NCBI GenBank assembly: GCA_963795085.1
Contig: CAWCFX010000002.1
Coordinates: 128,001-192,000 of the forward strand
Reading direction: 5' to 3'
Length of the DNA stretch: 64,000 nucleotides
From: an uncultured Gemmatimonadales bacterium
GTDB lineage: Bacteria > Gemmatimonadota > Gemmatimonadetes > Gemmatimonadales > GWC2-71-9
A program made the translations under genes and the position numbers. How positions within the stretch are numbered: the stretch's first letter is position 1; each line of letters opens with the position of its first letter. The notes under the pieces were generated by a model. It made no database searches. It was given only the letters and a program-made list of their open reading frames with translations, and was not told the DNA's origin. Below are positions 1 to 64,000 of this stretch, in pieces.

Positions 1-916
1 TGTTGGTGCGGGAACGGGTCCAGGTATCGCTCCGGTAGTAACCCACGTTCAGCCGGTAGCCGAATTTGCCATCACCCAGGACATTCGCCGTGCGGAAGTC
101 GCCGCGGAGGGTGCTGAGTTCGCCCCCGCTCACGCTCAGTTTGGTGCCGACGACCTCGCGGGCCAGCGGCGTCGTGATGTTGAGCACACCACTGTAGGCG
201 TTGGCCCCGTACAGCGCGCTGCCCGGGCCCCGGATCATCTCCAGCCGGCCGAGGTCTTCCAGCGGAATGGACAACGCGCTCCACTCCTGGGATCCCAGAA
301 ATGGAATGGCAAGATCCCGCCCATCCTGCAGCACCAGGACCCGCCGGTTCAGAGAGGAGTTGAATCCCCGGCTATTGATGTTGAAGTCGTTGACGCCGCT
401 CTGGGCGACATCCACGCCCGGCATGCCGGCCAGCACCCGGGGCGCCTGGCCGGTCGCGGAAAGGTCCCGCGCCAGTGCTGGATCCACGATCGAAATGGCG
501 GCCGGGGCCTCGACCAGCCGCTCAGGCGCGCGGGAGGCGGTGGTGACGATCAGGTCGCTCAGGGGGACCGGAATGGCCTCCAGCGCAAAATTGACGGTGA
601 CCAGCGTACCGGTCACTACGTCCACCTGAACCTCGGTGGCCCGGAACCCGATCCACCGGGCCACCAGGGTTTGCCGGCCCGCCGGGAGGTTGCTCAACCG
701 GTAGGTTCCCTGCCGTCCGGTCACCGCCTGGAGGTTGGTCCCCTTGAGCTGCACCGTGACGCCTTGCAGGGGCGTCTGGTCGTCTTGCCGGGTCACTGTC
801 CCCCGGACTTCACCCGTGGTCTGCGCGATGCCCAGGCCCGGTACGGCCAGGACCAGCCCAGCAAACAGGAGGGCGTTCAGCAGCGTACGAAGGCGGGAAT
901 GGTCCCGGTTCGGCAT
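1..916 (-). CDS. TonB-dependent receptor, N-terminal part (runs off the left edge)
   Basis: Manual minus-strand translation from ATG at 916 (GGAG upstream): signal peptide, carboxypeptidase-regulatory-like domain (GTYRLSNLPAG), plug (VTTASRAPERLVEAPAAISIV...INSRGF...RLEMIRGPGSALYGANAYSGVLNITT). Absent from the ORF track because there is no stop in the window. Confidence 0.9.
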   Translation of the reverse strand, partial: MPNRDHSRLRTLLNALLFAGLVLAVPGLGIAQTTGEVRGTVTRQDDQTPLQGVTVQLKGTNLQAVTGRQGTYRLSNLPAGRQTLVARWIGFRATEVQVDVVTGTLVTVNFALEAIPVPLSDLIVTTASRAPERLVEAPAAISIVDPALARDLSATGQAPRVLAGMPGVDVAQSGVNDFNINSRGFNSSLNRRVLVLQDGRDLAIPFLGSQEWSALSIPLEDLGRLEMIRGPGSALYGANAYSGVLNITTPLAREVVGTKLSVSGGELSTLRGDFRTANVLGDGKFGYRLNVGYYRSDTWTRSRTN

Positions 917-1169
917 AGGATCTCCAGGAATGGCGGGTCAGTCGAGCGGGGAGCAGACGGGAACAATATGGAGTCCCCGCGGTAATCGCGCGAGGGTTTC
1001 CATAGCCCGGCTCCGGTCCCCTGGGAAGAAATCATGAAGAGGGACGCTTGCCCTCTCGCCCCGGTGACCTCATCTTCTCCGGGCGTCCCCCGACCATCTC
1101 CGGTTCTTCCGCGCCCGGCTGGACTCTCCGGCCCCGCGCTGCCGTCTCCTTCATCCCCATGTTTCGCCT

Positions 1170-2663
1170 ATGAGCGCCCTTTCGCGCCGGGTCTTCGTCA
1201 TCTCCGATCTTCACCTGGGCGGGGTGTACCCCAACCCGCCCGGCTCGGGGGCCCGGGGCTTTCGGATCTGTACTCACGCCCCCGATGTCGCCGCGTTCAT
1301 CGGCCGGCTGGCGGCCGAACCCGTCTCCCCGCCGGTGGAACTGGTCATCAACGGCGACCTCGTGGACTTCCTCGCCGAGGCGGACAGCCCCGGCGGATGG
1401 AGCCCGTTCACTGCCGATCCGGACCTGGCCGTCCAGAAGTTCCAGGCAATCGCCGCCCGCGACCAGGTGGTGTTCGACGCGCTGAAGCAGTTCCTCGCCC
1501 GGGGCCACCGGCTGGTGCTGACGCTGGGAAACCATGACCTGGAGCTTTCCTTCCCCGCAGTGCGCCAGGCCCTCCGCGACCTGATCGGCGCGACCGGCGC
1601 CGCGGATTTCGAGTTCTTTCACGACGGTGAGGCCTACCTCGTGGGGGATGCCCTGATTGAGCACGGCAACCGGTACGACGTGTGGAACATGGTGGATTAC
1701 GACGCGCTGCGGCACATCCGGTCGCTGCAGTCCCGGCGGCAGCCGGTCCCCTCGGAACAGCTGTTCCATCCCCCGGCCGGCAGCTTCATGGTGGCCGAGG
1801 TCATCAATCCCATCAAGACGTCCTACGCGTTCATCGACCTGCTCAAGCCGGAAACCGGGGCGACCGTTCCCCTGGTTCTCGCCCTCGAGCCCGGGTACCG
1901 GTCCCTGCTGGCGAAGGCCGCCAAGTTCCGGATCCAGGGCCGGGAACACCGGCTGGCGGGAGCGGCCATGCCGGCCTTCGGGGGCGATATCAGCTCCGGC
2001 ATGAGCGGCTCCACCATGGATTTCGGATCCGATATCTCGGCCTCTCCCGGGAGCGGGGGTAAGGACGAGCTGGACCTGGCGCTGGAGCAGGTGCTGGGTG
2101 CCGACAGCGCCGGGTTCTCCAGTGGCCTGGCCGCCCTGGCGCCGCCCGGAGGGCAGATCGGCAGCGATATCTCCTCCGGCGGCCTGATCGACCGCGGGCT
2201 CAGCCTGCTCCGCCTGCTCACCGCCAAGGCGCACAGCGACAGCGCAGGCCGGCTGCCCCTGCTGCTCACCGCCTTTCAGCCGCTCCTCAAGGACAACTCG
2301 TTCGATCCCGCGACGGAAACGGCGCCCGAGTATATCAACGCGGCCCGCGACCTGGCCCAGCACGGGATCCGGCACGTGGTCTTCGGCCACACCCACATGC
2401 CCAAGCGGATCGGCCTGCCTTCCGGCGGGTGGTACCTCAACAGCGGGACCTGGGCCGATGTGCTGCAGTTCCCCCGGGAGATCCTGTCCGGCACCCGCGA
2501 CGAGGCGCTGGCCAAGCTGCAGGAGTTTACCCAGCTGATGATCAAGGGAGACTTCTCGGAGTGGACCATCTTTCAGCCGACCTACGTGCGGCTCGACGTC
2601 GGGGGCGACGGCGCGGTGGCGAATGCCGAACTCTGCCGCTACACCGAGGCCGGTCCGCTATGA
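1170..2663 (+). CDS. Calcineurin-like metallophosphoesterase with large internal insertion
   Basis: Motifs SDLHLG, NGDLVD, GNHD, EHG, GHTH and YLNSGTW. Confidence 0.88.
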   Translation: MSALSRRVFVISDLHLGGVYPNPPGSGARGFRICTHAPDVAAFIGRLAAEPVSPPVELVINGDLVDFLAEADSPGGWSPFTADPDLAVQKFQAIAARDQVVFDALKQFLARGHRLVLTLGNHDLELSFPAVRQALRDLIGATGAADFEFFHDGEAYLVGDALIEHGNRYDVWNMVDYDALRHIRSLQSRRQPVPSEQLFHPPAGSFMVAEVINPIKTSYAFIDLLKPETGATVPLVLALEPGYRSLLAKAAKFRIQGREHRLAGAAMPAFGGDISSGMSGSTMDFGSDISASPGSGGKDELDLALEQVLGADSAGFSSGLAALAPPGGQIGSDISSGGLIDRGLSLLRLLTAKAHSDSAGRLPLLLTAFQPLLKDNSFDPATETAPEYINAARDLAQHGIRHVVFGHTHMPKRIGLPSGGWYLNSGTWADVLQFPREILSGTRDEALAKLQEFTQLMIKGDFSEWTIFQPTYVRLDVGGDGAVANAELCRYTEAGPL

Positions 2664-5206
2664 ACCGGGAGACCCGGGAGGCGATTGCCCGGATCGAGAT
2701 TGTCGATGCCGCGGGCCAGGTCATCAGCCGGGGAACCGGGACTCTGGTCGGTCCCGGGCTGGTGCTGACCGCGCTCCACGTGGTGGCGGATCGCCGCGCG
2801 GACCCGCCGCAACCGCTGCCCGGCCGGATCCGGCTGGTGTTCCCCACGGGCCAGCGGGATGCCGAGATTCACGGTACCCTGATGGACGCCAGGGCGGACT
2901 GGGTCCTGCTCCGGTGCGAGGAGCTTCCCAATGTTCCGCCGGTGCCGCTGGGCCGGCTCACCCAGGCGGGGGTGGACTGGGAAACCTATGGCTTTCCGGA
3001 TGCCAATCCCCGTGATGGCATGATCCAGACCGGGCGGGTCGAGGCCTGGGATGGAGAACTGGAAGGACAAGCGGCGCTGCAACTCTTCAGCATGGAAGCC
3101 GCCGCGGGCAATGGCGCGCCGGTGAAAGGCCTTTCCGGCGCGCCGGTGTTCGTGAACGAGTTTTTGGTCGGGCACATGCGGTTTGCCCTCATGCAGGACG
3201 GCCGCACCGTGGCCGGCACCCTCTACGCCTGCCCGGTCTCCACGCCGGAGACCGCCAGCGCCGGCCTGCTTGCCGTCGCCAACGTTCCATTCCGCCGCTC
3301 GACGACCACCGCCGTGGTGGAGGAGATGCGGGAAACCGAGCGGGGCACCCGGCGCATCGTCCTCGCGGGCCTGCTGGTGCTGGCGCTGCTGATCGGGGGG
3401 GCCGTCTTCTACTTCTCCCGCCCGCCCCGGCCGCCGAGCCCGGCGATCCGTACCATCGCCGTGCTGCCGCTCCGCAACATGACCGTGGACTCGGGCCGAA
3501 GCGCCGCGCTCGCCGGCGGCATCCGCGCGATGGTGACGACCGAACTGCGCCGCATCAGTTCCCTGCGGGTCATCGATCTGGATAACCTCAACATCGGCAC
3601 CCGGGGCACCGGCGCCACCCAGGGACCGGATCTCGTGGCCGCCGGGGTCACCGCCGAGGCCGCCCTGCAGAGCGAGGTGCTGCTGGAGGGCGGGGAAGTG
3701 AGCATCCGGCTCGCCCTGCTGCAGACCGTGGGGCGCACCAATGCCTGGAGCCAGGTCTGGTCCGACACCTACAAGGTTCATGGCAATACCGCCTTCCAGA
3801 TCCAGCAGGACGTGGCCCGGGAGGTGGTGGCCGAGTTGAGTGCCCGGTTGACCTCGCGGGACAGCCTGATGCTGGCCACCGCCCACACCAGCGACTCGGT
3901 GGCCGCGGAGTTTTTCATCCTGGGCAAGGACCTGCTGCGACGGGCCTACTTCGACGCCGACGCCGCGCGCCGGGCGGCGGTGATGTTCAGCCGCGCGGTG
4001 GACCGGGATCCTGGATTTGCCCTGGCCTATGCCTGGCTCTCCGAGGCGCACTCCCTGCTGCATTTCCTCGGCGCCGACCAGCGGGAGAGCCGGGGCGAGC
4101 AGGCCCTGGCCGCGGCCGACACCGCGCTGGCGCTCAATCCCGACCTCCCCGAGGGTCACCTCGCCCTCGGCGCCTACTACTACCGGGTCCTGAACCTGCC
4201 CGACCAGGCATTGCGCGAACTCAGGACCGCATCCCGGGCCCTGCCCAACAGTGCGTCCGCGCTGCTGCTCACCGGCCTGGTGTACCGGCGGCAGGACAGC
4301 TGGGCGGAGGCCGCGTGCGCGCTGCAGGCTGCGTCCGACCTGGAGCCCGGCAACTGGGGGCCGGCCTACTACGCCGGCGAGACGTTGCTCTTCATCCGGG
4401 ACTACGCCCAGGCGGCGCGGTACCTCGAGCGCGCCATCGCGGACTCCATCGACGCGTCGGGGATGGACCAGCGGGCCCGGGCCTTCGTGGCGCGGGCGCT
4501 GCTCCTGGTGGCCGCCAACGGCGACACTCTCCAAGCGCGTGAGGCGGTGGGGCAGATGTTCACCTGGTTCAGCAAGCCGGCGGTGCTGGCGGCCCTGAGC
4601 CACGACGAGTACCGGCCCCTCCTCGGCCTGGTCGACTCGCCGGTGCTCGATTCGCTGTTCGAAACGACTCCAATCACCGGCGACGGCGATACCACGGACT
4701 ACTTCCTCACCCGGGCCATCCTGGCCCGGCGGGGAAGCCAGCCGCTGATCAGCCGGGGCTTCTACGAGGTCGCGCTGGCCCGGGTGAACCAGGAGATCAC
4801 CCAGAACCCGCTGGCGGTACAGGCCTTCAGCGACCGGGCTGCCGCGCTGATGGGCCTGGGCCGTCACGCCGAGGCGCGCGCGAGCGCGGCCCGCGCGATG
4901 GATCTGCTGAACCACGGCGGGTTGGTCATGGGGTCGCGCACCGCGGCGGGGGTCGCCGTGGAATGGGTGCATCTCCAGACGCTGATCCAGGCCGGCGATC
5001 GGCGGGCCGCCATCGCCAACCTGCGGCATTCCCTGGAGGACCCCGGTATCCTCTCCCCCGATTGGATCCAGGCGGATCCCTCCTTTGCGCCGGTGGTCAG
5101 TGCGCCGGGGTACAAGGAACTCAAACACACCTTCTTTCAGCGTATTTCGTATCCGGTGCTTCGCCATGGGCCCGATCCCCGGGCCGCAGCGTGTCCGGCT
5201 CCCTGA
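2660..5206 (+). CDS. Trypsin-like serine protease - TM - TolB-like - TPR protein
   Basis: ATGA overlap with the upstream stop. Triad motifs TALHVV, ADWVLL and GLSGAPV; TM IVLAGLLVLALLIGGAVFYF; TIAVLPLRNM (TolB-like N-domain of kinase/cyclase receptors); several TPR-like repeats (ALALNPDLPEGHLALG). Confidence 0.85.
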   Translation: MNRETREAIARIEIVDAAGQVISRGTGTLVGPGLVLTALHVVADRRADPPQPLPGRIRLVFPTGQRDAEIHGTLMDARADWVLLRCEELPNVPPVPLGRLTQAGVDWETYGFPDANPRDGMIQTGRVEAWDGELEGQAALQLFSMEAAAGNGAPVKGLSGAPVFVNEFLVGHMRFALMQDGRTVAGTLYACPVSTPETASAGLLAVANVPFRRSTTTAVVEEMRETERGTRRIVLAGLLVLALLIGGAVFYFSRPPRPPSPAIRTIAVLPLRNMTVDSGRSAALAGGIRAMVTTELRRISSLRVIDLDNLNIGTRGTGATQGPDLVAAGVTAEAALQSEVLLEGGEVSIRLALLQTVGRTNAWSQVWSDTYKVHGNTAFQIQQDVAREVVAELSARLTSRDSLMLATAHTSDSVAAEFFILGKDLLRRAYFDADAARRAAVMFSRAVDRDPGFALAYAWLSEAHSLLHFLGADQRESRGEQALAAADTALALNPDLPEGHLALGAYYYRVLNLPDQALRELRTASRALPNSASALLLTGLVYRRQDSWAEAACALQAASDLEPGNWGPAYYAGETLLFIRDYAQAARYLERAIADSIDASGMDQRARAFVARALLLVAANGDTLQAREAVGQMFTWFSKPAVLAALSHDEYRPLLGLVDSPVLDSLFETTPITGDGDTTDYFLTRAILARRGSQPLISRGFYEVALARVNQEITQNPLAVQAFSDRAAALMGLGRHAEARASAARAMDLLNHGGLVMGSRTAAGVAVEWVHLQTLIQAGDRRAAIANLRHSLEDPGILSPDWIQADPSFAPVVSAPGYKELKHTFFQRISYPVLRHGPDPRAAACPAP

Positions 5207-5219
5207 TCCAGGCGGATTT

Positions 5220-8200
5220 ATGGCTCGACTCTCCAACCATCTCGGCGATCTGCAGGATCACTACGCCGTCGTCGTCATCGGTTCCGGATACGGCGCGGCG
5301 ATCACCGCGTCCCGGCTGGCGCGGGCCGGACAGAAGGTCTGCCTGCTGGAACGCGGGAAGGAGTTCCAGCCCGGGGAGTACCCCGATACCGTGATCGAAG
5401 CCGGCGAGGAACTCCAGTCCAACACGCCGCTGGGGCAGGTGGGGTCCCGCAGCGGGTTGTATGAGTTCCACGTGAACGACGACATCAATGTCTTCAAGGG
5501 GTGCGGCCTCGGCGGCACCTCGCTCGTCAATGCCAACGTCGCGCTCCGGGCCGAGGACCGGGTCTTTGAGGACACCCGCTGGCCGGCGGAGTTCCGCCAG
5601 GACCGGGAGGGGCTTGCCGCCGGGTACCGGCATGCGGAGGAGATGCTCAAGCCGGCGCCCTACCCGGAGGACTGGCCGGCCCTGCCCAAGCTCCGCGCCC
5701 AGGAGACCTCGGCGCGCGCCATGAAGGAGCGGATCTACCGGACCCCCATCAACGTGAACTTCACCGTGAATGGCCCCAACCACGTGGGGGTGAACCAGCA
5801 GCCCTGTAACCTGTGCGGCGACTGCGTCACCGGGTGCAATCACGGGGCCAAGAACACCCTGCTCATGAACTACCTGCCGGATGCCGGGAACCACGGCGCC
5901 CACATTTTTACCGAGGTGGACGTGCGTTTCATCGCGCGGGAGGAGACCGGGTGGGTGGTGCACTTCCAGCCGCTCGATACCGGCCGCGAGAAGTTCGAGG
6001 CTCCGACCATGTTCGTCCGCGCCGACATCGTGGTGCTGGGCGCCGGTGCCCTTGGGTCCAGTGAGATCCTGCTCCGGTCGAGGGATCGGGGCCTGGACCT
6101 CTCGCCCGCCCTGGGGGGACGGTTCACCGGCAACGGGGACGTGCTCGCCTTTGGCTACCAGACCAAGGACGTGGTGGAGGGGTGCGGGTTCGGCCACCTC
6201 AACCCCAGCGGGCGGGCACCGGTGGGCCCCTGCATTTCCAGCGTGATCGACATGCGGGAGCAGCCGGTCCTCGACGACGGCATGGTCCTGGAAGAAGGGT
6301 CGATTCCTGGCGCGCTGGCGCCGATCGTGCCGGGGACGCTGGCTTTCTCGTCCACGGTGGCGGGGGCGCCCGAGCGGTCGGGCCTGCTGCAGGCCGTCAA
6401 GCGGTTCGGCGAGAAGGTCGCCAGCCTCGTCGAAGGTGCGCACCACGGGTCGGCCAATCGCACCCAGACCTACCTGGTCATGACTCACGACGATGGGTCG
6501 GGCCAGTTTACGCTGGAAAATGATCGGCTCCGCATCCATTGGCCGGGGGTCGGGTCCCAGCCGATCTTCGCCAAAGTGGAAGCCAGGCTGAAGGCCGCCG
6601 CGGAAGCCCTGGGCGGGATCTACGTCCGGAATCCGACCTGGAGCAAGCTCTCCAAGCACCCGCTGGTGACCGTGCATCCACTGGGCGGGTGCGTCATGGG
6701 CGAGACCGGCGCGGCCGGGGTGGTGAATCACAAGGGCCAGGTCTTCCGCGGCACCGGGACGGAGGTGCATCCCGGCCTGTACGTCAACGATGGCGCGGTG
6801 ATCCCCCGTTCCCTCGGCGTCAATCCTCTGCTGACGATCTCGGCGGTGGCCGAGCGGGCGGTGGCCCTGCTCGCCCGGGACCGGAACTGGACCATCGATT
6901 ATGCCCCCACCTCGGTCCCGGCCGCCACCAACGGACAGCCCCGGACCGGAATTCAGTTCACCGAGACCATGCGGGGCTGGCTCTCCACCCGGGTGCTCGA
7001 TGATTACGCGGAGGCGGCCAAGGCGGGTGAGGCGGAAGGGTCCAGCTTCGCCTTCACCCTTACCATCCGGTCCGACGACCTGGAAGCCATGCTGTCCACG
7101 CCGGAGCACGCCGCCAGCATCGTAGGCACGGTGGACGCTCCGGCGCTCTCGCCCCACCCGCTCACGGTAACCGGGGGAACATTTCAGCTCTTCGCCGCGG
7201 ACCCGGAGCATGTGCGGGGCCGGCGGATGTGGTACCGCATGCGGCTCACCTCGGAGGATGGGCAGCGCTTTGCCTTCGAGGGGTACAAGCTGGTCAACGA
7301 CGATCATGGCCCCGACGTCTGGCGGGACACCAGTACGCTCTATATCACGGTGCGGCGGGGGGAAGGCGAGGATGCCCCGGTCCTGGGGAAGGGGATGCTG
7401 CACATCAAGCCGGCCGATTTCGCGGTCCAGATGACCACGCTCAAGGTGCTCAATGCGCCCGGTCGGCTGGAACGGCTGTCGGCCACCCTGCGATTCGGGA
7501 AGTTTTTTGCCGGCTCGCTCTGGAAGGTGTACGGGTCAGTGCTGGAACGGTCCAGCTGGCTGGCCCCCGACGCGGCACCCCGCAAACGGCGGCCGCTTCG
7601 CCTGGGCCCGCCGGAGGTGCATCCGTTCATGACCGATGACGGCGTGGAGCTGCGGCTCACCCGCTTCAAGGGCGGCACCCGGGGTCCGGTGATTCTCGCT
7701 CCCGGCTTCGGCACCTCCGGGCTGGCCTATACCATCGATACCAACGAGACCAATCTCCCGGAGTTTCTCTACGCGCGGGAGTACGATGTCTGGGTGCTCG
7801 ACTACCGGGCCAGCCCGGAGCTGGCGTCCAGCGCCAACCAGTTCACCGTGGACGACATCGCGACGCTCGACTGGCCCGCCGCGGTAGCCCAGGTGCGCCG
7901 GGTCTCCGGGGCGCCCAGTGTCCAGGTGGTGGGGCATTGCGTGGGCAGTCTCTCCTTCCTGATGGCGATGCTGGCCGGTATGACCGGGGTGCGCGGAGCG
8001 GTCTGTTCGGCGTTGACCCTGTTTCCCATCGCCCCGGCCCTGACCGACGTGAAGGCGGCCATGCGGCTGGCATCCCTGCTCGACGCCGCCGGCGATCATC
8101 TCTGGCAGACCGATGCCGACTCCCACTCCTTCGTGGAGAGGGCCCTGGACAAGTTCATGCGGATCTATCCCAGCCATGAAGGGTGTACCAGTCCGGTGTG

Positions 8201-8609
8201 CCGGCGGATCCTGTTCCTCTACGGCGACGTCTTCCGCCACGCCAACCTCAACGATCCAACCCACGAGGCCATCCACGAGATGTTCGGGCGGGCCAACCTG
8301 ACGACCCTCAAGCACCTGACCCGGATGATCCAGAAAGGTCACGTGGTGGACCGGCTGGGACAGGACGTGTATCTCCCCAACGCCAGCCGGTTGGCCCTCC
8401 CGATTTCCTTCATCCACGGGGACATCAACCACATGTTCCTGCCCGAAGGCAGCGCGAAGACATACGAGTTTCTCCGGGAGAAGAACGGGCCGCAGTGGTA
8501 CACCCGGACGGTGATTCCCGGTTATGCCCACATGGACTGTTTCATCGGGCGGGACGCAGCGAAGGACGTGTACCCGGTCGTGGCACAGGAGCTGGACAAA
8601 CAGAACTGA
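5220..8609 (+). CDS. GMC oxidoreductase (cholesterol oxidase-like) fused to alpha/beta hydrolase
   Basis: FAD motif VVIGSGYGA, GCGLGGTSLVNAN, CNLCGDCVTGC, VTVHPLGGC and GVNPLLTISAVAER; C-terminal hydrolase with DVWVLDYR, GHCVG and GYAHMD. Confidence 0.88.
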   Translation: MARLSNHLGDLQDHYAVVVIGSGYGAAITASRLARAGQKVCLLERGKEFQPGEYPDTVIEAGEELQSNTPLGQVGSRSGLYEFHVNDDINVFKGCGLGGTSLVNANVALRAEDRVFEDTRWPAEFRQDREGLAAGYRHAEEMLKPAPYPEDWPALPKLRAQETSARAMKERIYRTPINVNFTVNGPNHVGVNQQPCNLCGDCVTGCNHGAKNTLLMNYLPDAGNHGAHIFTEVDVRFIAREETGWVVHFQPLDTGREKFEAPTMFVRADIVVLGAGALGSSEILLRSRDRGLDLSPALGGRFTGNGDVLAFGYQTKDVVEGCGFGHLNPSGRAPVGPCISSVIDMREQPVLDDGMVLEEGSIPGALAPIVPGTLAFSSTVAGAPERSGLLQAVKRFGEKVASLVEGAHHGSANRTQTYLVMTHDDGSGQFTLENDRLRIHWPGVGSQPIFAKVEARLKAAAEALGGIYVRNPTWSKLSKHPLVTVHPLGGCVMGETGAAGVVNHKGQVFRGTGTEVHPGLYVNDGAVIPRSLGVNPLLTISAVAERAVALLARDRNWTIDYAPTSVPAATNGQPRTGIQFTETMRGWLSTRVLDDYAEAAKAGEAEGSSFAFTLTIRSDDLEAMLSTPEHAASIVGTVDAPALSPHPLTVTGGTFQLFAADPEHVRGRRMWYRMRLTSEDGQRFAFEGYKLVNDDHGPDVWRDTSTLYITVRRGEGEDAPVLGKGMLHIKPADFAVQMTTLKVLNAPGRLERLSATLRFGKFFAGSLWKVYGSVLERSSWLAPDAAPRKRRPLRLGPPEVHPFMTDDGVELRLTRFKGGTRGPVILAPGFGTSGLAYTIDTNETNLPEFLYAREYDVWVLDYRASPELASSANQFTVDDIATLDWPAAVAQVRRVSGAPSVQVVGHCVGSLSFLMAMLAGMTGVRGAVCSALTLFPIAPALTDVKAAMRLASLLDAAGDHLWQTDADSHSFVERALDKFMRIYPSHEGCTSPVCRRILFLYGDVFRHANLNDPTHEAIHEMFGRANLTTLKHLTRMIQKGHVVDRLGQDVYLPNASRLALPISFIHGDINHMFLPEGSAKTYEFLREKNGPQWYTRTVIPGYAHMDCFIGRDAAKDVYPVVAQELDKQN

Positions 8610-8664
8610 CGCGCCGGCGCCACAGCTTCTGCCATGGGGGGGGCGCGGGTATCTTTCGACCCTC

Positions 8665-10524
8665 ATGGACCAAAACCCGACGGAATGCCCGCGCTGCAGC
8701 CGACCGGTCACGCCCGGCATCCGGGAGTGTCCGGCCTGCGGCTTTGACCTCGGGTGGGACCAGGGAATGGTCGCGACCGCCGCGCTCGGATCGGGCGCAT
8801 TCATGACCACCGCCAGCCTGTCGCCGCTGGCGGCGCGCCCCGCCGACCTTCTGCGTGAGATCGTCAGCGGGGAATACGAAATCCTCGGCGAACTGGGCCG
8901 GGGCGGGATGGCCGCTGTCTTCCTCGCCCGGGAGATCAGCCTTGACCGCAAGGTCGCCATCAAGCTGATCTCGCCGTCCTTCCTGGAAGGGTCCGAAGCG
9001 GTCGAGCGATTCAAGCGGGAAGCCCGCACCGCCGCCTCGCTCAGCCACCCCGGCGTCATACCGATCTACGGCGTCCGGGACACCGACCGGGCCCTCTTTT
9101 TCATCATGAAGTACGTGCACGGCCGTACTCTCGCGTCCATCATCCGGAGCGCGGGGCCCCTTCCCGTCACCCAGGCCCGGGCCGTGCTCGTCGCCGTGGC
9201 GCATGCCCTCGACTACGCCCACCGCAACAATGTGATTCACCGGGACATCAAACCCGGCAATATCATGGTGGATACCGAGGGACACGTGATGGTGACCGAC
9301 TTCGGAATCGCCAAGGTCGTCGATTCCGAGGGCCTGACCATGACCGGCCGCACCATCGGCACCCCCGCCTACATGAGTCCCGAATCCTGCTCCGGTCGCG
9401 AGGTCACCGGCGCCAGCGACCAGTACGCCCTCGGCGTGGTCGGCTATGAGCTGCTGTCGGGCCGGAACCCGTTCCTGGCCGATACTTCGGTCGGCATCAT
9501 GTACGCCCACGTCCATGAGGCACCCCAGCCGATCGGCGAATTACGCCCTGACTGCCCGCCCGAGATGGCCGCCGCCATCATGCGTATGATCGAAAAAAAC
9601 CCGGCGGCCCGGTTCGCCACCCTCAAGGACGCCGCCCAGGCCATCCAGGGCAGTGCGGGGATCGATGAAATGGCGGTCGTTTCCCTGGGTGCGCTCGCCG
9701 CCAGCCGGGGCCAGGCCGCCGACTCATCCACGCCGACCCCGGTGCCACGGCGCACGCCCATCAGCACCGGGACCGCCGCCCGGCGAACCCGGACATCGTC
9801 CATCGCCTGGGTGGTCGCGGGGACCCTGCTGGTGCTGGGCAGCGTGGCGGTGGGGCTCAAGCACTTCTGGGACCGGGGACGCACCGCCGCCCCTGCCGTT
9901 GACGGCGCGCTCACCAATGCCCGGGTCTTGGCGATCACGGCCCGGGCCCGGGCCAGCGCGGCGGGGCTTGCCCCGGCCCTCCTCGCCCCCGGCGATTCCA
10001 TCATGAGCGCGGCCCAGGTCATGGCCGATTCCGGCCGGAATGCGGAAGCGGCGGCCCTCTTCGCCACCGCTGCGTCGCTCTGGGATTCGATTCCCCCCGC
10101 GCCGGCGCGGACGGCGGCCCCGGTCGAGGCGCCCGGTGCCGACCGGCCGGGCCCGGCGCCGGTTGTCGAGCCTGATACACTCGCCGGCGCGGCGGGCGAT
10201 TCGGCGGCGATTGTGAAGTATTACCGGGAACTGGCAGTGGGAATCCAGGCGCGGCAACTCCGGGAAGTCACCCGCCTGTTGCCCAACCTCGACCGGTTCG
10301 CCGAGGATGCCTGGCGCCGGCTGTTCGAAGACCGGAACGTGGAGAACATCGAGGCCAACTACTCGGTGACCAGCCTGACCCGGACGGACAACCAGGTGCA
10401 CGCCCGGGTGGTGGAGAACCTGACCGTCACCAAGGGCGGAAGAGCCAACGCGAAACAGCGGACCTTCTTCGCCACCCTCACGATGGGCCCCCAGGGGTGG
10501 CGGCAGATCCGGGAAGACAAGTGA
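8665..10524 (+). CDS. Ser/Thr protein kinase with N-terminal Zn ribbon, TM and C-terminal extracytoplasmic domain
   Basis: CPRC..CPAC; LGRGGMAAV, VAIK, HRDIKPGN, DFG and GTPAYMSPE; TM IAWVVAGTLLVLGSVAVGL. Confidence 0.92.
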   Translation: MDQNPTECPRCSRPVTPGIRECPACGFDLGWDQGMVATAALGSGAFMTTASLSPLAARPADLLREIVSGEYEILGELGRGGMAAVFLAREISLDRKVAIKLISPSFLEGSEAVERFKREARTAASLSHPGVIPIYGVRDTDRALFFIMKYVHGRTLASIIRSAGPLPVTQARAVLVAVAHALDYAHRNNVIHRDIKPGNIMVDTEGHVMVTDFGIAKVVDSEGLTMTGRTIGTPAYMSPESCSGREVTGASDQYALGVVGYELLSGRNPFLADTSVGIMYAHVHEAPQPIGELRPDCPPEMAAAIMRMIEKNPAARFATLKDAAQAIQGSAGIDEMAVVSLGALAASRGQAADSSTPTPVPRRTPISTGTAARRTRTSSIAWVVAGTLLVLGSVAVGLKHFWDRGRTAAPAVDGALTNARVLAITARARASAAGLAPALLAPGDSIMSAAQVMADSGRNAEAAALFATAASLWDSIPPAPARTAAPVEAPGADRPGPAPVVEPDTLAGAAGDSAAIVKYYRELAVGIQARQLREVTRLLPNLDRFAEDAWRRLFEDRNVENIEANYSVTSLTRTDNQVHARVVENLTVTKGGRANAKQRTFFATLTMGPQGWRQIREDK

Positions 10525-10552
10525 AAGCTGAGGTCCGCGGCCGGCTCGCCGC

Positions 10553-11332
10553 TTAGCGGTTCTTGAAGTCCGGCTTCCGCTTCTCCAGGAACGCCTTCAC
10601 CCCTTCCTGCTTGTCCCCGCTGGCAAAGGCCACGCCGAAAAGCGTGGTCTCCTGGCGCAGCCCCTCGTCCAGCGGCGTTCGCAGCGACGCGCGTACCGCT
10701 TCCTTGATCAGCTGCAGCGCGACCGGGCTCTTCTCCGCGATGGCGCCCGCGAGGCTCAAGACCCGGTCGCGCAGGTGATCCGCCGGCACCACCTCGTCAA
10801 CCAGTCCCATTCGCAGCGCATCAGCGGCGTCGACCAGGTCTCCGGTGAACAGCAGCTTGTAGGCGTTCCCGGCGCCCACCAGGCGGGGCAGGCGCTGGGT
10901 ACCGCCGCCCCCGGGAATGATCCCGAGGTTGACCTCCGGCTGGCCGAGCCGGGCCGTGTCGGCCGCGATCCGGATATCGCAGGCCATGGCCAGCTCGCAG
11001 CCGCCGCCCAGCGCGAAACCGTTGATCATCGCGATCACCGGCTTGGGGAACGCTTCGATGGCATCGAACACCGACGGACCCCGCATCACCCGGAACTGGT
11101 CCACCGGGGTGCGGCCTTCAAATTCTCCGATGTCGGCCCCCGCAATGAACGCCTTGTCCCCGGCACCGGTGATCACCACTACCCGGACCCGGTCGTCCGG
11201 CCGCAGCGCCTCCAGCGCCTCCAGCAGGGCGGACCGGGTGGCGGCATTGAGCGCATTCCGCTTGTCGGGGCGGTTGATGGTGAGCACGGCCACGCGGTTG
11301 GCAATGTCGCGGAGAACCAGCGAATCAGTCAT
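10553..11332 (-). CDS. Enoyl-CoA hydratase/isomerase
   Basis: NRPDKRNAL, AFIAGADI, ALGGGCELAMACD and GQPEVNLGIIPGGGGTQRLPR. Confidence 0.93.
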   Translation of the reverse strand: MTDSLVLRDIANRVAVLTINRPDKRNALNAATRSALLEALEALRPDDRVRVVVITGAGDKAFIAGADIGEFEGRTPVDQFRVMRGPSVFDAIEAFPKPVIAMINGFALGGGCELAMACDIRIAADTARLGQPEVNLGIIPGGGGTQRLPRLVGAGNAYKLLFTGDLVDAADALRMGLVDEVVPADHLRDRVLSLAGAIAEKSPVALQLIKEAVRASLRTPLDEGLRQETTLFGVAFASGDKQEGVKAFLEKRKPDFKNR

Positions 11333-11439
11333 GGCCTTGTCCTGGGTCAATGGGCACCCCGGCGGCGCACTGCGGGGGTGCGGAGCCGGCGGGAGCCGAC
11401 AGAATATGGTTGGTTGTCATGCTGCTGCGCCGGCCTGAG

Positions 11440-12288
11440 TCAGGGCCACGGGTAGAACCCCTCGCCGCTCTTCTTGCCCAGCCGGCCCTCGGCCACCATC
11501 TGGCGCATCAGGGCGGGCGGGGCATACTGGGCTCCGCCCAGCGTGGCGTGGAGGTACTCCGCGATCCGGAGCCGGACATCCAGACCGACCACGTCGGTCA
11601 GCCGCAACGGGCCCATCGGATGGTTGTAGCCCAGCTCCATGGCCCGGTCGATGTCCGCGGCACTGGCCACTCCCTGCTCGACCATCCGGATGGCCTCCAG
11701 CCCCAGCACGACCCCCAGCCGGCTGGAGGCGAACCCCGGCGAGTCGCGGACCACCACCGGCTCCTTGCCGAGGGCCGCGACGACGGCGAGAGCGTCGGCG
11801 CGGGTGTGCGCGTCGGCGCCGTCATGCAGGACGATCTCCACCAGCCGCATCAGGTGCACCGGGTTGAAGAAATGGAGGCCGACCAGCCGGGTGGGGTGGG
11901 GCAGCCCGTCGGCGAGTGCGCTCACCGACAGGGAGGAGGTGTTGGTGGCCAGCAGCGCCGCGTCGGTGACGACCCGCGCCGCCTCCCCCAGCACCGCCCG
12001 CTTGACGGCCAGGTCCTCGACGACCGCCTCGATGACCAGGTCCACGTTGCGGCAGGCCTCGGGGATCGAATCGGCGGGGTGGATGCGGCCCCGGATGGCT
12101 TCCCGGTCCTCGGGGGTCATCTTGCCGCGGCTCACCGCGCCATCCAGGGTTCTGGCCATCCCGGCCATCGCGCCGGGGAGCGCGTCCGGCCGTGCATCGG
12201 TCAGCCGGGTCTCCCAGCCGGCGGTGGCGGCGGCCTGGGCGATGCCGGCGCCCATGGTGCCGGCGCCGATCACGGCGACCCGGTGCAC
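11440..12288 (-). CDS. 3-hydroxyacyl-CoA dehydrogenase (PaaH/Hbd-like)
   Basis: VAVIGAGTMGAGIA, EAVVEDL, ATNTSSL, GLHFFNP and HPMGPL. GTG start is tentative. Confidence 0.92.
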   Translation of the reverse strand: MHRVAVIGAGTMGAGIAQAAATAGWETRLTDARPDALPGAMAGMARTLDGAVSRGKMTPEDREAIRGRIHPADSIPEACRNVDLVIEAVVEDLAVKRAVLGEAARVVTDAALLATNTSSLSVSALADGLPHPTRLVGLHFFNPVHLMRLVEIVLHDGADAHTRADALAVVAALGKEPVVVRDSPGFASSRLGVVLGLEAIRMVEQGVASAADIDRAMELGYNHPMGPLRLTDVVGLDVRLRIAEYLHATLGGAQYAPPALMRQMVAEGRLGKKSGEGFYPWP

Positions 12289-12316
12289 CTGGAAGGGTGA
12301 GGTGGGATCGAGGGGG

Positions 12317-12997
12317 TCACGACCGGGTCTCCAGCGTGGCCCTGAGCCGGTCAGGGTGGTTGCCGCAGAGGCCGTCCACGCCCAGCCCGGCCAGCCGCAG
12401 CGCGTCCTGGGGCTGGTTGACGGTCCAGGCGATGAGGCGATATCCCCGTGCGTGAACGGCATCCACGATAGCCCGGTCGATCAGCCGCTGGTCCTGCCAG
12501 AGCGTGCGGGCCCCGGCGGCATCGAGCAGCGCGACGGCGTCCAGCGGGTAGGATGACAGCAGGATGCCGCGGTCGAGGCCCGGGCGCCGGGTGCCCAGCC
12601 GGGCGATGATCCGGTGGTCGAAGCTGTGCACGGCGTAGCGGGCCGGTGCCGGCCCTTCGTCCAGCACGGCGAGCAATGCTTCGTCAAAGGCCGGGGCCAG
12701 CGTCTTGATCTCGACGTACACGTCAACCTCTCCCAGCAGCCTCAGGACCTCGGGCAGCGTCGGCACGGTCTCGCCGTTGGGCAGGCGGTAGGCCATCACA
12801 TCGGTGTAGGCCAAATGGCCGATCGGCCCCAGCCCGGGCAGCTCGGCATCGTGGTGGACCAGGATGATGCCGTCTCCAGTGGAATGCACGTCGAGCTCGA
12901 CACCATCGGCGCCGAGCTCGAGAGCGCGGGAGAAAGCGGCGCGGGAGTTCTCGAACTCCCGGCCGCTGGCCCCGCGGTGGGCGATGATCGCGGTCAG
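12317..12997 (-). CDS. Glycerophosphodiester phosphodiesterase
   Basis: The frame extends upstream of the ORF-track start to IIAHRGASGREFENSRAAFSRALELGADGVELDVH; also EIK, SFD, AWTVN and GVDGLCGNHPD. Start inferred at CTG 12997. Confidence 0.85.
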   Translation of the reverse strand: MTAIIAHRGASGREFENSRAAFSRALELGADGVELDVHSTGDGIILVHHDAELPGLGPIGHLAYTDVMAYRLPNGETVPTLPEVLRLLGEVDVYVEIKTLAPAFDEALLAVLDEGPAPARYAVHSFDHRIIARLGTRRPGLDRGILLSSYPLDAVALLDAAGARTLWQDQRLIDRAIVDAVHARGYRLIAWTVNQPQDALRLAGLGVDGLCGNHPDRLRATLETRS

Positions 12998-14124
12998 TTC
13001 TCGTCCTCCGCCTTCTTGGACTCGATCCAGTCATTGTCCTTGAAGATATTCCGCAGCAGTTCCCGGTCCTCCGCGGTGGGCAGCACCCCGGCGAGATAGG
13101 CCGGGTACTTCGCGGCGTCCATCTCGTCCCCGTCCAGCGTGTAGGACTGCCGGGCCCAGGTCCCGATCTTCCGGTTGAACCTGATGTCCGGGACCTTGAG
13201 ATGCCGCTCCCGGTCGGGGATCGCGATATTGAGCCGGGCCACCAGGCGGGTCACTTCCTGCCGGTACAGTTCCCGGCTGGCCTCGTTCAGGTGCGCGACA
13301 TCGGCGGCCTCGTCGGTCTCCCGCTCGTTGAAGCGGCCCTTGAGGCCCCAGACGTAGGCCCAGTGGGCGCTGGAAGAATTGTCGGTGCCGAACAGGTCGA
13401 ACGCCGTGGGGACCCACTTGTTGAAGTACCGCTGGACGATCTCCGTCGGAATGCGGTCGGCTTTCACGATCCGGAGCAGGCCGTTGTTGCCGGTGCCCAG
13501 GTGGAAGCTCTCCTCCTTGAGCATCGGTCCCATCGAGCAGGCCAACGGCTGGAAGCTCGACGAGGACAGCATCTTGAGCTGGAACTTTCCGTCCCGGTCG
13601 ATGAACTGGGTGTAGGTGTAGAAGTCGAGCCAGTTTTCCACGATCTCGTTGAAGGATCCCAGCAGGCGCTGGCCTTCCTCCGCCCGGCGCTCCAGCAGCT
13701 TGGCCGCTTCCCGCCGCCCTTCGTCGCCGAAGTGGTCGACCAGCAGGTAGGACATCTGCCAGCCATGCCGCATCTCTTCGCTCATTACCCGCACCAGGGC
13801 GAACAGGTCGTAGTCGCTGGGAGCGTTGTGCAGCAGCTTCTTCTGCTGTTCCACCGATGCGAACTCGGTATCGCCCTGGAAGACGATCAGGTTGAGCAGT
13901 GCATCCCGGATCCGCTGATCGGGGATGTGCATGATGGTCTTCCACTTGAGATTGCCCTTGTAGTGGCCAAACTCGATCGCGTCCGACTCCGGCGCCGAGA
14001 ACTTGGCGTCAAAGGCAAAATTCTTGGGGATCCGGGCGTTAAAGTCCTTCATGGGCAGGCCGATCGACTCCTGCCAGAAGTGGAAGTAGTCGATCCAGTC
14101 GTCAAAATTTCCGATACGGCGCAT
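12994..14124 (-). CDS. BoxB/PaaA-family di-iron aryl-CoA epoxidase subunit (short form)
   Basis: QGDTEFASVEQQ, EEMRH, DRDGKFQL and EESFH (two ExxH di-iron motifs), resembling benzoyl-CoA epoxidase BoxB. Confidence 0.82.
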   Translation of the reverse strand: MRRIGNFDDWIDYFHFWQESIGLPMKDFNARIPKNFAFDAKFSAPESDAIEFGHYKGNLKWKTIMHIPDQRIRDALLNLIVFQGDTEFASVEQQKKLLHNAPSDYDLFALVRVMSEEMRHGWQMSYLLVDHFGDEGRREAAKLLERRAEEGQRLLGSFNEIVENWLDFYTYTQFIDRDGKFQLKMLSSSSFQPLACSMGPMLKEESFHLGTGNNGLLRIVKADRIPTEIVQRYFNKWVPTAFDLFGTDNSSSAHWAYVWGLKGRFNERETDEAADVAHLNEASRELYRQEVTRLVARLNIAIPDRERHLKVPDIRFNRKIGTWARQSYTLDGDEMDAAKYPAYLAGVLPTAEDRELLRNIFKDNDWIESKKAEDEN

Positions 14125-14195
14125 TATGAAGTTCCTCCCGGGTATAGTCTGTCGCGATGAGCTGATGGTTGCCGGCCGACGGCCGGGGCCGATGG

Positions 14196-14987
14196 CTATC
14201 CACCTTCGAAATGCGGCGGCCGCTTGGCGCCAAAGGCCGCGAATCCTTCCAGGGCATCCTTGCTCCGGAAGCAACGTTCCTGGTTGTCCTCCTCCACCTC
14301 CAGCGCCTGGGAGAGGTCCCGTTCCAGGCCCTGGTACACCGCCTGCTTGGCGAGCCCGGCCGCGATGGGCGGCAGGGCGGCCAGCGCCCGGGCCCACTCG
14401 GCGGTCGCCTCGGGCAGGTCCGCGGCCGGTACCACCCGGTTAACCAGGCCCAGTTCAAGGCAGCGGTCCGCCGCCACGACCTCGGCCGACCAGATCAGCT
14501 CCAGGGCGCGCGAGGATCCGACCAGCCGCGGCAGCAGGTAGGTCCCACCCCAGTCAGGATGGAGGCCAATGCGGTGAAACACCTGGCCGATCCCGGCGGT
14601 GTCCGCGGCGATCCGGAGATCGCACCCCAGCGCCAGGTTCGCGCCGCCGCCGGCCGCCACGCCGTTGAGGCTGGCCAGCACCGGCTTGGGCGAGTCCCGG
14701 ATCAGCCGCAGCAACTGGCCTCCGGCCCGCACCAGCGCCATCGCATCGGGGTAGCGGGCCTCCTCGAGCGCCTGGCCCAGGAACTTCACGTCGCCACCGG
14801 CGCTGAACGCGCGACCCGAGCCCGTGATGACCAGCACCCGGACCGATTTGTCCATCAGGAGCGTCCCGGTGGCTTCCACCAGGTGGCCCGCCATTTCGGC
14901 GTCCACCGCGTTGAGCCGGTCCGGCCGGTTCAGCGTGACCGTACCGATCCCGCCCTCGACCGAGGCCAGCACAAATGGGTGCGTCAC
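14196..14987 (-). CDS. Enoyl-CoA hydratase/isomerase (PaaG-like)
   Basis: LNRPDRLNAV, AFSAGGD, GVAAGGGANLALGCD and IGLHPDWGGT. GTG start with GAGGGAG SD. Confidence 0.88.
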   Translation of the reverse strand: MTHPFVLASVEGGIGTVTLNRPDRLNAVDAEMAGHLVEATGTLLMDKSVRVLVITGSGRAFSAGGDVKFLGQALEEARYPDAMALVRAGGQLLRLIRDSPKPVLASLNGVAAGGGANLALGCDLRIAADTAGIGQVFHRIGLHPDWGGTYLLPRLVGSSRALELIWSAEVVAADRCLELGLVNRVVPAADLPEATAEWARALAALPPIAAGLAKQAVYQGLERDLSQALEVEEDNQERCFRSKDALEGFAAFGAKRPPHFEGG

Positions 14988-15019
14988 CGTCTCCCTCTTA
15001 CCGCTTCCCTGGTCACTCG

Positions 15020-16222
15020 TCACTGGTCGGTGTTCTCCACAATCATGGCAATTCCCTGTCCCACGCCGATGCACATTGTCGCCAGACCGTACCGTCCGCC
15101 GGTCCGCCGAAGCGCGTGAGTCAGGGTCGCCAGGATCCGTGCGCCCGATGCCCCCAGCGGGTGGCCCAGGGCGATCGCCCCGCCGTAGATGTTGACCCGG
15201 GCCGGATCGAGGTCCAGCTCGCGGATGCAGGCGATGCTCTGCGCGGCGAAGGCCTCGTTCAGTTCGATCAGGTCGATGTCCGCGAGGGTGAGCCCGGTGC
15301 GCTCCAGGACTTTCCGGGTTGCCGGAATCGGTCCCAGGCCCATGCAGCTGGGGTCCACCCCGGCGACGGCCGATCCGATGATGCGGGCCAGGGGCGGGGT
15401 CCCCAGCTCGCGGGCCGCCGCTTCGCTCAGGACGGCGACCGCTCCGGACCCGTCGTTGATGCCGCTCGAGGTCGCCGCGGTGACGCTCCCGTCCTTCGTA
15501 AAGGCCGGTTTGAGCCCGGCCAGTGTCTCGAGGGTGACGCCGGCACGGGGGTATTCGTCCCGCGAGAACTGGCGCTTCGAGCCGTCCTTCGACTTGAGAG
15601 GCACTGGCACCACTTCGTCCTCGAAGCGGGACTCGGCCAGCGCCGCCTGGGCCCGCTCCTGGCTCATCACCGCGAACTCGTCCTGCTCCTGCCGGCTGAT
15701 GCCGTACTGGCGGGCGACTTTCTCGGCCGTCTCGCCCAGCGAGATGGTCCACTCTCCGGGCATGGCGGGGTTGGTGAACCGCCAGCCCACCGTCGAGTCG
15801 GCCAGGGGGGGTGGCGTCCGGTTCCACGCCGTCCCGCTCTTGAGCAGGATGTAGGGAGCCCGGGTCATGCTCTCCACGCCACCGGCGATGAAAATGTCGC
15901 CCTCGTTGGCCTTCACGGCCTGCGCCGCGCTGGCCACCGCCTGGAGGCCCGAGCCGCAGAGGCGGTTGACCGTCTGTCCGGGAACTTCAACCGGAAGCCC
16001 CGCCAGGAGCGCGGCCATCCTGGCCACGTTGCGATTGTCCTCGCCGGCCTGGTTGCTGCAGCCGAAGATGACGTCGTCGATCCGGTTCGCGGGGAGCCGG
16101 CCCCGCTCCACCACGGCCCTGATGGCCACGGCGGCGAGATCGTCGGGCCGGACATCGGCCAGCGATCCCCCGACCTTCCCGATCGGCGTGCGCACGGCGG
16201 CGGTAATGACGGGGGCGTTCAT
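15020..16222 (-). CDS. Acetyl-CoA acyltransferase (PaaJ/PcaF-like thiolase)
   Basis: NQAGEDNRNVARMA, NRLCGSG, NEAFAAQ, GHPLGASG and MCIGVGQG. Confidence 0.95.
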   Translation of the reverse strand: MNAPVITAAVRTPIGKVGGSLADVRPDDLAAVAIRAVVERGRLPANRIDDVIFGCSNQAGEDNRNVARMAALLAGLPVEVPGQTVNRLCGSGLQAVASAAQAVKANEGDIFIAGGVESMTRAPYILLKSGTAWNRTPPPLADSTVGWRFTNPAMPGEWTISLGETAEKVARQYGISRQEQDEFAVMSQERAQAALAESRFEDEVVPVPLKSKDGSKRQFSRDEYPRAGVTLETLAGLKPAFTKDGSVTAATSSGINDGSGAVAVLSEAAARELGTPPLARIIGSAVAGVDPSCMGLGPIPATRKVLERTGLTLADIDLIELNEAFAAQSIACIRELDLDPARVNIYGGAIALGHPLGASGARILATLTHALRRTGGRYGLATMCIGVGQGIAMIVENTDQ

Positions 16223-16250
16223 CGGCGGATGGCGCACGGCGGATGGCAAC

Positions 16251-17684
16251 TCACAGCCCGACCCACACCGTTTTCGATTCCGTGTAACCGTCCAGGGCCA
16301 CCCGGCCCAGGTCGCGCCCGAAGCCGGACTGCTTGTACCCGCCGAAGGGCGCCGCCGGGTCATAGATGTTGTAGGTGTTGACCCACACCGTCCCGGCTTT
16401 CACCGCGCGCGCCAGCCGGTGGGCCTTGCTCACATCGCGGGTCCAGATGCCCGCGGCGAGGCCGTACATGGACTGGTTGGCGAGGTGCACCGCCTCGTCG
16501 AAATCGTCGAAGCCGAGCACCGCGAGCACCGGCCCGAAGATCTCCTCCCGGGCCACCGTCATCTCGGGCGTCAGGCCGTCGAATACCGTGGCCTCGACGA
16601 AAAACCCCTTGCCGTTGACTTTCACCGCATTGCCGCCGGCCACCACGGTGCCGCCTTCGGCTTTCCCCTTTTCGATGTAGCCGAGAACGTTCTCCTGCTG
16701 CTTGCGGGAGACCAGCGCGCCCATCCGGGTCGCCTTGTCGAAGGGGTCGCCGGGGGTCAGCTTCCGGGCCCGTTCGGCCAGTTGCTCAACCACCTGGTCC
16801 TTGACCGACCGCTCCACCAGGAGCCGGCTCCCCGCCGCGCAGACCTCGCCCTTGCCGTAGAAGATGCCGGTCTGGGCGCCCCGGACCGCCGCCCCGAGGT
16901 CCGCGTCCGCGAAGACGATATTGGGGCTCTTGCCGCCCAGCTCGAGGGTGACCCGCTTCACCGTGTCGGCGGCTTCCTTCATGATGGTCTTGCCCACCTC
17001 GGTGGACCCCGTAAACGCGATCTTGTCCACGTCCGGGTGGCGGACCAGCGCCATGCCCGCCGTGCGTCCGCCGCCGGCGATCACGTTGAGCGCGCCGGGG
17101 GGCAGGCCCGCTTCCAGCATCACCTGGCCCAGGGCGATCGCCGTGAGCGGCGTCTCGGTGGCGGGCTTGAGCACCACGGTACATCCCGCCGCGAGGGCCG
17201 GGGCCACCTTCCACATGGCCAAATTGAGCGGAAAGTTCCAGGGCACGATGGCGCCGACCACGCCGACCGGTTCCCGCAGGGTATACACGAAAAACGGCCC
17301 GTCCACCGGCAGCGTATCGCCGGTCAGCTTGTCGCACCAGCCGGCGTAGTAGCGCAGGGTTTCGATGGCCATCGAACAGTCGATGTTCGATTCGAACAGC
17401 GGCTTGCCATTCTGCAGTGATTCCAGCCGGGCGATCTCCGGCTGGCGGCTGGCCAGGATATCGGCGGCTTTGGCGAGCAGGGCCCCCCGCTTGCGGGCCG
17501 ACAGTTTTTGCCAGCTATCGGAGACGAAACACGCCCGGGCCGACGCCACCGCCTGGTCCACGTCGGCCGCATCTCCCTCGGCCACCTGGGCGATGATTTC
17601 CTCCGTGGCCGGGTTGACCACCGCGAAGCGGCGGCCCGAGGCCGCCGGGCGGTATTCGTTACCGATAAAAAGATCAGTATGCAT
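16251..17684 (-). CDS. NAD-dependent aldehyde dehydrogenase
   Basis: PWNFP, FTGSTEVG, LELGGKSP, catalytic GEVCAAG and EEIFGPV. Confidence 0.95.
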   Translation of the reverse strand: MHTDLFIGNEYRPAASGRRFAVVNPATEEIIAQVAEGDAADVDQAVASARACFVSDSWQKLSARKRGALLAKAADILASRQPEIARLESLQNGKPLFESNIDCSMAIETLRYYAGWCDKLTGDTLPVDGPFFVYTLREPVGVVGAIVPWNFPLNLAMWKVAPALAAGCTVVLKPATETPLTAIALGQVMLEAGLPPGALNVIAGGGRTAGMALVRHPDVDKIAFTGSTEVGKTIMKEAADTVKRVTLELGGKSPNIVFADADLGAAVRGAQTGIFYGKGEVCAAGSRLLVERSVKDQVVEQLAERARKLTPGDPFDKATRMGALVSRKQQENVLGYIEKGKAEGGTVVAGGNAVKVNGKGFFVEATVFDGLTPEMTVAREEIFGPVLAVLGFDDFDEAVHLANQSMYGLAAGIWTRDVSKAHRLARAVKAGTVWVNTYNIYDPAAPFGGYKQSGFGRDLGRVALDGYTESKTVWVGL

Positions 17685-17740
17685 GTCTCACGAATGCCGG
17701 GGTCAAAGGGAAGCCATCCGGAGCGAGGCGAAGGATCATC

Positions 17741-18571
17741 CTACCTGGCCGTGAACGTCGCCATCCGCTTTTCGTTGTACGCCGCGATGCCTTCCTTGGC
17801 GTCTTCCGACTGGAACAGCTGCTGCTGCAGCTCCCGCTCGATCGCGAGGCCCGACTCGAAGGGGACCTCGGCGCCTGACTGGACCGCCCGCTTGATGAGT
17901 CCCACCGCCTTGGACGCCTTGTGGGGCGGACAGAACTGCCGGGCGTAGACTACCACGTTGTCCCAGAAGTTGTCGTTCTCGAACACCTTGTTGACCATGC
18001 CGTGGTCTTCGGCGGTCTCGAACGAGAAGGTTTCGCCGGTGCACATCAGCTCGATCGCCTTGGACTTGCCGATCAGCCGGGCCAGCCGCTGGGTGCCGCC
18101 GGTGCCGGGGAGCACGCCCAGGTTGACTTCCGGCAGCCCGATCTTGCCGGCGTTCCGCCGGGCGATCCGGATATCGCAGGCCATCGCGATCTCCAGGCCG
18201 CCGCCCACGCAATGACCGTTGAGGGCGGCGATGGTCAGCTTGGGCGTCTGCTCCAGGCGGCTCAACGTCTCGTTGGCATGAAGACAGAAGAAATACTTGA
18301 ACCGGGGCGTCACCTGGTTCAGCATTCCGATATTGGCGCCGGCCGAGAAAAACTTCTCGCCCTGGCCCCGGATCACGATGACGTGGGCCTCTTCGGCCAT
18401 CCGGGCATCGAGAATCGCCGCGTCCAGCTGCCGCATCATCTCGTACGTGTAGGTGTTGGCCGGGGGATCGTTGAGGGTGATGATCGCCAGGCCGTCCGTG
18501 ACTTCGTAGTCCACCAGGACTTTTTCAGTCGGGGCAGGGGCACCGGGGCGAGGAGCAAGAGTCGTAGCCAC
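17741..18571 (-). CDS. Enoyl-CoA hydratase/isomerase
   Basis: FSAGANI, GGGLEIAMACD and LPEVNLGVLPGTGGTQRL. GTG start after GGAGGA. Confidence 0.92.
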   Translation of the reverse strand: MATTLAPRPGAPAPTEKVLVDYEVTDGLAIITLNDPPANTYTYEMMRQLDAAILDARMAEEAHVIVIRGQGEKFFSAGANIGMLNQVTPRFKYFFCLHANETLSRLEQTPKLTIAALNGHCVGGGLEIAMACDIRIARRNAGKIGLPEVNLGVLPGTGGTQRLARLIGKSKAIELMCTGETFSFETAEDHGMVNKVFENDNFWDNVVVYARQFCPPHKASKAVGLIKRAVQSGAEVPFESGLAIERELQQQLFQSEDAKEGIAAYNEKRMATFTAR

Positions 18572-18575
18572 TGGG

Positions 18576-19184
18576 TCATCCTCCGTGCGTGGCGACCAGT
18601 TCAGCGGCCGCATGGGTGGTAGGTTGCAGGAACCCGTTCAGAAACAGATGGGTGAGGTCGTCGGCCAGGCGGGCCGGGGGCACCGGCCCGCTGGGTTTGT
18701 ACCAGGTGTAAATCCAGTTCATCATGCCGAAGAGCGCGTACGCCGCCACCTGGCGATTGACGCCCGACGCGCTCACGTCGTCCAGCAGGCTCACCAGCAG
18801 CGACACGTACTCCCGCTTCTGGCGCACAACCCGGGCCCGCATCGTGCCGGTCAGTTCCTCTTCCTCGTGGGAGAGTACTTTCATTTCCGCCATGTGGGCG
18901 GCGAAGAATTCCACGTGGTGGCGGATGAAGGCCCGGAGCCGACCCTCGGGGGTTGTCTCGGCGGCAATCGCGGCGAGGGATCCGGCCATAACCTGGCTGA
19001 AACAGCGGTCCTGGATCAGGAACAACAACTCGGTCTTCCCGGCCACATAATGATAAATGCCGGCCAGGCTCATCCCGCTCTCCCGGGCGATCTCACGCAT
19101 GGAGGTGGCATGGAAACCCTTGTCGGCGAAAACGTTAACCGCCGAGGTCAGGAGCAGCTGTTGTCGTTGGTCAAAGGTCGTCAC
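18576..19184 (-). CDS. TetR-family regulator (PaaR/KstR2-like)
   Basis: FADKGFHATSMREIARESGMSLAGIYHY HTH; C-terminal LFGMMNWIYTWYKPSG. Confidence 0.9.
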   Translation of the reverse strand: MTTFDQRQQLLLTSAVNVFADKGFHATSMREIARESGMSLAGIYHYVAGKTELLFLIQDRCFSQVMAGSLAAIAAETTPEGRLRAFIRHHVEFFAAHMAEMKVLSHEEEELTGTMRARVVRQKREYVSLLVSLLDDVSASGVNRQVAAYALFGMMNWIYTWYKPSGPVPPARLADDLTHLFLNGFLQPTTHAAAELVATHGG

Positions 19185-19193
19185 GGGCTCGTC

Positions 19194-19207
19194 CGAACGT
19201 TCGTTCG
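19194..19207. promoter_or_regulatory. Putative PaaR-type TetR operator CGAACGTTCGTTCG
   Basis: Pseudopalindrome about 10 bp upstream of the TetR start; matches the CNAACGNNCGTTNG consensus I recall for Thermus PaaR. Confidence 0.65.
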
Positions 19208-19245
19208 AATGAAACCTAGCCCCGATCCGGAGGCCGGTCAACCGT

Positions 19246-19272
19246 TTAACAAACCCCCTGCCACCCCGTCTA
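19246..19272 (+). promoter_or_regulatory. Putative ECF sigma promoter (TTAAC-N16-CGTCTA)
   Basis: AAC-N16-CGT pattern ending 9 bp before the ECF sigma ATG. Confidence 0.55.
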
Positions 19273-19281
19273 CCTGAGTCC

Positions 19282-19830
19282 ATGGGTGGCCTGAGCGAGT
19301 CAATCCGGTTATCGGACGCCGAACTGGTGGCGGCCTACCAGGCCGGCGACGAGCAGGCCGCGGCCGAACTGGTGCTGCGGCACGCATCCGCCGCAGGCCG
19401 GTTCCTTCACGCGTCCGGGGCTTTACCGGCGGACTTGGAAGACCTGGTCCAGGAAGCTTTTTACCGGGCTTTTCGGCGGCTCTCCAGCTGGAGGCAGGAC
19501 GCCGCCTTCCGGACCTGGCTCCTGGCGATCGCGGGAAACCTGGTGAAGGACGCGCACCGCTCCCGCCGGGGAAGGGATGTCGTGTCCCTCGAGGGTCACG
19601 ACGTGCCCGATCACCGGGACCCCTCGGCCGATTTGCAGGCTGGCGAGGCCGAACAGCGGCTGCAGGGCGGCATCGCGGCGCTGCCCCGGCTGCAGCGGGA
19701 GGTGTTTCTGCTGCGCGTCCAGGAAGGAGCCGGGTACGCCGACATCGCCCGGGCGCTGGGCACCACCCCGGGAGCCGCCCGGGTTCATTATCACCACGCG
19801 GTCAAGCGGTTGAAAGAGATCGTCTCATGA
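19282..19830 (+). CDS. ECF RNA polymerase sigma factor
   Basis: EDLVQEAF, FRTWLLAIAGN and region 4 LPRLQREVFLLR..YADIA. Confidence 0.92.
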   Translation: MGGLSESIRLSDAELVAAYQAGDEQAAAELVLRHASAAGRFLHASGALPADLEDLVQEAFYRAFRRLSSWRQDAAFRTWLLAIAGNLVKDAHRSRRGRDVVSLEGHDVPDHRDPSADLQAGEAEQRLQGGIAALPRLQREVFLLRVQEGAGYADIARALGTTPGAARVHYHHAVKRLKEIVS

Positions 19831-20336
19831 CATGCACCAGGCTGTCGGACCGCACGGCGGAGGTGGCCCGGGGCGGGACGGAGTGGACCGGGGATGAGCG
19901 CCGCCACCTGGCCTCCTGTGCTGATTGTGCGGCCGAGTTCCGGCTGGTCCAGGCCGCGGTCAAGCTGGCAGCGGAGGCCCCGCCCATGCCGGCCGAACGA
20001 ATCAGCGACCGGGTCATCCGGCGACTTGCCGCTGAACCGGTGCCCGCCGGCCGGGGGCGCTGGTGGTGGGGCGCTGGCGGTCTGGCCGCGGCGGCCGCCC
20101 TCTTGTGGATGCTGTGGCCAGGGTCGTCACCCCCGGCCGCCCCGGTGGTGTCTCCGGCCGCCACCGCCTTGGTGCTGCCCCTGACGGAACTGGACAGCCT
20201 CGACTCGGCCCAGCTGCGGTCGGTACTGGAATCTCTGGACGATCCGCTCGCCGGTCCGGACGTTTACGAAATGCCCTCGATGCTGGACCTGGATGACACA
20301 CAACTCGAGCGGGTGCTCCGCTCCCTGGAGGGTTAA
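19827..20336 (+). CDS. Putative zinc-binding membrane anti-sigma factor
   Basis: HLASCADC (HxxxCxxC), single TM, ATGA overlap with the sigma gene. Confidence 0.78.
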   Translation: MTCTRLSDRTAEVARGGTEWTGDERRHLASCADCAAEFRLVQAAVKLAAEAPPMPAERISDRVIRRLAAEPVPAGRGRWWWGAGGLAAAAALLWMLWPGSSPPAAPVVSPAATALVLPLTELDSLDSAQLRSVLESLDDPLAGPDVYEMPSMLDLDDTQLERVLRSLEG

Positions 20337-20338
20337 CC

Positions 20339-20824
20339 ATGCGACGAATCGTGCTGGTGCTGGCGGGGCTATTGGTCGGCGCGGGCGCCCTGCAGGCGCA
20401 GGGAGAGGACCCCCGCGGCGAGAACCTTCGCGCCGCCATCCAGGAACGCTTTGCCCGGCAGGTGCAGGACCAGTTGGGCCTGACCGACAGCCAGGCGGAG
20501 AAGATGCGCACCACCGCTCTCGAATGGTTTGGGAAGCGGCGCGCCCTCGAAGTCCAGGAACGCCGCCTCCGCGCCGCCCTGGGCAGCCAGATGCGGCCCG
20601 GGATTCCCGCCGACCAGGACAGCGTGGCCCGGCTGACCGACGCCCTGCTGACCCTCAAAGTGGCGCAGGTGCAGACCTACCGCGACGAGATCCGCGAGAT
20701 GACCTACCTGACACCGCTACAGCGGGCCCAGTTCTTCATGCTCCGGGACCGGCTGCTCCGCCGCATCGAGGAAGTCCAGCAAGGGCCGGAGGCGCCGCTG
20801 GTGCGGCAACGCCGCCGCCCCTGA
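20339..20824 (+). CDS. Periplasmic Spy/CpxP-like protein
   Basis: Signal peptide plus two LTxxQ motifs (LTDSQ, LTPLQ). Confidence 0.7.
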   Translation: MRRIVLVLAGLLVGAGALQAQGEDPRGENLRAAIQERFARQVQDQLGLTDSQAEKMRTTALEWFGKRRALEVQERRLRAALGSQMRPGIPADQDSVARLTDALLTLKVAQVQTYRDEIREMTYLTPLQRAQFFMLRDRLLRRIEEVQQGPEAPLVRQRRRP

Positions 20825-20884
20825 GCTATTCCTCCCCGGGCCGGAGGGCGCTAACTTACGAGTTCCCCCACAGAACTTCCGGCC

Positions 20885-22189
20885 ATGCGGCTCGTTGCGG
20901 TTTCCCTTCTGCTCGCCCTGCTGGCGCCTGCGGCTCACGCCCAGCGCACGGTCGTTTACCGTATTGACATCAGCGGCACGATCGAAGGCGGTCTCGCCCC
21001 CTACACCGCCCGGGCGGTCCGGGAGGCGACCGCCGCCGGGGCGGCCGCGATCATCCTCGACATCAATACGCCCGGCGGCCGGGTGGATGCCGCCGAGATG
21101 ATGGCCGATGCCATCCGGTCCACGGACGTCCCGGTCTATGCGTTCGTCAATCCCCGGGCCTACAGTGCCGGCGCGCTCATCGCGCTCGCCAGCGACGGGA
21201 TCTACATGACGCCCGGCGGCGTGCTCGGCGCCGCCACCCCGGTGGACGGCCAGGGCACCAAGCTCTCCGAGAAGTATGTCTCCGCCATGCGGGCGGAGTT
21301 CCGGGCCCTGGCCGAGCAGCAGAACCTGGATCCCCGCATCGCGGAGGCCATGGTCGACGACAGCCTGGGCGTACCCGGGTTGCTGGAGCCGGGCAAGCTG
21401 CTGACGCTGAGCACCGCGGAAGCGCTCAAGGTCGGCTACGCCCGGGGCCAGGCGGCGGACCTGGCCGCCTTGCTGGAGACGCTGGGGCTCGCGAGTGCCG
21501 AGGTCGTGGTGGTCGGCGTGAACTGGGCCGAGAGCCTGGTGCGCTTCCTGACCAACCCGCTGGTGGCGCCCCTGCTGCTCTCGCTCGGCATGCTGGGCCT
21601 GATCTTCGAGATCAAGACCGGGGCCTTCGGCCTCGGCGGCGTGCTCAGCCTGCTCTCCCTCGGCATGTTTTTCGGCGCCCACCACCTGGTGGGCCTGGCG
21701 GGGTGGGAAGAGGTCATCCTGCTGCTGGGGGGCCTCATCGCCATCGCGGTGGAGATCTTCGTGCTTCCCGGGTTCGGCTTTGCCGGCATCCTCGGCATCG
21801 TGCTGCTGGTGGTCGCCATCGTGCTGGCCATGCTCGGCTCGCTGCCCTCGCTCCAGGACGTGGTCCAGTCCCTGGCGGTCGTCGCGACGGCCCTGGTGCT
21901 CACCACCGCGGTCTTCATCGCCTGGTTGCGGCACCTTCCCAACAGCACCCGCTTCCGGGGGCTCATTCTCGCGGACGGACTCAACGCCTCCGACGGTTTC
22001 GTCTCCGCCAGAGTCCGCAGCGATCTCGTCGGCAAGGAAGGCCTCGCCGTCACCGATCTGCGGCCCGCGGGCACCGTGCTGGTGGGCGAGGAACGGATCG
22101 ACGTGGTGACCGAAGGGGACTATATCCAGGCTGGCACTGCGGTCCGGGTCATTCGGGCGGAGGGACACCGGCACGTAGTGCGGAAGTAG
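20885..22189 (+). CDS. nfeD: NfeD-family membrane-bound protease (YqeZ-like)
   Basis: [18 protein letters not shown], multi-TM region and C-terminal TDLRPAG OB-fold. Confidence 0.88.
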
Positions 22190-22232
22190 TGAGAAGCGAG
22201 AGGTTCGCAACCATCGTCTCCAAGGAGCTACA

Positions 22233-23231
22233 GTGGATCGCCTGCTAGAGTTGGGTGCGCCGTTCGTGCTGGTGCTGTTCATCATCGGCCTCATCATCGT
22301 CACCATCTTCTTCCGTTTCATCCCGATCGGGCTCTGGTTCCAGGCCCTGGTGACCGGGGTCCGGGTGTCGTTCGTGACCCTGTTCTTCATGCGCTTCCGG
22401 AAAGTGAACCCGGCGGTGATCGTGAACCCGATGATCAATGCTCACAAGGCGGGCCTCCGTCTGGAGATTGACGAGCTGGAGGCGCACTACCTGGCCGGCG
22501 GCAACGTGGAGCGAGTGATCCGCGCCCTGATCGCCGCGGACAAGGCCGGCATCGCCCTCGACTTCAAGCAGGCGACCGCCATCGACCTGGCGGGCCGCGA
22601 CGTGTTCGAGGCGGTGCAGGTGAGCGTGAATCCGAAAGTCATCACAACGCCCAAGGTCGCGGCGATGGCCAAGGACGGGATCCAGCTGCTGGCACTGGCC
22701 CGGGTGACGGTGCGGGCGAACCTGAACCGGCTGGTGGGCGGCGCCGGCGAGGAAACCATCCTGGCCCGGGTCGGCGAAGGCATCGTCAGCACCATCGGGT
22801 CGGCGATGAACCACAAGGCGGTGCTGGAGAATCCGGACCTTATCTCCAAGACCGTGCTGGCCAAGGGCCTCGACGCGGGGACCGCCTTCGAGATCCTGTC
22901 CATCGACATCGCCGATGTGGACGTGGGCAAGAACATCGGCGCCGAGTTGCAGACTGACCAGGCCGAAGCGGACAAGCGGATCGCCCAGGCCAAGGCGGAG
23001 GAGCGGCGGGCCCTCGCGGTGGCGATGGAACAGGAGTTCAAGGCCGAGTCCCAGAACCAGCGGGCCAAGGTGATCGCGGCGGAAGCCCAGATTCCCCTGG
23101 CCATCGCGGAGGCGTTCCGGAGCGGCAACCTCGGCATCATGGACTACCAGCGCTACAAGAACATCCAGGCCGATACCCAGATGCGGAACTCGATCGCGGG
23201 CGGTTCCGACGGCCCGGGGTCGGACGCGTGA
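22233..23231 (+). CDS. floA: Flotillin-like protein FloA (YqfA)
   Basis: [37 protein letters not shown] and [21 protein letters not shown]. Confidence 0.93.
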
Positions 23232-23272
23232 GCCTGGCCGGTCTTCCGGAGCAGGCCGTCCGGGCCGATGGG

Positions 23273-23908
23273 ATGACCGGGGTTGTCATCTTCGCGATCG
23301 TCTACGCGATCGTGACTATCATGGGGAAGCTCAAACAGGCACCCAGGGGTGGCGCGGACAGCGAACCCCAGGAGCCGAAGCGGCCCCGGCCCCGTCCGAA
23401 CCAGCAGGCCCGGCGCCCCCCGCCGCCCCAGAGGACGGAGTCCCCCGGGCGGCCTGCCGGGGGCACCCAGGGAGAGGCGCTCAAGCTGGAGGAATTGTTT
23501 CGGGTGCTGACGGGAGGACCCGGTGCTCCCGGGTCTGGACCGATGGGGCGCCGCTCGGCGCCACCCGCGGAACTCGCCGAAGACGTAGAAGAACGGGCCT
23601 CGCTGGAAGTCGAGGAACGGGTGCTCAACCTGGAGGCCACGCCGGTAGCCCGGGCCAGCCGCCGCGACGTGGACCACGATGACGAGGCCGAAGGCGTCGT
23701 CCAGGCCCGGATCCGCGCGGCCGAAATGCGAAACCGGCCGCTCAACCTCGCCGACCACGCTGCCTTCGATGCCCGCATCCGGCAGGAACCCGCCGATAAC
23801 ACCCGGACCGCCGCGCCGCTCCGGCGGTCGCTTCGCGACGCCATTGTGTGGCGGGAAATCCTGGGTCCCCCGGTCTCCCTTCGCGATTCCTCCGACCAGA
23901 ACTGGTAG
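23273..23908 (+). CDS. Hypothetical membrane-anchored protein (YqfB-like)
   Basis: N-terminal TM, low-complexity linker and C-terminal LRDAIVWREILGPPVSLR, typical of the gene following floA. Confidence 0.65.
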   Translation: MTGVVIFAIVYAIVTIMGKLKQAPRGGADSEPQEPKRPRPRPNQQARRPPPPQRTESPGRPAGGTQGEALKLEELFRVLTGGPGAPGSGPMGRRSAPPAELAEDVEERASLEVEERVLNLEATPVARASRRDVDHDDEAEGVVQARIRAAEMRNRPLNLADHAAFDARIRQEPADNTRTAAPLRRSLRDAIVWREILGPPVSLRDSSDQNW

Positions 23909-24042
23909 GCCCCGGACCGGCGGACCGCGCAGGGTCCTGCACCGGCGAGTTTTCCCCATGGCCGGCTTAACAGTGGGGCCCGCCGCCCGTCAGTAAGAGT
24001 CAGCAGCCGAAGCGCGACTCTCACTCTGACCGGGAGCTTCCA

Positions 24043-24915
24043 ATGCGGATCCCACGACTCGTTACTGCCGCCCTCCTGCTCCCCGCCGTCCTGGCCGGAT
24101 GTAGTGACGGGGGGCCTTCCGATTCCTCCGCCATCACCCAGGCGCTCGCAGCCGATATGGCGGAAGTCCTCCTTGAAGACCAGGATGCCATGCTGGACGC
24201 ATCCACGGTGGATCCCGCGACCGGGGTCGCGGTGACCCCCGCGCCGGGGCCAGCGTACGCCGGCCCGCCGCCCTGTACTCCGCTGGTCAGTCCCAGTCCC
24301 CCCGGCAACGCCGACGGCGATGCGGTGCCCGACTCGGCCCGGTTCGATTTCTCGGGCTGCGCGTTTGCCCGCGGCAACTTTGCTTTCGTGCTCTCCGGTA
24401 TCATTCACATCATTGACCCGGCGGCGGCCCCGGCCGGGTTCGGCCTCAAGGCGGTATTCGAAGGATTCCGCCGGGAGCGGACCCATGTTCCCACCTCGCG
24501 CACGGTGGCCAGCGTGTTCGACGGCGCCCGGCAGGTCACCGGGAACGCCGATGCCCTCACGCACCTGATCGTCGGTTTCCGCACTGCGGTGACCCGCCCC
24601 GGGCTGGGGACGGTCCTCCACGAAAAGGACTGGAACGGGAGCTTCACGGCGGATGTTCCCGGCAGCATCGCGCCGGGCCAACCGCTGCCGAGCGGGGTGC
24701 TGAATGTTGCGGGGTCGTCGGAGTGGTCGCGGGGCCAGGCCGAGTTCTATACCCTCTCGGTGACCACCAGCGGACTGCACTTCGATGCCGGTTGTACCAT
24801 TGCCCCCCGGTTCGATGCCGGCTTCTCCAGCCTGGTCATCACCCGTCGCGGCGTTCCCCACACGGTGCTGGTGGAGCACACGGCGTGCGGGCAGTTCACG
24901 GTGACGCGGAGCTGA
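24043..24915 (+). CDS. Hypothetical lipoprotein
   Basis: GGGAG SD, lipobox VLAGC and beta-rich body. Confidence 0.7.
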   Translation: MRIPRLVTAALLLPAVLAGCSDGGPSDSSAITQALAADMAEVLLEDQDAMLDASTVDPATGVAVTPAPGPAYAGPPPCTPLVSPSPPGNADGDAVPDSARFDFSGCAFARGNFAFVLSGIIHIIDPAAAPAGFGLKAVFEGFRRERTHVPTSRTVASVFDGARQVTGNADALTHLIVGFRTAVTRPGLGTVLHEKDWNGSFTADVPGSIAPGQPLPSGVLNVAGSSEWSRGQAEFYTLSVTTSGLHFDAGCTIAPRFDAGFSSLVITRRGVPHTVLVEHTACGQFTVTRS

Positions 24916-24918
24916 CAA

Positions 24919-24944
24919 GTGAGAGGTGAGAGGTGAGAGGTGAG
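24919..24944. repeat. Heptamer tandem repeat (GTGAGAG)x3.7
   Basis: Directly visible just after the stop at 24915. Confidence 0.85.
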
Positions 24945-24989
24945 CAGCAACGACGGTCGCCTTCCGTGCTCACCTCCTCCTGTCACTTC

Positions 24990-25403
24990 CTACATTTTTT
25001 CAGGGTTGTCGAGTTCCACCGGGCGCAGGCTCAGGTCGAGGGCCAGGAAGAGGGTCCTGGAGAAGGGAAAGAAGAGCAGGGGCATCGCCACCGCTTCCAG
25101 CGGGCCTGTCACCTGGAGGGTGTTCCAGGGAGGCGAAGGCCAGGTGAAGACGATGACCGAGAGACTGAGTCCGAGCGTGACCGCCTCCGCCGCGAGCAGG
25201 TTGAACCACATGGCACCCAGGGCGTAGCCGCTGTCGCCCCGGTCGAACCGGAGCCCGCAGGTCGGACAATTGGCCTTCATCCGGAACCATCCATGGAAGA
25301 GACCCCCTCCTCCACAGAGGGGGCAGCGCCTACGGACTGCCCGGGCGAACATGGTCCGGCGCCGGGGTGCTGCCAGCCGGCCCGAAGATGCGATGCTGGT
25401 CAT
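24990..25403 (-). CDS. DUF983-family Zn-ribbon membrane protein
   Basis: RRCPLCGGGGLF..CPTCGLRF and two TMs. Start could be 25352. Confidence 0.75.
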   Translation of the reverse strand: MTSIASSGRLAAPRRRTMFARAVRRRCPLCGGGGLFHGWFRMKANCPTCGLRFDRGDSGYALGAMWFNLLAAEAVTLGLSLSVIVFTWPSPPWNTLQVTGPLEAVAMPLLFFPFSRTLFLALDLSLRPVELDNPEKM

Positions 25404-25500
25404 GCGGCAATGGTAGCTGCCTGAGCGCTTGCGACCAAGCCCGGCGCAGGCCGCCGACTCGCCTTGTGTTTTGCCTTCTGTTCCAGCAGTTTTGGCCCGC

Positions 25501-25583
25501 GCCCGAGTGGCGGAATGGCAGACGCAGCGGACTCAAAATCCGCCGGGGGCAACCCCGTGCGAGTTCGACTCTCGCCTCGGGCA
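25501..25583 (+). tRNA. tRNA-Leu (CAA)
   Basis: Acceptor GCCCGAG/CTCGGGC-A, D-arm TGGCGGAATGGCAGACGC, anticodon arm GCGGA-CT-CAA-AA-TCCGC, long variable arm and GTTCGACTC T-loop. CCA is not encoded. Confidence 0.96.
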
Positions 25584-25679
25584 CTCTGGAATCCGTCGTG
25601 GCAGGCGTAGTGCGAACGTGAGAAGCCCGGCGGTCTGCTCGATCGGTCGGAATCACAATCATTTTAAGGAGAGTCGGGT

Positions 25680-26165
25680 ATGCGAGTGAACGTGCTGGCG
25701 GTCCTGGCGGGTCTGGTGCTGGTGGCGGGAGTATCCCAGGCGCAGGCGCAGGGGGTGCGGTTTGCGCCCGAGGCAAGCATCGGCGAGGATTCCGATTTCG
25801 GCATCGGCGCCCGGGTCCGCTTCGACCTGAGCCCCACCTTTCGGAGCCCCGGGTTCAGCGGTATCGCCTCCTTTGACTATTTCTTCCCCGGGAACAACAT
25901 CAATTACTGGGAATTGAACGCCAACCTCGGCTGGGCCATCCCGGGTGTCCGGGGGAATGTCCAGCCCTACGTCGGTGGCGGTCTCAACTATGCCCACGTC
26001 TCGGTGGACAACTGCACCGGCAACTGCGGCAACAGCGATGTGGGCGTCAACCTGATGGGCGGGTTCAACCTGCAGACCCGCACCAAGATGATGCCCTTCC
26101 TCGAAGCCAAGATCACCCTGGGCGGGGGCGAACAGTTCGTGCTGACCGGCGGGGTGTACTTCTAG
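25680..26165 (+). CDS. Small outer-membrane beta-barrel protein
   Basis: AAGGAG SD, signal peptide, PYVGGGL strand and C-terminal VYF. Confidence 0.85.
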   Translation: MRVNVLAVLAGLVLVAGVSQAQAQGVRFAPEASIGEDSDFGIGARVRFDLSPTFRSPGFSGIASFDYFFPGNNINYWELNANLGWAIPGVRGNVQPYVGGGLNYAHVSVDNCTGNCGNSDVGVNLMGGFNLQTRTKMMPFLEAKITLGGGEQFVLTGGVYF

Positions 26166-26367
26166 GAAATTGAGGGAACGTTGGAATTGAGGGAATGTTG
26201 GAATTGAGGGAATGTTGGAATTGAGGGAATGTTGGAATTGAGGGAATGTTGGAATTGAGGGAATGTTGGAATTGAGGGAATGTTGGAATTGAGGGAATGT
26301 TGGAATTGAAGGAATGTTGGAATTGAGTCCAATTCCCTCAATTCCCTCAATTCCCACATTCCCTCAA
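26166..26367. repeat. 17-bp tandem repeat GGAATTGAGGGAATGTT (~9.5 copies) followed by inverted partial copies
   Basis: Seven perfect units at 26183-26301 with variant and partial units either side; 26328-26367 is the reverse complement of related units. Confidence 0.95.
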
Positions 26368-26373
26368 TATTTC

Positions 26374-27720
26374 CTACCCCCCCATCTCTCCCGCATCGTA
26401 CGCCTTGCAGTACTCTTCGTAGTCGCTTTCCACCCGGGTGGCATAGAACCTCGCGTAGGCCACCAGCTCCTGTTGCCACCAGTCTTCCCGTCCGAAATCG
26501 ATCAACTCGTCGGCGATGGCGGAACCCTGCCGGCCGCCGCTGCGGAGCTGGGCCCAGGCCACCACGTCGCCGGCGGTGCCGATGGCTTTCTCCAGCCGGC
26601 GTGACTTGCCATTCCACTGGTCCAGGCTGAGCCGGTCATGGGAGGGCTGCAGGTCGCGGAGAATGTACGGGTGCCGGTTGAGAAGCACCGCCTGGAGCAG
26701 TGCCGGCGGGACCGCCTGCATCCGGGTCTGGATCGCCACCACCCGTTCGGCCGGGTTCTTCCACTCCGGCTGGGGCAGCCGCAAGAAGGGGGCGAGGACC
26801 GAGTCGCGCGCCAGCTTGAGGTCGATCAGCCGGTTGCCATGGGGCGAACCCTCGCCTTCGATCAGCAGGACATACCGGGGCAGGCCGAGGTGGGAGATCC
26901 CGGTTACCCGGCGGGCGACGTCGAGCAGTTTGAAGAACGACGGATCCGGTTGCCGGGCCGCCCATTTCTTCATGAACGCGGCGATCCGGCCCCGGGTGAC
27001 TTCAGGAACCGGGAGGCTATGCTTCTGGTCCAGCAGGAGGCGTCGGGTCTTGCCATGGGTCGCGGTGCGCGCGTCGAGCAGTTCCCGCTGCGACCGGGCC
27101 TTGAGGTCGTTGATGAGATTGCGAACGATTCCCTTGGTGGATTGTCGCTCGACCCAGCGGGCTTTGCCGTCCCGCAGCGCCCCGGCGTAGGAACGGACGA
27201 AATGCTGCGTCAGGGTACTGGTTTCTCTGCCGCTCAGGCCGAGGCTCCGGGCTCCCACGATGATGCTGGTTGTAAACCGGGCCAGGTCCCACGAGGTCGG
27301 GGCCAGGGCGCCTTCGTCGAAATCGCCGATGTCGAAATGCACCAGACCGCTGTCCGACCGGTGACTCCCCAGGTTTTCCAGGTGGAGGTCGCCATTGACC
27401 CATGTCGCCGGAGCTCGGTCCAGCGAGGACCCCTGGGGCCAGTCCTGGTAAAACAGGTGGGACGTACCCCGGAAGAATCCGTAGAGGCCGGCCCGCATCC
27501 GGGCATACTTGTAATGCAGCCGCTCCGGCTCGCGCCCTTCGTTGAATTGGGCGATCCGCTCGACGAGATTGGTGACCGGGATCACAGGTGTGTCGCCCGC
27601 GGGACGGGGTGTCGGGGGATTGCCATTGGCCACCGGGGCCGCGGGCGATTCCGGCGGGTTCGCAGAGGCAGCCATCTCCGGGAGCTCCCGGGTACCGTAA
27701 CTTGTTCTGGTGCGCAGCAT
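26374..27720 (-). CDS. DUF2252-family (kinase-like fold) protein
   Basis: KYARM..FFRGT, GDLHLENLG, FDIGDFDEG, WDLAR and AWAQLRSGGRQG. Start uncertain. Confidence 0.85.
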   Translation of the reverse strand: MLRTRTSYGTRELPEMAASANPPESPAAPVANGNPPTPRPAGDTPVIPVTNLVERIAQFNEGREPERLHYKYARMRAGLYGFFRGTSHLFYQDWPQGSSLDRAPATWVNGDLHLENLGSHRSDSGLVHFDIGDFDEGALAPTSWDLARFTTSIIVGARSLGLSGRETSTLTQHFVRSYAGALRDGKARWVERQSTKGIVRNLINDLKARSQRELLDARTATHGKTRRLLLDQKHSLPVPEVTRGRIAAFMKKWAARQPDPSFFKLLDVARRVTGISHLGLPRYVLLIEGEGSPHGNRLIDLKLARDSVLAPFLRLPQPEWKNPAERVVAIQTRMQAVPPALLQAVLLNRHPYILRDLQPSHDRLSLDQWNGKSRRLEKAIGTAGDVVAWAQLRSGGRQGSAIADELIDFGREDWWQQELVAYARFYATRVESDYEEYCKAYDAGEMGG

Positions 27721-27889
27721 TCGGCGGTAGATTCCTTTCCCCGGACAGGCCACGGCTGACGATCAGTGGCTTTCACAGTATAAATCAACCGAACCTGCCA
27801 TGCAGGTTGCGCGCCTTCTAGCTACCTGGTTCGGGATCATACGACCGTGTCGGATGACCAGCTACAGGCCCGATTCCCGATCCTCCCCG

Positions 27890-28060
27890 TCCGGCCGGGC
27901 TCATCATGTCCCGAGAATTGGCCTTCTGTCCAGCCGGGCATTAAGCTTCCCGCCCCGGGACTCCCTCCGGGCAGGCCGGTAAGTTCATATGGCTCGGCCA
28001 GTTGAGGGGCAGTTGATCCCCGAAGCGTAGATTGGCCCAGAACCCCGGCACCCGGCCGGA
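27890..28060 (+). ncRNA. Candidate long rod-shaped structured RNA (6S-like or leader)
   Basis: Nested complementary segments with G-U pairs favouring the + strand (see findings). Family not recognised. Confidence 0.35.
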
Positions 28061-28091
28061 TGCCCGGCACCCCAACATCGATGATCTCTCC

Positions 28092-29579
28092 ATGCCCTTG
28101 ATGACCACCGTTGTTTCCAGCGCGCCCAGCAAGCATGTCACTCCCCTCCTCGCCGTCCTGGTTCCCCGGGGGGCGATGCCGCCATCCCTGAAGGCGCTGG
28201 ACGAGGCCACCGGCGGCGCGATCGAACGACTCTTCGCTTCCGCCGATTTCAGCGGCAAGAAGGATGAGACCGCGGTGCTTTATCCCGGCGGCACGGCGGC
28301 TCGAATTCTCCTGGTCGGCCTGGGCAAGGGCCCCGAGGTCAGTCGCGCCGCCATTCGCCGCGCCGCGGGGACGGCCGCCCGGCGGGCCCGCGGACTCGGC
28401 GTACCGTCGGCCGCCTTGTACGTGGCGCCGGAAGGGTATGGATCGGTGGCGGCCGGGGACGTGGGCCAGGCTGCCGCGGAAGGCCTGGCACAGGGAACCT
28501 GGCACTTCGCCGACATGAAGCAGCCGCCAGAGGAGCCGAAACCGGCGCTGGAACGGTTCGAGATCCTGGCCGGGGCCGATCAGTCCGAGTTGATGGCGGG
28601 GCAGGCGGTGGGGGAGGCGATCGCGGCGGGACACGTGTACGCGCGCGGCCTCCAGGTGCTGCCACCCAACATCTGTACGCCGGCTTATCTCGGTGAACGG
28701 GCCGCCGAACTGGCCCGGCAGCACGGCTTCACCGCGACCGTGCTGGACCGGGCGGCCATTGAAAAGGAAAAGATGGGTGCGCTCCTCGCCGTCGCGCAGG
28801 GCAGCGCCCAGGAGCCCCGTTTCATCGTACTGGAATACCGGGGGGCCGAAGGCCCGCCGGTCGTCCTGGTGGGGAAGGGGGTGACCTTCGACACGGGGGG
28901 CATCTCGATCAAACCAGCCCAGAGCATGGAGGACATGAAATACGACATGTCCGGCGCGGCTGCCGTCCTGGGCACCTTCGAAATGCTGGGACGTCTCAAG
29001 CCCCGGATTCACGTGGTGGGGCTGGTCCCCTCGGCCGAGAACATGCCATCCGCCAATTCCTACCGCCCGGGGGACGTGGTCCGTACCATGTCGGGCAAGA
29101 CCATCGAAGTCGTCAACACGGACGCCGAGGGGCGGCTCCTGCTCTGCGACGCGCTGACCTTTGCGCAACGATACCAGCCGGCATGTGCGCTGGACATTGC
29201 CACCCTTACCGGCGCTATCGTCATCGCCCTGGGGCACGTCGCGATCGGCGTGATGGGCACCGACCAGCCCCTGGTCGATGCCGTCGTGGCCGCGGGCGAG
29301 CGTGCCGGCGAACGGGCCTGGCCGCTCCCGCTGTGGGACGAATACCGGGATCTCATCAAGTCGGATATCGCCGACGTCAAGAACAGCGGCGGCCGTCCGG
29401 CGGGCAGCATTTCAGCGGGATGGTTCCTCCGGGAATTCGTCGATGGTTTTCCGTGGGCCCACCTGGATATCGCGGGGACGGCCTACACCGAGCGGGACGC
29501 GCCCGACATGGGCAAGGGACCGACGGCCTCGGGGGTGCGGCTCTTCAGCGAATTCCTCCTGGCGCGGGCCGCGCAGTAG
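28092..29579 (+). CDS. pepA: Leucyl aminopeptidase (M17)
   Basis: VGKGVTFDTGGISIK, MKYDMSGAA, NTDAEGRL and HLDIAG. Confidence 0.96.
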   Translation: MPLMTTVVSSAPSKHVTPLLAVLVPRGAMPPSLKALDEATGGAIERLFASADFSGKKDETAVLYPGGTAARILLVGLGKGPEVSRAAIRRAAGTAARRARGLGVPSAALYVAPEGYGSVAAGDVGQAAAEGLAQGTWHFADMKQPPEEPKPALERFEILAGADQSELMAGQAVGEAIAAGHVYARGLQVLPPNICTPAYLGERAAELARQHGFTATVLDRAAIEKEKMGALLAVAQGSAQEPRFIVLEYRGAEGPPVVLVGKGVTFDTGGISIKPAQSMEDMKYDMSGAAAVLGTFEMLGRLKPRIHVVGLVPSAENMPSANSYRPGDVVRTMSGKTIEVVNTDAEGRLLLCDALTFAQRYQPACALDIATLTGAIVIALGHVAIGVMGTDQPLVDAVVAAGERAGERAWPLPLWDEYRDLIKSDIADVKNSGGRPAGSISAGWFLREFVDGFPWAHLDIAGTAYTERDAPDMGKGPTASGVRLFSEFLLARAAQ

Positions 29580-29595
29580 GCCCGGCCTGACCGAC

Positions 29596-31431
29596 GTGGC
29601 CTTTCTCCCGCCCGCAGGGATCCTCCGCATCCTCGGCCCCCGTTGCGGGCGGCTGCTCCTGGCCCTGGCCGGGCTGCTGGCGCTTGCGGCGGTGCCGGTG
29701 CGAGCCCAGATCCTGGATACGCTTCCCAGCGATACCCTCCCCTCCGACACGGTTGACCAGACCGCGCGCTTCCTGGAGGCGCAGCAGAACTCACTGATTC
29801 CCATGAGCGTGCTGCCCCACCTCGGGGCGGAGGGCCCCCGGGCTCCGCTCTCGCGCATCGTCCTCACCCGGGATTCCATCGACTGGGCGATCAACCAGTC
29901 GTTGGGCGACCTGCTGATGCGGGTGCCCGGGGTGTTCCTGTGGCGGGGCGGGTGGTTCGGGCGGCCGGAGTATCCCAACTTTCAGGGTCGCGGGGCCACC
30001 TCGGTGGAGTACTACCAGGATGGGTTGCCCCTGCTGCCGCTGGGGCGGGACAGCGTCGCCATCGATCCATCGCTTATTGCCCTCAGTTTTCTCGAGCGGG
30101 TAGAGATCGAGCGCTGGCCGGGCCTTCTCCGAGTTCACCTCTTCACCTGGCGGAACGACCGGCGGGCGGCGCGGTCGCGGGTGGGGCTGGCCTCGGGCGA
30201 CAAGGACATTTCCCGCTACGTCGGCGCCCTCGAGCGCCGTTTCGCCGGGGGGCTGGGGCTGGCGGTCGCCGCCGAGTATTTCGATGCGCCAACCGGCAGC
30301 GCATTCAACAGCGGCCACACCAACACATCCTACTGGCTGCAACTGGAGTACGTGCCGTCCGCCAACTTCGGGGTGCAGGCCCAGACCATCCGGATGTCTC
30401 CCTCCCGGAAAGCGTTCGAGCGCGCGGCGGGCGATACCATTGGCGATTTCCTGCGGGGCGATCGGTCCGACGACCAGGTCCGGCTCTTTTACAGGCGCGG
30501 TGCCGGCGACCGGGGACTTCGCATGGACGCGGTGTATGGCCATTCGCGGTGGCAGGGCAGCGGCGTCAATCAGTCGGTGGACCGGCTCGGCGCCTTTGTC
30601 TCGCTACGGGGGCCCGCCCTGCAACTCGGCGGCTCGGCGGTTTATCAATCCCGGTGGACCACGCTCGATGTCCGGGGCACCGCCGGGTGGACCGGGCTTC
30701 GGGGGATCACCCTGGACGGCGAAGCGGTGTTCCAGCGCCACGAAGGCGACCGGACCAGCCAGTGGCTCGCCGGCCGGGCCGGACTGCAGCTTCCGTTCGG
30801 GGTCGTCGCCGCGGGAGCGGCACGGGCCGGCACGCTGGTCGCGGCGCCCTCCATCCTCTCGGATTCGGGCCAGGGCATCGTGGACCTCTCGGGGCAGTTG
30901 AGCTGGCAACGCCCGTGGGTGGGGCTCGAGGTCGGAATCGCGCAGACCGATGGGTTCCGTCCCCATTCTCCCCAACCCTTCCTCCTGATCGACTCCCTTC
31001 GGCCGGCCGGCACCAGCCGCTGGCTCACGGTCGGCGCCCGGCTCTCGCCCCGGCAGTGGCTGACCATCGAGGGGTGGTACAGCGACCCCCTGGAGGGAAC
31101 GGTGGAAGGTATTCCCCCTACCCATTCCTGGGTGACCGGGACGATTCGCTCCCGGTTCCTCCGGACCTTTCCCAGCGGGATCTTCGATCTCAAGCTGCAG
31201 CTCGGCATGGAGGCCTGGAGTGACGGCGTCATCGGCCGGGACGCCGCCGGCGCCGCCATTTTCCACGGCGGGGCCACCTTCTTCCGGAGCGTGGTCGAAA
31301 TGCGGCTGGGCGGCCTGGTCCTCTTCTGGGACCGGATCAACCTGTCGGGCAACAAGCGGTCCTATGTCCCGGAATACCTGGTCCCCCGTTTCGGCAGTAC
31401 CTTCGGGGCGCGCTGGGAGTTCCTCAACTAA
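29596..31431 (+). CDS. Outer-membrane protein with TonB-type plug and beta-barrel
   Basis: Signal peptide, plug-like LGDLLMRVPGV..YYQDG..LERVEIER and C-terminal FGARWEFLN. Confidence 0.72.
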   Translation: MAFLPPAGILRILGPRCGRLLLALAGLLALAAVPVRAQILDTLPSDTLPSDTVDQTARFLEAQQNSLIPMSVLPHLGAEGPRAPLSRIVLTRDSIDWAINQSLGDLLMRVPGVFLWRGGWFGRPEYPNFQGRGATSVEYYQDGLPLLPLGRDSVAIDPSLIALSFLERVEIERWPGLLRVHLFTWRNDRRAARSRVGLASGDKDISRYVGALERRFAGGLGLAVAAEYFDAPTGSAFNSGHTNTSYWLQLEYVPSANFGVQAQTIRMSPSRKAFERAAGDTIGDFLRGDRSDDQVRLFYRRGAGDRGLRMDAVYGHSRWQGSGVNQSVDRLGAFVSLRGPALQLGGSAVYQSRWTTLDVRGTAGWTGLRGITLDGEAVFQRHEGDRTSQWLAGRAGLQLPFGVVAAGAARAGTLVAAPSILSDSGQGIVDLSGQLSWQRPWVGLEVGIAQTDGFRPHSPQPFLLIDSLRPAGTSRWLTVGARLSPRQWLTIEGWYSDPLEGTVEGIPPTHSWVTGTIRSRFLRTFPSGIFDLKLQLGMEAWSDGVIGRDAAGAAIFHGGATFFRSVVEMRLGGLVLFWDRINLSGNKRSYVPEYLVPRFGSTFGARWEFLN

Positions 31432-31553
31432 CGGCGGTTTCCCCCTCGATTCCTCAGTTCCTTCGACAGTGTCAAATCCCAATCCGGACCCTACCCTAAA
31501 TCCACCCGCCGGGCTAACTTTCGCGGCTGTTTTCCGCCCGTCGGAGGGTCGCA

Positions 31554-32429
31554 TTGCCACATAGCATGACCGGCTTTGGAGCGGCCGAGGGCCCGGTCGC
31601 GGGGGGCAGGCTCCGGGTCGAGATCCGGACTGTCAATCACCGGTACTTCAACCTCTCGCTCAAGGTGCCGCATGAGCTGGGCAGCTTCGAGGGCGAAGTG
31701 CGGGAACTGCTGCGAAAGGAGTTCGAGCGGGGCCACGTGTCGGTTTCCGGCCGCTGGGTGGAATACCCGGAGGCTTCCGCCACGACGGTGCTCAACCTGG
31801 AGCGGGCCCAGGCGGTGGTGAACCGGCTCCGTGAACTCCAGGCGGCGCTGGAGCTTCCCGGGCAGGTGGACCTGCCCATGGTGGCCCGCCACCCGGAGGT
31901 CTTTGGGAACCAGCAGGAAGAATCGCCTTTGCTGGCATGGGGCGAGGTCCAGGCGGTGCTCGCGGGGGCCGTGGCCGCCTGCCAGGCGATGCGGCAGCGG
32001 GAGGGGGCGGCGCTGGCCGACGAACTGCGAAACCGCCTCCTGTTGCTGGAAGGCGAGGCCCAGGTCATCGCCGCGCGGGCGCCAGAGCGGGTGCTGCGGG
32101 AGCGGGACCGGCTGCGGGCCGCCGTGGCCACCTTGCTGGACGGGCGCACCCCGGACGATGTCCGGCTCTCGCAGGAGATCGCGCTGCTGGCGGACAAACT
32201 GGACATTACCGAGGAGCTGGTGCGGTTCGGCGCCCACGTGGCCGCGTGCCGCGAGGTCCTGGCTGGCGCCGGTGCCAAGGGCAAGCAGCTCGGTTTCCTG
32301 GCCCAGGAGCTGGGGCGGGAGGTGAACACCATGGGTTCCAAGGCCAACGACGCCGTGATTGCCCACCAGGTCATCCAGATGAAGGGCGAACTGGAAAAGT
32401 TCCGGGAGCAGCTGGAGAACCTGGCGTGA
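31554..32429 (+). CDS. yicC: YicC/YloC endoribonuclease
   Basis: SMTGFG, VNHRYF, DITEELVR and QELGREVNTMGSKA. Confidence 0.93.
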   Translation: MPHSMTGFGAAEGPVAGGRLRVEIRTVNHRYFNLSLKVPHELGSFEGEVRELLRKEFERGHVSVSGRWVEYPEASATTVLNLERAQAVVNRLRELQAALELPGQVDLPMVARHPEVFGNQQEESPLLAWGEVQAVLAGAVAACQAMRQREGAALADELRNRLLLLEGEAQVIAARAPERVLRERDRLRAAVATLLDGRTPDDVRLSQEIALLADKLDITEELVRFGAHVAACREVLAGAGAKGKQLGFLAQELGREVNTMGSKANDAVIAHQVIQMKGELEKFREQLENLA

Positions 32430-33070
32430 ATCCGTTTCCGCTGGTGCTCTCCTCTCCCTCCGGGGGCGGCAAGTCCACCATCGCGCGCCAGTTGTTGCAG
32501 GGCCGGGACGACCTGGGGTACTCGGTGTCGGCCACGACCCGCCAGCCGCGGGTGAAGGAAGCAGACGGCCGGGACTATTTTTTCCTCAGCCGGGATGAGT
32601 TCATCGCCCGGCGGGAGCGGGGCGATTTCGTGGAATCGGCCAGCTACGCCGGGGAGTATTACGGCACTCTCACCAGCGAGTTCGAGCGGTTGTTCGCCGA
32701 CGGCAAGCATCCGATCCTGGACATCGAGATCGACGGCGCCCGGCAGATCATCCAGAGGTATCCGGACGCGGTGCGGGTGTTCGTCCTGCCGCCCAGCGGC
32801 GCCGAACTGGTGGACCGGCTGCGAGGCCGGAACACCGAGCCGGTCGAGATTCTCCGCCGCCGCCTCGACCGGGCGGCCGTCGAACTGGAAGCAGCGGGCG
32901 AATACGATTACGTGATCATCAATGACGACATCGTGACGGCGGTGGGGCACGTGGCGGCGATTATCGACGCCGAATGCCACAAGGTCAAGCGGCAGGCGGA
33001 CCTGCGTGCCACCGTCGAGGGCATTCGCAGGGACGTGATGGCAGTGGCGGAGCGGTTGGAACACCCGTAG
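32426..33070 (+). CDS. gmk: Guanylate kinase
   Basis: SPSGGGKST, SVSATTR, DGRDYFF and YYGT. GTGA overlap. Confidence 0.95.
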   Translation: MNPFPLVLSSPSGGGKSTIARQLLQGRDDLGYSVSATTRQPRVKEADGRDYFFLSRDEFIARRERGDFVESASYAGEYYGTLTSEFERLFADGKHPILDIEIDGARQIIQRYPDAVRVFVLPPSGAELVDRLRGRNTEPVEILRRRLDRAAVELEAAGEYDYVIINDDIVTAVGHVAAIIDAECHKVKRQADLRATVEGIRRDVMAVAERLEHP

Positions 33071-33113
33071 GGCGCAGGGCTGGTCACTCAAGGACCCGAG
33101 GAGAACGACACCG

Positions 33114-33326
33114 ATGCGGATTTACACACCGATGGAAGCGGCGCGGGAAGCCGGCAACAAGTACCTGGGCGTGCTGGTGGCCGCGAAGTTTTCGCGGTTT
33201 CTGAACGAACTGCCCAAGGAAAAGATCACCGAGAAGGAAGTGAAGCTCACCACGGTGGCGCTGGAGCGCCTGGTGGAGGGCGACCTCCAGTACAAGCTGC
33301 TGCGCCGGCGCCGCTCCGAAGCGTGA
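33114..33326 (+). CDS. rpoZ: RNA polymerase omega subunit
   Basis: GNKYLGVLVAAK..KLTTVALE; gmk-rpoZ-coaBC synteny. Confidence 0.85.
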   Translation: MRIYTPMEAAREAGNKYLGVLVAAKFSRFLNELPKEKITEKEVKLTTVALERLVEGDLQYKLLRRRRSEA

Positions 33327-34519
33327 CCTGGGCCGGCCGGCACGTCGTCCTCGGCGTCTCCGGCGGAATCGCGAGCTACAAGAGCTGCTATCTCGCCCGG
33401 CGACTCACCGAAGCCGGAGCCCGCGTGGACGTGGTGCTCACGCAGGGCGCCGCCGAGTTCGTCCGGCCGGTGGTCTTCGAAGCCCTGACTGGCCGCCCGG
33501 TGGTCACCTCGCTCTGGGACCGGGACCAGGCCCTCTCCCACATCCGGCTGGGACAGGATCCCGATCTGATCATCGTCGCCCCGGCGACCGCCAATCTCAT
33601 TGCCCGCGCCGCGCTGGGGCAGGCCGACGATTTTCTCACGACCCTGCTGCTGGCCCACACCCGGCCCGTCCTACTCGCCCCGGCCATGAACGACGACATG
33701 TTCGCCCATCCCGCGACCGGGGATAACCTTGCCCGCCTGGCGGACCGGGGGTTCCACGTGGTTGGCCCCGAAACCGGCTCGCTAGCCGAGGGGCCCTCCG
33801 ACCGGCCCGGCCGAATGAGCGAGCCGGACACCATCATGGCTCACGCCGCCCGGCTGCTGCATGGGGGAAGCCGGCTGGCCGGCCGGACCGTCGTGGTGAC
33901 CGCCGGCCCCACGCGCGAGGCTATCGATCCGGTCCGAGTCATCACCAACCGGTCCAGCGGAAAGATGGGCTACCGGCTGGCCGAAGCCGCCTGGGAGCGG
34001 GGCGCCCGAGTCATCCTCATCAGCGGGCCAGCCTCGATCGAGGCGCCGTCCCATATCCCTGTCATCAGGGTGGAGACCACTGCCGACATGCAGCAGGCGG
34101 TGCACCACGCTCTCGCCGGCGCGGATGTGCTGGTGATGGCCGCCGCCCCCGCCGATTACCGGCCTGCCACCGAGGCGAGCTCCAAGCTGGCCCGGGCCGA
34201 GGGACCGCTCTCGCTGTCGCTCGAGGCGACGCCGGATATCCTGGTCTCGACGGCCGCCGCCCGAAAGCCGGGCGCCGTGATCGTCGGGTTTGCCCTCGAA
34301 ACGGGTGCGGCCATGGACCGGGCCCAAGAGAAGCTGGTTCGCAAGAACCTGGATATCATCGTGTTCAACAACGCGTTCGAGGCCGGTGCCGGCTTCGAGG
34401 GGGACACCAACCGGGTGACCATCATCGCACGAGACAGCCCCCCGGTGAATGTGCCGGTCCAGTCCAAGCGGGCCGTGGCGGAGGCGATTCTCGACGCAAT
34501 CGAGGCCCGTCTTGGCTGA
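33323..34519 (+). CDS. coaBC: Bifunctional PPC decarboxylase/synthetase
   Basis: GGIASYK, PATAN, APAMN and TAGPTREAIDPVRVITNRSSGKMG. Confidence 0.96.
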   Translation: MTWAGRHVVLGVSGGIASYKSCYLARRLTEAGARVDVVLTQGAAEFVRPVVFEALTGRPVVTSLWDRDQALSHIRLGQDPDLIIVAPATANLIARAALGQADDFLTTLLLAHTRPVLLAPAMNDDMFAHPATGDNLARLADRGFHVVGPETGSLAEGPSDRPGRMSEPDTIMAHAARLLHGGSRLAGRTVVVTAGPTREAIDPVRVITNRSSGKMGYRLAEAAWERGARVILISGPASIEAPSHIPVIRVETTADMQQAVHHALAGADVLVMAAAPADYRPATEASSKLARAEGPLSLSLEATPDILVSTAAARKPGAVIVGFALETGAAMDRAQEKLVRKNLDIIVFNNAFEAGAGFEGDTNRVTIIARDSPPVNVPVQSKRAVAEAILDAIEARLG

Positions 34520-35297
34520 CGATCTCCGCCGGTACCTTCGGCAGCAGGCGGACCTGGGCGGTCCCGATGTGCTGGTCGGGTGGGGGACGCTACCGGTTGC
34601 CGTTCCGTCCGCCGCGGCCGCTGGCCTCGAGCCCACACCTGAGGCTGCACCTCCGGAGCAGACCGGCCGCTGGCGGAAGGACGCCCCACCGATCCCCGGG
34701 GCCGGCCTGGAGGTTTCTCCCCCCGAGCCAGGGGAGGGCTTCGCGGCGCTCACCAGCCTGGAGGCCGTCGCGGAGGCGGCCGCCGCCTGTACCCGCTGTC
34801 CCCTGCATCGAACCCGTACCAACAGCGTGCCCGGAGAAGGCAACCCCGCGGCACGGCTGCTGCTGGTCGGCGAGGGACCCGGCGAGACGGAAGACCGCCT
34901 GGGCCGGCCGTTCGTCGGGCGGGCCGGGGAGTTGCTGAACAAGCTGCTGGCGGCGATTGATCTGCCCCGGGACGCGGTCTACATCGCGAATATTGTCAAG
35001 AGCCGTCCGCCTCAGAACCGCCGGCCCTTGCCGGATGAGGTCGCAGCCTGTATTCCATTCCTGTACCGGCAAATCGCTATCATACAACCCCGAGTGATCC
35101 TGGCGCTGGGAGGCACCGCCGCCGAGTCGCTGCTGGGGGTCAAGCAGAGCCTGACCGCGCTTCGCGGGAAGGTGCATCGTTTCCGGGGGACTCCGCTGGT
35201 GGTGACGTATCACCCGGCCGCCCTGCTCCGGAATCCAAACTGGAAGAAGCCTACCTGGGATGACGTTCGTATCGCCCGTCAGCTCCTCGACATCTGA
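34512..35297 (+). CDS. Uracil-DNA glycosylase, family 4
   Basis: CTRCPL, VGEGPGETED, PFVGRAG and TYHPAALLR. Confidence 0.92.
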   Translation: MADDLRRYLRQQADLGGPDVLVGWGTLPVAVPSAAAAGLEPTPEAAPPEQTGRWRKDAPPIPGAGLEVSPPEPGEGFAALTSLEAVAEAAAACTRCPLHRTRTNSVPGEGNPAARLLLVGEGPGETEDRLGRPFVGRAGELLNKLLAAIDLPRDAVYIANIVKSRPPQNRRPLPDEVAACIPFLYRQIAIIQPRVILALGGTAAESLLGVKQSLTALRGKVHRFRGTPLVVTYHPAALLRNPNWKKPTWDDVRIARQLLDI

Positions 35298-36654
35298 ACA
35301 ACTCCCGGGGCGCTCCGCGCCCTGGGACGGCTCGGCCGAGCAGGCAGTCCTCGGATCCATGATGCTGGACCAGAACGCGGCGCTCCGGGCCGCGGAACTG
35401 CTGGACCAGAGTCATTTTTACCGGGAGGGCCACCGCCGGCTGTTCCGCTCGATGGCGCGCCTGGTGCAGCAGGGGGTCGTCATCGACCCGGTGACGCTGC
35501 GGGACGAACTGATGCGGCAGGGCGAGCTGGACGAGTCGGGCGGCGTGGAGTACCTGGCGGAGCTGGTGGACGCGGTGACCTCCACGGCGAACCTCGAAGC
35601 CCACGCCAAGATCATTCGCGACAAGGCGGTGATCCGCCAGCTGATCGAAGCCGCCACCAATATCATCGGGGAATCCTACGAGCAGCGGACGACCGCCAAC
35701 GAGTTGCTCGACCTGGCGGAGTCACGAGTCTTCCAGATTTCCCAGACCCGGCACGAGCGCGGCTTTACCCGGATCAAGGAGATGCTCTCGGAGACCATCG
35801 AGCGCATCGAGACCCTGCAGCGCAGCGGCAAGACCATAACCGGGGTGGCCAGCGGGTTCCGCGACCTGGACGAGTTGACGTCCGGCTTCCAGCGGTCCGA
35901 CCTGGTGATCGTCGCGGCCCGGCCCTCCATGGGCAAGACCGCCTTCTGCCTGAACGTCGCCGCCCACGCGGCCATCGAAGAAGACGTCGGTGTCGCCATC
36001 TTCTCGCTGGAAATGTCCAAGGAATCGCTGGTCCAGCGGCTGCTTTCCGCCGAGGCCTGGGTGGACAGCCAGAAAGTGCGCCGGGGCGGGCTGCTGGACA
36101 CCGATTTTACCAATCTCGCCAAGGCGGCGGGGCGGCTGCACAGCTGCCCGCTCTGGATCGACGATACCCCCTCCCTGACGCTGCTCGAGATGCGCTCCAA
36201 GGCGCGGCGGCTCCGGGCCCAGAACGATGTGGGCCTGATCGTCGTGGACTATCTCCAGCTCATGCGCAGTCCCGAGAAGGCCGAAAACCGGGTGCAGGAA
36301 ATCTCCGAGATCAGCCGCTCGCTGAAGAGCCTGGCGCGGGAGCTGGAAATCCCGGTGGTCGCGCTTTCCCAGCTTTCCCGCGCCACCGAGCAGCGGGGCG
36401 GCGACCGGCGACCCATCCTGTCAGACCTCCGTGAATCGGGCGCCATCGAGCAGGATGCCGACCTGGTGATTTTCATTCACCGGCCCGAGATGTATAAGAA
36501 CCCCGAGGATGCGCGGGCGGAGGGACTGGAGGGCAAGGCCGAGATCATCGTCGGCAAGCAGCGCAACGGACCGACCGGGTCGGTAAACGTGTTCTACCAT
36601 AAGCAGTTTACCCGGTTCGATAATCACACCAATCGGCCGGAGCCGGAGAACTAG
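35260..36654 (+). CDS. dnaB: Replicative DNA helicase
   Basis: AEQAVLG, AARPSMGKT, VDYLQL, LSQLSR and DLRESGAIEQDAD. Confidence 0.97.
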   Translation: MTFVSPVSSSTSEQLPGRSAPWDGSAEQAVLGSMMLDQNAALRAAELLDQSHFYREGHRRLFRSMARLVQQGVVIDPVTLRDELMRQGELDESGGVEYLAELVDAVTSTANLEAHAKIIRDKAVIRQLIEAATNIIGESYEQRTTANELLDLAESRVFQISQTRHERGFTRIKEMLSETIERIETLQRSGKTITGVASGFRDLDELTSGFQRSDLVIVAARPSMGKTAFCLNVAAHAAIEEDVGVAIFSLEMSKESLVQRLLSAEAWVDSQKVRRGGLLDTDFTNLAKAAGRLHSCPLWIDDTPSLTLLEMRSKARRLRAQNDVGLIVVDYLQLMRSPEKAENRVQEISEISRSLKSLARELEIPVVALSQLSRATEQRGGDRRPILSDLRESGAIEQDADLVIFIHRPEMYKNPEDARAEGLEGKAEIIVGKQRNGPTGSVNVFYHKQFTRFDNHTNRPEPEN

Positions 36655-36670
36655 CCATGGAATCCAGCCG

Positions 36671-37060
36671 GTGACCCGCCACGCCACGGGTTCGTTCAGC
36701 GTCTCCCTGGTTCCCCAGGACGGCGGCGGAAGCGCCATCGGGCGTTTCGTCATTGAGAAGCAGTTCTACGGCACCCTGGCCGCCTCGAGCCGGGGAGAAA
36801 TGCTGGCCTTTCGCACCTCCACCGAGGGCTCGGCCGGGTACGTGGCCATGGAGCTGGTGACAGGGACGGTGGCGGGACGGCGCGGGACGTTCGTGCTCCA
36901 GCACAGCGGCACCATGAACCGGGGAGCCGCCGGCCTGGGCGTCACCGTTGTCCCCGACTCCGGGACCGACCAGCTCGCCGGGTTGATGGGGAGCATGCGT
37001 ATCCTCGAGGGTGGGGCCCATGCCTATGAATTTGAATACGACCTGCCCGACGACGCCTGA
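36671..37060 (+). CDS. DUF3224-family protein
   Basis: GSAGYVAME..GRRGTFVLQHSG..VVPDSGTDQLAGL. Confidence 0.85.
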   Translation: MTRHATGSFSVSLVPQDGGGSAIGRFVIEKQFYGTLAASSRGEMLAFRTSTEGSAGYVAMELVTGTVAGRRGTFVLQHSGTMNRGAAGLGVTVVPDSGTDQLAGLMGSMRILEGGAHAYEFEYDLPDDA

Positions 37061-37391
37061 TCCGGTCGGCCCGAGCGCCGGCCATGCTGCGCTCTCATCC
37101 CGTGTTTCGCCGGCCGTCACCCACGGCCTGGGCCGCACCGAGTTCGCGTCCGATGCGCCGCTCGACCACGCGTCAGCGCCGGGCCCACCTGGCCCTGGGG
37201 CGGGGAGGCCGCACAGATCCGCTATTTCGGGGAGGACTTCCAACCCGGATTCCCGGCGATCCTGCTCCTTTCTCCCGGGTAGTTCCCGCAGGTTCCCAGT
37301 TACCCCTCGAGTCCACGCCCAGGGATATTCCCTGCATGAGGGTGGCGGCAACTACTGAAGGGGCCGAGGGTCAGGGGGCCAGGGGGCAGGG

Positions 37392-37898
37392 GCGGGCGTC
37401 GCCGCAACGGCCGCGCGTTCTTGCACCGGGTCGCGGTTATCCGATGCCGCATTGTCCCCCGATCGGACCGATATTCCCTCAATAGGGGGCGGAGGCCTCT
37501 ACTCAAGGGATCAAAGGGTCAGGGGCCGGGGGAGCAGTGCGGGCGTCGTTGCAACGGTCGCGCGTTCTTGTACCGGGTCGCGGTTTTCCGATGCCGCCTT
37601 GTTCCCCGATCGGATCGATATTCCCTCAATAGGGGGCGGAGGCCTCATCGGGAGGGGCCACTGACGGGCGTCGTCACAACGACCGCGCGCGTTTTCGTAT
37701 CGTGATCGCGATATTCCGATGCCACCTCTTTCCCGGTTCGGACCGATATTCCCTCATTAGGGGGCGGAGGCCTCACCGGGAGGGGCCAGTGCGGCGTCGT
37801 CATAACGACCGCGCGTTTTCGTACCGTGATCGCGATGTTCCGATGCCATCTCGTTCCCGGTTCGGACCGATATTCCCTCCATAGGGGGCGGAGGCCTC
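37392..37898. repeat. Array of four ~108-bp imperfect direct repeats, plus a degenerate partial copy at 37324-37348
   Basis: Units start at ~37392, 37539, 37665 and 37792; each ends GATATTCCCTC.ATAGGGGGCGGAGGCCTC (unit 3 has ATTAG). Confidence 0.92.
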
Positions 37899-38006
37899 AC
37901 CCGGGCCGTGGCGACTGGCCGCCAATGCCTGCATCCACAAGCCGGTTCCGATGTCAGGGCGCTGTTGCTCCTGGAGCGATCTTCCACCTCAACGACCTGT
38001 GCTGCC

Positions 38007-38471
38007 ATGACCCGTCCCCCGTCCGCGCCTACTGTCCGTCCCGCGAAGCCCGCCGACGCTGCCGGCTGGCTTCTGATGCGGCGCGACCTCTGGCCCGAAG
38101 AGCCCGGCGACGACCATACCACCGAAATCGACGAATGGTTCGCCGGCCGGCGAAGAGAGCCGCTGGCGGTGCTCGTGGCCGAAGACGAGGCGGGGTTGAC
38201 GGGGTTCGCCGAGCTGTCGATCCGGCGCTATGCCGAAGGCTGTGACACCGATCATGTGGCGTTCCTGGAGGGCTGGTATGTCGCCGCGCGGGCCCGGCGG
38301 AACGGTGTCGGCCGCGCGCTGGTCAAGGCCGCCGAGGTCTGGGGCCGGGCCCAGGGGTGTCGGGAGTTTGCCTCCGACGCCTATCTGGAGAATGAGATCA
38401 GCGCAGCGGCTCACCTGGCGGTGGGCTTCACCGAAGTGGGACGGATCCGCTGTTTCCGGAAGCCCCTCTAG
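38007..38471 (+). CDS. GNAT acetyltransferase, AAC(6')-I-like
   Basis: GFAELSIRRYAEGC, FLEGWYV..RRNGVGRALV, EFASDA and GFTEVGRIRCFRK. Confidence 0.85.
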   Translation: MTRPPSAPTVRPAKPADAAGWLLMRRDLWPEEPGDDHTTEIDEWFAGRRREPLAVLVAEDEAGLTGFAELSIRRYAEGCDTDHVAFLEGWYVAARARRNGVGRALVKAAEVWGRAQGCREFASDAYLENEISAAAHLAVGFTEVGRIRCFRKPL

Positions 38472-38642
38472 ACACCAGCTGCGGCTCCTCCGCTCGATCG
38501 CCTCCAGCCGTGGAAGTATTTCCCGCCCCATCGGTGTATTTTCAGGGCTCTCCACTCCGAGGGTCCATGCGCGACGCTATCGCCACCCCGGTATTTGCGG
38601 CCCGCCCATCCCGACGCACCTCCAGCGGAATGCGGACCTGAC

Positions 38643-40004
38643 GTGGCCCGGGCAAAGTCGGTCTATCGCTGCACCGAATGTGGACACGACCACCCGAAGT
38701 GGGCCGGCCGTTGCGAGGCCTGTTCCGAGTGGAACACGGTGGCCGAAGAGCCCCTGTCCGTGGGTGGACCGCCGGATCGGCGGCCGGGCGGCGCCGTGAC
38801 CCGCCAGGCGGTGCCCGCTCCCCTGGGCGACGTGCAGGAAAGCCGCCTGGTGCGGTGGAGCACCGGGCTCCAGGAATTCGATTTCGTACTGGGCGGCGGC
38901 ATCGTCCCCGGGTCCATGACCCTGGTGGGGGGCGAGCCGGGCATCGGGAAATCCACCCTGCTGCTGCAGACGGCGGCCCGCCTGGAAACCGGCGGCCGGC
39001 GGGTGCTCTACGTCAGCGGCGAGGAGTCGCCTGAGCAGCTGCGGCTCCGCGCCGACCGCATGGTCGAAGATTCCCGCCGGGTCCACGTCCTCGGCGAGAC
39101 CCAGCTCGAGGCCATCCTCGACGCCGCGGCCCGCCTCCCGGCCGACGTCCTGATTCTCGATTCTATTCAGACCATCTATACGGCCACCCTCGAGGGCGCC
39201 CCGGGTAACGTCGGACAGGTGCGGGAATGCTCCGCCCGCCTGATGCGATTCGCCAAGGAAACCGGCATCGCGGTGATCGTCGTCGGGCATGTGACCAAGG
39301 GCGGGGGCATCGCCGGGCCCAAGACGCTGGAGCACATCGTGGACACGGTGCTCTACTTCGAGGGTGAGGCGGTGCTCGACTACCGCCTGCTCCGTGCCAC
39401 CAAGAACCGGTTCGGCTCGGTGGACGAACTGGGCGTGTTCTCGATGACAGGGCAGGGCCTGGTGCCCGTGGGAAACCCGTCCGCCCTCTTCCTCTCGGCC
39501 CGCGCCGCCAATGCCAGCGGCAGCGCCGTGACCGCCCTGATGGAAGGTTCCCGTCCCGTCCTGGTCGAGGTGCAGGCGCTCGCCGCGCACTCCGGGTTCG
39601 GCACTCCGCAGCGGGTCGCCACCGGCCTGGATCAGAAACGGCTGGCGGTACTGCTGGCCGTGCTCGAGCGGCGGGGTGGTACCGCCTTTGCCAGTCTCGA
39701 TGTGTTCGTGCAGGTGAGCGCCGGGTTTCGGCTGGCCGAGCCGGGCGCCGACCTGGCCGTGGCCGCGGCCCTCATCTCCAGCCTTCACAACAAGCCCGCC
39801 GGGTCCGATGCGCTGTTCCTGGGGGAACTGGGACTGGGCGGCGAAGTGCGTCCGATTGCCGGGCTTGAGCGTCGGCTGGCCGAAGCGGCGCGCCTGGGCT
39901 TCCGCCAGGCCTACGTCTCCCGCCGCAGCACTGCCACCGCCCGGGGAATGACCCTGATCGAACTGGATCACGTCGAACAACTGGTGCAGGCCCTTGTCGC
40001 GTGA
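38643..40004 (+). CDS. radA: DNA repair protein RadA/Sms
   Basis: CTECG..CEAC, GEPGIGKSTLL, KNRFG and Lon-like C-terminus. Confidence 0.96.
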   Translation: MARAKSVYRCTECGHDHPKWAGRCEACSEWNTVAEEPLSVGGPPDRRPGGAVTRQAVPAPLGDVQESRLVRWSTGLQEFDFVLGGGIVPGSMTLVGGEPGIGKSTLLLQTAARLETGGRRVLYVSGEESPEQLRLRADRMVEDSRRVHVLGETQLEAILDAAARLPADVLILDSIQTIYTATLEGAPGNVGQVRECSARLMRFAKETGIAVIVVGHVTKGGGIAGPKTLEHIVDTVLYFEGEAVLDYRLLRATKNRFGSVDELGVFSMTGQGLVPVGNPSALFLSARAANASGSAVTALMEGSRPVLVEVQALAAHSGFGTPQRVATGLDQKRLAVLLAVLERRGGTAFASLDVFVQVSAGFRLAEPGADLAVAAALISSLHNKPAGSDALFLGELGLGGEVRPIAGLERRLAEAARLGFRQAYVSRRSTATARGMTLIELDHVEQLVQALVA

Positions 40005-40692
40005 CGTCGGGGTGATCCTGGTGGCCGGCGGCAAAGGCCAGCGGCTGGGCGGAGCCGTCTCCAAGCAGTTCCTGCCGCTGGCCGGCCAGCCGATGCTGCT
40101 CCGTGCGATGCGGGCCTTCACCTCCCATCCGGCCGTGGTTCACCTGGCGGTGGTCCTGCCGCCCCCCGTGCTGGTGGCGCCCCCGGAATGGCTTTCGGAA
40201 CTCCCGGGTGAGAGGATCAGCCTGGTAGCGGGCGGGCGGGAACGCATGGACTCGGTGGAGAATGGGCTCCTCGCCCTTCCACCGGGGTGCGCCATTGCGC
40301 TCTCCCATGATGCCGCCCGGCCCTTCGTCTCCCGGGAGGTCATTGACGCGGTCATCGCGCTGGCGCGCAGAGGCATGGGTGGCCTGGCCGCGCTTCCGGT
40401 CGGCGATACCCTCAAGTCGGAACGGTTCACCGATGGCGCCCGGGTCGTGGACGCAACCGTATCCCGCGAGGGAATGTGGCGCGCCCAGACGCCGCAGGGC
40501 TTTCCCCGTGCACTGCTGGAACGCGCCTTCCGGGAAGCGCGGGAGGCCGGGTTCGTCGGCACCGATGAGTCGGCCCTGGTGGAGCGGACCGGAATCGCGG
40601 TGGTGTTCGTCCCCGACAGCATCCGGAATTTCAAGGTTACCACGGCCGATGACCTGGCGCTGGCCGAGGTCATCGCCAGGGAGCTGGGGTGA
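39994..40692 (+). CDS. ispD: MEP cytidylyltransferase
   Basis: AGGKGQR, KQF, HDAARP, AQTPQGF and NFKVTT. Confidence 0.93.
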   Translation: MSRDVGVILVAGGKGQRLGGAVSKQFLPLAGQPMLLRAMRAFTSHPAVVHLAVVLPPPVLVAPPEWLSELPGERISLVAGGRERMDSVENGLLALPPGCAIALSHDAARPFVSREVIDAVIALARRGMGGLAALPVGDTLKSERFTDGARVVDATVSREGMWRAQTPQGFPRALLERAFREAREAGFVGTDESALVERTGIAVVFVPDSIRNFKVTTADDLALAEVIARELG

Positions 40693-41339
40693 TCCTCCCC
40701 TTTCGGACGCCCGCCGAGATTGGCCGGGCCATCGAACCGGTGCGACAGCACCTGGACCAGGCCGGCTTGCTGGGATATCCGACCGAGACCGTGTATGGCC
40801 TGGGGTCGGCGCCCACCCCCGCGGGAGCCACCGCGCTTGCCTCGCTGAAGGGGAGAGCGCCGGGGAAGCCTTTTCTCCTCCTCGTGTCCAGCCGGGAAAT
40901 GGCCGAGCGGTGGGGCCTGGTGTTTCCCCCCGCCGCCTCGGTGCTGGCCCAGGCCTTCTGGCCCGGCCCGCTGACCCTCGTCCTCCCCGGCGCCGAAGGC
41001 AAGCTGCCGGATATTCTGCGTGGCAAGGAGGGTGGGATCGCGGTCCGCCATACCGGGCACGCCGGCATCGCCCGGCTGGTGGCGGCCCTCGACTACCCGA
41101 TTACCTCCACCTCCGCCAACAAACCGGGGACACCGCCCGCGCCCGGCGCCGACGGCCTGGCCGAGGTATTCCAGGAAGAGATCGCCGAAGGCCGGCTGCT
41201 CGTGCTCGACGGCGGCGTGCTGGGAAACGTGCCGCCCTCTACATTGGTGGACTGTACCGGCCCGCTGCCGACCCTGATCCGGGACGGGGCCATCCCGCGG
41301 GAAGAGTTGCGCCGGGCCGCGGGGCGCCTAGCGCCGTAA
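40689..41339 (+). CDS. tsaC: Threonylcarbamoyl-AMP synthase (YrdC/Sua5)
   Basis: YPTETVYGL, KGR, FWPGPLT, TSAN and PSTLVD. Confidence 0.92.
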   Translation: MILPFRTPAEIGRAIEPVRQHLDQAGLLGYPTETVYGLGSAPTPAGATALASLKGRAPGKPFLLLVSSREMAERWGLVFPPAASVLAQAFWPGPLTLVLPGAEGKLPDILRGKEGGIAVRHTGHAGIARLVAALDYPITSTSANKPGTPPAPGADGLAEVFQEEIAEGRLLVLDGGVLGNVPPSTLVDCTGPLPTLIRDGAIPREELRRAAGRLAP

Positions 41340-41386
41340 CCCCGACGTCCCGGTATCCGTCACCTGTCACTCGTCACTCGTCCTCG

Positions 41387-41857
41387 ATGAATATTCTCTT
41401 CGTCTGTACTGGGAATACTTGCCGGAGCCCGCTCGCGGAGGCCTTGATGCGCCGGGTCCTGGAGGAGCGCGGGGTTGCCGGGATCCGGGTCGGCTCCGCC
41501 GGGACCGGGGCTGCCCCCGGGTCCCCGGCGTCCGAAGGATCCTATCTCGTGGGACTGGAACACGGGCTCGACCTGTCCGCGCACCGCGCCCGGGTGCTCA
41601 CGCCGGACCTGGTGGACGTGTCCGATCTCGTCCTGACCATGAGCGCGCATCACCGGGACCAGGTGGCCGAACTGGGGGGTGCATCCAGGGTATTTCTGCT
41701 CGGTGCCTACGCCGGGCAGACCGGCGAGGATGCCGCGGTGAGCGATCCCTACGGAGCGTCCCTCGACGAGTATCGCCTGACCTACCAGACGCTGGACCGG
41801 CTGATCCGCGCGGCGGTGGACCGGCTCCAGGCGGAACGGCCCGATGATCAACGGTAA
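41387..41857 (+). CDS. Low-molecular-weight protein Tyr/Arg phosphatase
   Basis: VCTGNTCRSPLAE and SDPYG. Confidence 0.92.
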   Translation: MNILFVCTGNTCRSPLAEALMRRVLEERGVAGIRVGSAGTGAAPGSPASEGSYLVGLEHGLDLSAHRARVLTPDLVDVSDLVLTMSAHHRDQVAELGGASRVFLLGAYAGQTGEDAAVSDPYGASLDEYRLTYQTLDRLIRAAVDRLQAERPDDQR

Positions 41858-42653
41858 AACCCGGCTCTTCGTCCTCCTTGGCTCCCCGGTCGAACATTCG
41901 GTATCTCCCGCCATGCACACGGCGGCCTTTCGCGCCCTGGGGCTCAACGCGGCGTACCTGCCGTTCCGTTGCGACGCGGCCGATGTACCCCATCTCATTG
42001 GCGCGATCACCCGCGCCGGCGGGGGCGGCAATCTCACCGTGCCCCACAAGACGGTGGCCGTCTCCGCCCTGGACCGGGCGGAGCCCGGGGCTCTCCGCAC
42101 CGGCGCCTGCAATACGTTCTGGGGACATGAAGGCGCATCTCACGGCGACAACACGGATGTCGATGGCATCCTGGCGGCGCTGGACCGGCTGGATGCGCCC
42201 GCGAGCGGCTGGCTGGTGCTGGGTACCGGCGGATCAGCGCGGGCGGTCCTGGAAGCCGCGCGGCAACGGGGGGCCGCTGTGGCGGTCGAGTCGCGCTCGC
42301 CCGAGCGGCAATCCGAATTCGAAGCGAGGGCGGCCAGCCTCGGCGTGCCCCGCGCCGAGGCCGAGCGTTGCGAGGTGATCATCAATGCCACGCCGCTGGG
42401 TCTCAGCCTCGAGGATCCGTTGCCGCTGGTCCCGGCACGCGTGCCCGGGGCGGTGGTGGCGCTGGACCTGGTGTACGCCGCGACCGGAACCCGCTGGTCT
42501 CAAACGATGGCGGCCCGGGGGGTTCGCGCCGCCGATGGGCGGGAGGTGCTGGTGGCCCAGGGCGCAGCCTCGTTCCGGCGCTGGTTCCCCGGCGAGGATC
42601 CGCCGGTTGAAGTAATGCGCGCGGTTGTCGAGGCCCGGCTGCAACCGGATTAA
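41844..42653 (+). CDS. aroE: Shikimate dehydrogenase
   Basis: HSVSPAMH, NLTVPHK, GACNT, NTDVDG and GTGGSARA. Confidence 0.92.
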   Translation: MINGKTRLFVLLGSPVEHSVSPAMHTAAFRALGLNAAYLPFRCDAADVPHLIGAITRAGGGGNLTVPHKTVAVSALDRAEPGALRTGACNTFWGHEGASHGDNTDVDGILAALDRLDAPASGWLVLGTGGSARAVLEAARQRGAAVAVESRSPERQSEFEARAASLGVPRAEAERCEVIINATPLGLSLEDPLPLVPARVPGAVVALDLVYAATGTRWSQTMAARGVRAADGREVLVAQGAASFRRWFPGEDPPVEVMRAVVEARLQPD

Positions 42654-42725
42654 GCCGCGTTTTTCCGCCGTGCTGTTGCAGGTTTTAGGTACCGGGGCTG
42701 GGCTGCATCGCTGGTAGGGTTGGGC

Positions 42726-43427
42726 ATGTCCTGGGCCGGGTTGCTGGAGGAGTGGCTGTTGCCGCGTGAATGCCTGCTGTGCCGGGCCACGCCGGCCGAT
42801 GGCATCGTCTGCAGGCTCTGCCGGCATCGCTGGGTGCGGCTGCCCGAGCCGTTGTGCGACCGCTGCGGCCAGCCCCGGGTGCTGACCGACCTGGCCTGCC
42901 GGTTGTGCGCCGAGTGGCCGCCCGACCTGGCCGGCGCCCGGAGCGCGGTCTGGCACGAGGGTGGTGCCCGGTCGGCGGTCCACCAGTTGAAGTACGAGGG
43001 CTGGTGGAGCGTGGCCACCGCGATGGCCGCGGCGATGACCCGGCTGGAGCCATTGACCGGGAGACTAGTTTTGGTGCCAGTCCCGCTGGCCGCCCGGCGA
43101 CGGCGCGAACGGGGGTACAACCAGAGCGAACACCTGGCCCGCGCCCTGGGTCACAGGGTGGGCCAACCGGTTCGCGCCGAGGCGCTCTCCCGGACCCGGG
43201 AAACTCCCAGCCAGACCGCACTCGCGCCGGATGCCCGGATGGCCAACGTGGCGGGGGCGTTTCGAGCCAGCAGTCTCCCGGGCGTCCGGGTGGTCCTGGT
43301 CGACGACGTGTTCACCACCGGCGCGACCCTGCTGGCCGCCGCCCATGCCGTGCGGCAGGCTGGGGCCAGCCGGGTCGAAGCGGTTACTTTTGCGAGGGCC
43401 AGACCAGCCATCGGCCACCAGCCATAG
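42726..43427 (+). CDS. comF: ComF-family phosphoribosyltransferase
   Basis: Double Zn ribbon, RGYNQSE and LVDDVFTTGAT. Confidence 0.88.
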   Translation: MSWAGLLEEWLLPRECLLCRATPADGIVCRLCRHRWVRLPEPLCDRCGQPRVLTDLACRLCAEWPPDLAGARSAVWHEGGARSAVHQLKYEGWWSVATAMAAAMTRLEPLTGRLVLVPVPLAARRRRERGYNQSEHLARALGHRVGQPVRAEALSRTRETPSQTALAPDARMANVAGAFRASSLPGVRVVLVDDVFTTGATLLAAAHAVRQAGASRVEAVTFARARPAIGHQP

Positions 43428-43460
43428 AGATTCGGCTGGCGGTCATATCGTCATCATTGA

Positions 43461-44495
<1,035 letters not shown>

Positions 44496-44577
44496 GATAC
44501 CTGGCATCGGCGATTGGTCATTGGAGAATGGCTGGTACATTCATCCAATGGCTGCTGACTCATCACCAGTCGAGATC

Positions 44578-45768
44578 ATGAAACGCTCCCTCAAGTCTCT
44601 GCAGCCCGGATCCCTCGACGGGCAGCGCGCGCTGGTCCGGGTGGATTTCAACGTGCCGGTCAAGGACGGCGCCGTCACCGATGCCACCCGGATCAAGGCC
44701 TCGCTTCCCACCATCGAGTACCTGCGGGGCCATGGGGCCCGGGTGATCCTGCTGAGCCACCTGGGGCGGCCCAAGAGCGGGCCCGATCCGAAGTATTCGC
44801 TGGCGCCGGTGGTGCGGGAGCTGGAAAAGCTGCTGGGTGCGCCGGTCAAGTTCATCGCCGACCCGGCGGCCGCCGAGTCCGTCACCGCGACGAAGCGATT
44901 GCCCCGGGGCGGCGTTGCGGTGGTCGAGAACACCCGGTTCTGGCCCGGCGAGGAGAAGAACGACGCCGAAGTCGCGGCGATGTTCGCCGCGCTGGGCGAC
45001 ATCTATGTGAACGATGCCTTCGGGTCCGCCCACCGGGCCCACGCCAGCACCGAGGCGGTGGCCCGGCTCATCAAGCCGGCAGTGAGCGGGTTCCTGATGG
45101 ACAAGGAGCTGGAGTACCTGGGTGGCGCGCTGGAAAATCCCCGGCGGCCGTTCATTGCCGTGCTGGGCGGCGCCAAGATCTCCGGGAAGATCGACCTGGT
45201 CGAAGCCCTGCTGCCCAAGGTCGATGCCATTCTGATTGGCGGCGCCATGGCCAACACGTTTCTCAAGGCCATGGGCCTGGAGACCGGGACGTCGCTGGTG
45301 GAAGACGACCGGGTGGAAATGGCCCGCCAGCTGATGGACCGGGCCGGGAAGAAACTGGTCCTGCCGACCGGTGGGGTGGTCGCGGAGGAACTGAAGACCG
45401 GGGCCGGGACGCTGACCGTCCAGCGGGACCAGATTCCCGCCGGCTACGCCATGTACGATATCGACCCGGCCACCGAGAAGGAGTTTGGCCGGCGGATCGC
45501 CGAAGCGAAGACGGTGATCTGGAACGGCCCGATGGGCGTCTTCGAGACTCCCCCGTTCGACCACGGCACCCGGGCGATCGCCAGGGCGATGGCCCTGGCG
45601 TCGGAAGCGGGGGCGGTCACCATCGTGGGTGGCGGCGATTCGGCGGCGGCCGTGGCGGAGGCCGGCCTGGCGGAAAAGATGAGTCACGTGTCCACCGGTG
45701 GGGGCGCCTCGCTCGAGTTCCTGGAAGGGAAAGACCTGCCCGGCGTCGCGGCGCTGGACCAGGCCTGA
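44578..45768 (+). CDS. pgk: Phosphoglycerate kinase
   Basis: [26 protein letters not shown] and [13 protein letters not shown]. Confidence 0.98.
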
Positions 45769-45831
45769 TGCTGCCTGACCGGCGGGCTGACCCGCAGGTT
45801 CAATGACCGGGGTGACGCCTCGGACCCCGCG

Positions 45832-46404
45832 TCAGGCGGGAGCGATCGGCCGTACGACAATACCCCCGCCATAGCGCAGGTGCGGACAGCGGCGGGCGAT
45901 GTCGAGCGCCCGCTCCAGGCTTTCCGCGGCAATGACGAACAGGCCGGTCACCCGGTCGGCCGCCCCCGGTCCCACCTCCCCCAACGGATAGCTGGCCTGG
46001 TCCAGTTCTTCTCCCACGACCAGGCTGCCGGTTCCCGCGAGCTCTCCCGCCCACGCCGCGTACTCGGCGACCAGGGAGTCGTGCCCGACCGTGGCGGTCC
46101 CGGAAAACGTAGAATCCTCCAGCAACAGCAAGGCATAGCGCGGCAACGGCGGTTCACCAGTCCCGGTATCCGGCCGTGCTCCCCAAAACGCGCCGGCCAG
46201 GAACAGGACGACGGTCGCGGCAATCAGCCGGAGGGTTCTGAGCAGGCTTCCGCTTGGGCCGCCGGACCGAAGCAGCCGGGCAGCCCGCAGCGCCGTGACG
46301 GTGCGGTCCTGCGTTCTCTTTTCCACGGGGTCTTCCCGGGTCAGCGGGTCGAATCGTTCCCGCCAGGCGGCGTCGTGCCGCTGGTCTCGGTCAGGTCCGG
46401 ACAT
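45832..46404 (-). CDS. Membrane-anchored YCII-like protein (putative anti-sigma partner)
   Basis: Single TM, then RYALLL...VTGLFVIAAESLERALDIARRCPHL..GGGIVVRP (YCII-like). Overlaps the sigma gene stop. Confidence 0.7.
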   Translation of the reverse strand: MSGPDRDQRHDAAWRERFDPLTREDPVEKRTQDRTVTALRAARLLRSGGPSGSLLRTLRLIAATVVLFLAGAFWGARPDTGTGEPPLPRYALLLLEDSTFSGTATVGHDSLVAEYAAWAGELAGTGSLVVGEELDQASYPLGEVGPGAADRVTGLFVIAAESLERALDIARRCPHLRYGGGIVVRPIAPA

Positions 46405-46939
46405 AGGGCGGGCTCTTTCGTTGATGACTCAGGAACCGGACCACCGCCCGGCGGGCGCGGCAGAGCTGGCTCTTTGAGGTGCCGATGGTGATCGAGAGGA
46501 ACCCGGCGATCTCCTCGTGGGTGTATCCCTCCACGTCGTGCAGCAGCAGGACTGTCCGGCCGCCAGGTGGCAGGCTTGCCAGGGCCCGTTCGAGGTCGAG
46601 CCGATCGCCGATTTCCGGTGGCGGAGGCCATTCTTCCTCGGCGACGTTCAACTCGATGAACGCGGCACGCTCCCGCTCTCGGTACTCCTCCCGGACCAGA
46701 TTTACGAGGATCCCGCTCAGCCAGGTAATCAGTGACGACCGCCACTCGAATTCCGCGAACCGGGCCACCGCCCGCACCCAGGCGTCCTGCACGAGTTCGT
46801 CGGGATCGGAGCGGCCCTGCCCCAGGTTCCGCGCCATGCGGACGAGCCGTGGCGTGTGCCGCTCGTGCAGGTGACGAAACGCTGATTCGTCCCCTCGCTC
46901 CACCACCCTGGCGACCAGTTCACGATCGGTGAGGTCCAT
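46391..46939 (-). CDS. ECF RNA polymerase sigma factor
   Basis: DELVQDAW, TWLSGI and LHDVEGYTHEEIA..GTSKSQL. Confidence 0.92.
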   Translation of the reverse strand: MDLTDRELVARVVERGDESAFRHLHERHTPRLVRMARNLGQGRSDPDELVQDAWVRAVARFAEFEWRSSLITWLSGILVNLVREEYRERERAAFIELNVAEEEWPPPPEIGDRLDLERALASLPPGGRTVLLLHDVEGYTHEEIAGFLSITIGTSKSQLCRARRAVVRFLSHQRKSPPYVRT

Positions 46940-46942
46940 GGT

Positions 46943-47608
46943 TCAGGGGCCGCACCCGGCCGGCGCCCGGGGAGTGACGAAGTCCTGGACCGGGATCATG
47001 ATGTTGGCTTCCGGGGTGCCGGGATTCACTACGACTCCCGCTTTCAGGTCGGGTCCCTCCGCCATGCCGATCCCTTCGTTTGTGAGGTAGGGGAAATAGA
47101 TCATGAGGTGCGCCCGCCATTTTCCAACGGGCCGGCCCTCGTCGCTGATCAACCGCTGCGCGCAGGACATCATGTAGGAGAGTGCCGGCCTGGCAGGCAG
47201 GCGGTAACGGCCGGTAATGATCCCCTCGGCGATCTCCCGCTCGACCTTGTCCATGGTGTCACCGGCGGCCAGCATCTCCACTCTCCGCATCTCCATGGGG
47301 AGAATCGTCACCGCTCCCTCCGCGTCAAAGCATTGCGGTTCCAGGCTCTCGGGCCAGCTGCGGCTGACGTAGCAGGCAGCCCCCGTCCGTCCCGAATCGG
47401 CGACGACGTAGCCCCGGGCCGTCAGCACAAACACCCTCGCACTGGCGGTGACCGTCGCCGGACCCGCGCTCCGCGCGAGAGCGATTTCCTGGTCCCGGGG
47501 AAGCAAGGCGCGCGGGCCGCTCTTGCCGGCGCCCCGGGCCTGGGCGGTCAGGACGCCCGGGAGAAAGAGAAATACGAGTGTAAGGACGACGGACGGCCAG
47601 CGCGCCAT
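46943..47608 (-). CDS. Hypothetical secreted protein
   Basis: GGAGG SD and signal peptide; EIALARSAGP, PQCFD, SYMMS and HLMIYFP. Confidence 0.75.
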   Translation of the reverse strand: MARWPSVVLTLVFLFLPGVLTAQARGAGKSGPRALLPRDQEIALARSAGPATVTASARVFVLTARGYVVADSGRTGAACYVSRSWPESLEPQCFDAEGAVTILPMEMRRVEMLAAGDTMDKVEREIAEGIITGRYRLPARPALSYMMSCAQRLISDEGRPVGKWRAHLMIYFPYLTNEGIGMAEGPDLKAGVVVNPGTPEANIMIPVQDFVTPRAPAGCGP

Positions 47609-47710
47609 GGCGTACCTCCTGGATCAAACGGGAAAGACTGTTGGTACCCTACAGTGACCTGGGCAGTGCCCAGGGTTGCATGCCGCCGGGGAGTGCGGTT
47701 TCTTCCTGTC

Positions 47711-48457
47711 ATGCGCAGCCTCCTCTTTGCCGCCAACTGGAAGATGAACATCGGCCCCGACGACGCCCGGGACTACGCCCGCCGGTTTACCGCGCTGGTC
47801 GAGCCCCGGGACGGGCGGGACCTGTGGTTTTACCCGCCGACGGTATCCCTGGAGGCCACCGCCCTGGCGATGCAGGGGCGGCCGGACACCCGGGTCGGAG
47901 CCCAGAACATCTACTGGGAGCCCAAGGGCGCCTTCACCGGCTCGACATCGGTGGCGCTGGCGCAGGCGGCCGGCGCCACCACCGTGCTGGTCGGTCATTC
48001 CGAGCGCCGCCACGTGTTCGGCGAAACCGAGGGCGACACCGCCAAGAAGGTCCATGCCGCGCTCGCCGGCGAACTCACGCCGGTGCTGTGTGTCGGGGAA
48101 AAGCTGGACGAGCGGGAGCGCGGCGAGACCCTCACGGTGGTCCTTCGGCAGCTCGGCTCCGCCTGTGCCACCCTGCCGGAGGAACAGCTCCGGCAGGTGG
48201 TTATCGCCTATGAGCCGGTATGGGCCATCGGTACCGGCAAGAACGCGACCCCGGCAGACGCCGCCGAAGTGCACCGGGCCATCCGGAGCGAACTGGCCAG
48301 TCGGGGCCACCCCGCGCCGCGGATTCTCTACGGCGGAAGCGTGAACGAGAAGAACATCGGCGGGTTGTTGGGCGAATCCGAGATTGACGGCGTGCTGGTA
48401 GGCGGCGCCAGCCTGGACCCGGAGGGCTGGGCCCGAATCGTGGAGGCCGGCCGCTAG
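47711..48457 (+). CDS. tpiA: Triosephosphate isomerase
   Basis: ANWKMN, GHSERR, AYEPVWAIGTG, YGGSV and LVGGASL. Confidence 0.97.
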   Translation: MRSLLFAANWKMNIGPDDARDYARRFTALVEPRDGRDLWFYPPTVSLEATALAMQGRPDTRVGAQNIYWEPKGAFTGSTSVALAQAAGATTVLVGHSERRHVFGETEGDTAKKVHAALAGELTPVLCVGEKLDERERGETLTVVLRQLGSACATLPEEQLRQVVIAYEPVWAIGTGKNATPADAAEVHRAIRSELASRGHPAPRILYGGSVNEKNIGGLLGESEIDGVLVGGASLDPEGWARIVEAGR

Positions 48458-48773
48458 CGCCGGCACGACATCCGCCTCCGCTACCTCCAGTGGCTGAGTT
48501 CGATATCACCAGTTCGAACTGCAGGCCCGCCAGGTTCTGATCGATGTCGCGGTGGTGAATGCTGACCGCGAATACCGGGAACCTCGGGCTGCAGGCCAGG
48601 CGGCCATCAACTTCGTCGTTATGATTGCCGGACTGGCGGGAGGCTCCTGACCATGGACACAGGTGGGTCGAGTGCCATTGCGCCGCGGTCCTGCCCAAAC
48701 TCGATAGTTGACCTAACCCCGCCTACCTGCTACACTTCCGCCCGTCGAACTCGACCCAATTCTCAGGGCACGC

Positions 48774-49157
48774 ATGTACACGTTCCTCCTCATTCTGCTC
48801 ATCATTGACGCCATCTTGCTGGGCGTCGTCGTTCTGCTGCAGGCCGGGCAGGGCGGCGGTCTCGCCTCGCTCGGCGGCGGCACCACCGATATGGTCATGG
48901 GCGGCCGCCAGGCGGTCACCTTCCTGACTACGGCAACCTGGTGGACGGGCGGCATCTTTCTCTTTCTCTCGCTGATCCTGTCGGTGGTCCAAGCCAACCG
49001 GAGCGGGGGAAATTCCGAGGTACAGCAGCGCCTCCGGCAGGGCACCGCGCCCGTGGAGACCTCCCCGCTGCCGCTGGACGGTCCGGCGTCGCCTCTGACC
49101 AACAGCCCGCTGGAGCAGCAGCCCGCGCCGGCGACGGCGGTTCCCGACTCGAATTGA
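48774..49157 (+). CDS. secG: Preprotein translocase subunit SecG
   Basis: Two TMs flanking LLQAGQGGGLASLGG; follows tpiA. Confidence 0.92.
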   Translation: MYTFLLILLIIDAILLGVVVLLQAGQGGGLASLGGGTTDMVMGGRQAVTFLTTATWWTGGIFLFLSLILSVVQANRSGGNSEVQQRLRQGTAPVETSPLPLDGPASPLTNSPLEQQPAPATAVPDSN

Positions 49158-49191
49158 ACCGCGCACCCGACCTGACCCGCGGGGAGGCCGG

Positions 49192-50307
49192 ATGACCGGC
49201 CGCCCCGCGTTTGTTTTGCTGGAGGACGGCACCTGGTACGCCGGGACCATGCCGGTCCCCGCGTCGCCCGCCTTTGGCGAGGTGGTGTTCACCACCAACC
49301 TGAGCGGTTACCAGGAGACGTTCACCGATCCCAGCTACCTCGGCCAGATCGTGGTGATGACGGCGCCCATGATCGGCAACTACGGGATCAATCCCGAGGA
49401 CATGGAGTCCGATGAGCCCCAGGTGAGCGGAGTCGTGGTCCGCGAGCTGGCCCGGCGCGCCTCCAACTGGCGCTCCCGGATGGAACTGGGCGCCTGGCTT
49501 GCCGAGCACAAGGTTCCGCTGATCGAAGGCGTGGACACCCGGAGGCTGACCAGGCATATCCGGGAGCGGGGTGCCATGCGCGGAGTGATCGCCGAGGGTG
49601 AGAAGCCGGGCGATGACCTCACAGCGCGGCTCCTGTCCTCTCCGTCCATGAACGGCCTCGACCTGGCCTCCAGGGCCACGGTGGACAAGCCCCACAGCGA
49701 AGGCGCCGGGCCCCACGTGGTCGCCATCGATTACGGCATGAAGCGCAACATCGTCCGCATGATGGTGGACCTGGGGCTCAAGGTGACGGTGGTCCCCGCT
49801 ACCACCCGGGCGGAGCAGATCCAGGCGCTCAAGCCTGACGGGCTGTTCCTGTCCAATGGCCCCGGGGACCCGGCGGCCGTCGGCTATGCCTTCAGCACCA
49901 TTCGGGACCTGGCCGAGAGCGGCTTGCCCACGTTCGGCATCTGCCTGGGGCATCAGTTGCTGGGACTCAGTTTCGGGGGCCGGACGGTCAAGCTGCCATA
50001 CGGGCACCGGGGCGGCAATCACCCGGTCCGCGACCTCGTCACCGGAAAGGTGCTCATAACCTCGCAGAACCACGGATTTGCGGTCGAAGGGGCAGGGACC
50101 AGTGTTCCAGGGGCTCCTGACCTCGAAATTACCCACCTCAATCTCAACGATGGAACGGTGGAAGGCTTGCGGCATCGGGAGTTACCGGTTTTCGCCGTAC
50201 AATACCATCCGGAGGCCTCCCCGGGCCCGCACGATGCCTACCCTCACTTCGAGGAATTCCTGGGGATTTTGCGGACCGGGCTGGGGTCAAAAGCCCCAAC
50301 CCCTTGA
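49192..50307 (+). CDS. carA: Carbamoyl-phosphate synthase small subunit
   Basis: GYQETFTDPSY, LSNGPGDP, GICLGHQ and QYHPEASPGPHD. Confidence 0.97.
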   Translation: MTGRPAFVLLEDGTWYAGTMPVPASPAFGEVVFTTNLSGYQETFTDPSYLGQIVVMTAPMIGNYGINPEDMESDEPQVSGVVVRELARRASNWRSRMELGAWLAEHKVPLIEGVDTRRLTRHIRERGAMRGVIAEGEKPGDDLTARLLSSPSMNGLDLASRATVDKPHSEGAGPHVVAIDYGMKRNIVRMMVDLGLKVTVVPATTRAEQIQALKPDGLFLSNGPGDPAAVGYAFSTIRDLAESGLPTFGICLGHQLLGLSFGGRTVKLPYGHRGGNHPVRDLVTGKVLITSQNHGFAVEGAGTSVPGAPDLEITHLNLNDGTVEGLRHRELPVFAVQYHPEASPGPHDAYPHFEEFLGILRTGLGSKAPTP

Positions 50308-50385
50308 CAGGCAACACTTAAGCTCGTAGCATCATCTCTGGGTAACCTCTCCGCGAGGGCCCTTTTGGTATGACCTCCAGGGGGA

Positions 50386-50709
50386 TTGATGACCAAAGCT
50401 GATCTCGTGGAGCAGGTCACCGCTTCCATCGCCCGAACCTCGGGTCCGATGATCTCCAAGAAGGACTGTGCCCGCGTCGTCGACGCCTTCCTTGATGCCA
50501 TCAAGGATGCGCTTAAAGCACAGCACAACATCGAGGTGCGTGGCTTTGGCACCTTCAAGATCCGGAAGAGAAAGACCCGGATGGCGCGCAACCCCCGCAC
50601 CGGCGAGCCGGTCGAGGTAGCTGCCCGCCCCGTCCCGGTCTTCAAGCCCAGCAAAGAGTTACGGGCTCTCGTCGCGGAAGAAGAAACACCGGCCGAACCC
50701 CCGGTCTGA
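50386..50709 (+). CDS. HU/IHF-family DNA-binding protein
   Basis: MTKADLV, IEVRGFGTF, ARNPRTGE and FKPSKELR. Confidence 0.95.
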   Translation: MMTKADLVEQVTASIARTSGPMISKKDCARVVDAFLDAIKDALKAQHNIEVRGFGTFKIRKRKTRMARNPRTGEPVEVAARPVPVFKPSKELRALVAEEETPAEPPV

Positions 50710-50732
50710 CGCGGCAGCGTTCGCGAGTCCCC

Positions 50733-50759
50733 CAAGAGGGCCGCCCTGCGGCCCTCTTG
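50733..50759 (+). terminator. Putative intrinsic terminator hairpin
   Basis: 12-bp stem CAAGAGGGCCGC-cct-GCGGCCCTCTTG after the HU gene; weak U tract. Confidence 0.6.
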
Positions 50760-50773
50760 TCATATATTCAGGC

Positions 50774-51040
50774 ATGAACCAGGCACCTTCCACCGTCACG
50801 CTGACCGTTCAGTTTCTCGCCCGCTACGCCGAGCTGGTAGGCCAGGACACCGCCGAGATCACCCTGCGGTCGCCGGCCACGGTGGGCCATGTTCTCGGCG
50901 CGGTACGGAGCCAGTATCCGGGAGCGCGGCAATTGCCCTCCAATCCGTTCTGCGCGTTGAACCTGGCCCAGGTGGACTTGTCAGCACCGGTTGCCGACGG
51001 AGACCAGTTGGCGTTTCTCCCCCCGGTGGCCGGCGGATGA
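50774..51040 (+). CDS. moaD: Molybdopterin synthase sulfur carrier
   Basis: C-terminal FLPPVAGG; precedes moaE. Confidence 0.9.
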   Translation: MNQAPSTVTLTVQFLARYAELVGQDTAEITLRSPATVGHVLGAVRSQYPGARQLPSNPFCALNLAQVDLSAPVADGDQLAFLPPVAGG

Positions 51041-51492
51041 ATTCCCGCTTTCTCACCGAGCGTCCTGTTGACCTGGCCTCCCTGATCGAGCGGGTCGAGG
51101 CGGACGAGCGCGGCGGGATCGCGGTGTTCCTCGGCACCGTGCGAAACCACCATGCGGGCCGGGAGGTCGAGCGGCTCGAGTACAGCGCATACGGCCCCAT
51201 GGCGGAGGCCGAGTGCGCCCGGATCGTGGCCGAAGCGGAACGGACCTGGGGTGCCGTAGTCGCGCTGGCGCACCGGATCGGGGCCCTCGGCATCGGCGAT
51301 GTGTCGGTGGCGATCGCCGCGGCCGCACCCCACCGCGATGAAGCGTTCGCGGCGTGCCGGTACGTCATCGAGGAACTGAAGCGCCGGGTCCCGATCTGGA
51401 AGCGGGAGTACTACGCCGATGGGTCGGTGGCCTGGGTGGACCCGACGGCGGAAGGCGGGATCTACCCGTCGGAAAGTTCCCGGAGTTCGTGA
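51037..51492 (+). CDS. moaE: Molybdopterin synthase catalytic subunit
   Basis: FLGTVR, LEYSAY, HRIG and KRRVPIWKRE. Confidence 0.94.
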   Translation: MNSRFLTERPVDLASLIERVEADERGGIAVFLGTVRNHHAGREVERLEYSAYGPMAEAECARIVAEAERTWGAVVALAHRIGALGIGDVSVAIAAAAPHRDEAFAACRYVIEELKRRVPIWKREYYADGSVAWVDPTAEGGIYPSESSRSS

Positions 51493-51514
51493 TGCACAAC
51501 CAGGTTTTGGATCT

Positions 51515-52591
51515 ATGAACCCATTGCCTGACCAGGAATCACCACTGACCAATCTCCTAAGGCGGCCCGCTATCCTTCTCGACTCCCTCGCCCGTTCCCT
51601 CGGCAGCCTGCGGCTCTCGGTGACCGACCGGTGCAACATGCGCTGTGGATACTGCATGCCGGAGGAGTCCTATACCTGGTTGCCCCGCGAGTCGCTGCTA
51701 TCGTACGAGGAGATGGCCCGGCTGGCGGCGTTGTTCGCCCGGGTGGGGGTGGCCAAGGTCCGGGTGACTGGCGGAGAACCGCTACTGCGCCACGACCTGC
51801 ACCGGCTGGTCGGCATGCTGCGGCCGATCCCGGGCATTCGCGACATCGCACTGACCACCAACGGCCTGCTGCTCGGTGCCCAGGCGGCGGGCCTCAGGGC
51901 CGCCGGGCTCGATCGCATCACCCTCAGCCTGGACACCCTGGTGCCGGCCCGGCTGGAACGGTTCGCCCGCTCCACCCGCCACGCCGATATCCTGGCGGGG
52001 CTCGCCGCCGCCGGCCGGGCAGGATTCACCGGTACCAAGATCAACATGGTCGTCATACGCGGGTTCAATGACGACGAGATCATCCCGATGCTGGAGTTCG
52101 CCCGGCCCCGCGGAGCCGAAGTTCGCTTCATCGAGTATATGGACGTAGGCGGCGCCACCCGGTGGTCCCTGGAGAACGTCGTGTCGCAGCGGGAGATCCT
52201 GGAGCAGGTGGCCGCCCGCTATGGATCGGTGACCGCGCTTCCCGGCCGGGCCTCCGCCCCCGCCGAGCGGTTCCAGCTGCCCGATGCCACCACTTTCGGG
52301 ATCATCGCCTCGACCACCCAGCCTTTTTGCCGCGATTGCGACCGGAGCCGGGTTACTGCCGACGGTACCTGGCTCCTCTGCCTCTACGCCGAGAACGGGA
52401 TTGACCTGCGCGAACCGCTGCGAAACGGGGCGGACGACGAGGCGCTGCTGGCGCTGATCCGGGCGGCGTGGACGACCCGGGACGACCGGGGCGCGGAACG
52501 CCGGGCGGAAATGCCCGGGCGGGAACCCCTGTACCAGCTGGAAGGTCTCCGCGCCGATCCTCGCCGGGAGATGCACACCCGGGGCGGTTAG
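51515..52591 (+). CDS. moaA: GTP 3',8-cyclase
   Basis: LRLSVTDRCNMRCGYC, TGGEPLLR, FCRDCDR..CLY and C-terminal GG. Confidence 0.95.
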   Translation: MNPLPDQESPLTNLLRRPAILLDSLARSLGSLRLSVTDRCNMRCGYCMPEESYTWLPRESLLSYEEMARLAALFARVGVAKVRVTGGEPLLRHDLHRLVGMLRPIPGIRDIALTTNGLLLGAQAAGLRAAGLDRITLSLDTLVPARLERFARSTRHADILAGLAAAGRAGFTGTKINMVVIRGFNDDEIIPMLEFARPRGAEVRFIEYMDVGGATRWSLENVVSQREILEQVAARYGSVTALPGRASAPAERFQLPDATTFGIIASTTQPFCRDCDRSRVTADGTWLLCLYAENGIDLREPLRNGADDEALLALIRAAWTTRDDRGAERRAEMPGREPLYQLEGLRADPRREMHTRGG

Positions 52592-52619
52592 TTCCGCACC
52601 CTTTCATCTTTCGCTGCCC

Positions 52620-53087
52620 ATGGCCCTGCACATCGCCCTGCTCGAACCCCGGATCCCGCCCAACACCGGCAACATCGCCCGGCTCTGTGCCGCCACCCAG
52701 TCGTCGCTCCACCTGGTGGAGCCGCTGGGTTTCCGCATCGATGACGCCGAGCTCAAGCGGGCTGGACTGGATTACTGGGAACACGTGGATCTCTGGGTCC
52801 ATCCGCACTGGCGGGCCTTTCGGGATGCCATGTCCCGGGAGCGGTGCCTCTATTTCTCCGCCAATGCCACGGTGCCCTACTGGGCGGCCCCTTACCGGTC
52901 CAACAGCTGCCTGGTGTTCGGGAGCGAGACCCAGGGGATGCCGGACCGGATCCTGGAGAAGTATCCCGGTCGGTGCTTCACGATTCCGATGACGGGGCCG
53001 GTGCGCAGCCTGAACCTGGCCACGGCGGCGGGGATCGTGCTGTACGAGGCCATCCGCCAGTGCGGGAGCAATCCCGGCCCCGGATGA
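52620..53087 (+). CDS. trmL: tRNA (cytidine/uridine-2'-O)-methyltransferase TrmL
   Basis: PRIPPNTGNIARLC, RAGLDYW and VRSLNLA. Confidence 0.93.
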   Translation: MALHIALLEPRIPPNTGNIARLCAATQSSLHLVEPLGFRIDDAELKRAGLDYWEHVDLWVHPHWRAFRDAMSRERCLYFSANATVPYWAAPYRSNSCLVFGSETQGMPDRILEKYPGRCFTIPMTGPVRSLNLATAAGIVLYEAIRQCGSNPGPG

Positions 53088-54853
53088 TTTCTCGCGCGAT
53101 CTGGGAAACGGCCCGGGACCGCCTCCGCTCCTCGTGGCGCGGTGCAGCTCTGGTCACGGCGGCGGGCGGAACCGGATTAGGATTTCTGCTTGCCACGCAG
53201 GCCTTTACCCGGGGCGGCGGCCTCCAGCTTCCGCCGGTCGGAGAAGTTGGCCCCATTCTCCAGTGGACGTCATACTACCGGGAAGCCGGCTCGGTCCGGG
53301 GCACGGCGCTGGCTGACCTGCTCTCCTTCCTGGTGATCATCGGATGGTCCATCGTGGCTTGTGCCCTGGTGACCCTCGCCGCCGGAGCGGCTGCCCAGGC
53401 AGTAGTTCGCCGCCAGGACGGGATCTTGCGCCGGGCGGCAGGCGCGACACACCGGGTGCTGCAGTTCTCCCTGCTGGCGGAACTCGGGGTCGTTGCCGCC
53501 CTGGTGGTGGTCGCCGGCCTGCTGGGCGGCACCCTGGCGGGAGCCGCCGGTATCGCGACCTGGCCTGGCGACATCGGAGGCGCAGGTGCTGCCTACCGGC
53601 TCGGCTGGGTCGGGACTCTCCTGCTCGCGACCGCGCTGGCCATCCTGATCTGGCCGCCGCCCCGCCGCCTTGTGCCGGCGGAACCGCCGGACCTTCCCCT
53701 CGTCATTCCCGCCGCGCAACTCGGGCTGGCCTTCGCGGTCATCATGACCGGAATCCGGGTGGCGCAGCTGGCGGATCGCCCGGTCGCGCCGGCCGCGGAG
53801 CGGAACCCGCCCGGCATGGTAATCCCGATCAGGGTGACCGATACCGCCGAGCCCGATCGCGGCCGCCAGTACGAGGCCCTCCTCGAGGCGCTTTCCAGAA
53901 ACCCGCATGTCGAGCTGGCAAGTCTGACGGGAGCAGGCAGCCCGGAAGATCTCGGGCCCGTGGATTATGCGACGAGCGACTGCGGTTTCTGCCGCACCGG
54001 CGGGATATTTCTTCCATTCCACAATTTTCCGGCGGTTCACGAGTTCGTCAGCGCGGATACCTTCCGGGCACGGCGCCAGGAACTGATGGAGGGCCGCTTT
54101 TTCACCATGGAGGACCGGAAGTCTTCGCGACCGGTAGCCATCGTCGGCCGCCACCTGGCACAGCGGCATTTCCAGGGCGGTCACGCGCTGGGGCGGGACC
54201 TCTTCCTGGGCGCGCACTTCCCCGGGCTGCCGTACCAGGTCGTTGGAGTCGTGGAAGACCCTGACCCGGCGGGCATCGGATCGGCCGCGTTTCCCCTGTC
54301 GCGGGTGTACTTGAGCGTTCTGCAGCACCCACCCGCCACCGTGGACCTGCTGGTACAGGGTGACGACACCAGCGCGCAGGAGGAGGCGGTGCGAATCCTG
54401 GGGCCCGCGGCGGCGGGTCCTCCCCAATCCTTGAATGGCCGGGCCTGGCAGGAGGCCCAGCGGGTTGGATGGATCAGCCGGTGTATGGGCGCGGCCGGGG
54501 TAGCGCTCCTCCTCCTGGGAATGGCCGGGACGTTTGCCTCCCTCAGCCTCTGGGTTCGGGGCCACGCCCCCGAGATTGCGCTCCGGCGCGCGGTGGGGGC
54601 GTCCCGGGTTCGCATGCTGCTGTTCGCCCTGAGCGCGGCGGCGCGGGTTGCCCTGGGAGGGGTCGCCATCGGCCTGTTCGCCTACTCCACCGTTGCGCTG
54701 CCAACGGCATCCCGGTTCGTGGCCGGACTGGCCGGATGGAGTTGGCCGCTGGCCGGGGGTCTCGCGCTGCTTCTGGGCCTGGTGGCACTCGTCGCAGTCA
54801 CCACTCCCATGTCTCGCATACTCCGAACTCCGCCCTCCCGCCTCCTGCGCTGA
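53084..54853 (+). CDS. MacB/FtsX-type ABC permease (no adjacent ATPase)
   Basis: Duplicated TM blocks with ILRRAAGAT and EIALRRAVGAS; periplasmic GRFFT..VAIV..YQVVGVV. Confidence 0.8.
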   Translation: MISRAIWETARDRLRSSWRGAALVTAAGGTGLGFLLATQAFTRGGGLQLPPVGEVGPILQWTSYYREAGSVRGTALADLLSFLVIIGWSIVACALVTLAAGAAAQAVVRRQDGILRRAAGATHRVLQFSLLAELGVVAALVVVAGLLGGTLAGAAGIATWPGDIGGAGAAYRLGWVGTLLLATALAILIWPPPRRLVPAEPPDLPLVIPAAQLGLAFAVIMTGIRVAQLADRPVAPAAERNPPGMVIPIRVTDTAEPDRGRQYEALLEALSRNPHVELASLTGAGSPEDLGPVDYATSDCGFCRTGGIFLPFHNFPAVHEFVSADTFRARRQELMEGRFFTMEDRKSSRPVAIVGRHLAQRHFQGGHALGRDLFLGAHFPGLPYQVVGVVEDPDPAGIGSAAFPLSRVYLSVLQHPPATVDLLVQGDDTSAQEEAVRILGPAAAGPPQSLNGRAWQEAQRVGWISRCMGAAGVALLLLGMAGTFASLSLWVRGHAPEIALRRAVGASRVRMLLFALSAAARVALGGVAIGLFAYSTVALPTASRFVAGLAGWSWPLAGGLALLLGLVALVAVTTPMSRILRTPPSRLLR

Positions 54854-54940
54854 GATCCTGGTTCCGCCGGGACGTGCCTTTCATCACCGCGAGGGTCACC
54901 CGCCGGGGTGACCTTCGTTCCACCACCCACGAGGTCGCCC

Positions 54941-56224
54941 ATGGCACAGGGACGGTCAAAAATGTTCTGGATATTGCTCGGCGCCGCCGCCGCCGTCGTT
55001 CTCACCATCATCGTTCTGAATCTTTCCGCGGGGGAGACTCGGAAGCCGCTGGAGATCAGTCACGAGTACGGGGTGGCCGACCCTCAGTTCCCCCGCTACA
55101 TGGGCAGCTTCCTGGGCCCCGCCATTCTCGAGGGCAACACGGTCACCACGCTCCGGAACGGGGACGAGATCTTCCCCGCCATGCTCGCCGCCATCCGCTC
55201 GGCGACCCGGTCCGTCACCTTCGAGACCTACATCTACTGGTCGGGAGAGATCGGCCGGGAGTTTGCCGGGGCGCTGGCGGAGCGGGCGCGAGCCGGGGTC
55301 CGGGTACATGTCCTGCTGGATTGGGCGGGGGCCGCCAAAATGGATGACCAATCCCTGTCCATGATGAGGGACGCCGGGGTGGAAGTCGAGAAGTACCACC
55401 CCCTCCGCTGGTATAACCTCTCCCGGATGAACAACCGCACCCACCGGAAGCTGCTGGTCGTGGACGGTAAGGTCGGATTCACGGGCGGCGTGGGGGTGGC
55501 GGATGTCTGGGCGGGGCATGCCCAGGACTCGGCCCACTGGCGGGATACCCATTTCCGGCTGGAAGGCCCGGCCGTGAACCAGATGCAGGCCGCCTTTATC
55601 GATAACTGGATCAAGACCCGGGCGCAGGCGCTCCACGGGGACGACTATTTCCCGCCGCTGGACTCCGCCGGGCCCGCCCGGGCGCAGGTCTTCAAGAGTT
55701 CGGCCGGAGACGGCAGCGAGAACACCCAGCTGATGTACCTGGCGTCGATCGCGGCAGCGGAACGGTCGATCCTGCTGTCCAGTTCCTACTTCGTCCCCGA
55801 CAGCCTGTCCATCGCCAAGCTGGCGGAAGCGAGCCGGCGAGGGGTACGGGTCGAAATCATCGTTCCCGGGCGCCACATCGATTCCAAGATCGTCCGGAAG
55901 GCTTCCCGGGGGCTCTGGGGCCCGCTCCTCGAGGCAGGGGTCCGGATCTTCGAGTATCAGCCGACGATGTTCCACGTCAAAGTGATGGTGGTGGACGGAC
56001 TCTGGTCCTCCGTGGGGTCCACCAACTTCGACGAGCGATCGTTCCGGCTCAACGACGAGGCGAATCTCAACGTCCTGGACGGCGATTTCGCCCGGGTGCA
56101 GGAGGGCGTGTTCGAGGAGGACAAAGCGCAGTCCCGCGAGGTCACCCTGGAGATGTGGCGAAACCGGCCCCGGAGCGAGCGGATCAAGGAATGGCTCGCC
56201 GGCCTGTTCCGCAGCCAGCTCTGA
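54941..56224 (+). CDS. cls: Cardiolipin synthase (PLD family)
   Basis: Two HKD motifs, HRKLLVVD and HVKVMVVD. Confidence 0.88.
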   Translation: MAQGRSKMFWILLGAAAAVVLTIIVLNLSAGETRKPLEISHEYGVADPQFPRYMGSFLGPAILEGNTVTTLRNGDEIFPAMLAAIRSATRSVTFETYIYWSGEIGREFAGALAERARAGVRVHVLLDWAGAAKMDDQSLSMMRDAGVEVEKYHPLRWYNLSRMNNRTHRKLLVVDGKVGFTGGVGVADVWAGHAQDSAHWRDTHFRLEGPAVNQMQAAFIDNWIKTRAQALHGDDYFPPLDSAGPARAQVFKSSAGDGSENTQLMYLASIAAAERSILLSSSYFVPDSLSIAKLAEASRRGVRVEIIVPGRHIDSKIVRKASRGLWGPLLEAGVRIFEYQPTMFHVKVMVVDGLWSSVGSTNFDERSFRLNDEANLNVLDGDFARVQEGVFEEDKAQSREVTLEMWRNRPRSERIKEWLAGLFRSQL

Positions 56225-56332
56225 CCGCGGCGGTGGCCGGACCACTCCACTGCGTTTAGGTTTCACGCCGCCGGATGCCCCCATTCGGCGGCGTTGCCCT
56301 GCTCCTTCCAACCCGAATCAGCGAGCGAACGG

Positions 56333-57262
56333 ATGCTTTCGAAGATCACCGTAGTGGGAGCCGGCAACGTAGGCGCCACGGCGGCCCAGCGGCTGGCCGA
56401 GAAGAACCTGGCCCGCACCGTGGTCATGGTGGACGTGGTCGAGGGGATTCCCCAGGGCAAGGCCCTGGACCAGTGGCAGTCGGCCCCGGTGGAAGGCTTC
56501 GACACCCGGGTGGTCGGCTCCAATGGCTACGACGCGGCCGCGGGCTCCGAGATCTTCGTGGTGACCGCCGGGATCGCCCGGAAGCCGGGGATGAGCCGGG
56601 ACGACCTGGTCAAGACCAACGCCGGAATCGTCTCCTCCGTCTCGGCCGAGATCAAGCGGGTGGCTCCCCACAGCATCATCGTGATGGTGTCCAACCCGCT
56701 CGACGCCATGTGCTACGTGGCCATGAAGGGCACCGGGTTCCCCCGGGAGCGGGTCATCGGGATGGCCGGGGTTCTCGATACCGCCCGCTATCGCGCCTTC
56801 CTGGCGGAGGCGCTCAATGTGTCCGTGCAGGACATCCAGGCAATGGTGCTGGGCGGCCACGGCGATACCATGGTCCCGCTGATCTCCTACACTACGGTCT
56901 CCGGCATTCCCATCGACCAGCTGATGGCAAAGGACGCGCTGGACGCCATCGTCCAGCGCACCCGGAACGGCGGAGCCGAGATCGTCTCCTTCCTCAAGAC
57001 CGGGTCGGCCTACTACGCGCCCAGCGCCTCGGCCGTTCAGATGGTGGAAGCGATCGCGCTGGACAAGAAGCGCATCCTGCCCTGTTCCGCCTGGCTCACC
57101 GGTGAATACGGCCTGCGGGATGTTTTCTGTGGGGTACCCTGCAGACTGGGGCGCGCCGGCCTGGAGGAGATCGTCCCCATCACCCTGAGCGACGCCGAAC
57201 GGGCGGAACTCCACAAGTCGGCGGAGAACGTGCGCGATACCATGAAGGCCACGGGGGTATAA
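56333..57262 (+). CDS. mdh: Malate dehydrogenase
   Basis: [22 protein letters not shown] and GGHGD. Confidence 0.96.
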
Positions 57263-57300
57263 CCGACCGTGCAGCGGGCAGCGTGCCGGAGGACCACGCG

Positions 57301-57984
57301 ATGGGCGATCGCCAGATGACGAGCGGCCTCCTTGTGTTCTACCGGTCCTCGGTAGGAAAGAAAGTCATCATGGGGGTGACCGGCCTGGTCCTGGTCGGGT
57401 TCGTCGTTTCCCATGTGGTGTCCAATCTGCTCATCTTCTCGGGACCGGAAGGCCTGGACGGGTATGCCGCCTTCCTCCGGAGCACCGGCAAGCTGCTCTG
57501 GGTGGCCCGGGGCGGACTCATCCTCGCTGCCATTCTCCACATCGATGCCGCCGTCCAGCTGACCCGCCGGGCCCGGGCCGGCCGCCCGGCCGGGTACCGG
57601 AAGCGGGTTCCCCAGGCCTCGACGTGGGGCGCCCGCAGCATGCGCTGGGGCGGGGTGCTCCTGCTGCTGTTCATCGTCATCCACCTGCTCCACTTCACCT
57701 TCGGCACCCTGCACCCGACCTTCCCGCGGTTCAGTCACACAACGGTGTATGCCAATGTGGTCGCCGGCTTTTCCTCGGTGTGGTGGGTGGTAGGGTACGA
57801 GGTTGCCATGGTGGCGCTCGGCTTCCATTTGTACCACGGTGTTGCCGCGATGGCCATGAGCCTCGGTGCCAGTCATCCGCGCTATACTCCGCTGTGGCGG
57901 AAGGTCGCCGCGGGGCTCGCGGTCCTGGTCGCCGCCGGTTTCATGGTAATCCCCCTGGCCGTCTATGCCAGATGGATCACCTGA
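57301..57984 (+). CDS. sdhC: Succinate dehydrogenase cytochrome b subunit
   Basis: [13 protein letters not shown] and five TMs with His ligands. Confidence 0.9.
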
Positions 57985-58024
57985 CGCGGCGCGTTACTTC
58001 TTACTTCTCACTTCTCACTCATCC

Positions 58025-59938
58025 ATGATCCTGGACGCACGCACACCCCCCGGGCCGCTGGAGCAGAAGTGGAGCCGTCATCGGTTCGACCTCAAGCTGG
58101 TCAACCCGGCCAACAAACGGAAATACCGGATCCTGGTCGTGGGCAGCGGCCTGGCCGGCGGCGCCGCGTCCGCCACGCTGGGCGAGCTGGGATACCAGGT
58201 GAGCTGTTTCTGCTTTCAGGATTCTCCGCGGCGGGCGCACAGCATTGCCGCTCAGGGGGGCATCAACGCCGCCAAGAACTACCAGAATGACGGCGACAGC
58301 GTGTTCCGGCTCTTCTACGATACCATCAAGGGGGGGGACTTCCGTTCCCGGGAAGCGAACGTGTACCGCCTGGCCGAGGTCAGCGTCAACATTATTGACC
58401 AGTGCGTGGCCCAGGGCGTGCCGTTCGCGCGGGAGTATGGCGGCATGCTGTCCAACCGGTCCTTCGGCGGCGCCCAGGTGTCGCGGACGTTCTATGCCCG
58501 GGGGCAGACCGGCCAGCAGCTGCTGCTGGGCGCCTACCAGGCGCTGGAGCGGCAGATCCGCGCCGGCAGCGTCCAGATGTTTCCCCGCTCCGAAATGCTG
58601 GACCTGGTCGTCATTGATGGCAAGGCGCGGGGCATCATCGTCCGCAACCTGGTGAGCGGGGCGGTGGAGACCCACCTGGGCGATGCGGTGGTGCTGGGCA
58701 CCGGCGGCTACGGCAACGTCTTCTACCTCTCGACCAACGCCAAGGGGAGCAACGCTACCGCCATCTGGCGGGCTCACAAGCGGGGCGCGGCGTTTGCCAA
58801 TCCCTGTTTTACCCAGATACACCCGACCTGCATCCCGGTGACCGGGGACCACCAGTCCAAGCTCACCCTGATGAGCGAATCGCTGCGAAATGACGGGCGG
58901 GTCTGGGTGCCCCGCACGCCGGGGGACAAGCGACCGCCCAGCCAGATCCCCGAGGGCGACCGGGACTACTATCTGGAGCGGAAGTACCCCAGCTTCGGCA
59001 ACCTGGCCCCCCGCGACATTGCCTCTCGGGGCGCCAAGGAAGCCTGCGATGCCGGCCTCGGCGTCGGCGAGGGTGGTCTCGGCGTGTACCTCGATTTCGC
59101 CGATGCCATCGGCCGCCAGGGGCGGGAAGTGATCGAAGAGCGCTATGGCAATCTCTTCGAAATGTACCAGCGGATCACCGCCGAGAATCCCTACCAGGTC
59201 CCCATGCGGATCTACCCCGCCGTCCACTACACCATGGGCGGGCTCTGGGTGGACTACAACCTGATGGGGACCATCCCCGGTCTCTTCGTCATCGGCGAGG
59301 CCAACTTCTCCGATCACGGCGCCAACCGCCTCGGGGCCAGCGCCCTGATGCAGGGACTGGCCGATGGCTACTTCGTGCTTCCCACCACCATCGGCGATTA
59401 CCTGGCGACGGCCCGTCCCGGGCCGGTGACCGCGGACGCACCGGAGGCCACCGCCGCGCTGACCGCGGTGCAGAACCGGACTGCCCGGCTGTTGTCCATT
59501 CGGGGGAAACGAACCGTCGATTCGATCCATCGGGAACTGGGAAAGGTCATGTGGGATTACTGCGGTATGGCCCGGAACGCCGCCGGGCTCACCACGGCAC
59601 TCCAGCGGATCCCGGCGATCCGGGAGGAGTTCTGGCGCAACGTCACCGTGCTGGGCAAGGGCGAAGAGCTGAACCAGTCCCTGGAAAAGGCCGGCCGGGT
59701 GGCCGACTTCCTGGAACTGGCCGAGCTGATGTGCATGGATGCCCTCCACCGGGAGGAATCCTGCGGCGGCCATTTCCGGGAGGAGTACCAGACTCCGGAC
59801 GGCGAGGCCCTGCGGAACGATGAGCGGTTCGCCTACGTCGCTGCCTGGGAACACTCCGGCGACGCCAGGCCGCCGGTCCTGGTCAAGGAACCGCTGACCT
59901 TCGAGCGGGTGCAGCTTTCGCAGCGAAGCTACAAATAG
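58025..59938 (+). CDS. sdhA: Succinate dehydrogenase/fumarate reductase flavoprotein
   Basis: [30 protein letters not shown] and HGANRLGAS. Confidence 0.96.
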
Positions 59939-59977
59939 AGTGCCGAGTGCCGAGTGCAGAGTGCAGAGAGGAACGCA

Positions 59978-60724
59978 ATGAATCTTACGCTCCAGGTCTG
60001 GCGCCAGCCGAACCCGCAGTCGCCCGGCCGCATGGTCACCTATCAGGCGGCCGGGATCAGTCCGGACATATCCTTTCTCGAGATGCTTGATGCCGTCAAC
60101 GAAGGCCTGATCGCGAAGGGTGAAGCGCCGATCGCCTTCGACCACGACTGCCGGGAAGGGATCTGCGGGTCCTGCGGCATGATGATCAACGGGGTGGCCC
60201 ACGGGCCCAACCGCGGCACCGCGACCTGCCAGCTCCATATGCGGAGCTTCGCGGATGGCGACACCATTTGCATCGAGCCCTGGCGGGCCCTCGCCTTTCC
60301 TGTCATCCGGGATCTGGTGGTGGACCGGAGCCCGCTCGACCGGATCATTCAGGCGGGAGGGTTCATTTCCGCCGATACCGGCGGGGCCCAGGATGCCAAC
60401 GCGATGCTGATCCCCAAGGAGAACGTGGATCTCGCCATGGACGCGGCCCAGTGCATCGGCTGCGGCGCGTGCGTGGCGGCCTGTCCCAATGCCTCGGCGA
60501 TGCTGTTCACCGGGGCCAAGGTGACCCATCTGGGCCTGTTGCCCCAGGGCCAGCCCGAGCGCCGGGAACGGGCCCTCCAGATGGTCTCCCAGATGGACAT
60601 CGAGGGGTTCGGCGGCTGCACCTGGTTCGGCGAGTGCGAGGCCGCCTGTCCCAAGGAGATCAAAATTGAAGTAATCGCGCGGATGTATCGGGACTACCTG
60701 GTGGCCAGCCTGGCATCCCGCTGA
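59978..60724 (+). CDS. sdhB: Succinate dehydrogenase Fe-S subunit
   Basis: [21 protein letters not shown] and [12 protein letters not shown]. Confidence 0.96.
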
Positions 60725-60815
60725 CCGCCCCTGTCCATCCGGCCCGCCTTCGCTCGTCACCTAGGACACTCATGGCCGGAGCCCGAACCTGCGTCTGACT
60801 GCCGCCGTTCTGTTC

Positions 60816-62036
60816 GTGGGAGCTACCTCGATTGTACCTGCACGGCTGGCCGCCCAGCATGGGGACTATGGCATTCACCTTGCCGCCCAGGCCGTCTTGG
60901 TCGCGACCCGCGTTGACCCGGTTCCGGGAGGTACCCGCCTGGAGGAAACCCGGGTGGTCCAGCCCGTGGTCATGCTGCGGGCCCATGTACTGGGCGGCCG
61001 GATTCAATTGAGCGGCGTGGTAAACCTGGAGGGATGGACCATCCCCGAGGGAGAACTCACGCCGGGCGCCTTTGGAGAGGGATACGTCGACCGCCGCCAC
61101 CCGCACACCTACTTCCACGAACTGATGGTATCGGGGACCGACCTCCTGGGTCGGCTGGACGGGAGACTTCGTCTCTCCCTGAGCGCCGGGAAGGGCTTTG
61201 CCACCTTCGGTACCGACGACCCCATGAGCCGGCCGCCGGTCCGCTACCCGGTCAACCACCACTTCAGCCAGATCCTGGAGCGGGCGGTAGGCGCGGCCGG
61301 TGCGGCCTACGGCCCTCTGATGCTCGAAGCCTCGCTGTTCAACGGGGACGAGCCGGAGCACCCCGATCAGTGGCCGCTTCTCGACCGGTTCGGCGATTCC
61401 TGGGCGGCCCGGCTGACCGTGTTCCCCCTGCGCGGGTTGGAGGTGCAGGGCTCGCGCGCCACCGTGTTCTCGCCGGAGCATCGGCCCGGGGCCGGACTCG
61501 AAGTCAGCAAACGCAGTGTCTCGGTGCGCTATGCAGAGGCGGTTGCCGGCCTCCCGGTGTACGTGCTGGCCGAATGGTCCGAGTCCTCGGAGGCGGACCG
61601 GTTCTTCGTGTTTGATTCCTACCTGGTTGAGCTGCAACTGAGCCCGGGCCGGCACCGGGCCTATGCCCGCGCCGAGCGGACCGAACGCCCCGAGGAATTC
61701 CGGACCCTGAGCCGGTTTCGCACGGTGCGCCCCCACATGGAGAATACCCTCATCGGGATCACCAGCTGGAACCTGCAGACCATCGGCTACGGACTGGCCG
61801 CCGGCCCGCTGTGGGGAGGGCTCACCATTGAACCGTTCGGCGAGATCACCCATGCCACGGTGTCCAGGGTAGGGCGGGGGCTGTTTCGCCCCGCGCAGCA
61901 CTACGGCGAGACCACCATCTGGGCGCTTTCTGCGGGGATCCGCATCGACTGGCGCATGCGGGGTCACCGCATGGGCCGGTACGGGGTGGCCGCTCCCCCC
62001 CTCACGCTCTCCCATCACCTGGATCAACCCATATGA
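60816..62036 (+). CDS. Hypothetical outer-membrane beta-barrel protein
   Basis: Amphipathic strands; YVDRRHPHTYFHEL and NHHFSQ motifs. Start uncertain because the hydrophobic signal-like stretch begins upstream of the GTG. Confidence 0.65.
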   Translation: MGATSIVPARLAAQHGDYGIHLAAQAVLVATRVDPVPGGTRLEETRVVQPVVMLRAHVLGGRIQLSGVVNLEGWTIPEGELTPGAFGEGYVDRRHPHTYFHELMVSGTDLLGRLDGRLRLSLSAGKGFATFGTDDPMSRPPVRYPVNHHFSQILERAVGAAGAAYGPLMLEASLFNGDEPEHPDQWPLLDRFGDSWAARLTVFPLRGLEVQGSRATVFSPEHRPGAGLEVSKRSVSVRYAEAVAGLPVYVLAEWSESSEADRFFVFDSYLVELQLSPGRHRAYARAERTERPEEFRTLSRFRTVRPHMENTLIGITSWNLQTIGYGLAAGPLWGGLTIEPFGEITHATVSRVGRGLFRPAQHYGETTIWALSAGIRIDWRMRGHRMGRYGVAAPPLTLSHHLDQPI

Positions 62037-63811
62037 AGCGCATCACGTTCCTGATCTCCATGGGGCTGCTGGGCAGCCTCGCGTGCGGCGGGGGAGACTC
62101 CGGCAGCGGGCCAGACCCCGAGCCGGCCGGGCCCCGGCTCGCGGTAGCAGGCGGGAACCAGCAGACTGACACGGTGGGACACGTCCTGAACCTCCCGCTC
62201 ACCGTCGTCCTCGAAGACACCCTGGGGCAGCCGATGGCCGGAGTGGTCGTGGAGTGGAGTGTCGTGACCGGAGCCGGGACCGTCACCCCGCGGTCGGCAG
62301 TGACCGGCAGTGATGGCCGGGCGGCGGCGGACTACACCCTCGGGCCCTTGGTCGTCGCCAACTCGGTGCGTGCCTTCAGCGCCGAGGCGGTGTTCCCGGT
62401 GTTCTTTACCGAGAACCCCGTCAACGACGTCCCCTCCCAGTTGATCAGGGCCGCCGGCGACAGCCAGTATTCGGATATCGGCGTGGCCACGGTGACCCAA
62501 TACAGTGTCAAGGTGGCCGACCAGTACGGTAACGCGGTTCCCCAGGCGACCGTCCAGTGGACACCCGCCTCCGGCCAGGGATCGGTCTCGGTGGCGACCT
62601 CGGTCTCTGATGCGGCCGGCATCGCGAGAACCCGCCATACGCCCGCGGTGGCAGGAACGAACGTCGTGACCGCTTCTCCGGTCGGCTTTACCGGTGCGCC
62701 AGTCACCTTTCTCACTCTCGGGGTCCTGCCGCCTGTGCTCATGGCCGAGGTCCCGGTACCGCCGAACTACGGTAGCCACGACACCTTCGTCCGTGACGGG
62801 ATCGCCTTTCACTGTGCCTGGAATACCGGGGTGATCATTCTCGACGTGGGCAATGGTATCCGGGGCGGAAGCCCCTCCAACCCGGTGGAAATCAGCCGGC
62901 TGATCACCGCCGACCATGGTATCCCGGGCGGCTCCGCAGTTCACAATGCCTGGTGGTTTCACAACCCGGTCACCGGTGAGAAGCGATACCTGTTCATCGG
63001 CCAGGAGGGATTAGGGGTCAACGGAGGGAACTCGTCCGGCGACATTCACATCGTCGACGTGTCGAACCTGGCCCAACCGGTCGAGGTGGGCTACTACACG
63101 CTCCCCGGAGCCGGGGTGCATAATTTCTGGATGGACGAAGCCAACCAGGTGCTGTACGCCGCGTTCTATGCCGGGGGGGTGGTGGCGCTCGACGTCTCGG
63201 GGACGCTGCAGGGCAATATCGCCAACCGGCGGATCGCCCGGATCCAGCCTGCCGGCCCGGGCAATACGCTGACCTGGGGCGTCCAGCTCTACCAGGGTTC
63301 ACTCTATGCGTCTGACATGATCAACGGATTCTACCAGCTCAAGCTCAACGGGCTGGTGTTTTCCGTGGCGGCCGGCGGGAACAACATCGACCCGGCGCAA
63401 GGCATCAGCACGGACCTCTGGGTGGCGAACGGGTATGCGTACACCGGGTTTTCCGGGGGGCGCAATTCCAAGGTGCTCGTGTGGCGGCTGGATCCATCCG
63501 GCGCCCCGGTCCTCGTGAACCAGATCATACCGCCGGCCGGGGTCTATTCGCTGAGCGACGTCGAGGTCAGCCCCAGTGGCCGCCTCCTGATGTTTTCCAC
63601 GGAGGGCGGGGTGAACGCAGGGTATTATTTCTATAATCTCAGCGACCCGGCCAATCCCCGGTTCGTATCCCGGTACGTGGTGTCCAATGGAACCGCCGGG
63701 ATTCACACCGCGACCTACGGAACCGTCAACGGTCGCCTCTACGCTTTCGGGTCGAAGAACCCCTCGGGGCCAGCTATGCAGATCCTCGATGTCACCTCAC
63801 TGGATTTCTGA
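62033..63811 (+). CDS. Lipoprotein with two Ig-like domains and LVIVD-repeat beta-propeller
   Basis: Lipobox SLAC; TGSDGRA and SDAAGIA Big_1-like motifs; repeats GVIILDV, IHIVDVSN and GVVALDVS. Confidence 0.8.
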   Translation: MKRITFLISMGLLGSLACGGGDSGSGPDPEPAGPRLAVAGGNQQTDTVGHVLNLPLTVVLEDTLGQPMAGVVVEWSVVTGAGTVTPRSAVTGSDGRAAADYTLGPLVVANSVRAFSAEAVFPVFFTENPVNDVPSQLIRAAGDSQYSDIGVATVTQYSVKVADQYGNAVPQATVQWTPASGQGSVSVATSVSDAAGIARTRHTPAVAGTNVVTASPVGFTGAPVTFLTLGVLPPVLMAEVPVPPNYGSHDTFVRDGIAFHCAWNTGVIILDVGNGIRGGSPSNPVEISRLITADHGIPGGSAVHNAWWFHNPVTGEKRYLFIGQEGLGVNGGNSSGDIHIVDVSNLAQPVEVGYYTLPGAGVHNFWMDEANQVLYAAFYAGGVVALDVSGTLQGNIANRRIARIQPAGPGNTLTWGVQLYQGSLYASDMINGFYQLKLNGLVFSVAAGGNNIDPAQGISTDLWVANGYAYTGFSGGRNSKVLVWRLDPSGAPVLVNQIIPPAGVYSLSDVEVSPSGRLLMFSTEGGVNAGYYFYNLSDPANPRFVSRYVVSNGTAGIHTATYGTVNGRLYAFGSKNPSGPAMQILDVTSLDF

Positions 63812-64000
63812 TGCTCCCTGGCACCTCCCGCCCTGGCCAGCCCCGGTACCTGCTGGATTCTGTTCGCTTCCGGCTGGTTCCGGCAGCCGTCCTGTTCGCC
63901 GCCGCTCTCCACCTGTCGTCCTGTGGTGACGGCCATGGACCCGACCAGCGGGTCGCGTCCATCGTCGTCAGTCCGCCCAACGTGGATCTCACGGTCGGCA
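63811..64000 (+). CDS. Lipoprotein with Ig-like domain, N-terminal part (runs off the right edge)
   Basis: TGATG overlap; AVLFAAALHLSSC lipobox followed by VASIVVSPPNVDLTVG. Confidence 0.65.
   Translation, partial: MLPGTSRPGQPRYLLDSVRFRLVPAAVLFAAALHLSSCGDGHGPDQRVASIVVSPPNVDLTVG

Follow-up and report, generated by a model that had tools for sequence, protein, structure and literature searches.

Does the run of four large co-directional genes in this window (the whole 64,000-nucleotide stretch that was analysed) encode one protease-triggered system, as an earlier note had proposed, or do only some of the genes belong together? Gene A (1170..2663, 497 aa) encodes a metallophosphoesterase (MPE), gene B (2660..5206) a receptor-protease with a trypsin domain, a single transmembrane helix and a sensor, gene C (5220..8609, 1129 aa) a fusion of a GMC oxidase and a hydrolase, and gene D (8665..10524) a Ser/Thr kinase, all on the forward strand. 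Every coordinate in the earlier note proved correct: the B start codon at 2660, which agrees with the N-termini of 38 homologues, overlaps the TGA of A (gctATGAacc, with the ATGA at 2660-2663), a 13-nt gap separates the end of B at 5206 from the ATG of C at 5220, and a 55-nt gap lies between the end of C at 8609 and the ATG of D at 8665. The genes reported on either side are indeed on the opposite strand to A-D, and encode a TonB-dependent receptor (2-916) and an enoyl-CoA hydratase (10553-11350). Simple scans found no sigma-70-like promoter and no enrichment of terminator-like sites (six, against a mean of 4.2 in shuffles), so it is from spacing only that we infer co-transcription. The surroundings within the window comprise the TonB receptor and genes of fatty-acid and phenylacetate catabolism, with no defence-island or mobile-element context seen there.

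Membership of the four genes

Pfam bore out the note's domain calls for A, for the protease and TPR parts of B, for the oxidase of C and for the kinase of D. The PADLOC run that it had suggested called no system, and returned only domain-level matches on the locus.

Gene D, which combines a zinc-ribbon, a Hanks-type Ser/Thr kinase and a transmembrane segment (Pkinase match, E 1e-49), is a neighbour, most probably a resident one, unrelated to the A-B module, because it is syntenic and conserved in two genomes of the same genus (G004 and G001) that both lack A, B and C. The tblastx segments at the syntenic place in these genomes are 55-85% identical to D, and the A-C block is missing from the site, in keeping with the earlier suspicion that the kinase might be an unrelated neighbour. 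The D kinase domain matches many PD-T4-6 models at E 4e-90, with equally strong matches to generic PknB-type models.

Gene C consists of a cholesterol-oxidase-like GMC flavoenzyme, a middle region and an alpha/beta-hydrolase with a cysteine at the nucleophile position (G-H-C-V-G). The oxidase half of its earlier label stands on matches to GMC_oxred_N/C, while the hydrolase half is weaker, with Abhydrolase_1 at 24.1 bits falling under the cut-off of 25.8. Streptomyces cholesterol oxidases are the closest sequences in the PDB (E 2.5e-24); we rejected a ChoA/B equivalog, given a score of 144.8 bits against NF058674 (cut-off 850). Of 80 A loci, 13 have C, whole or in split form, within 10 kb of A, in varied gene orders; these loci come from Gemmatimonadota, Acidobacteriota, Elusimicrobia, Rokubacteria, and Beta- and Gammaproteobacteria. 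Reciprocally, the MPE or the protease is present in just 3 of 80 loci centred on C homologues, leaving 77 with neither, and C homologues are 55-60% identical across phyla whether linked or unlinked. The fusion was not found in 60 relatives. The oxidase-hydrolase thus drops out of the conserved set to which it had been assigned, and C is a facultative neighbour that could at best serve A-B as an optional co-effector or pathway partner.

The A-B pair fares differently. We examined 80 loci around A homologues, which according to record titles come from Acidobacteriota, Thermoanaerobaculia, Gemmatimonadota, Myxococcota, Verrucomicrobia, Alpha-, Beta- and Gammaproteobacteria, Elusimicrobia and Rokubacteria. 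A homologue of the B protease domain lies within 5 kb of A in 59 of them, and within 400 bp in 52 of these. When the count is restricted to the 64 loci that hold a complete A flanked by 1.5 kb or more on either side, a trypsin adjoins A in 48, lies within 5 kb in 7 and is lacking in 9, so that the co-occurrence of homologues, which the earlier note had put forward as a check, holds for this pair; of the four genes, only A-B is a demonstrable unit.

Only the protease domain (30-60% identity across sensor types) is conserved in the partner proteins, whose C-terminal sensors differ. These parts include nSTAND1-WD40, nSTAND1-TPR, AAA_16-TPR, nSTAND1-Amidase_2 and membrane-helix types, as well as EAD1, accompanied by a separate nSTAND1-like pentapeptide-repeat gene, and in one locus (L080) three kinase domains with a periplasmic binding domain and a cytochrome c peroxidase. 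In a remoter branch of MPEs, on a Methylobacterium plasmid and a Paraburkholderia replicon, a CHAT protease gene directly follows the MPE, which retains 37-38% identity over the N-terminal half. A mirror-tree test on pairwise distances, which ignores the species tree, gave a Spearman correlation of 0.707 between A and protease-domain distances for 39 pairs, a value that none of 2000 label permutations reached. Together, these observations support A and B as a conserved functional pair.

The receptor-protease and its metallophosphoesterase partner

The N-terminal, cytoplasmic part of B (aa 1-215, 2660..3304) is a trypsin-like serine protease domain, matched by Trypsin_2 (PF13365) at residues 25-164 (E 4.3e-11, 44.2 bits against a cut-off of 27.6). 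Its triad of His40, Asp80 and Ser159, the serine of the GLSG motif, is invariant in 39 sequences. The best PADLOC matches of the domain are to the protease parts of Avs1b and LmuA, with the Avs1b match limited to residues 23-176 at 31-36 bits (NCBIfam cut-off 1500). A single transmembrane helix follows (aa ~233-252, 3356..3415), the sole segment of B to score at least 1.8 in a 19-residue Kyte-Doolittle scan (maximum 2.64); the same scale gives no hydrophobic segments in A or C.

The extracytoplasmic sensor (aa 262-848, 3443..5206) is made up of a module like the CadC periplasmic domain and then TPR repeats. With its AlphaFold2 model (pLDDT 88.8), the top Foldseek match was CadC (3LY7; E 1.7e-8, target TM 0.76, rmsd 3.7 over 322 columns), and its sequence has Pfam TPR matches and a weak NCBIfam CadC match. 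The TPR half of the previous 'TolB-like/TPR' label was therefore confirmed by Pfam, which gave no TolB match; 'TolB-like protein' is a JGI name carried by B homologues, and the nearest fold is that of CadC. Elsewhere, homologues of the sensor occur in fusions with kinases, with cyclases and with regulators of the SARP and wHTH types. B resembles CadC/ToxR-type receptors in having an N-terminal cytoplasmic output, one membrane helix and a periplasmic CadC-like sensor, but the output is a serine protease instead of a winged-helix DNA-binding domain, and further TPR repeats make the sensor longer.

Gene A matches Metallophos (PF00149; E 2.5e-8, 35 bits against a cut-off of 21.5), with all of the family motifs (DxH, GD, GNH[DE], H and GHxH) present. 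None of seven residues (D13, H15, N121, H122, H165, H407 and H409) varies among 76 sequences, and at least 90% of these retain D63, so that judging by conserved catalytic residues both the protease and the MPE look active. The AlphaFold2 model of A (pLDDT 86.8) has an LpxH-like core with a helical insert of ~220 aa. LpxH is the closest fold (Z 15.6-17.3 over 207-223 aligned residues, at 18-21% identity) and fills all 23 top rows of the structure search, the next class scoring Z 12-13.5; after LpxH, the nearest folds are nuclease or polymerase-associated MPEs, with no PPP-type protein phosphatase among the best 50 rows. A is twice the size of LpxH, and its insert sits between the motif-IV His and the GHTH motif, the position at which LpxH carries its lipid-binding lid.

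We rejected A as the housekeeping LpxH because no match at E<=1e-10 was found in 60 relatives, drawn from its genus, family and order. The LpxH model TIGR01854 hits another locus of the same genome (C3:27772-28383, 54 bits), and NCBIfam gave no family for A, hence no LpxH match. The MPE family is large (1013 50%-identity clusters at E<=1e-30) and spread over soil phyla. Given the 9 of 64 loci without a trypsin, and several Bacteroidota homologues that lie beside PD40, POTRA or PAP2 genes, the family also has a protease-independent life, which may be ordinary envelope or lipid metabolism.

Within the insert of A are three G-x-D-I-S motifs, which fall in the sole long low-confidence loops of the model (pLDDT <50 at residues 273-296 and 332-338). 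Motif 1 (G-G-D-I-S, aa 271-275, 1980..1994) and motif 2 (G-S-D-I-S, aa 286-290, 2025..2039) share one disordered loop, and motif 3 (G-S-D-I-S, aa 331-335, 2160..2174) lies in a second. Across 76 sequences, the aspartate and isoleucine columns are conserved in 62 and 66 for motif 1, 56 and 46 for motif 2, and 59 and 67 for motif 3. These motifs track the trypsin partner: of 57 trypsin-linked MPEs, 42 have one or more copies of DI[SGA][SAT] in the insert and 35 have two or more, against 0.04 per sequence in shuffles, and the motif is present in only one of eight MPEs without a trypsin nearby and neither of two CHAT-linked ones, although these counts overstate independence because the loci are phylogenetically related. 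The strict motif is absent in 15 of the 57, and a looser pattern occurs at least once in 51. We predict Ile274, Ile289 and Ile334 as candidate cleavage positions.

We consider it reasonably likely that A-B is a two-gene module in which a membrane receptor-protease gates an MPE effector by proteolysis, on the basis of linkage, sensor swapping, catalytic residues, fold, motif placement and the correlation of motif with partner. B would be a single-pass receptor that detects an envelope or extracellular cue with its periplasmic CadC-like/TPR domain, and this would render the cytoplasmic trypsin-like domain active, probably via receptor clustering. The protease would then cut cytoplasmic A within its large lid-like insert, at the loops that are disordered, with cuts predicted after the three motif isoleucines, and cutting would relieve autoinhibition of A. 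Active A would most likely act on a nucleotide-linked or lipid-linked metabolite by hydrolysing a pyrophosphate or phosphodiester bond, or alternatively on DNA, and as a result the cell may stop growing or die, in the manner of abortive-infection-type conflict systems. The earlier idea of a sensor-activated protease switching on a latent effector thus persists in the A-B pairing and anatomy, namely a protease and an effector gene that stay constant while the fused sensor varies, and motifs conserved within disordered loops of the effector; its extension to C and to a four-gene set is not supported.

Relation to described protease-effector systems

The closest parallel is the trypsin-MBL (HamM/Avs1a) pair, described in a range of defence systems that includes Hachiman, AVAST and short Argonaute (Tuck et al. 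2025, PMC12799240; Huang et al., bioRxiv 10.1101/2025.09.03.673762; Guo et al. 2026, bioRxiv 10.64898/2026.08.25.746987). According to the accessible text of Tuck et al. (PMC12799240), the nuclease site of the MBL is blocked by two disordered insertions, which an N-terminally fused trypsin cuts after conserved isoleucines, and that of Huang et al. (10.1101/2025.09.03.673762) gives an IS(G)N motif, its Ile in the P1 position, in the long-form MBL. Common to both pairs are an N-terminal trypsin-like domain on interchangeable sensors, an adjoining constant gene for a metal-dependent hydrolase that is evolutionarily congruent with it (a reported protease/effector rho of 0.677, compared to 0.707 for A-B), and disordered effector insertions with conserved Ile-containing motifs; the B protease domain also scores highest on the Avs1b model. 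A-B is nonetheless a parallel to trypsin-MBL modules and not a member, because A is a PF00149 protein with an LpxH-like calcineurin-like fold and not an MBL nuclease. It has three motifs instead of two, and a transmembrane receptor with a CadC-like periplasmic domain in place of cytosolic STAND, helicase or Argonaute sensors. The cleavage mechanism has been demonstrated for trypsin-MBL, whereas A-B is known from sequence and models. We also rejected AVAST type 1 (Avs1a/b/c), as the Avs1b match is partial, an MBL gene is missing and B lacks an NTPase.

The earlier note knew of no described system with this gene set. That is partly overtaken by Evans et al. (bioRxiv 10.1101/2025.11.14.688446, PMC12642450), whose available text lists an MPE-like enzyme as one of ten effector families associated with proteases and cites Krishnan et al. 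2020 (NAR) for it, the same idea of a protease-encoded MPE as a predicted defence effector; the claim survives insofar as the MPE itself is uncharacterised in that text. Matched by description only, this enzyme is quite possibly of the same family as A. What is said here of sensor contexts, of the LpxH-like fold and of the D-I-S motifs comes from the present analysis.

A further likeness is to the nSTAND1/EAD conflict systems of bacteria with a multicellular habit (Kaur et al. 2020, PMC7159879; 2021, PMC8195603). In the accessible parts of these reports, STAND NTPase-WD40/TPR and EAD1 architectures are assigned to conflict systems, and calcineurin-like domains within them are read as nucleotide phosphodiesterases. 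Loci homologous to A-B share nSTAND1, WD40/TPR arrays, and EAD1 adaptors with a trypsin effector domain. The B protein of the window differs in having no NTPase, and the peptidase partners described in those parts are Trypco1/2, NucA and an alpha/beta-hydrolase, not an MPE dyad.

Competing readings and implications

The strongest rival, which we regard as possible but on the unlikely side, is non-lethal envelope signalling: B would answer to periplasmic pH, a metabolite or envelope stress, and regulated proteolysis would tune A as an LpxH-like lipid or nucleotide-sugar pyrophosphatase that, with C, remodels membrane or outer-membrane lipids. The CadC-like fold of the sensor is consistent with this, as are its homologues driving ordinary signalling outputs (kinases, SARP/wHTH regulators and cyclases), the nearness of A to LpxH, the PAP2, POTRA or PD40 genes of Bacteroidota, the recurrence of a cholesterol-oxidase-like/hydrolase fusion near A in several gene orders and split forms, and the metabolic flanks in the window. 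It is weakened by the independence of C from A-B in 77 of its own 80 loci, by the patchiness of a pair not found in 60 relatives, and by most other loci, where the protease is fused to STAND NTPases with WD40/TPR or to EAD1, conflict architectures in the available text of Kaur et al. An immune role for A-B has points against it as well, as there is no defence-island context in the window, no PADLOC system and a metabolic neighbourhood, and a periplasmic CadC-like sensor is no less suited to environmental signalling than to phage sensing. A bolder version of the proteolysis-gated module, which we hold to be fairly improbable, is that a receptor-protease sensing a periplasmic or cell-surface cue licenses, through cuts in the three D-I-S loops, an LpxH-like pyrophosphatase that kills or arrests the cell by destruction of nucleotide-linked lipid or envelope precursors and not of DNA, with C as a second lipid-directed arm in some lineages. 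It would then form a branch of proteolysis-gated bacterial immunity that senses the envelope and targets a lipid pathway.

It is very unlikely that the MPE is not the substrate, and that A instead serves as a regulator or co-enzyme (a protein phosphatase opposing kinases, or a nucleotide-signal phosphodiesterase) while the protease hits an unlinked third target. Ser/Thr kinase genes, often with AAA_16 and/or TPR, divergently adjoin A in five loci (L005, L032, L033, L053 and L071), a kinase-AAA_16 gene lies divergent and upstream of the GMC gene preceding A in L132, and the partner in L080 joins the protease to three kinase domains; some such adjacency is expected by chance because kinases are very common in these phyla. 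The view of calcineurin-like conflict domains as nucleotide phosphodiesterases in the available text of Kaur et al. would also fit, yet no nucleotide cyclase is a conserved partner in the window or the examined loci, the fold search ranks LpxH first with no PPP-type phosphatase in its best 50 rows, and loop motifs that go with the partner would have no ready explanation were A uncut.

We give very little credence to the full model of the earlier note, in which A-D are one system, the protease processes both A and C, and the kinase takes part. Tight spacing on a common strand, C or its split forms near A in 13 of 80 loci, the absence of the A, B and C stretch from the syntenic site of two same-genus genomes, the failure to find A or the C fusion in 60 relatives, and a separate alpha/beta-hydrolase family reported as a proven protease-activated zymogen (10.1101/2025.11.14.688446) all speak for it. 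They are outweighed by a kinase kept in genomes without A-C, by C loci that mostly lack A and the protease (77 of 80), by a C sequence that is equally conserved irrespective of linkage, and by the lack of any established partner-specific motif in C. Finally, four unrelated neighbours on a shared strand is hardly credible overall and, despite the lack of promoter or terminator signals marking an operon, effectively refuted for A-B by adjacency in 48 of 64 well-flanked loci from many phyla and by shared evolutionary history, though it holds for D.

The locus is thus a caution against taking an entire four-gene cluster as a single system. For the proposed proteolysis-gated A-B module, the MPE partner of proteases has so far been merely named in a list in the available literature, and the three candidate scissile isoleucines, the catalytic serine and an LpxH-like substrate hypothesis now provide new handles on it. 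If the CadC-like coupling is real, protease-gated effectors could be driven by extracytoplasmic signals, besides those that act through cytosolic STAND, helicase or Argonaute sensors.

Gene layout and the resident kinase

Re-reading the coordinates in the window returned the four co-directional reading frames and the junctions that the earlier note had given, and Pfam agrees with its domain calls. On the + strand, A (1170-2663) encodes a calcineurin-like metallophosphoesterase (MPE), B (2660-5206) a protein with Trypsin_2 at residues 25-164 and TPR repeats, C (5220-8609) a GMC_oxred_N/C protein whose alpha/beta-hydrolase match is only sub-threshold, and D (8665-10524) a Hanks-type kinase with an N-terminal zinc ribbon. 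The ATG of B (2660) overlaps the TGA of A, and gaps of 13 and 55 nt precede C and D, respectively. Genes on the opposite strand flank the region on both sides, as had also been noted: a TonB-dependent receptor upstream, and an enoyl-CoA hydratase, a 3-hydroxyacyl-CoA dehydrogenase and a PaaA-like gene downstream. The G+C content is ~65-72% throughout the A-D region with no compositional break, and simple promoter and terminator scans were uninformative either way. One hydrophobic helix was found in B (~233-252) and none in A or C.

The earlier note had read all four genes as one protease-triggered signalling/conflict operon. Recurrent adjacency upholds the A-B pair, while the kinase and C as an obligate member have to be given up. 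In two genomes of the same genus, G004 and G001, the gene order is an amidohydrolase-family gene, a match to D (tblastx segments of 55-85% identity) and the 3-hydroxyacyl-CoA dehydrogenase, with no counterparts of A, B or C between the amidohydrolase and dehydrogenase genes; in our genome's own contig the amidohydrolase-family gene lies upstream of the window, at -6953 to -6120. Because D is kept at this syntenic place without A-C, it is a resident gene, and we rejected it as a member of the system; the suspicion that the kinase might be an unrelated neighbour was well founded. Relative to G004 and G001, a stretch of ~14.8 kb is specific to our genome (contig C2:121880-136665, window ~-6120 to 8665), and it contains an STK-TPR gene (2185-4425 of the fetched locus L180), an unassigned ORF of 467-484 aa and the gene for the TonB-dependent receptor, besides A, B and C. 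Both genomes also lack the enoyl-CoA hydratase (window 10553-11350) at its place between the kinase and dehydrogenase genes.

The PADLOC search that had been proposed as a check gave no family for A or C, and only domain-level or generic matches for B and D: generic kinase matches for D and, for the protease domain of B alone, Avs1b and LmuA protease models as the best matches. Neither PADLOC nor the flanking genes indicated a defence-island context in the window.

Neighbours of the phosphoesterase across genomes

Homologues of A are conserved stand-alone proteins of ~470-530 aa with ~50% identity between distant phyla, forming 1013 clusters (50% identity) at E<=1e-30 among 1.84 billion representatives. 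At E<=1e-10, A was not found in the 60 genomes of the same genus, family or order that were searched, 48 of which are at least 90% complete. Eighty loci around A homologues in species-representative genomes were searched with domain-sized pieces of the four window proteins, and the co-occurrence of homologues, which the earlier note had named as a check, was found for A and the protease of B. The B protease domain lies within 5 kb of A in 59 of the 80 loci, in 52 of these within 400 bp. Among the 64 well-flanked loci (complete A, at least 1.5 kb on both sides), the protease is adjacent in 48, within 5 kb in 7 and not present in 9. It is usually found directly downstream of A on the same strand, with gaps of -14 to ~300 bp; three loci have the order protease, TPR protein, A. 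Across the 80 loci, no conservation was seen for the C-terminal 590 residues of B. Distances among the MPEs correlate with those among the partner protease domains (rho 0.707, reached by 0/2000 permutations), a value drawn from phylogenetically related loci and uncorrected for the species tree. We conclude that the real unit is a two-gene module of the receptor-protease B and the LpxH-like MPE A.

In 13 of the 80 loci, the GMC oxidase/hydrolase gene C is found within 10 kb of A, whole or in a split or permuted form, with at least five different arrangements; L042 and L043, two of the 13, come from separate places on the same contig. By our own rough estimate, chance placement in a genome of a few Mb would give far less of such repeated, variously arranged proximity. 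The C family is larger than that of A (5480 matches among 8000 candidates scored, 55-60% identity across phyla), and in the reverse count A or the protease occurred in only 3 of 80 metagenome loci around C homologues. C as an obligate member was rejected on this reciprocal neighbourhood count, leaving it as an optional neighbour, possibly a co-effector or pathway partner of A-B. The full fusion was not found in the 60 relatives, of which seven gave matches to the GMC part only (31-37% identity). The nearest proteins to this part are Streptomyces cholesterol oxidases (E 2.5e-24); its score against the equivalog model stays far beneath the cut-off. In the hydrolase domain (window 7920-8609, residues ~900-1129), the nucleophile position is occupied by an invariant Cys (H906-C907 within G-H-C-V-G) instead of the Ser of a lipase, and the domain weakly matches class I and class III PHA synthases. 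These two features suggest, at the level of sequence, that C combines an acyl-thioester (PhaC-like) chemistry with a cholesterol-oxidase-like flavoenzyme. Two side observations concern these loci. L042 and L043 (JBDSTA010000367.1, 323-21837 and 35592-57106 reversed) are the same locus twice, inverted, on a 57-kb contig, with identical match coordinates and scores; a large inverted repeat and an assembly artefact are the two explanations. In L043, the GMC-hydrolase and MPE genes are separated by a gene for a RoxA-like cytochrome c protein of ~560 aa (L043:8323-9987), which represents a cluster present in six loci.

Other MPEs have different neighbours. Members of a remoter branch (37-38% identity over the N-terminal half) are directly followed by CHAT (caspase-like) proteases, on a 37.6-kb Methylobacterium plasmid and a Paraburkholderia replicon; judging from these sequences, the fold of the partner can change with protease activity kept. 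At 9186-12818, the same Methylobacterium plasmid (L181, NZ_CP099612.1) carries a second metallophosphoesterase gene with two neighbours, one hypothetical and the other encoding an ORC-CDC6-like ATPase (PF24389, E 1.4e-95); this is a candidate for another MPE-based system. Upstream of the Paraburkholderia pair is a divergent gene with a weak match to SLATT_2, a 2TM effector (L182, AP028202.1, 5379-6452). In the Bacteroidota loci L062 and L079, genes for PD40-repeat and POTRA-domain proteins follow MPE homologues of 38-41% identity that have no D-I-S motifs, and in L063 the gene after the homologue encodes a PAP2 lipid phosphatase; such neighbours suggest that the role of the protease-free branch lies with the envelope or with lipids. 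Divergent Ser/Thr kinase genes directly adjoin the MPE gene in five loci (L005, L032, L033, L053 and L071), and in L132 a divergent kinase-AAA_16 gene lies upstream of the GMC gene that precedes A. By Pfam, the kinase of L005 has C-terminal TPR and that of L032 AAA_16 and TPR. No trypsin was found within 5 kb in L032 or L053, L033 has the protease in addition to the kinase, and L005 and L071 end close downstream of A. A kinase-sensor variant of the MPE module is possible.

Sensor exchange and predicted gating

The partners of A have only the N-terminal protease domain in common (30-60% identity to that of B), and its triad His40/Asp80/Ser159 is invariant in 39 protease-domain sequences. Behind this domain, the commonest sensor form is nSTAND1 with a WD40 array (~1400 aa). 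An EAD1 form occurs in Bradyrhizobium and other Alphaproteobacteria, with a third gene giving weak nSTAND1 (below cut-off) and pentapeptide-repeat matches; further forms are nSTAND1-TPR, AAA_16-TPR and nSTAND1-Amidase_2, and those of Gemmatimonadaceae are of a membrane-helix type. In one further form, a 2074-aa protein (L080:11570-17794), the MPE-associated trypsin domain is joined to three copies of a kinase domain, one periplasmic binding domain and two di-haem CCP_MauG (cytochrome c peroxidase) domains. The protease domain of B is 59-60% identical to Thermoanaerobaculia nSTAND1-WD40 forms, compared with 46-51% to three Gemmatimonadota-titled forms (L021, L042 and L052), which indicates that sensor parts have been swapped between protease domains. 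Our genome also has a second, only distantly related Trypsin_2 domain (contig C6:34705-35220, locus L184), part of an 808-aa frame, with E 4.2e-8 against the protease profile and E 3.9e-20 in Pfam.

The full architecture of B was found in thirteen database proteins with sensor parts of 48-67% identity; among remoter relatives, the sensor is joined to a kinase, an adenylate cyclase or a regulator of the SARP or winged-helix type (JGI name 'TolB-like protein'). The modelled sensor (pLDDT 88.8) has as its top fold match the CadC periplasmic domain (3LY7, E 1.7e-8, rmsd 3.7 over 322 columns), with TPR proteins of a generic kind ranking next. On this model, B would thus be a ToxR/CadC-style single-pass receptor with a protease as its cytoplasmic output.

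The AF2 model of A (pLDDT 86.8, pTM 0.88) is of low confidence only at residues 273-296 and 332-338, and the MPE metal-binding motifs are all invariant or nearly so in 76 sequences. The family sequence profile had no matches in the PDB at E<=1, so that A was placed by fold comparison alone: the 23 best chains are all LpxH (Z 15.6-17.3; best row with rmsd 3.9, 211/229 residues aligned and 21% identity), followed by PolD, SbcD, Mre11 and polymerase B-subunits (Z 12-13.5). That A is the housekeeping LpxH itself was rejected, since no NCBIfam model matches it, the LpxH model finds another locus and A was not found in the 60 relatives. The other locus, contig C3:27772-28383, is a weak match (54 bits, below cut-off) and may encode the LpxH-type enzyme proper of this organism; a search for LpxI_C in the genome, which is 93% complete, gave no match.

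Between the motif-IV histidine and GHTH, A has a mostly helical insert of ~220 residues, at what we take to be the position where LpxH carries its lid. The insert contains three copies of G-x-D-I-S (residues 271, 286 and 331), exactly in the two low-confidence loops, and most of the 76 sequences retain the Asp-Ile pair of these motifs. Our first pattern, G.D[IVM], was too strict (score 0 in 19 of 48 adjacent loci) and was replaced, after inspection of the inserts, by DI[SGA][SAT] and a looser form. DI[SGA][SAT] occurs at least once in the insert of 42 of 57 trypsin-linked MPEs and at least twice in 35 (shuffles, 0.04 per sequence), and the looser form in 51 of 57; DI[SGA][SAT] itself was found in 1 of 8 MPEs without a nearby trypsin and in neither of two CHAT-linked MPEs.

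We propose that B senses a cue from the periplasm or envelope through its CadC-like/TPR domain, and that this would bring the membrane-anchored protease domains into an active arrangement. The protease would then cut A after Ile274, Ile289 and/or Ile334, and the cuts would open or release part of the lid-like insert, leaving an active LpxH-like hydrolase. Its likeliest substrates would be pyrophosphate-linked nucleotide-lipid or nucleotide-sugar compounds; DNA is an alternative, given the SbcD/Mre11-level fold similarity and the precedent of MBL pro-nucleases. That the protease of B cuts and thereby activates A is a prediction we consider somewhat better than an even bet; we give lower odds to phage defence as the outcome, as opposed to some other conflict or stress response. 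Several points were counted against such gating: the D-I-S motif is not universal, nine well-flanked loci are without trypsin, Bacteroidota homologues stand beside PD40, POTRA or PAP2 proteins, and the window is without defence-island context. A complex prediction for the protease domain and the MPE, made from alignments and without control runs, gave 'no answer' (score 0.00, mark 0.32) and argues neither for nor against interaction.

Relation to known protease-effector systems

In the conflict systems of bacteria of multicellular habit, trypsin and caspase effector domains occur with EADs and nSTAND1, and the peptidase partners include Trypco1/2, NucA and alpha/beta-hydrolase (Kaur et al., PMC7159879; PMC8195603). 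The HamA trypsin domain and Avs1b cleave an MBL pro-nuclease whose active site is blocked by two disordered insertions; the cuts fall after conserved isoleucines within these insertions (Tuck et al., PMC12799240). More than 1500 trypsin-MBL pairs, with the trypsin N-terminal on varied defence proteins, have been described, with a co-evolution rho of 0.677, KSS cleavage motifs and, in long-form MBL, the motif IS(G)N, whose Ile is at P1 (Huang et al., bioRxiv 10.1101/2025.09.03.673762). Double cleavage has been shown both for MBL and for a small alpha/beta-hydrolase (Evans et al., bioRxiv 10.1101/2025.11.14.688446).

Compared with the accessible text of these studies, the A-B pair shares the defining anatomy of protease-effector modules. 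It has the same anatomy as trypsin-MBL modules but a different effector fold, and is a parallel to them, not a member. The earlier note knew of no described system with this gene set, which holds in part. Among ten protease-associated families, Evans et al. (bioRxiv 10.1101/2025.11.14.688446) name one 'metallophosphoesterase (MPE)-like enzyme', for which they refer to Krishnan et al. 2020 and which they leave uncharacterised; A-B may be that module. The full-text search was otherwise empty for an MPE beside a protease, and the accessible text of Huang et al. and Tuck et al. has no mention of phosphoesterase, calcineurin or metallophos; the supplements of three preprints may already list the family and its sensors. 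Proteolysis-gated effectors are an established class, and what makes the A-B pair noteworthy within it is the combination of a periplasmic sensor with an effector that is not nuclease-like.
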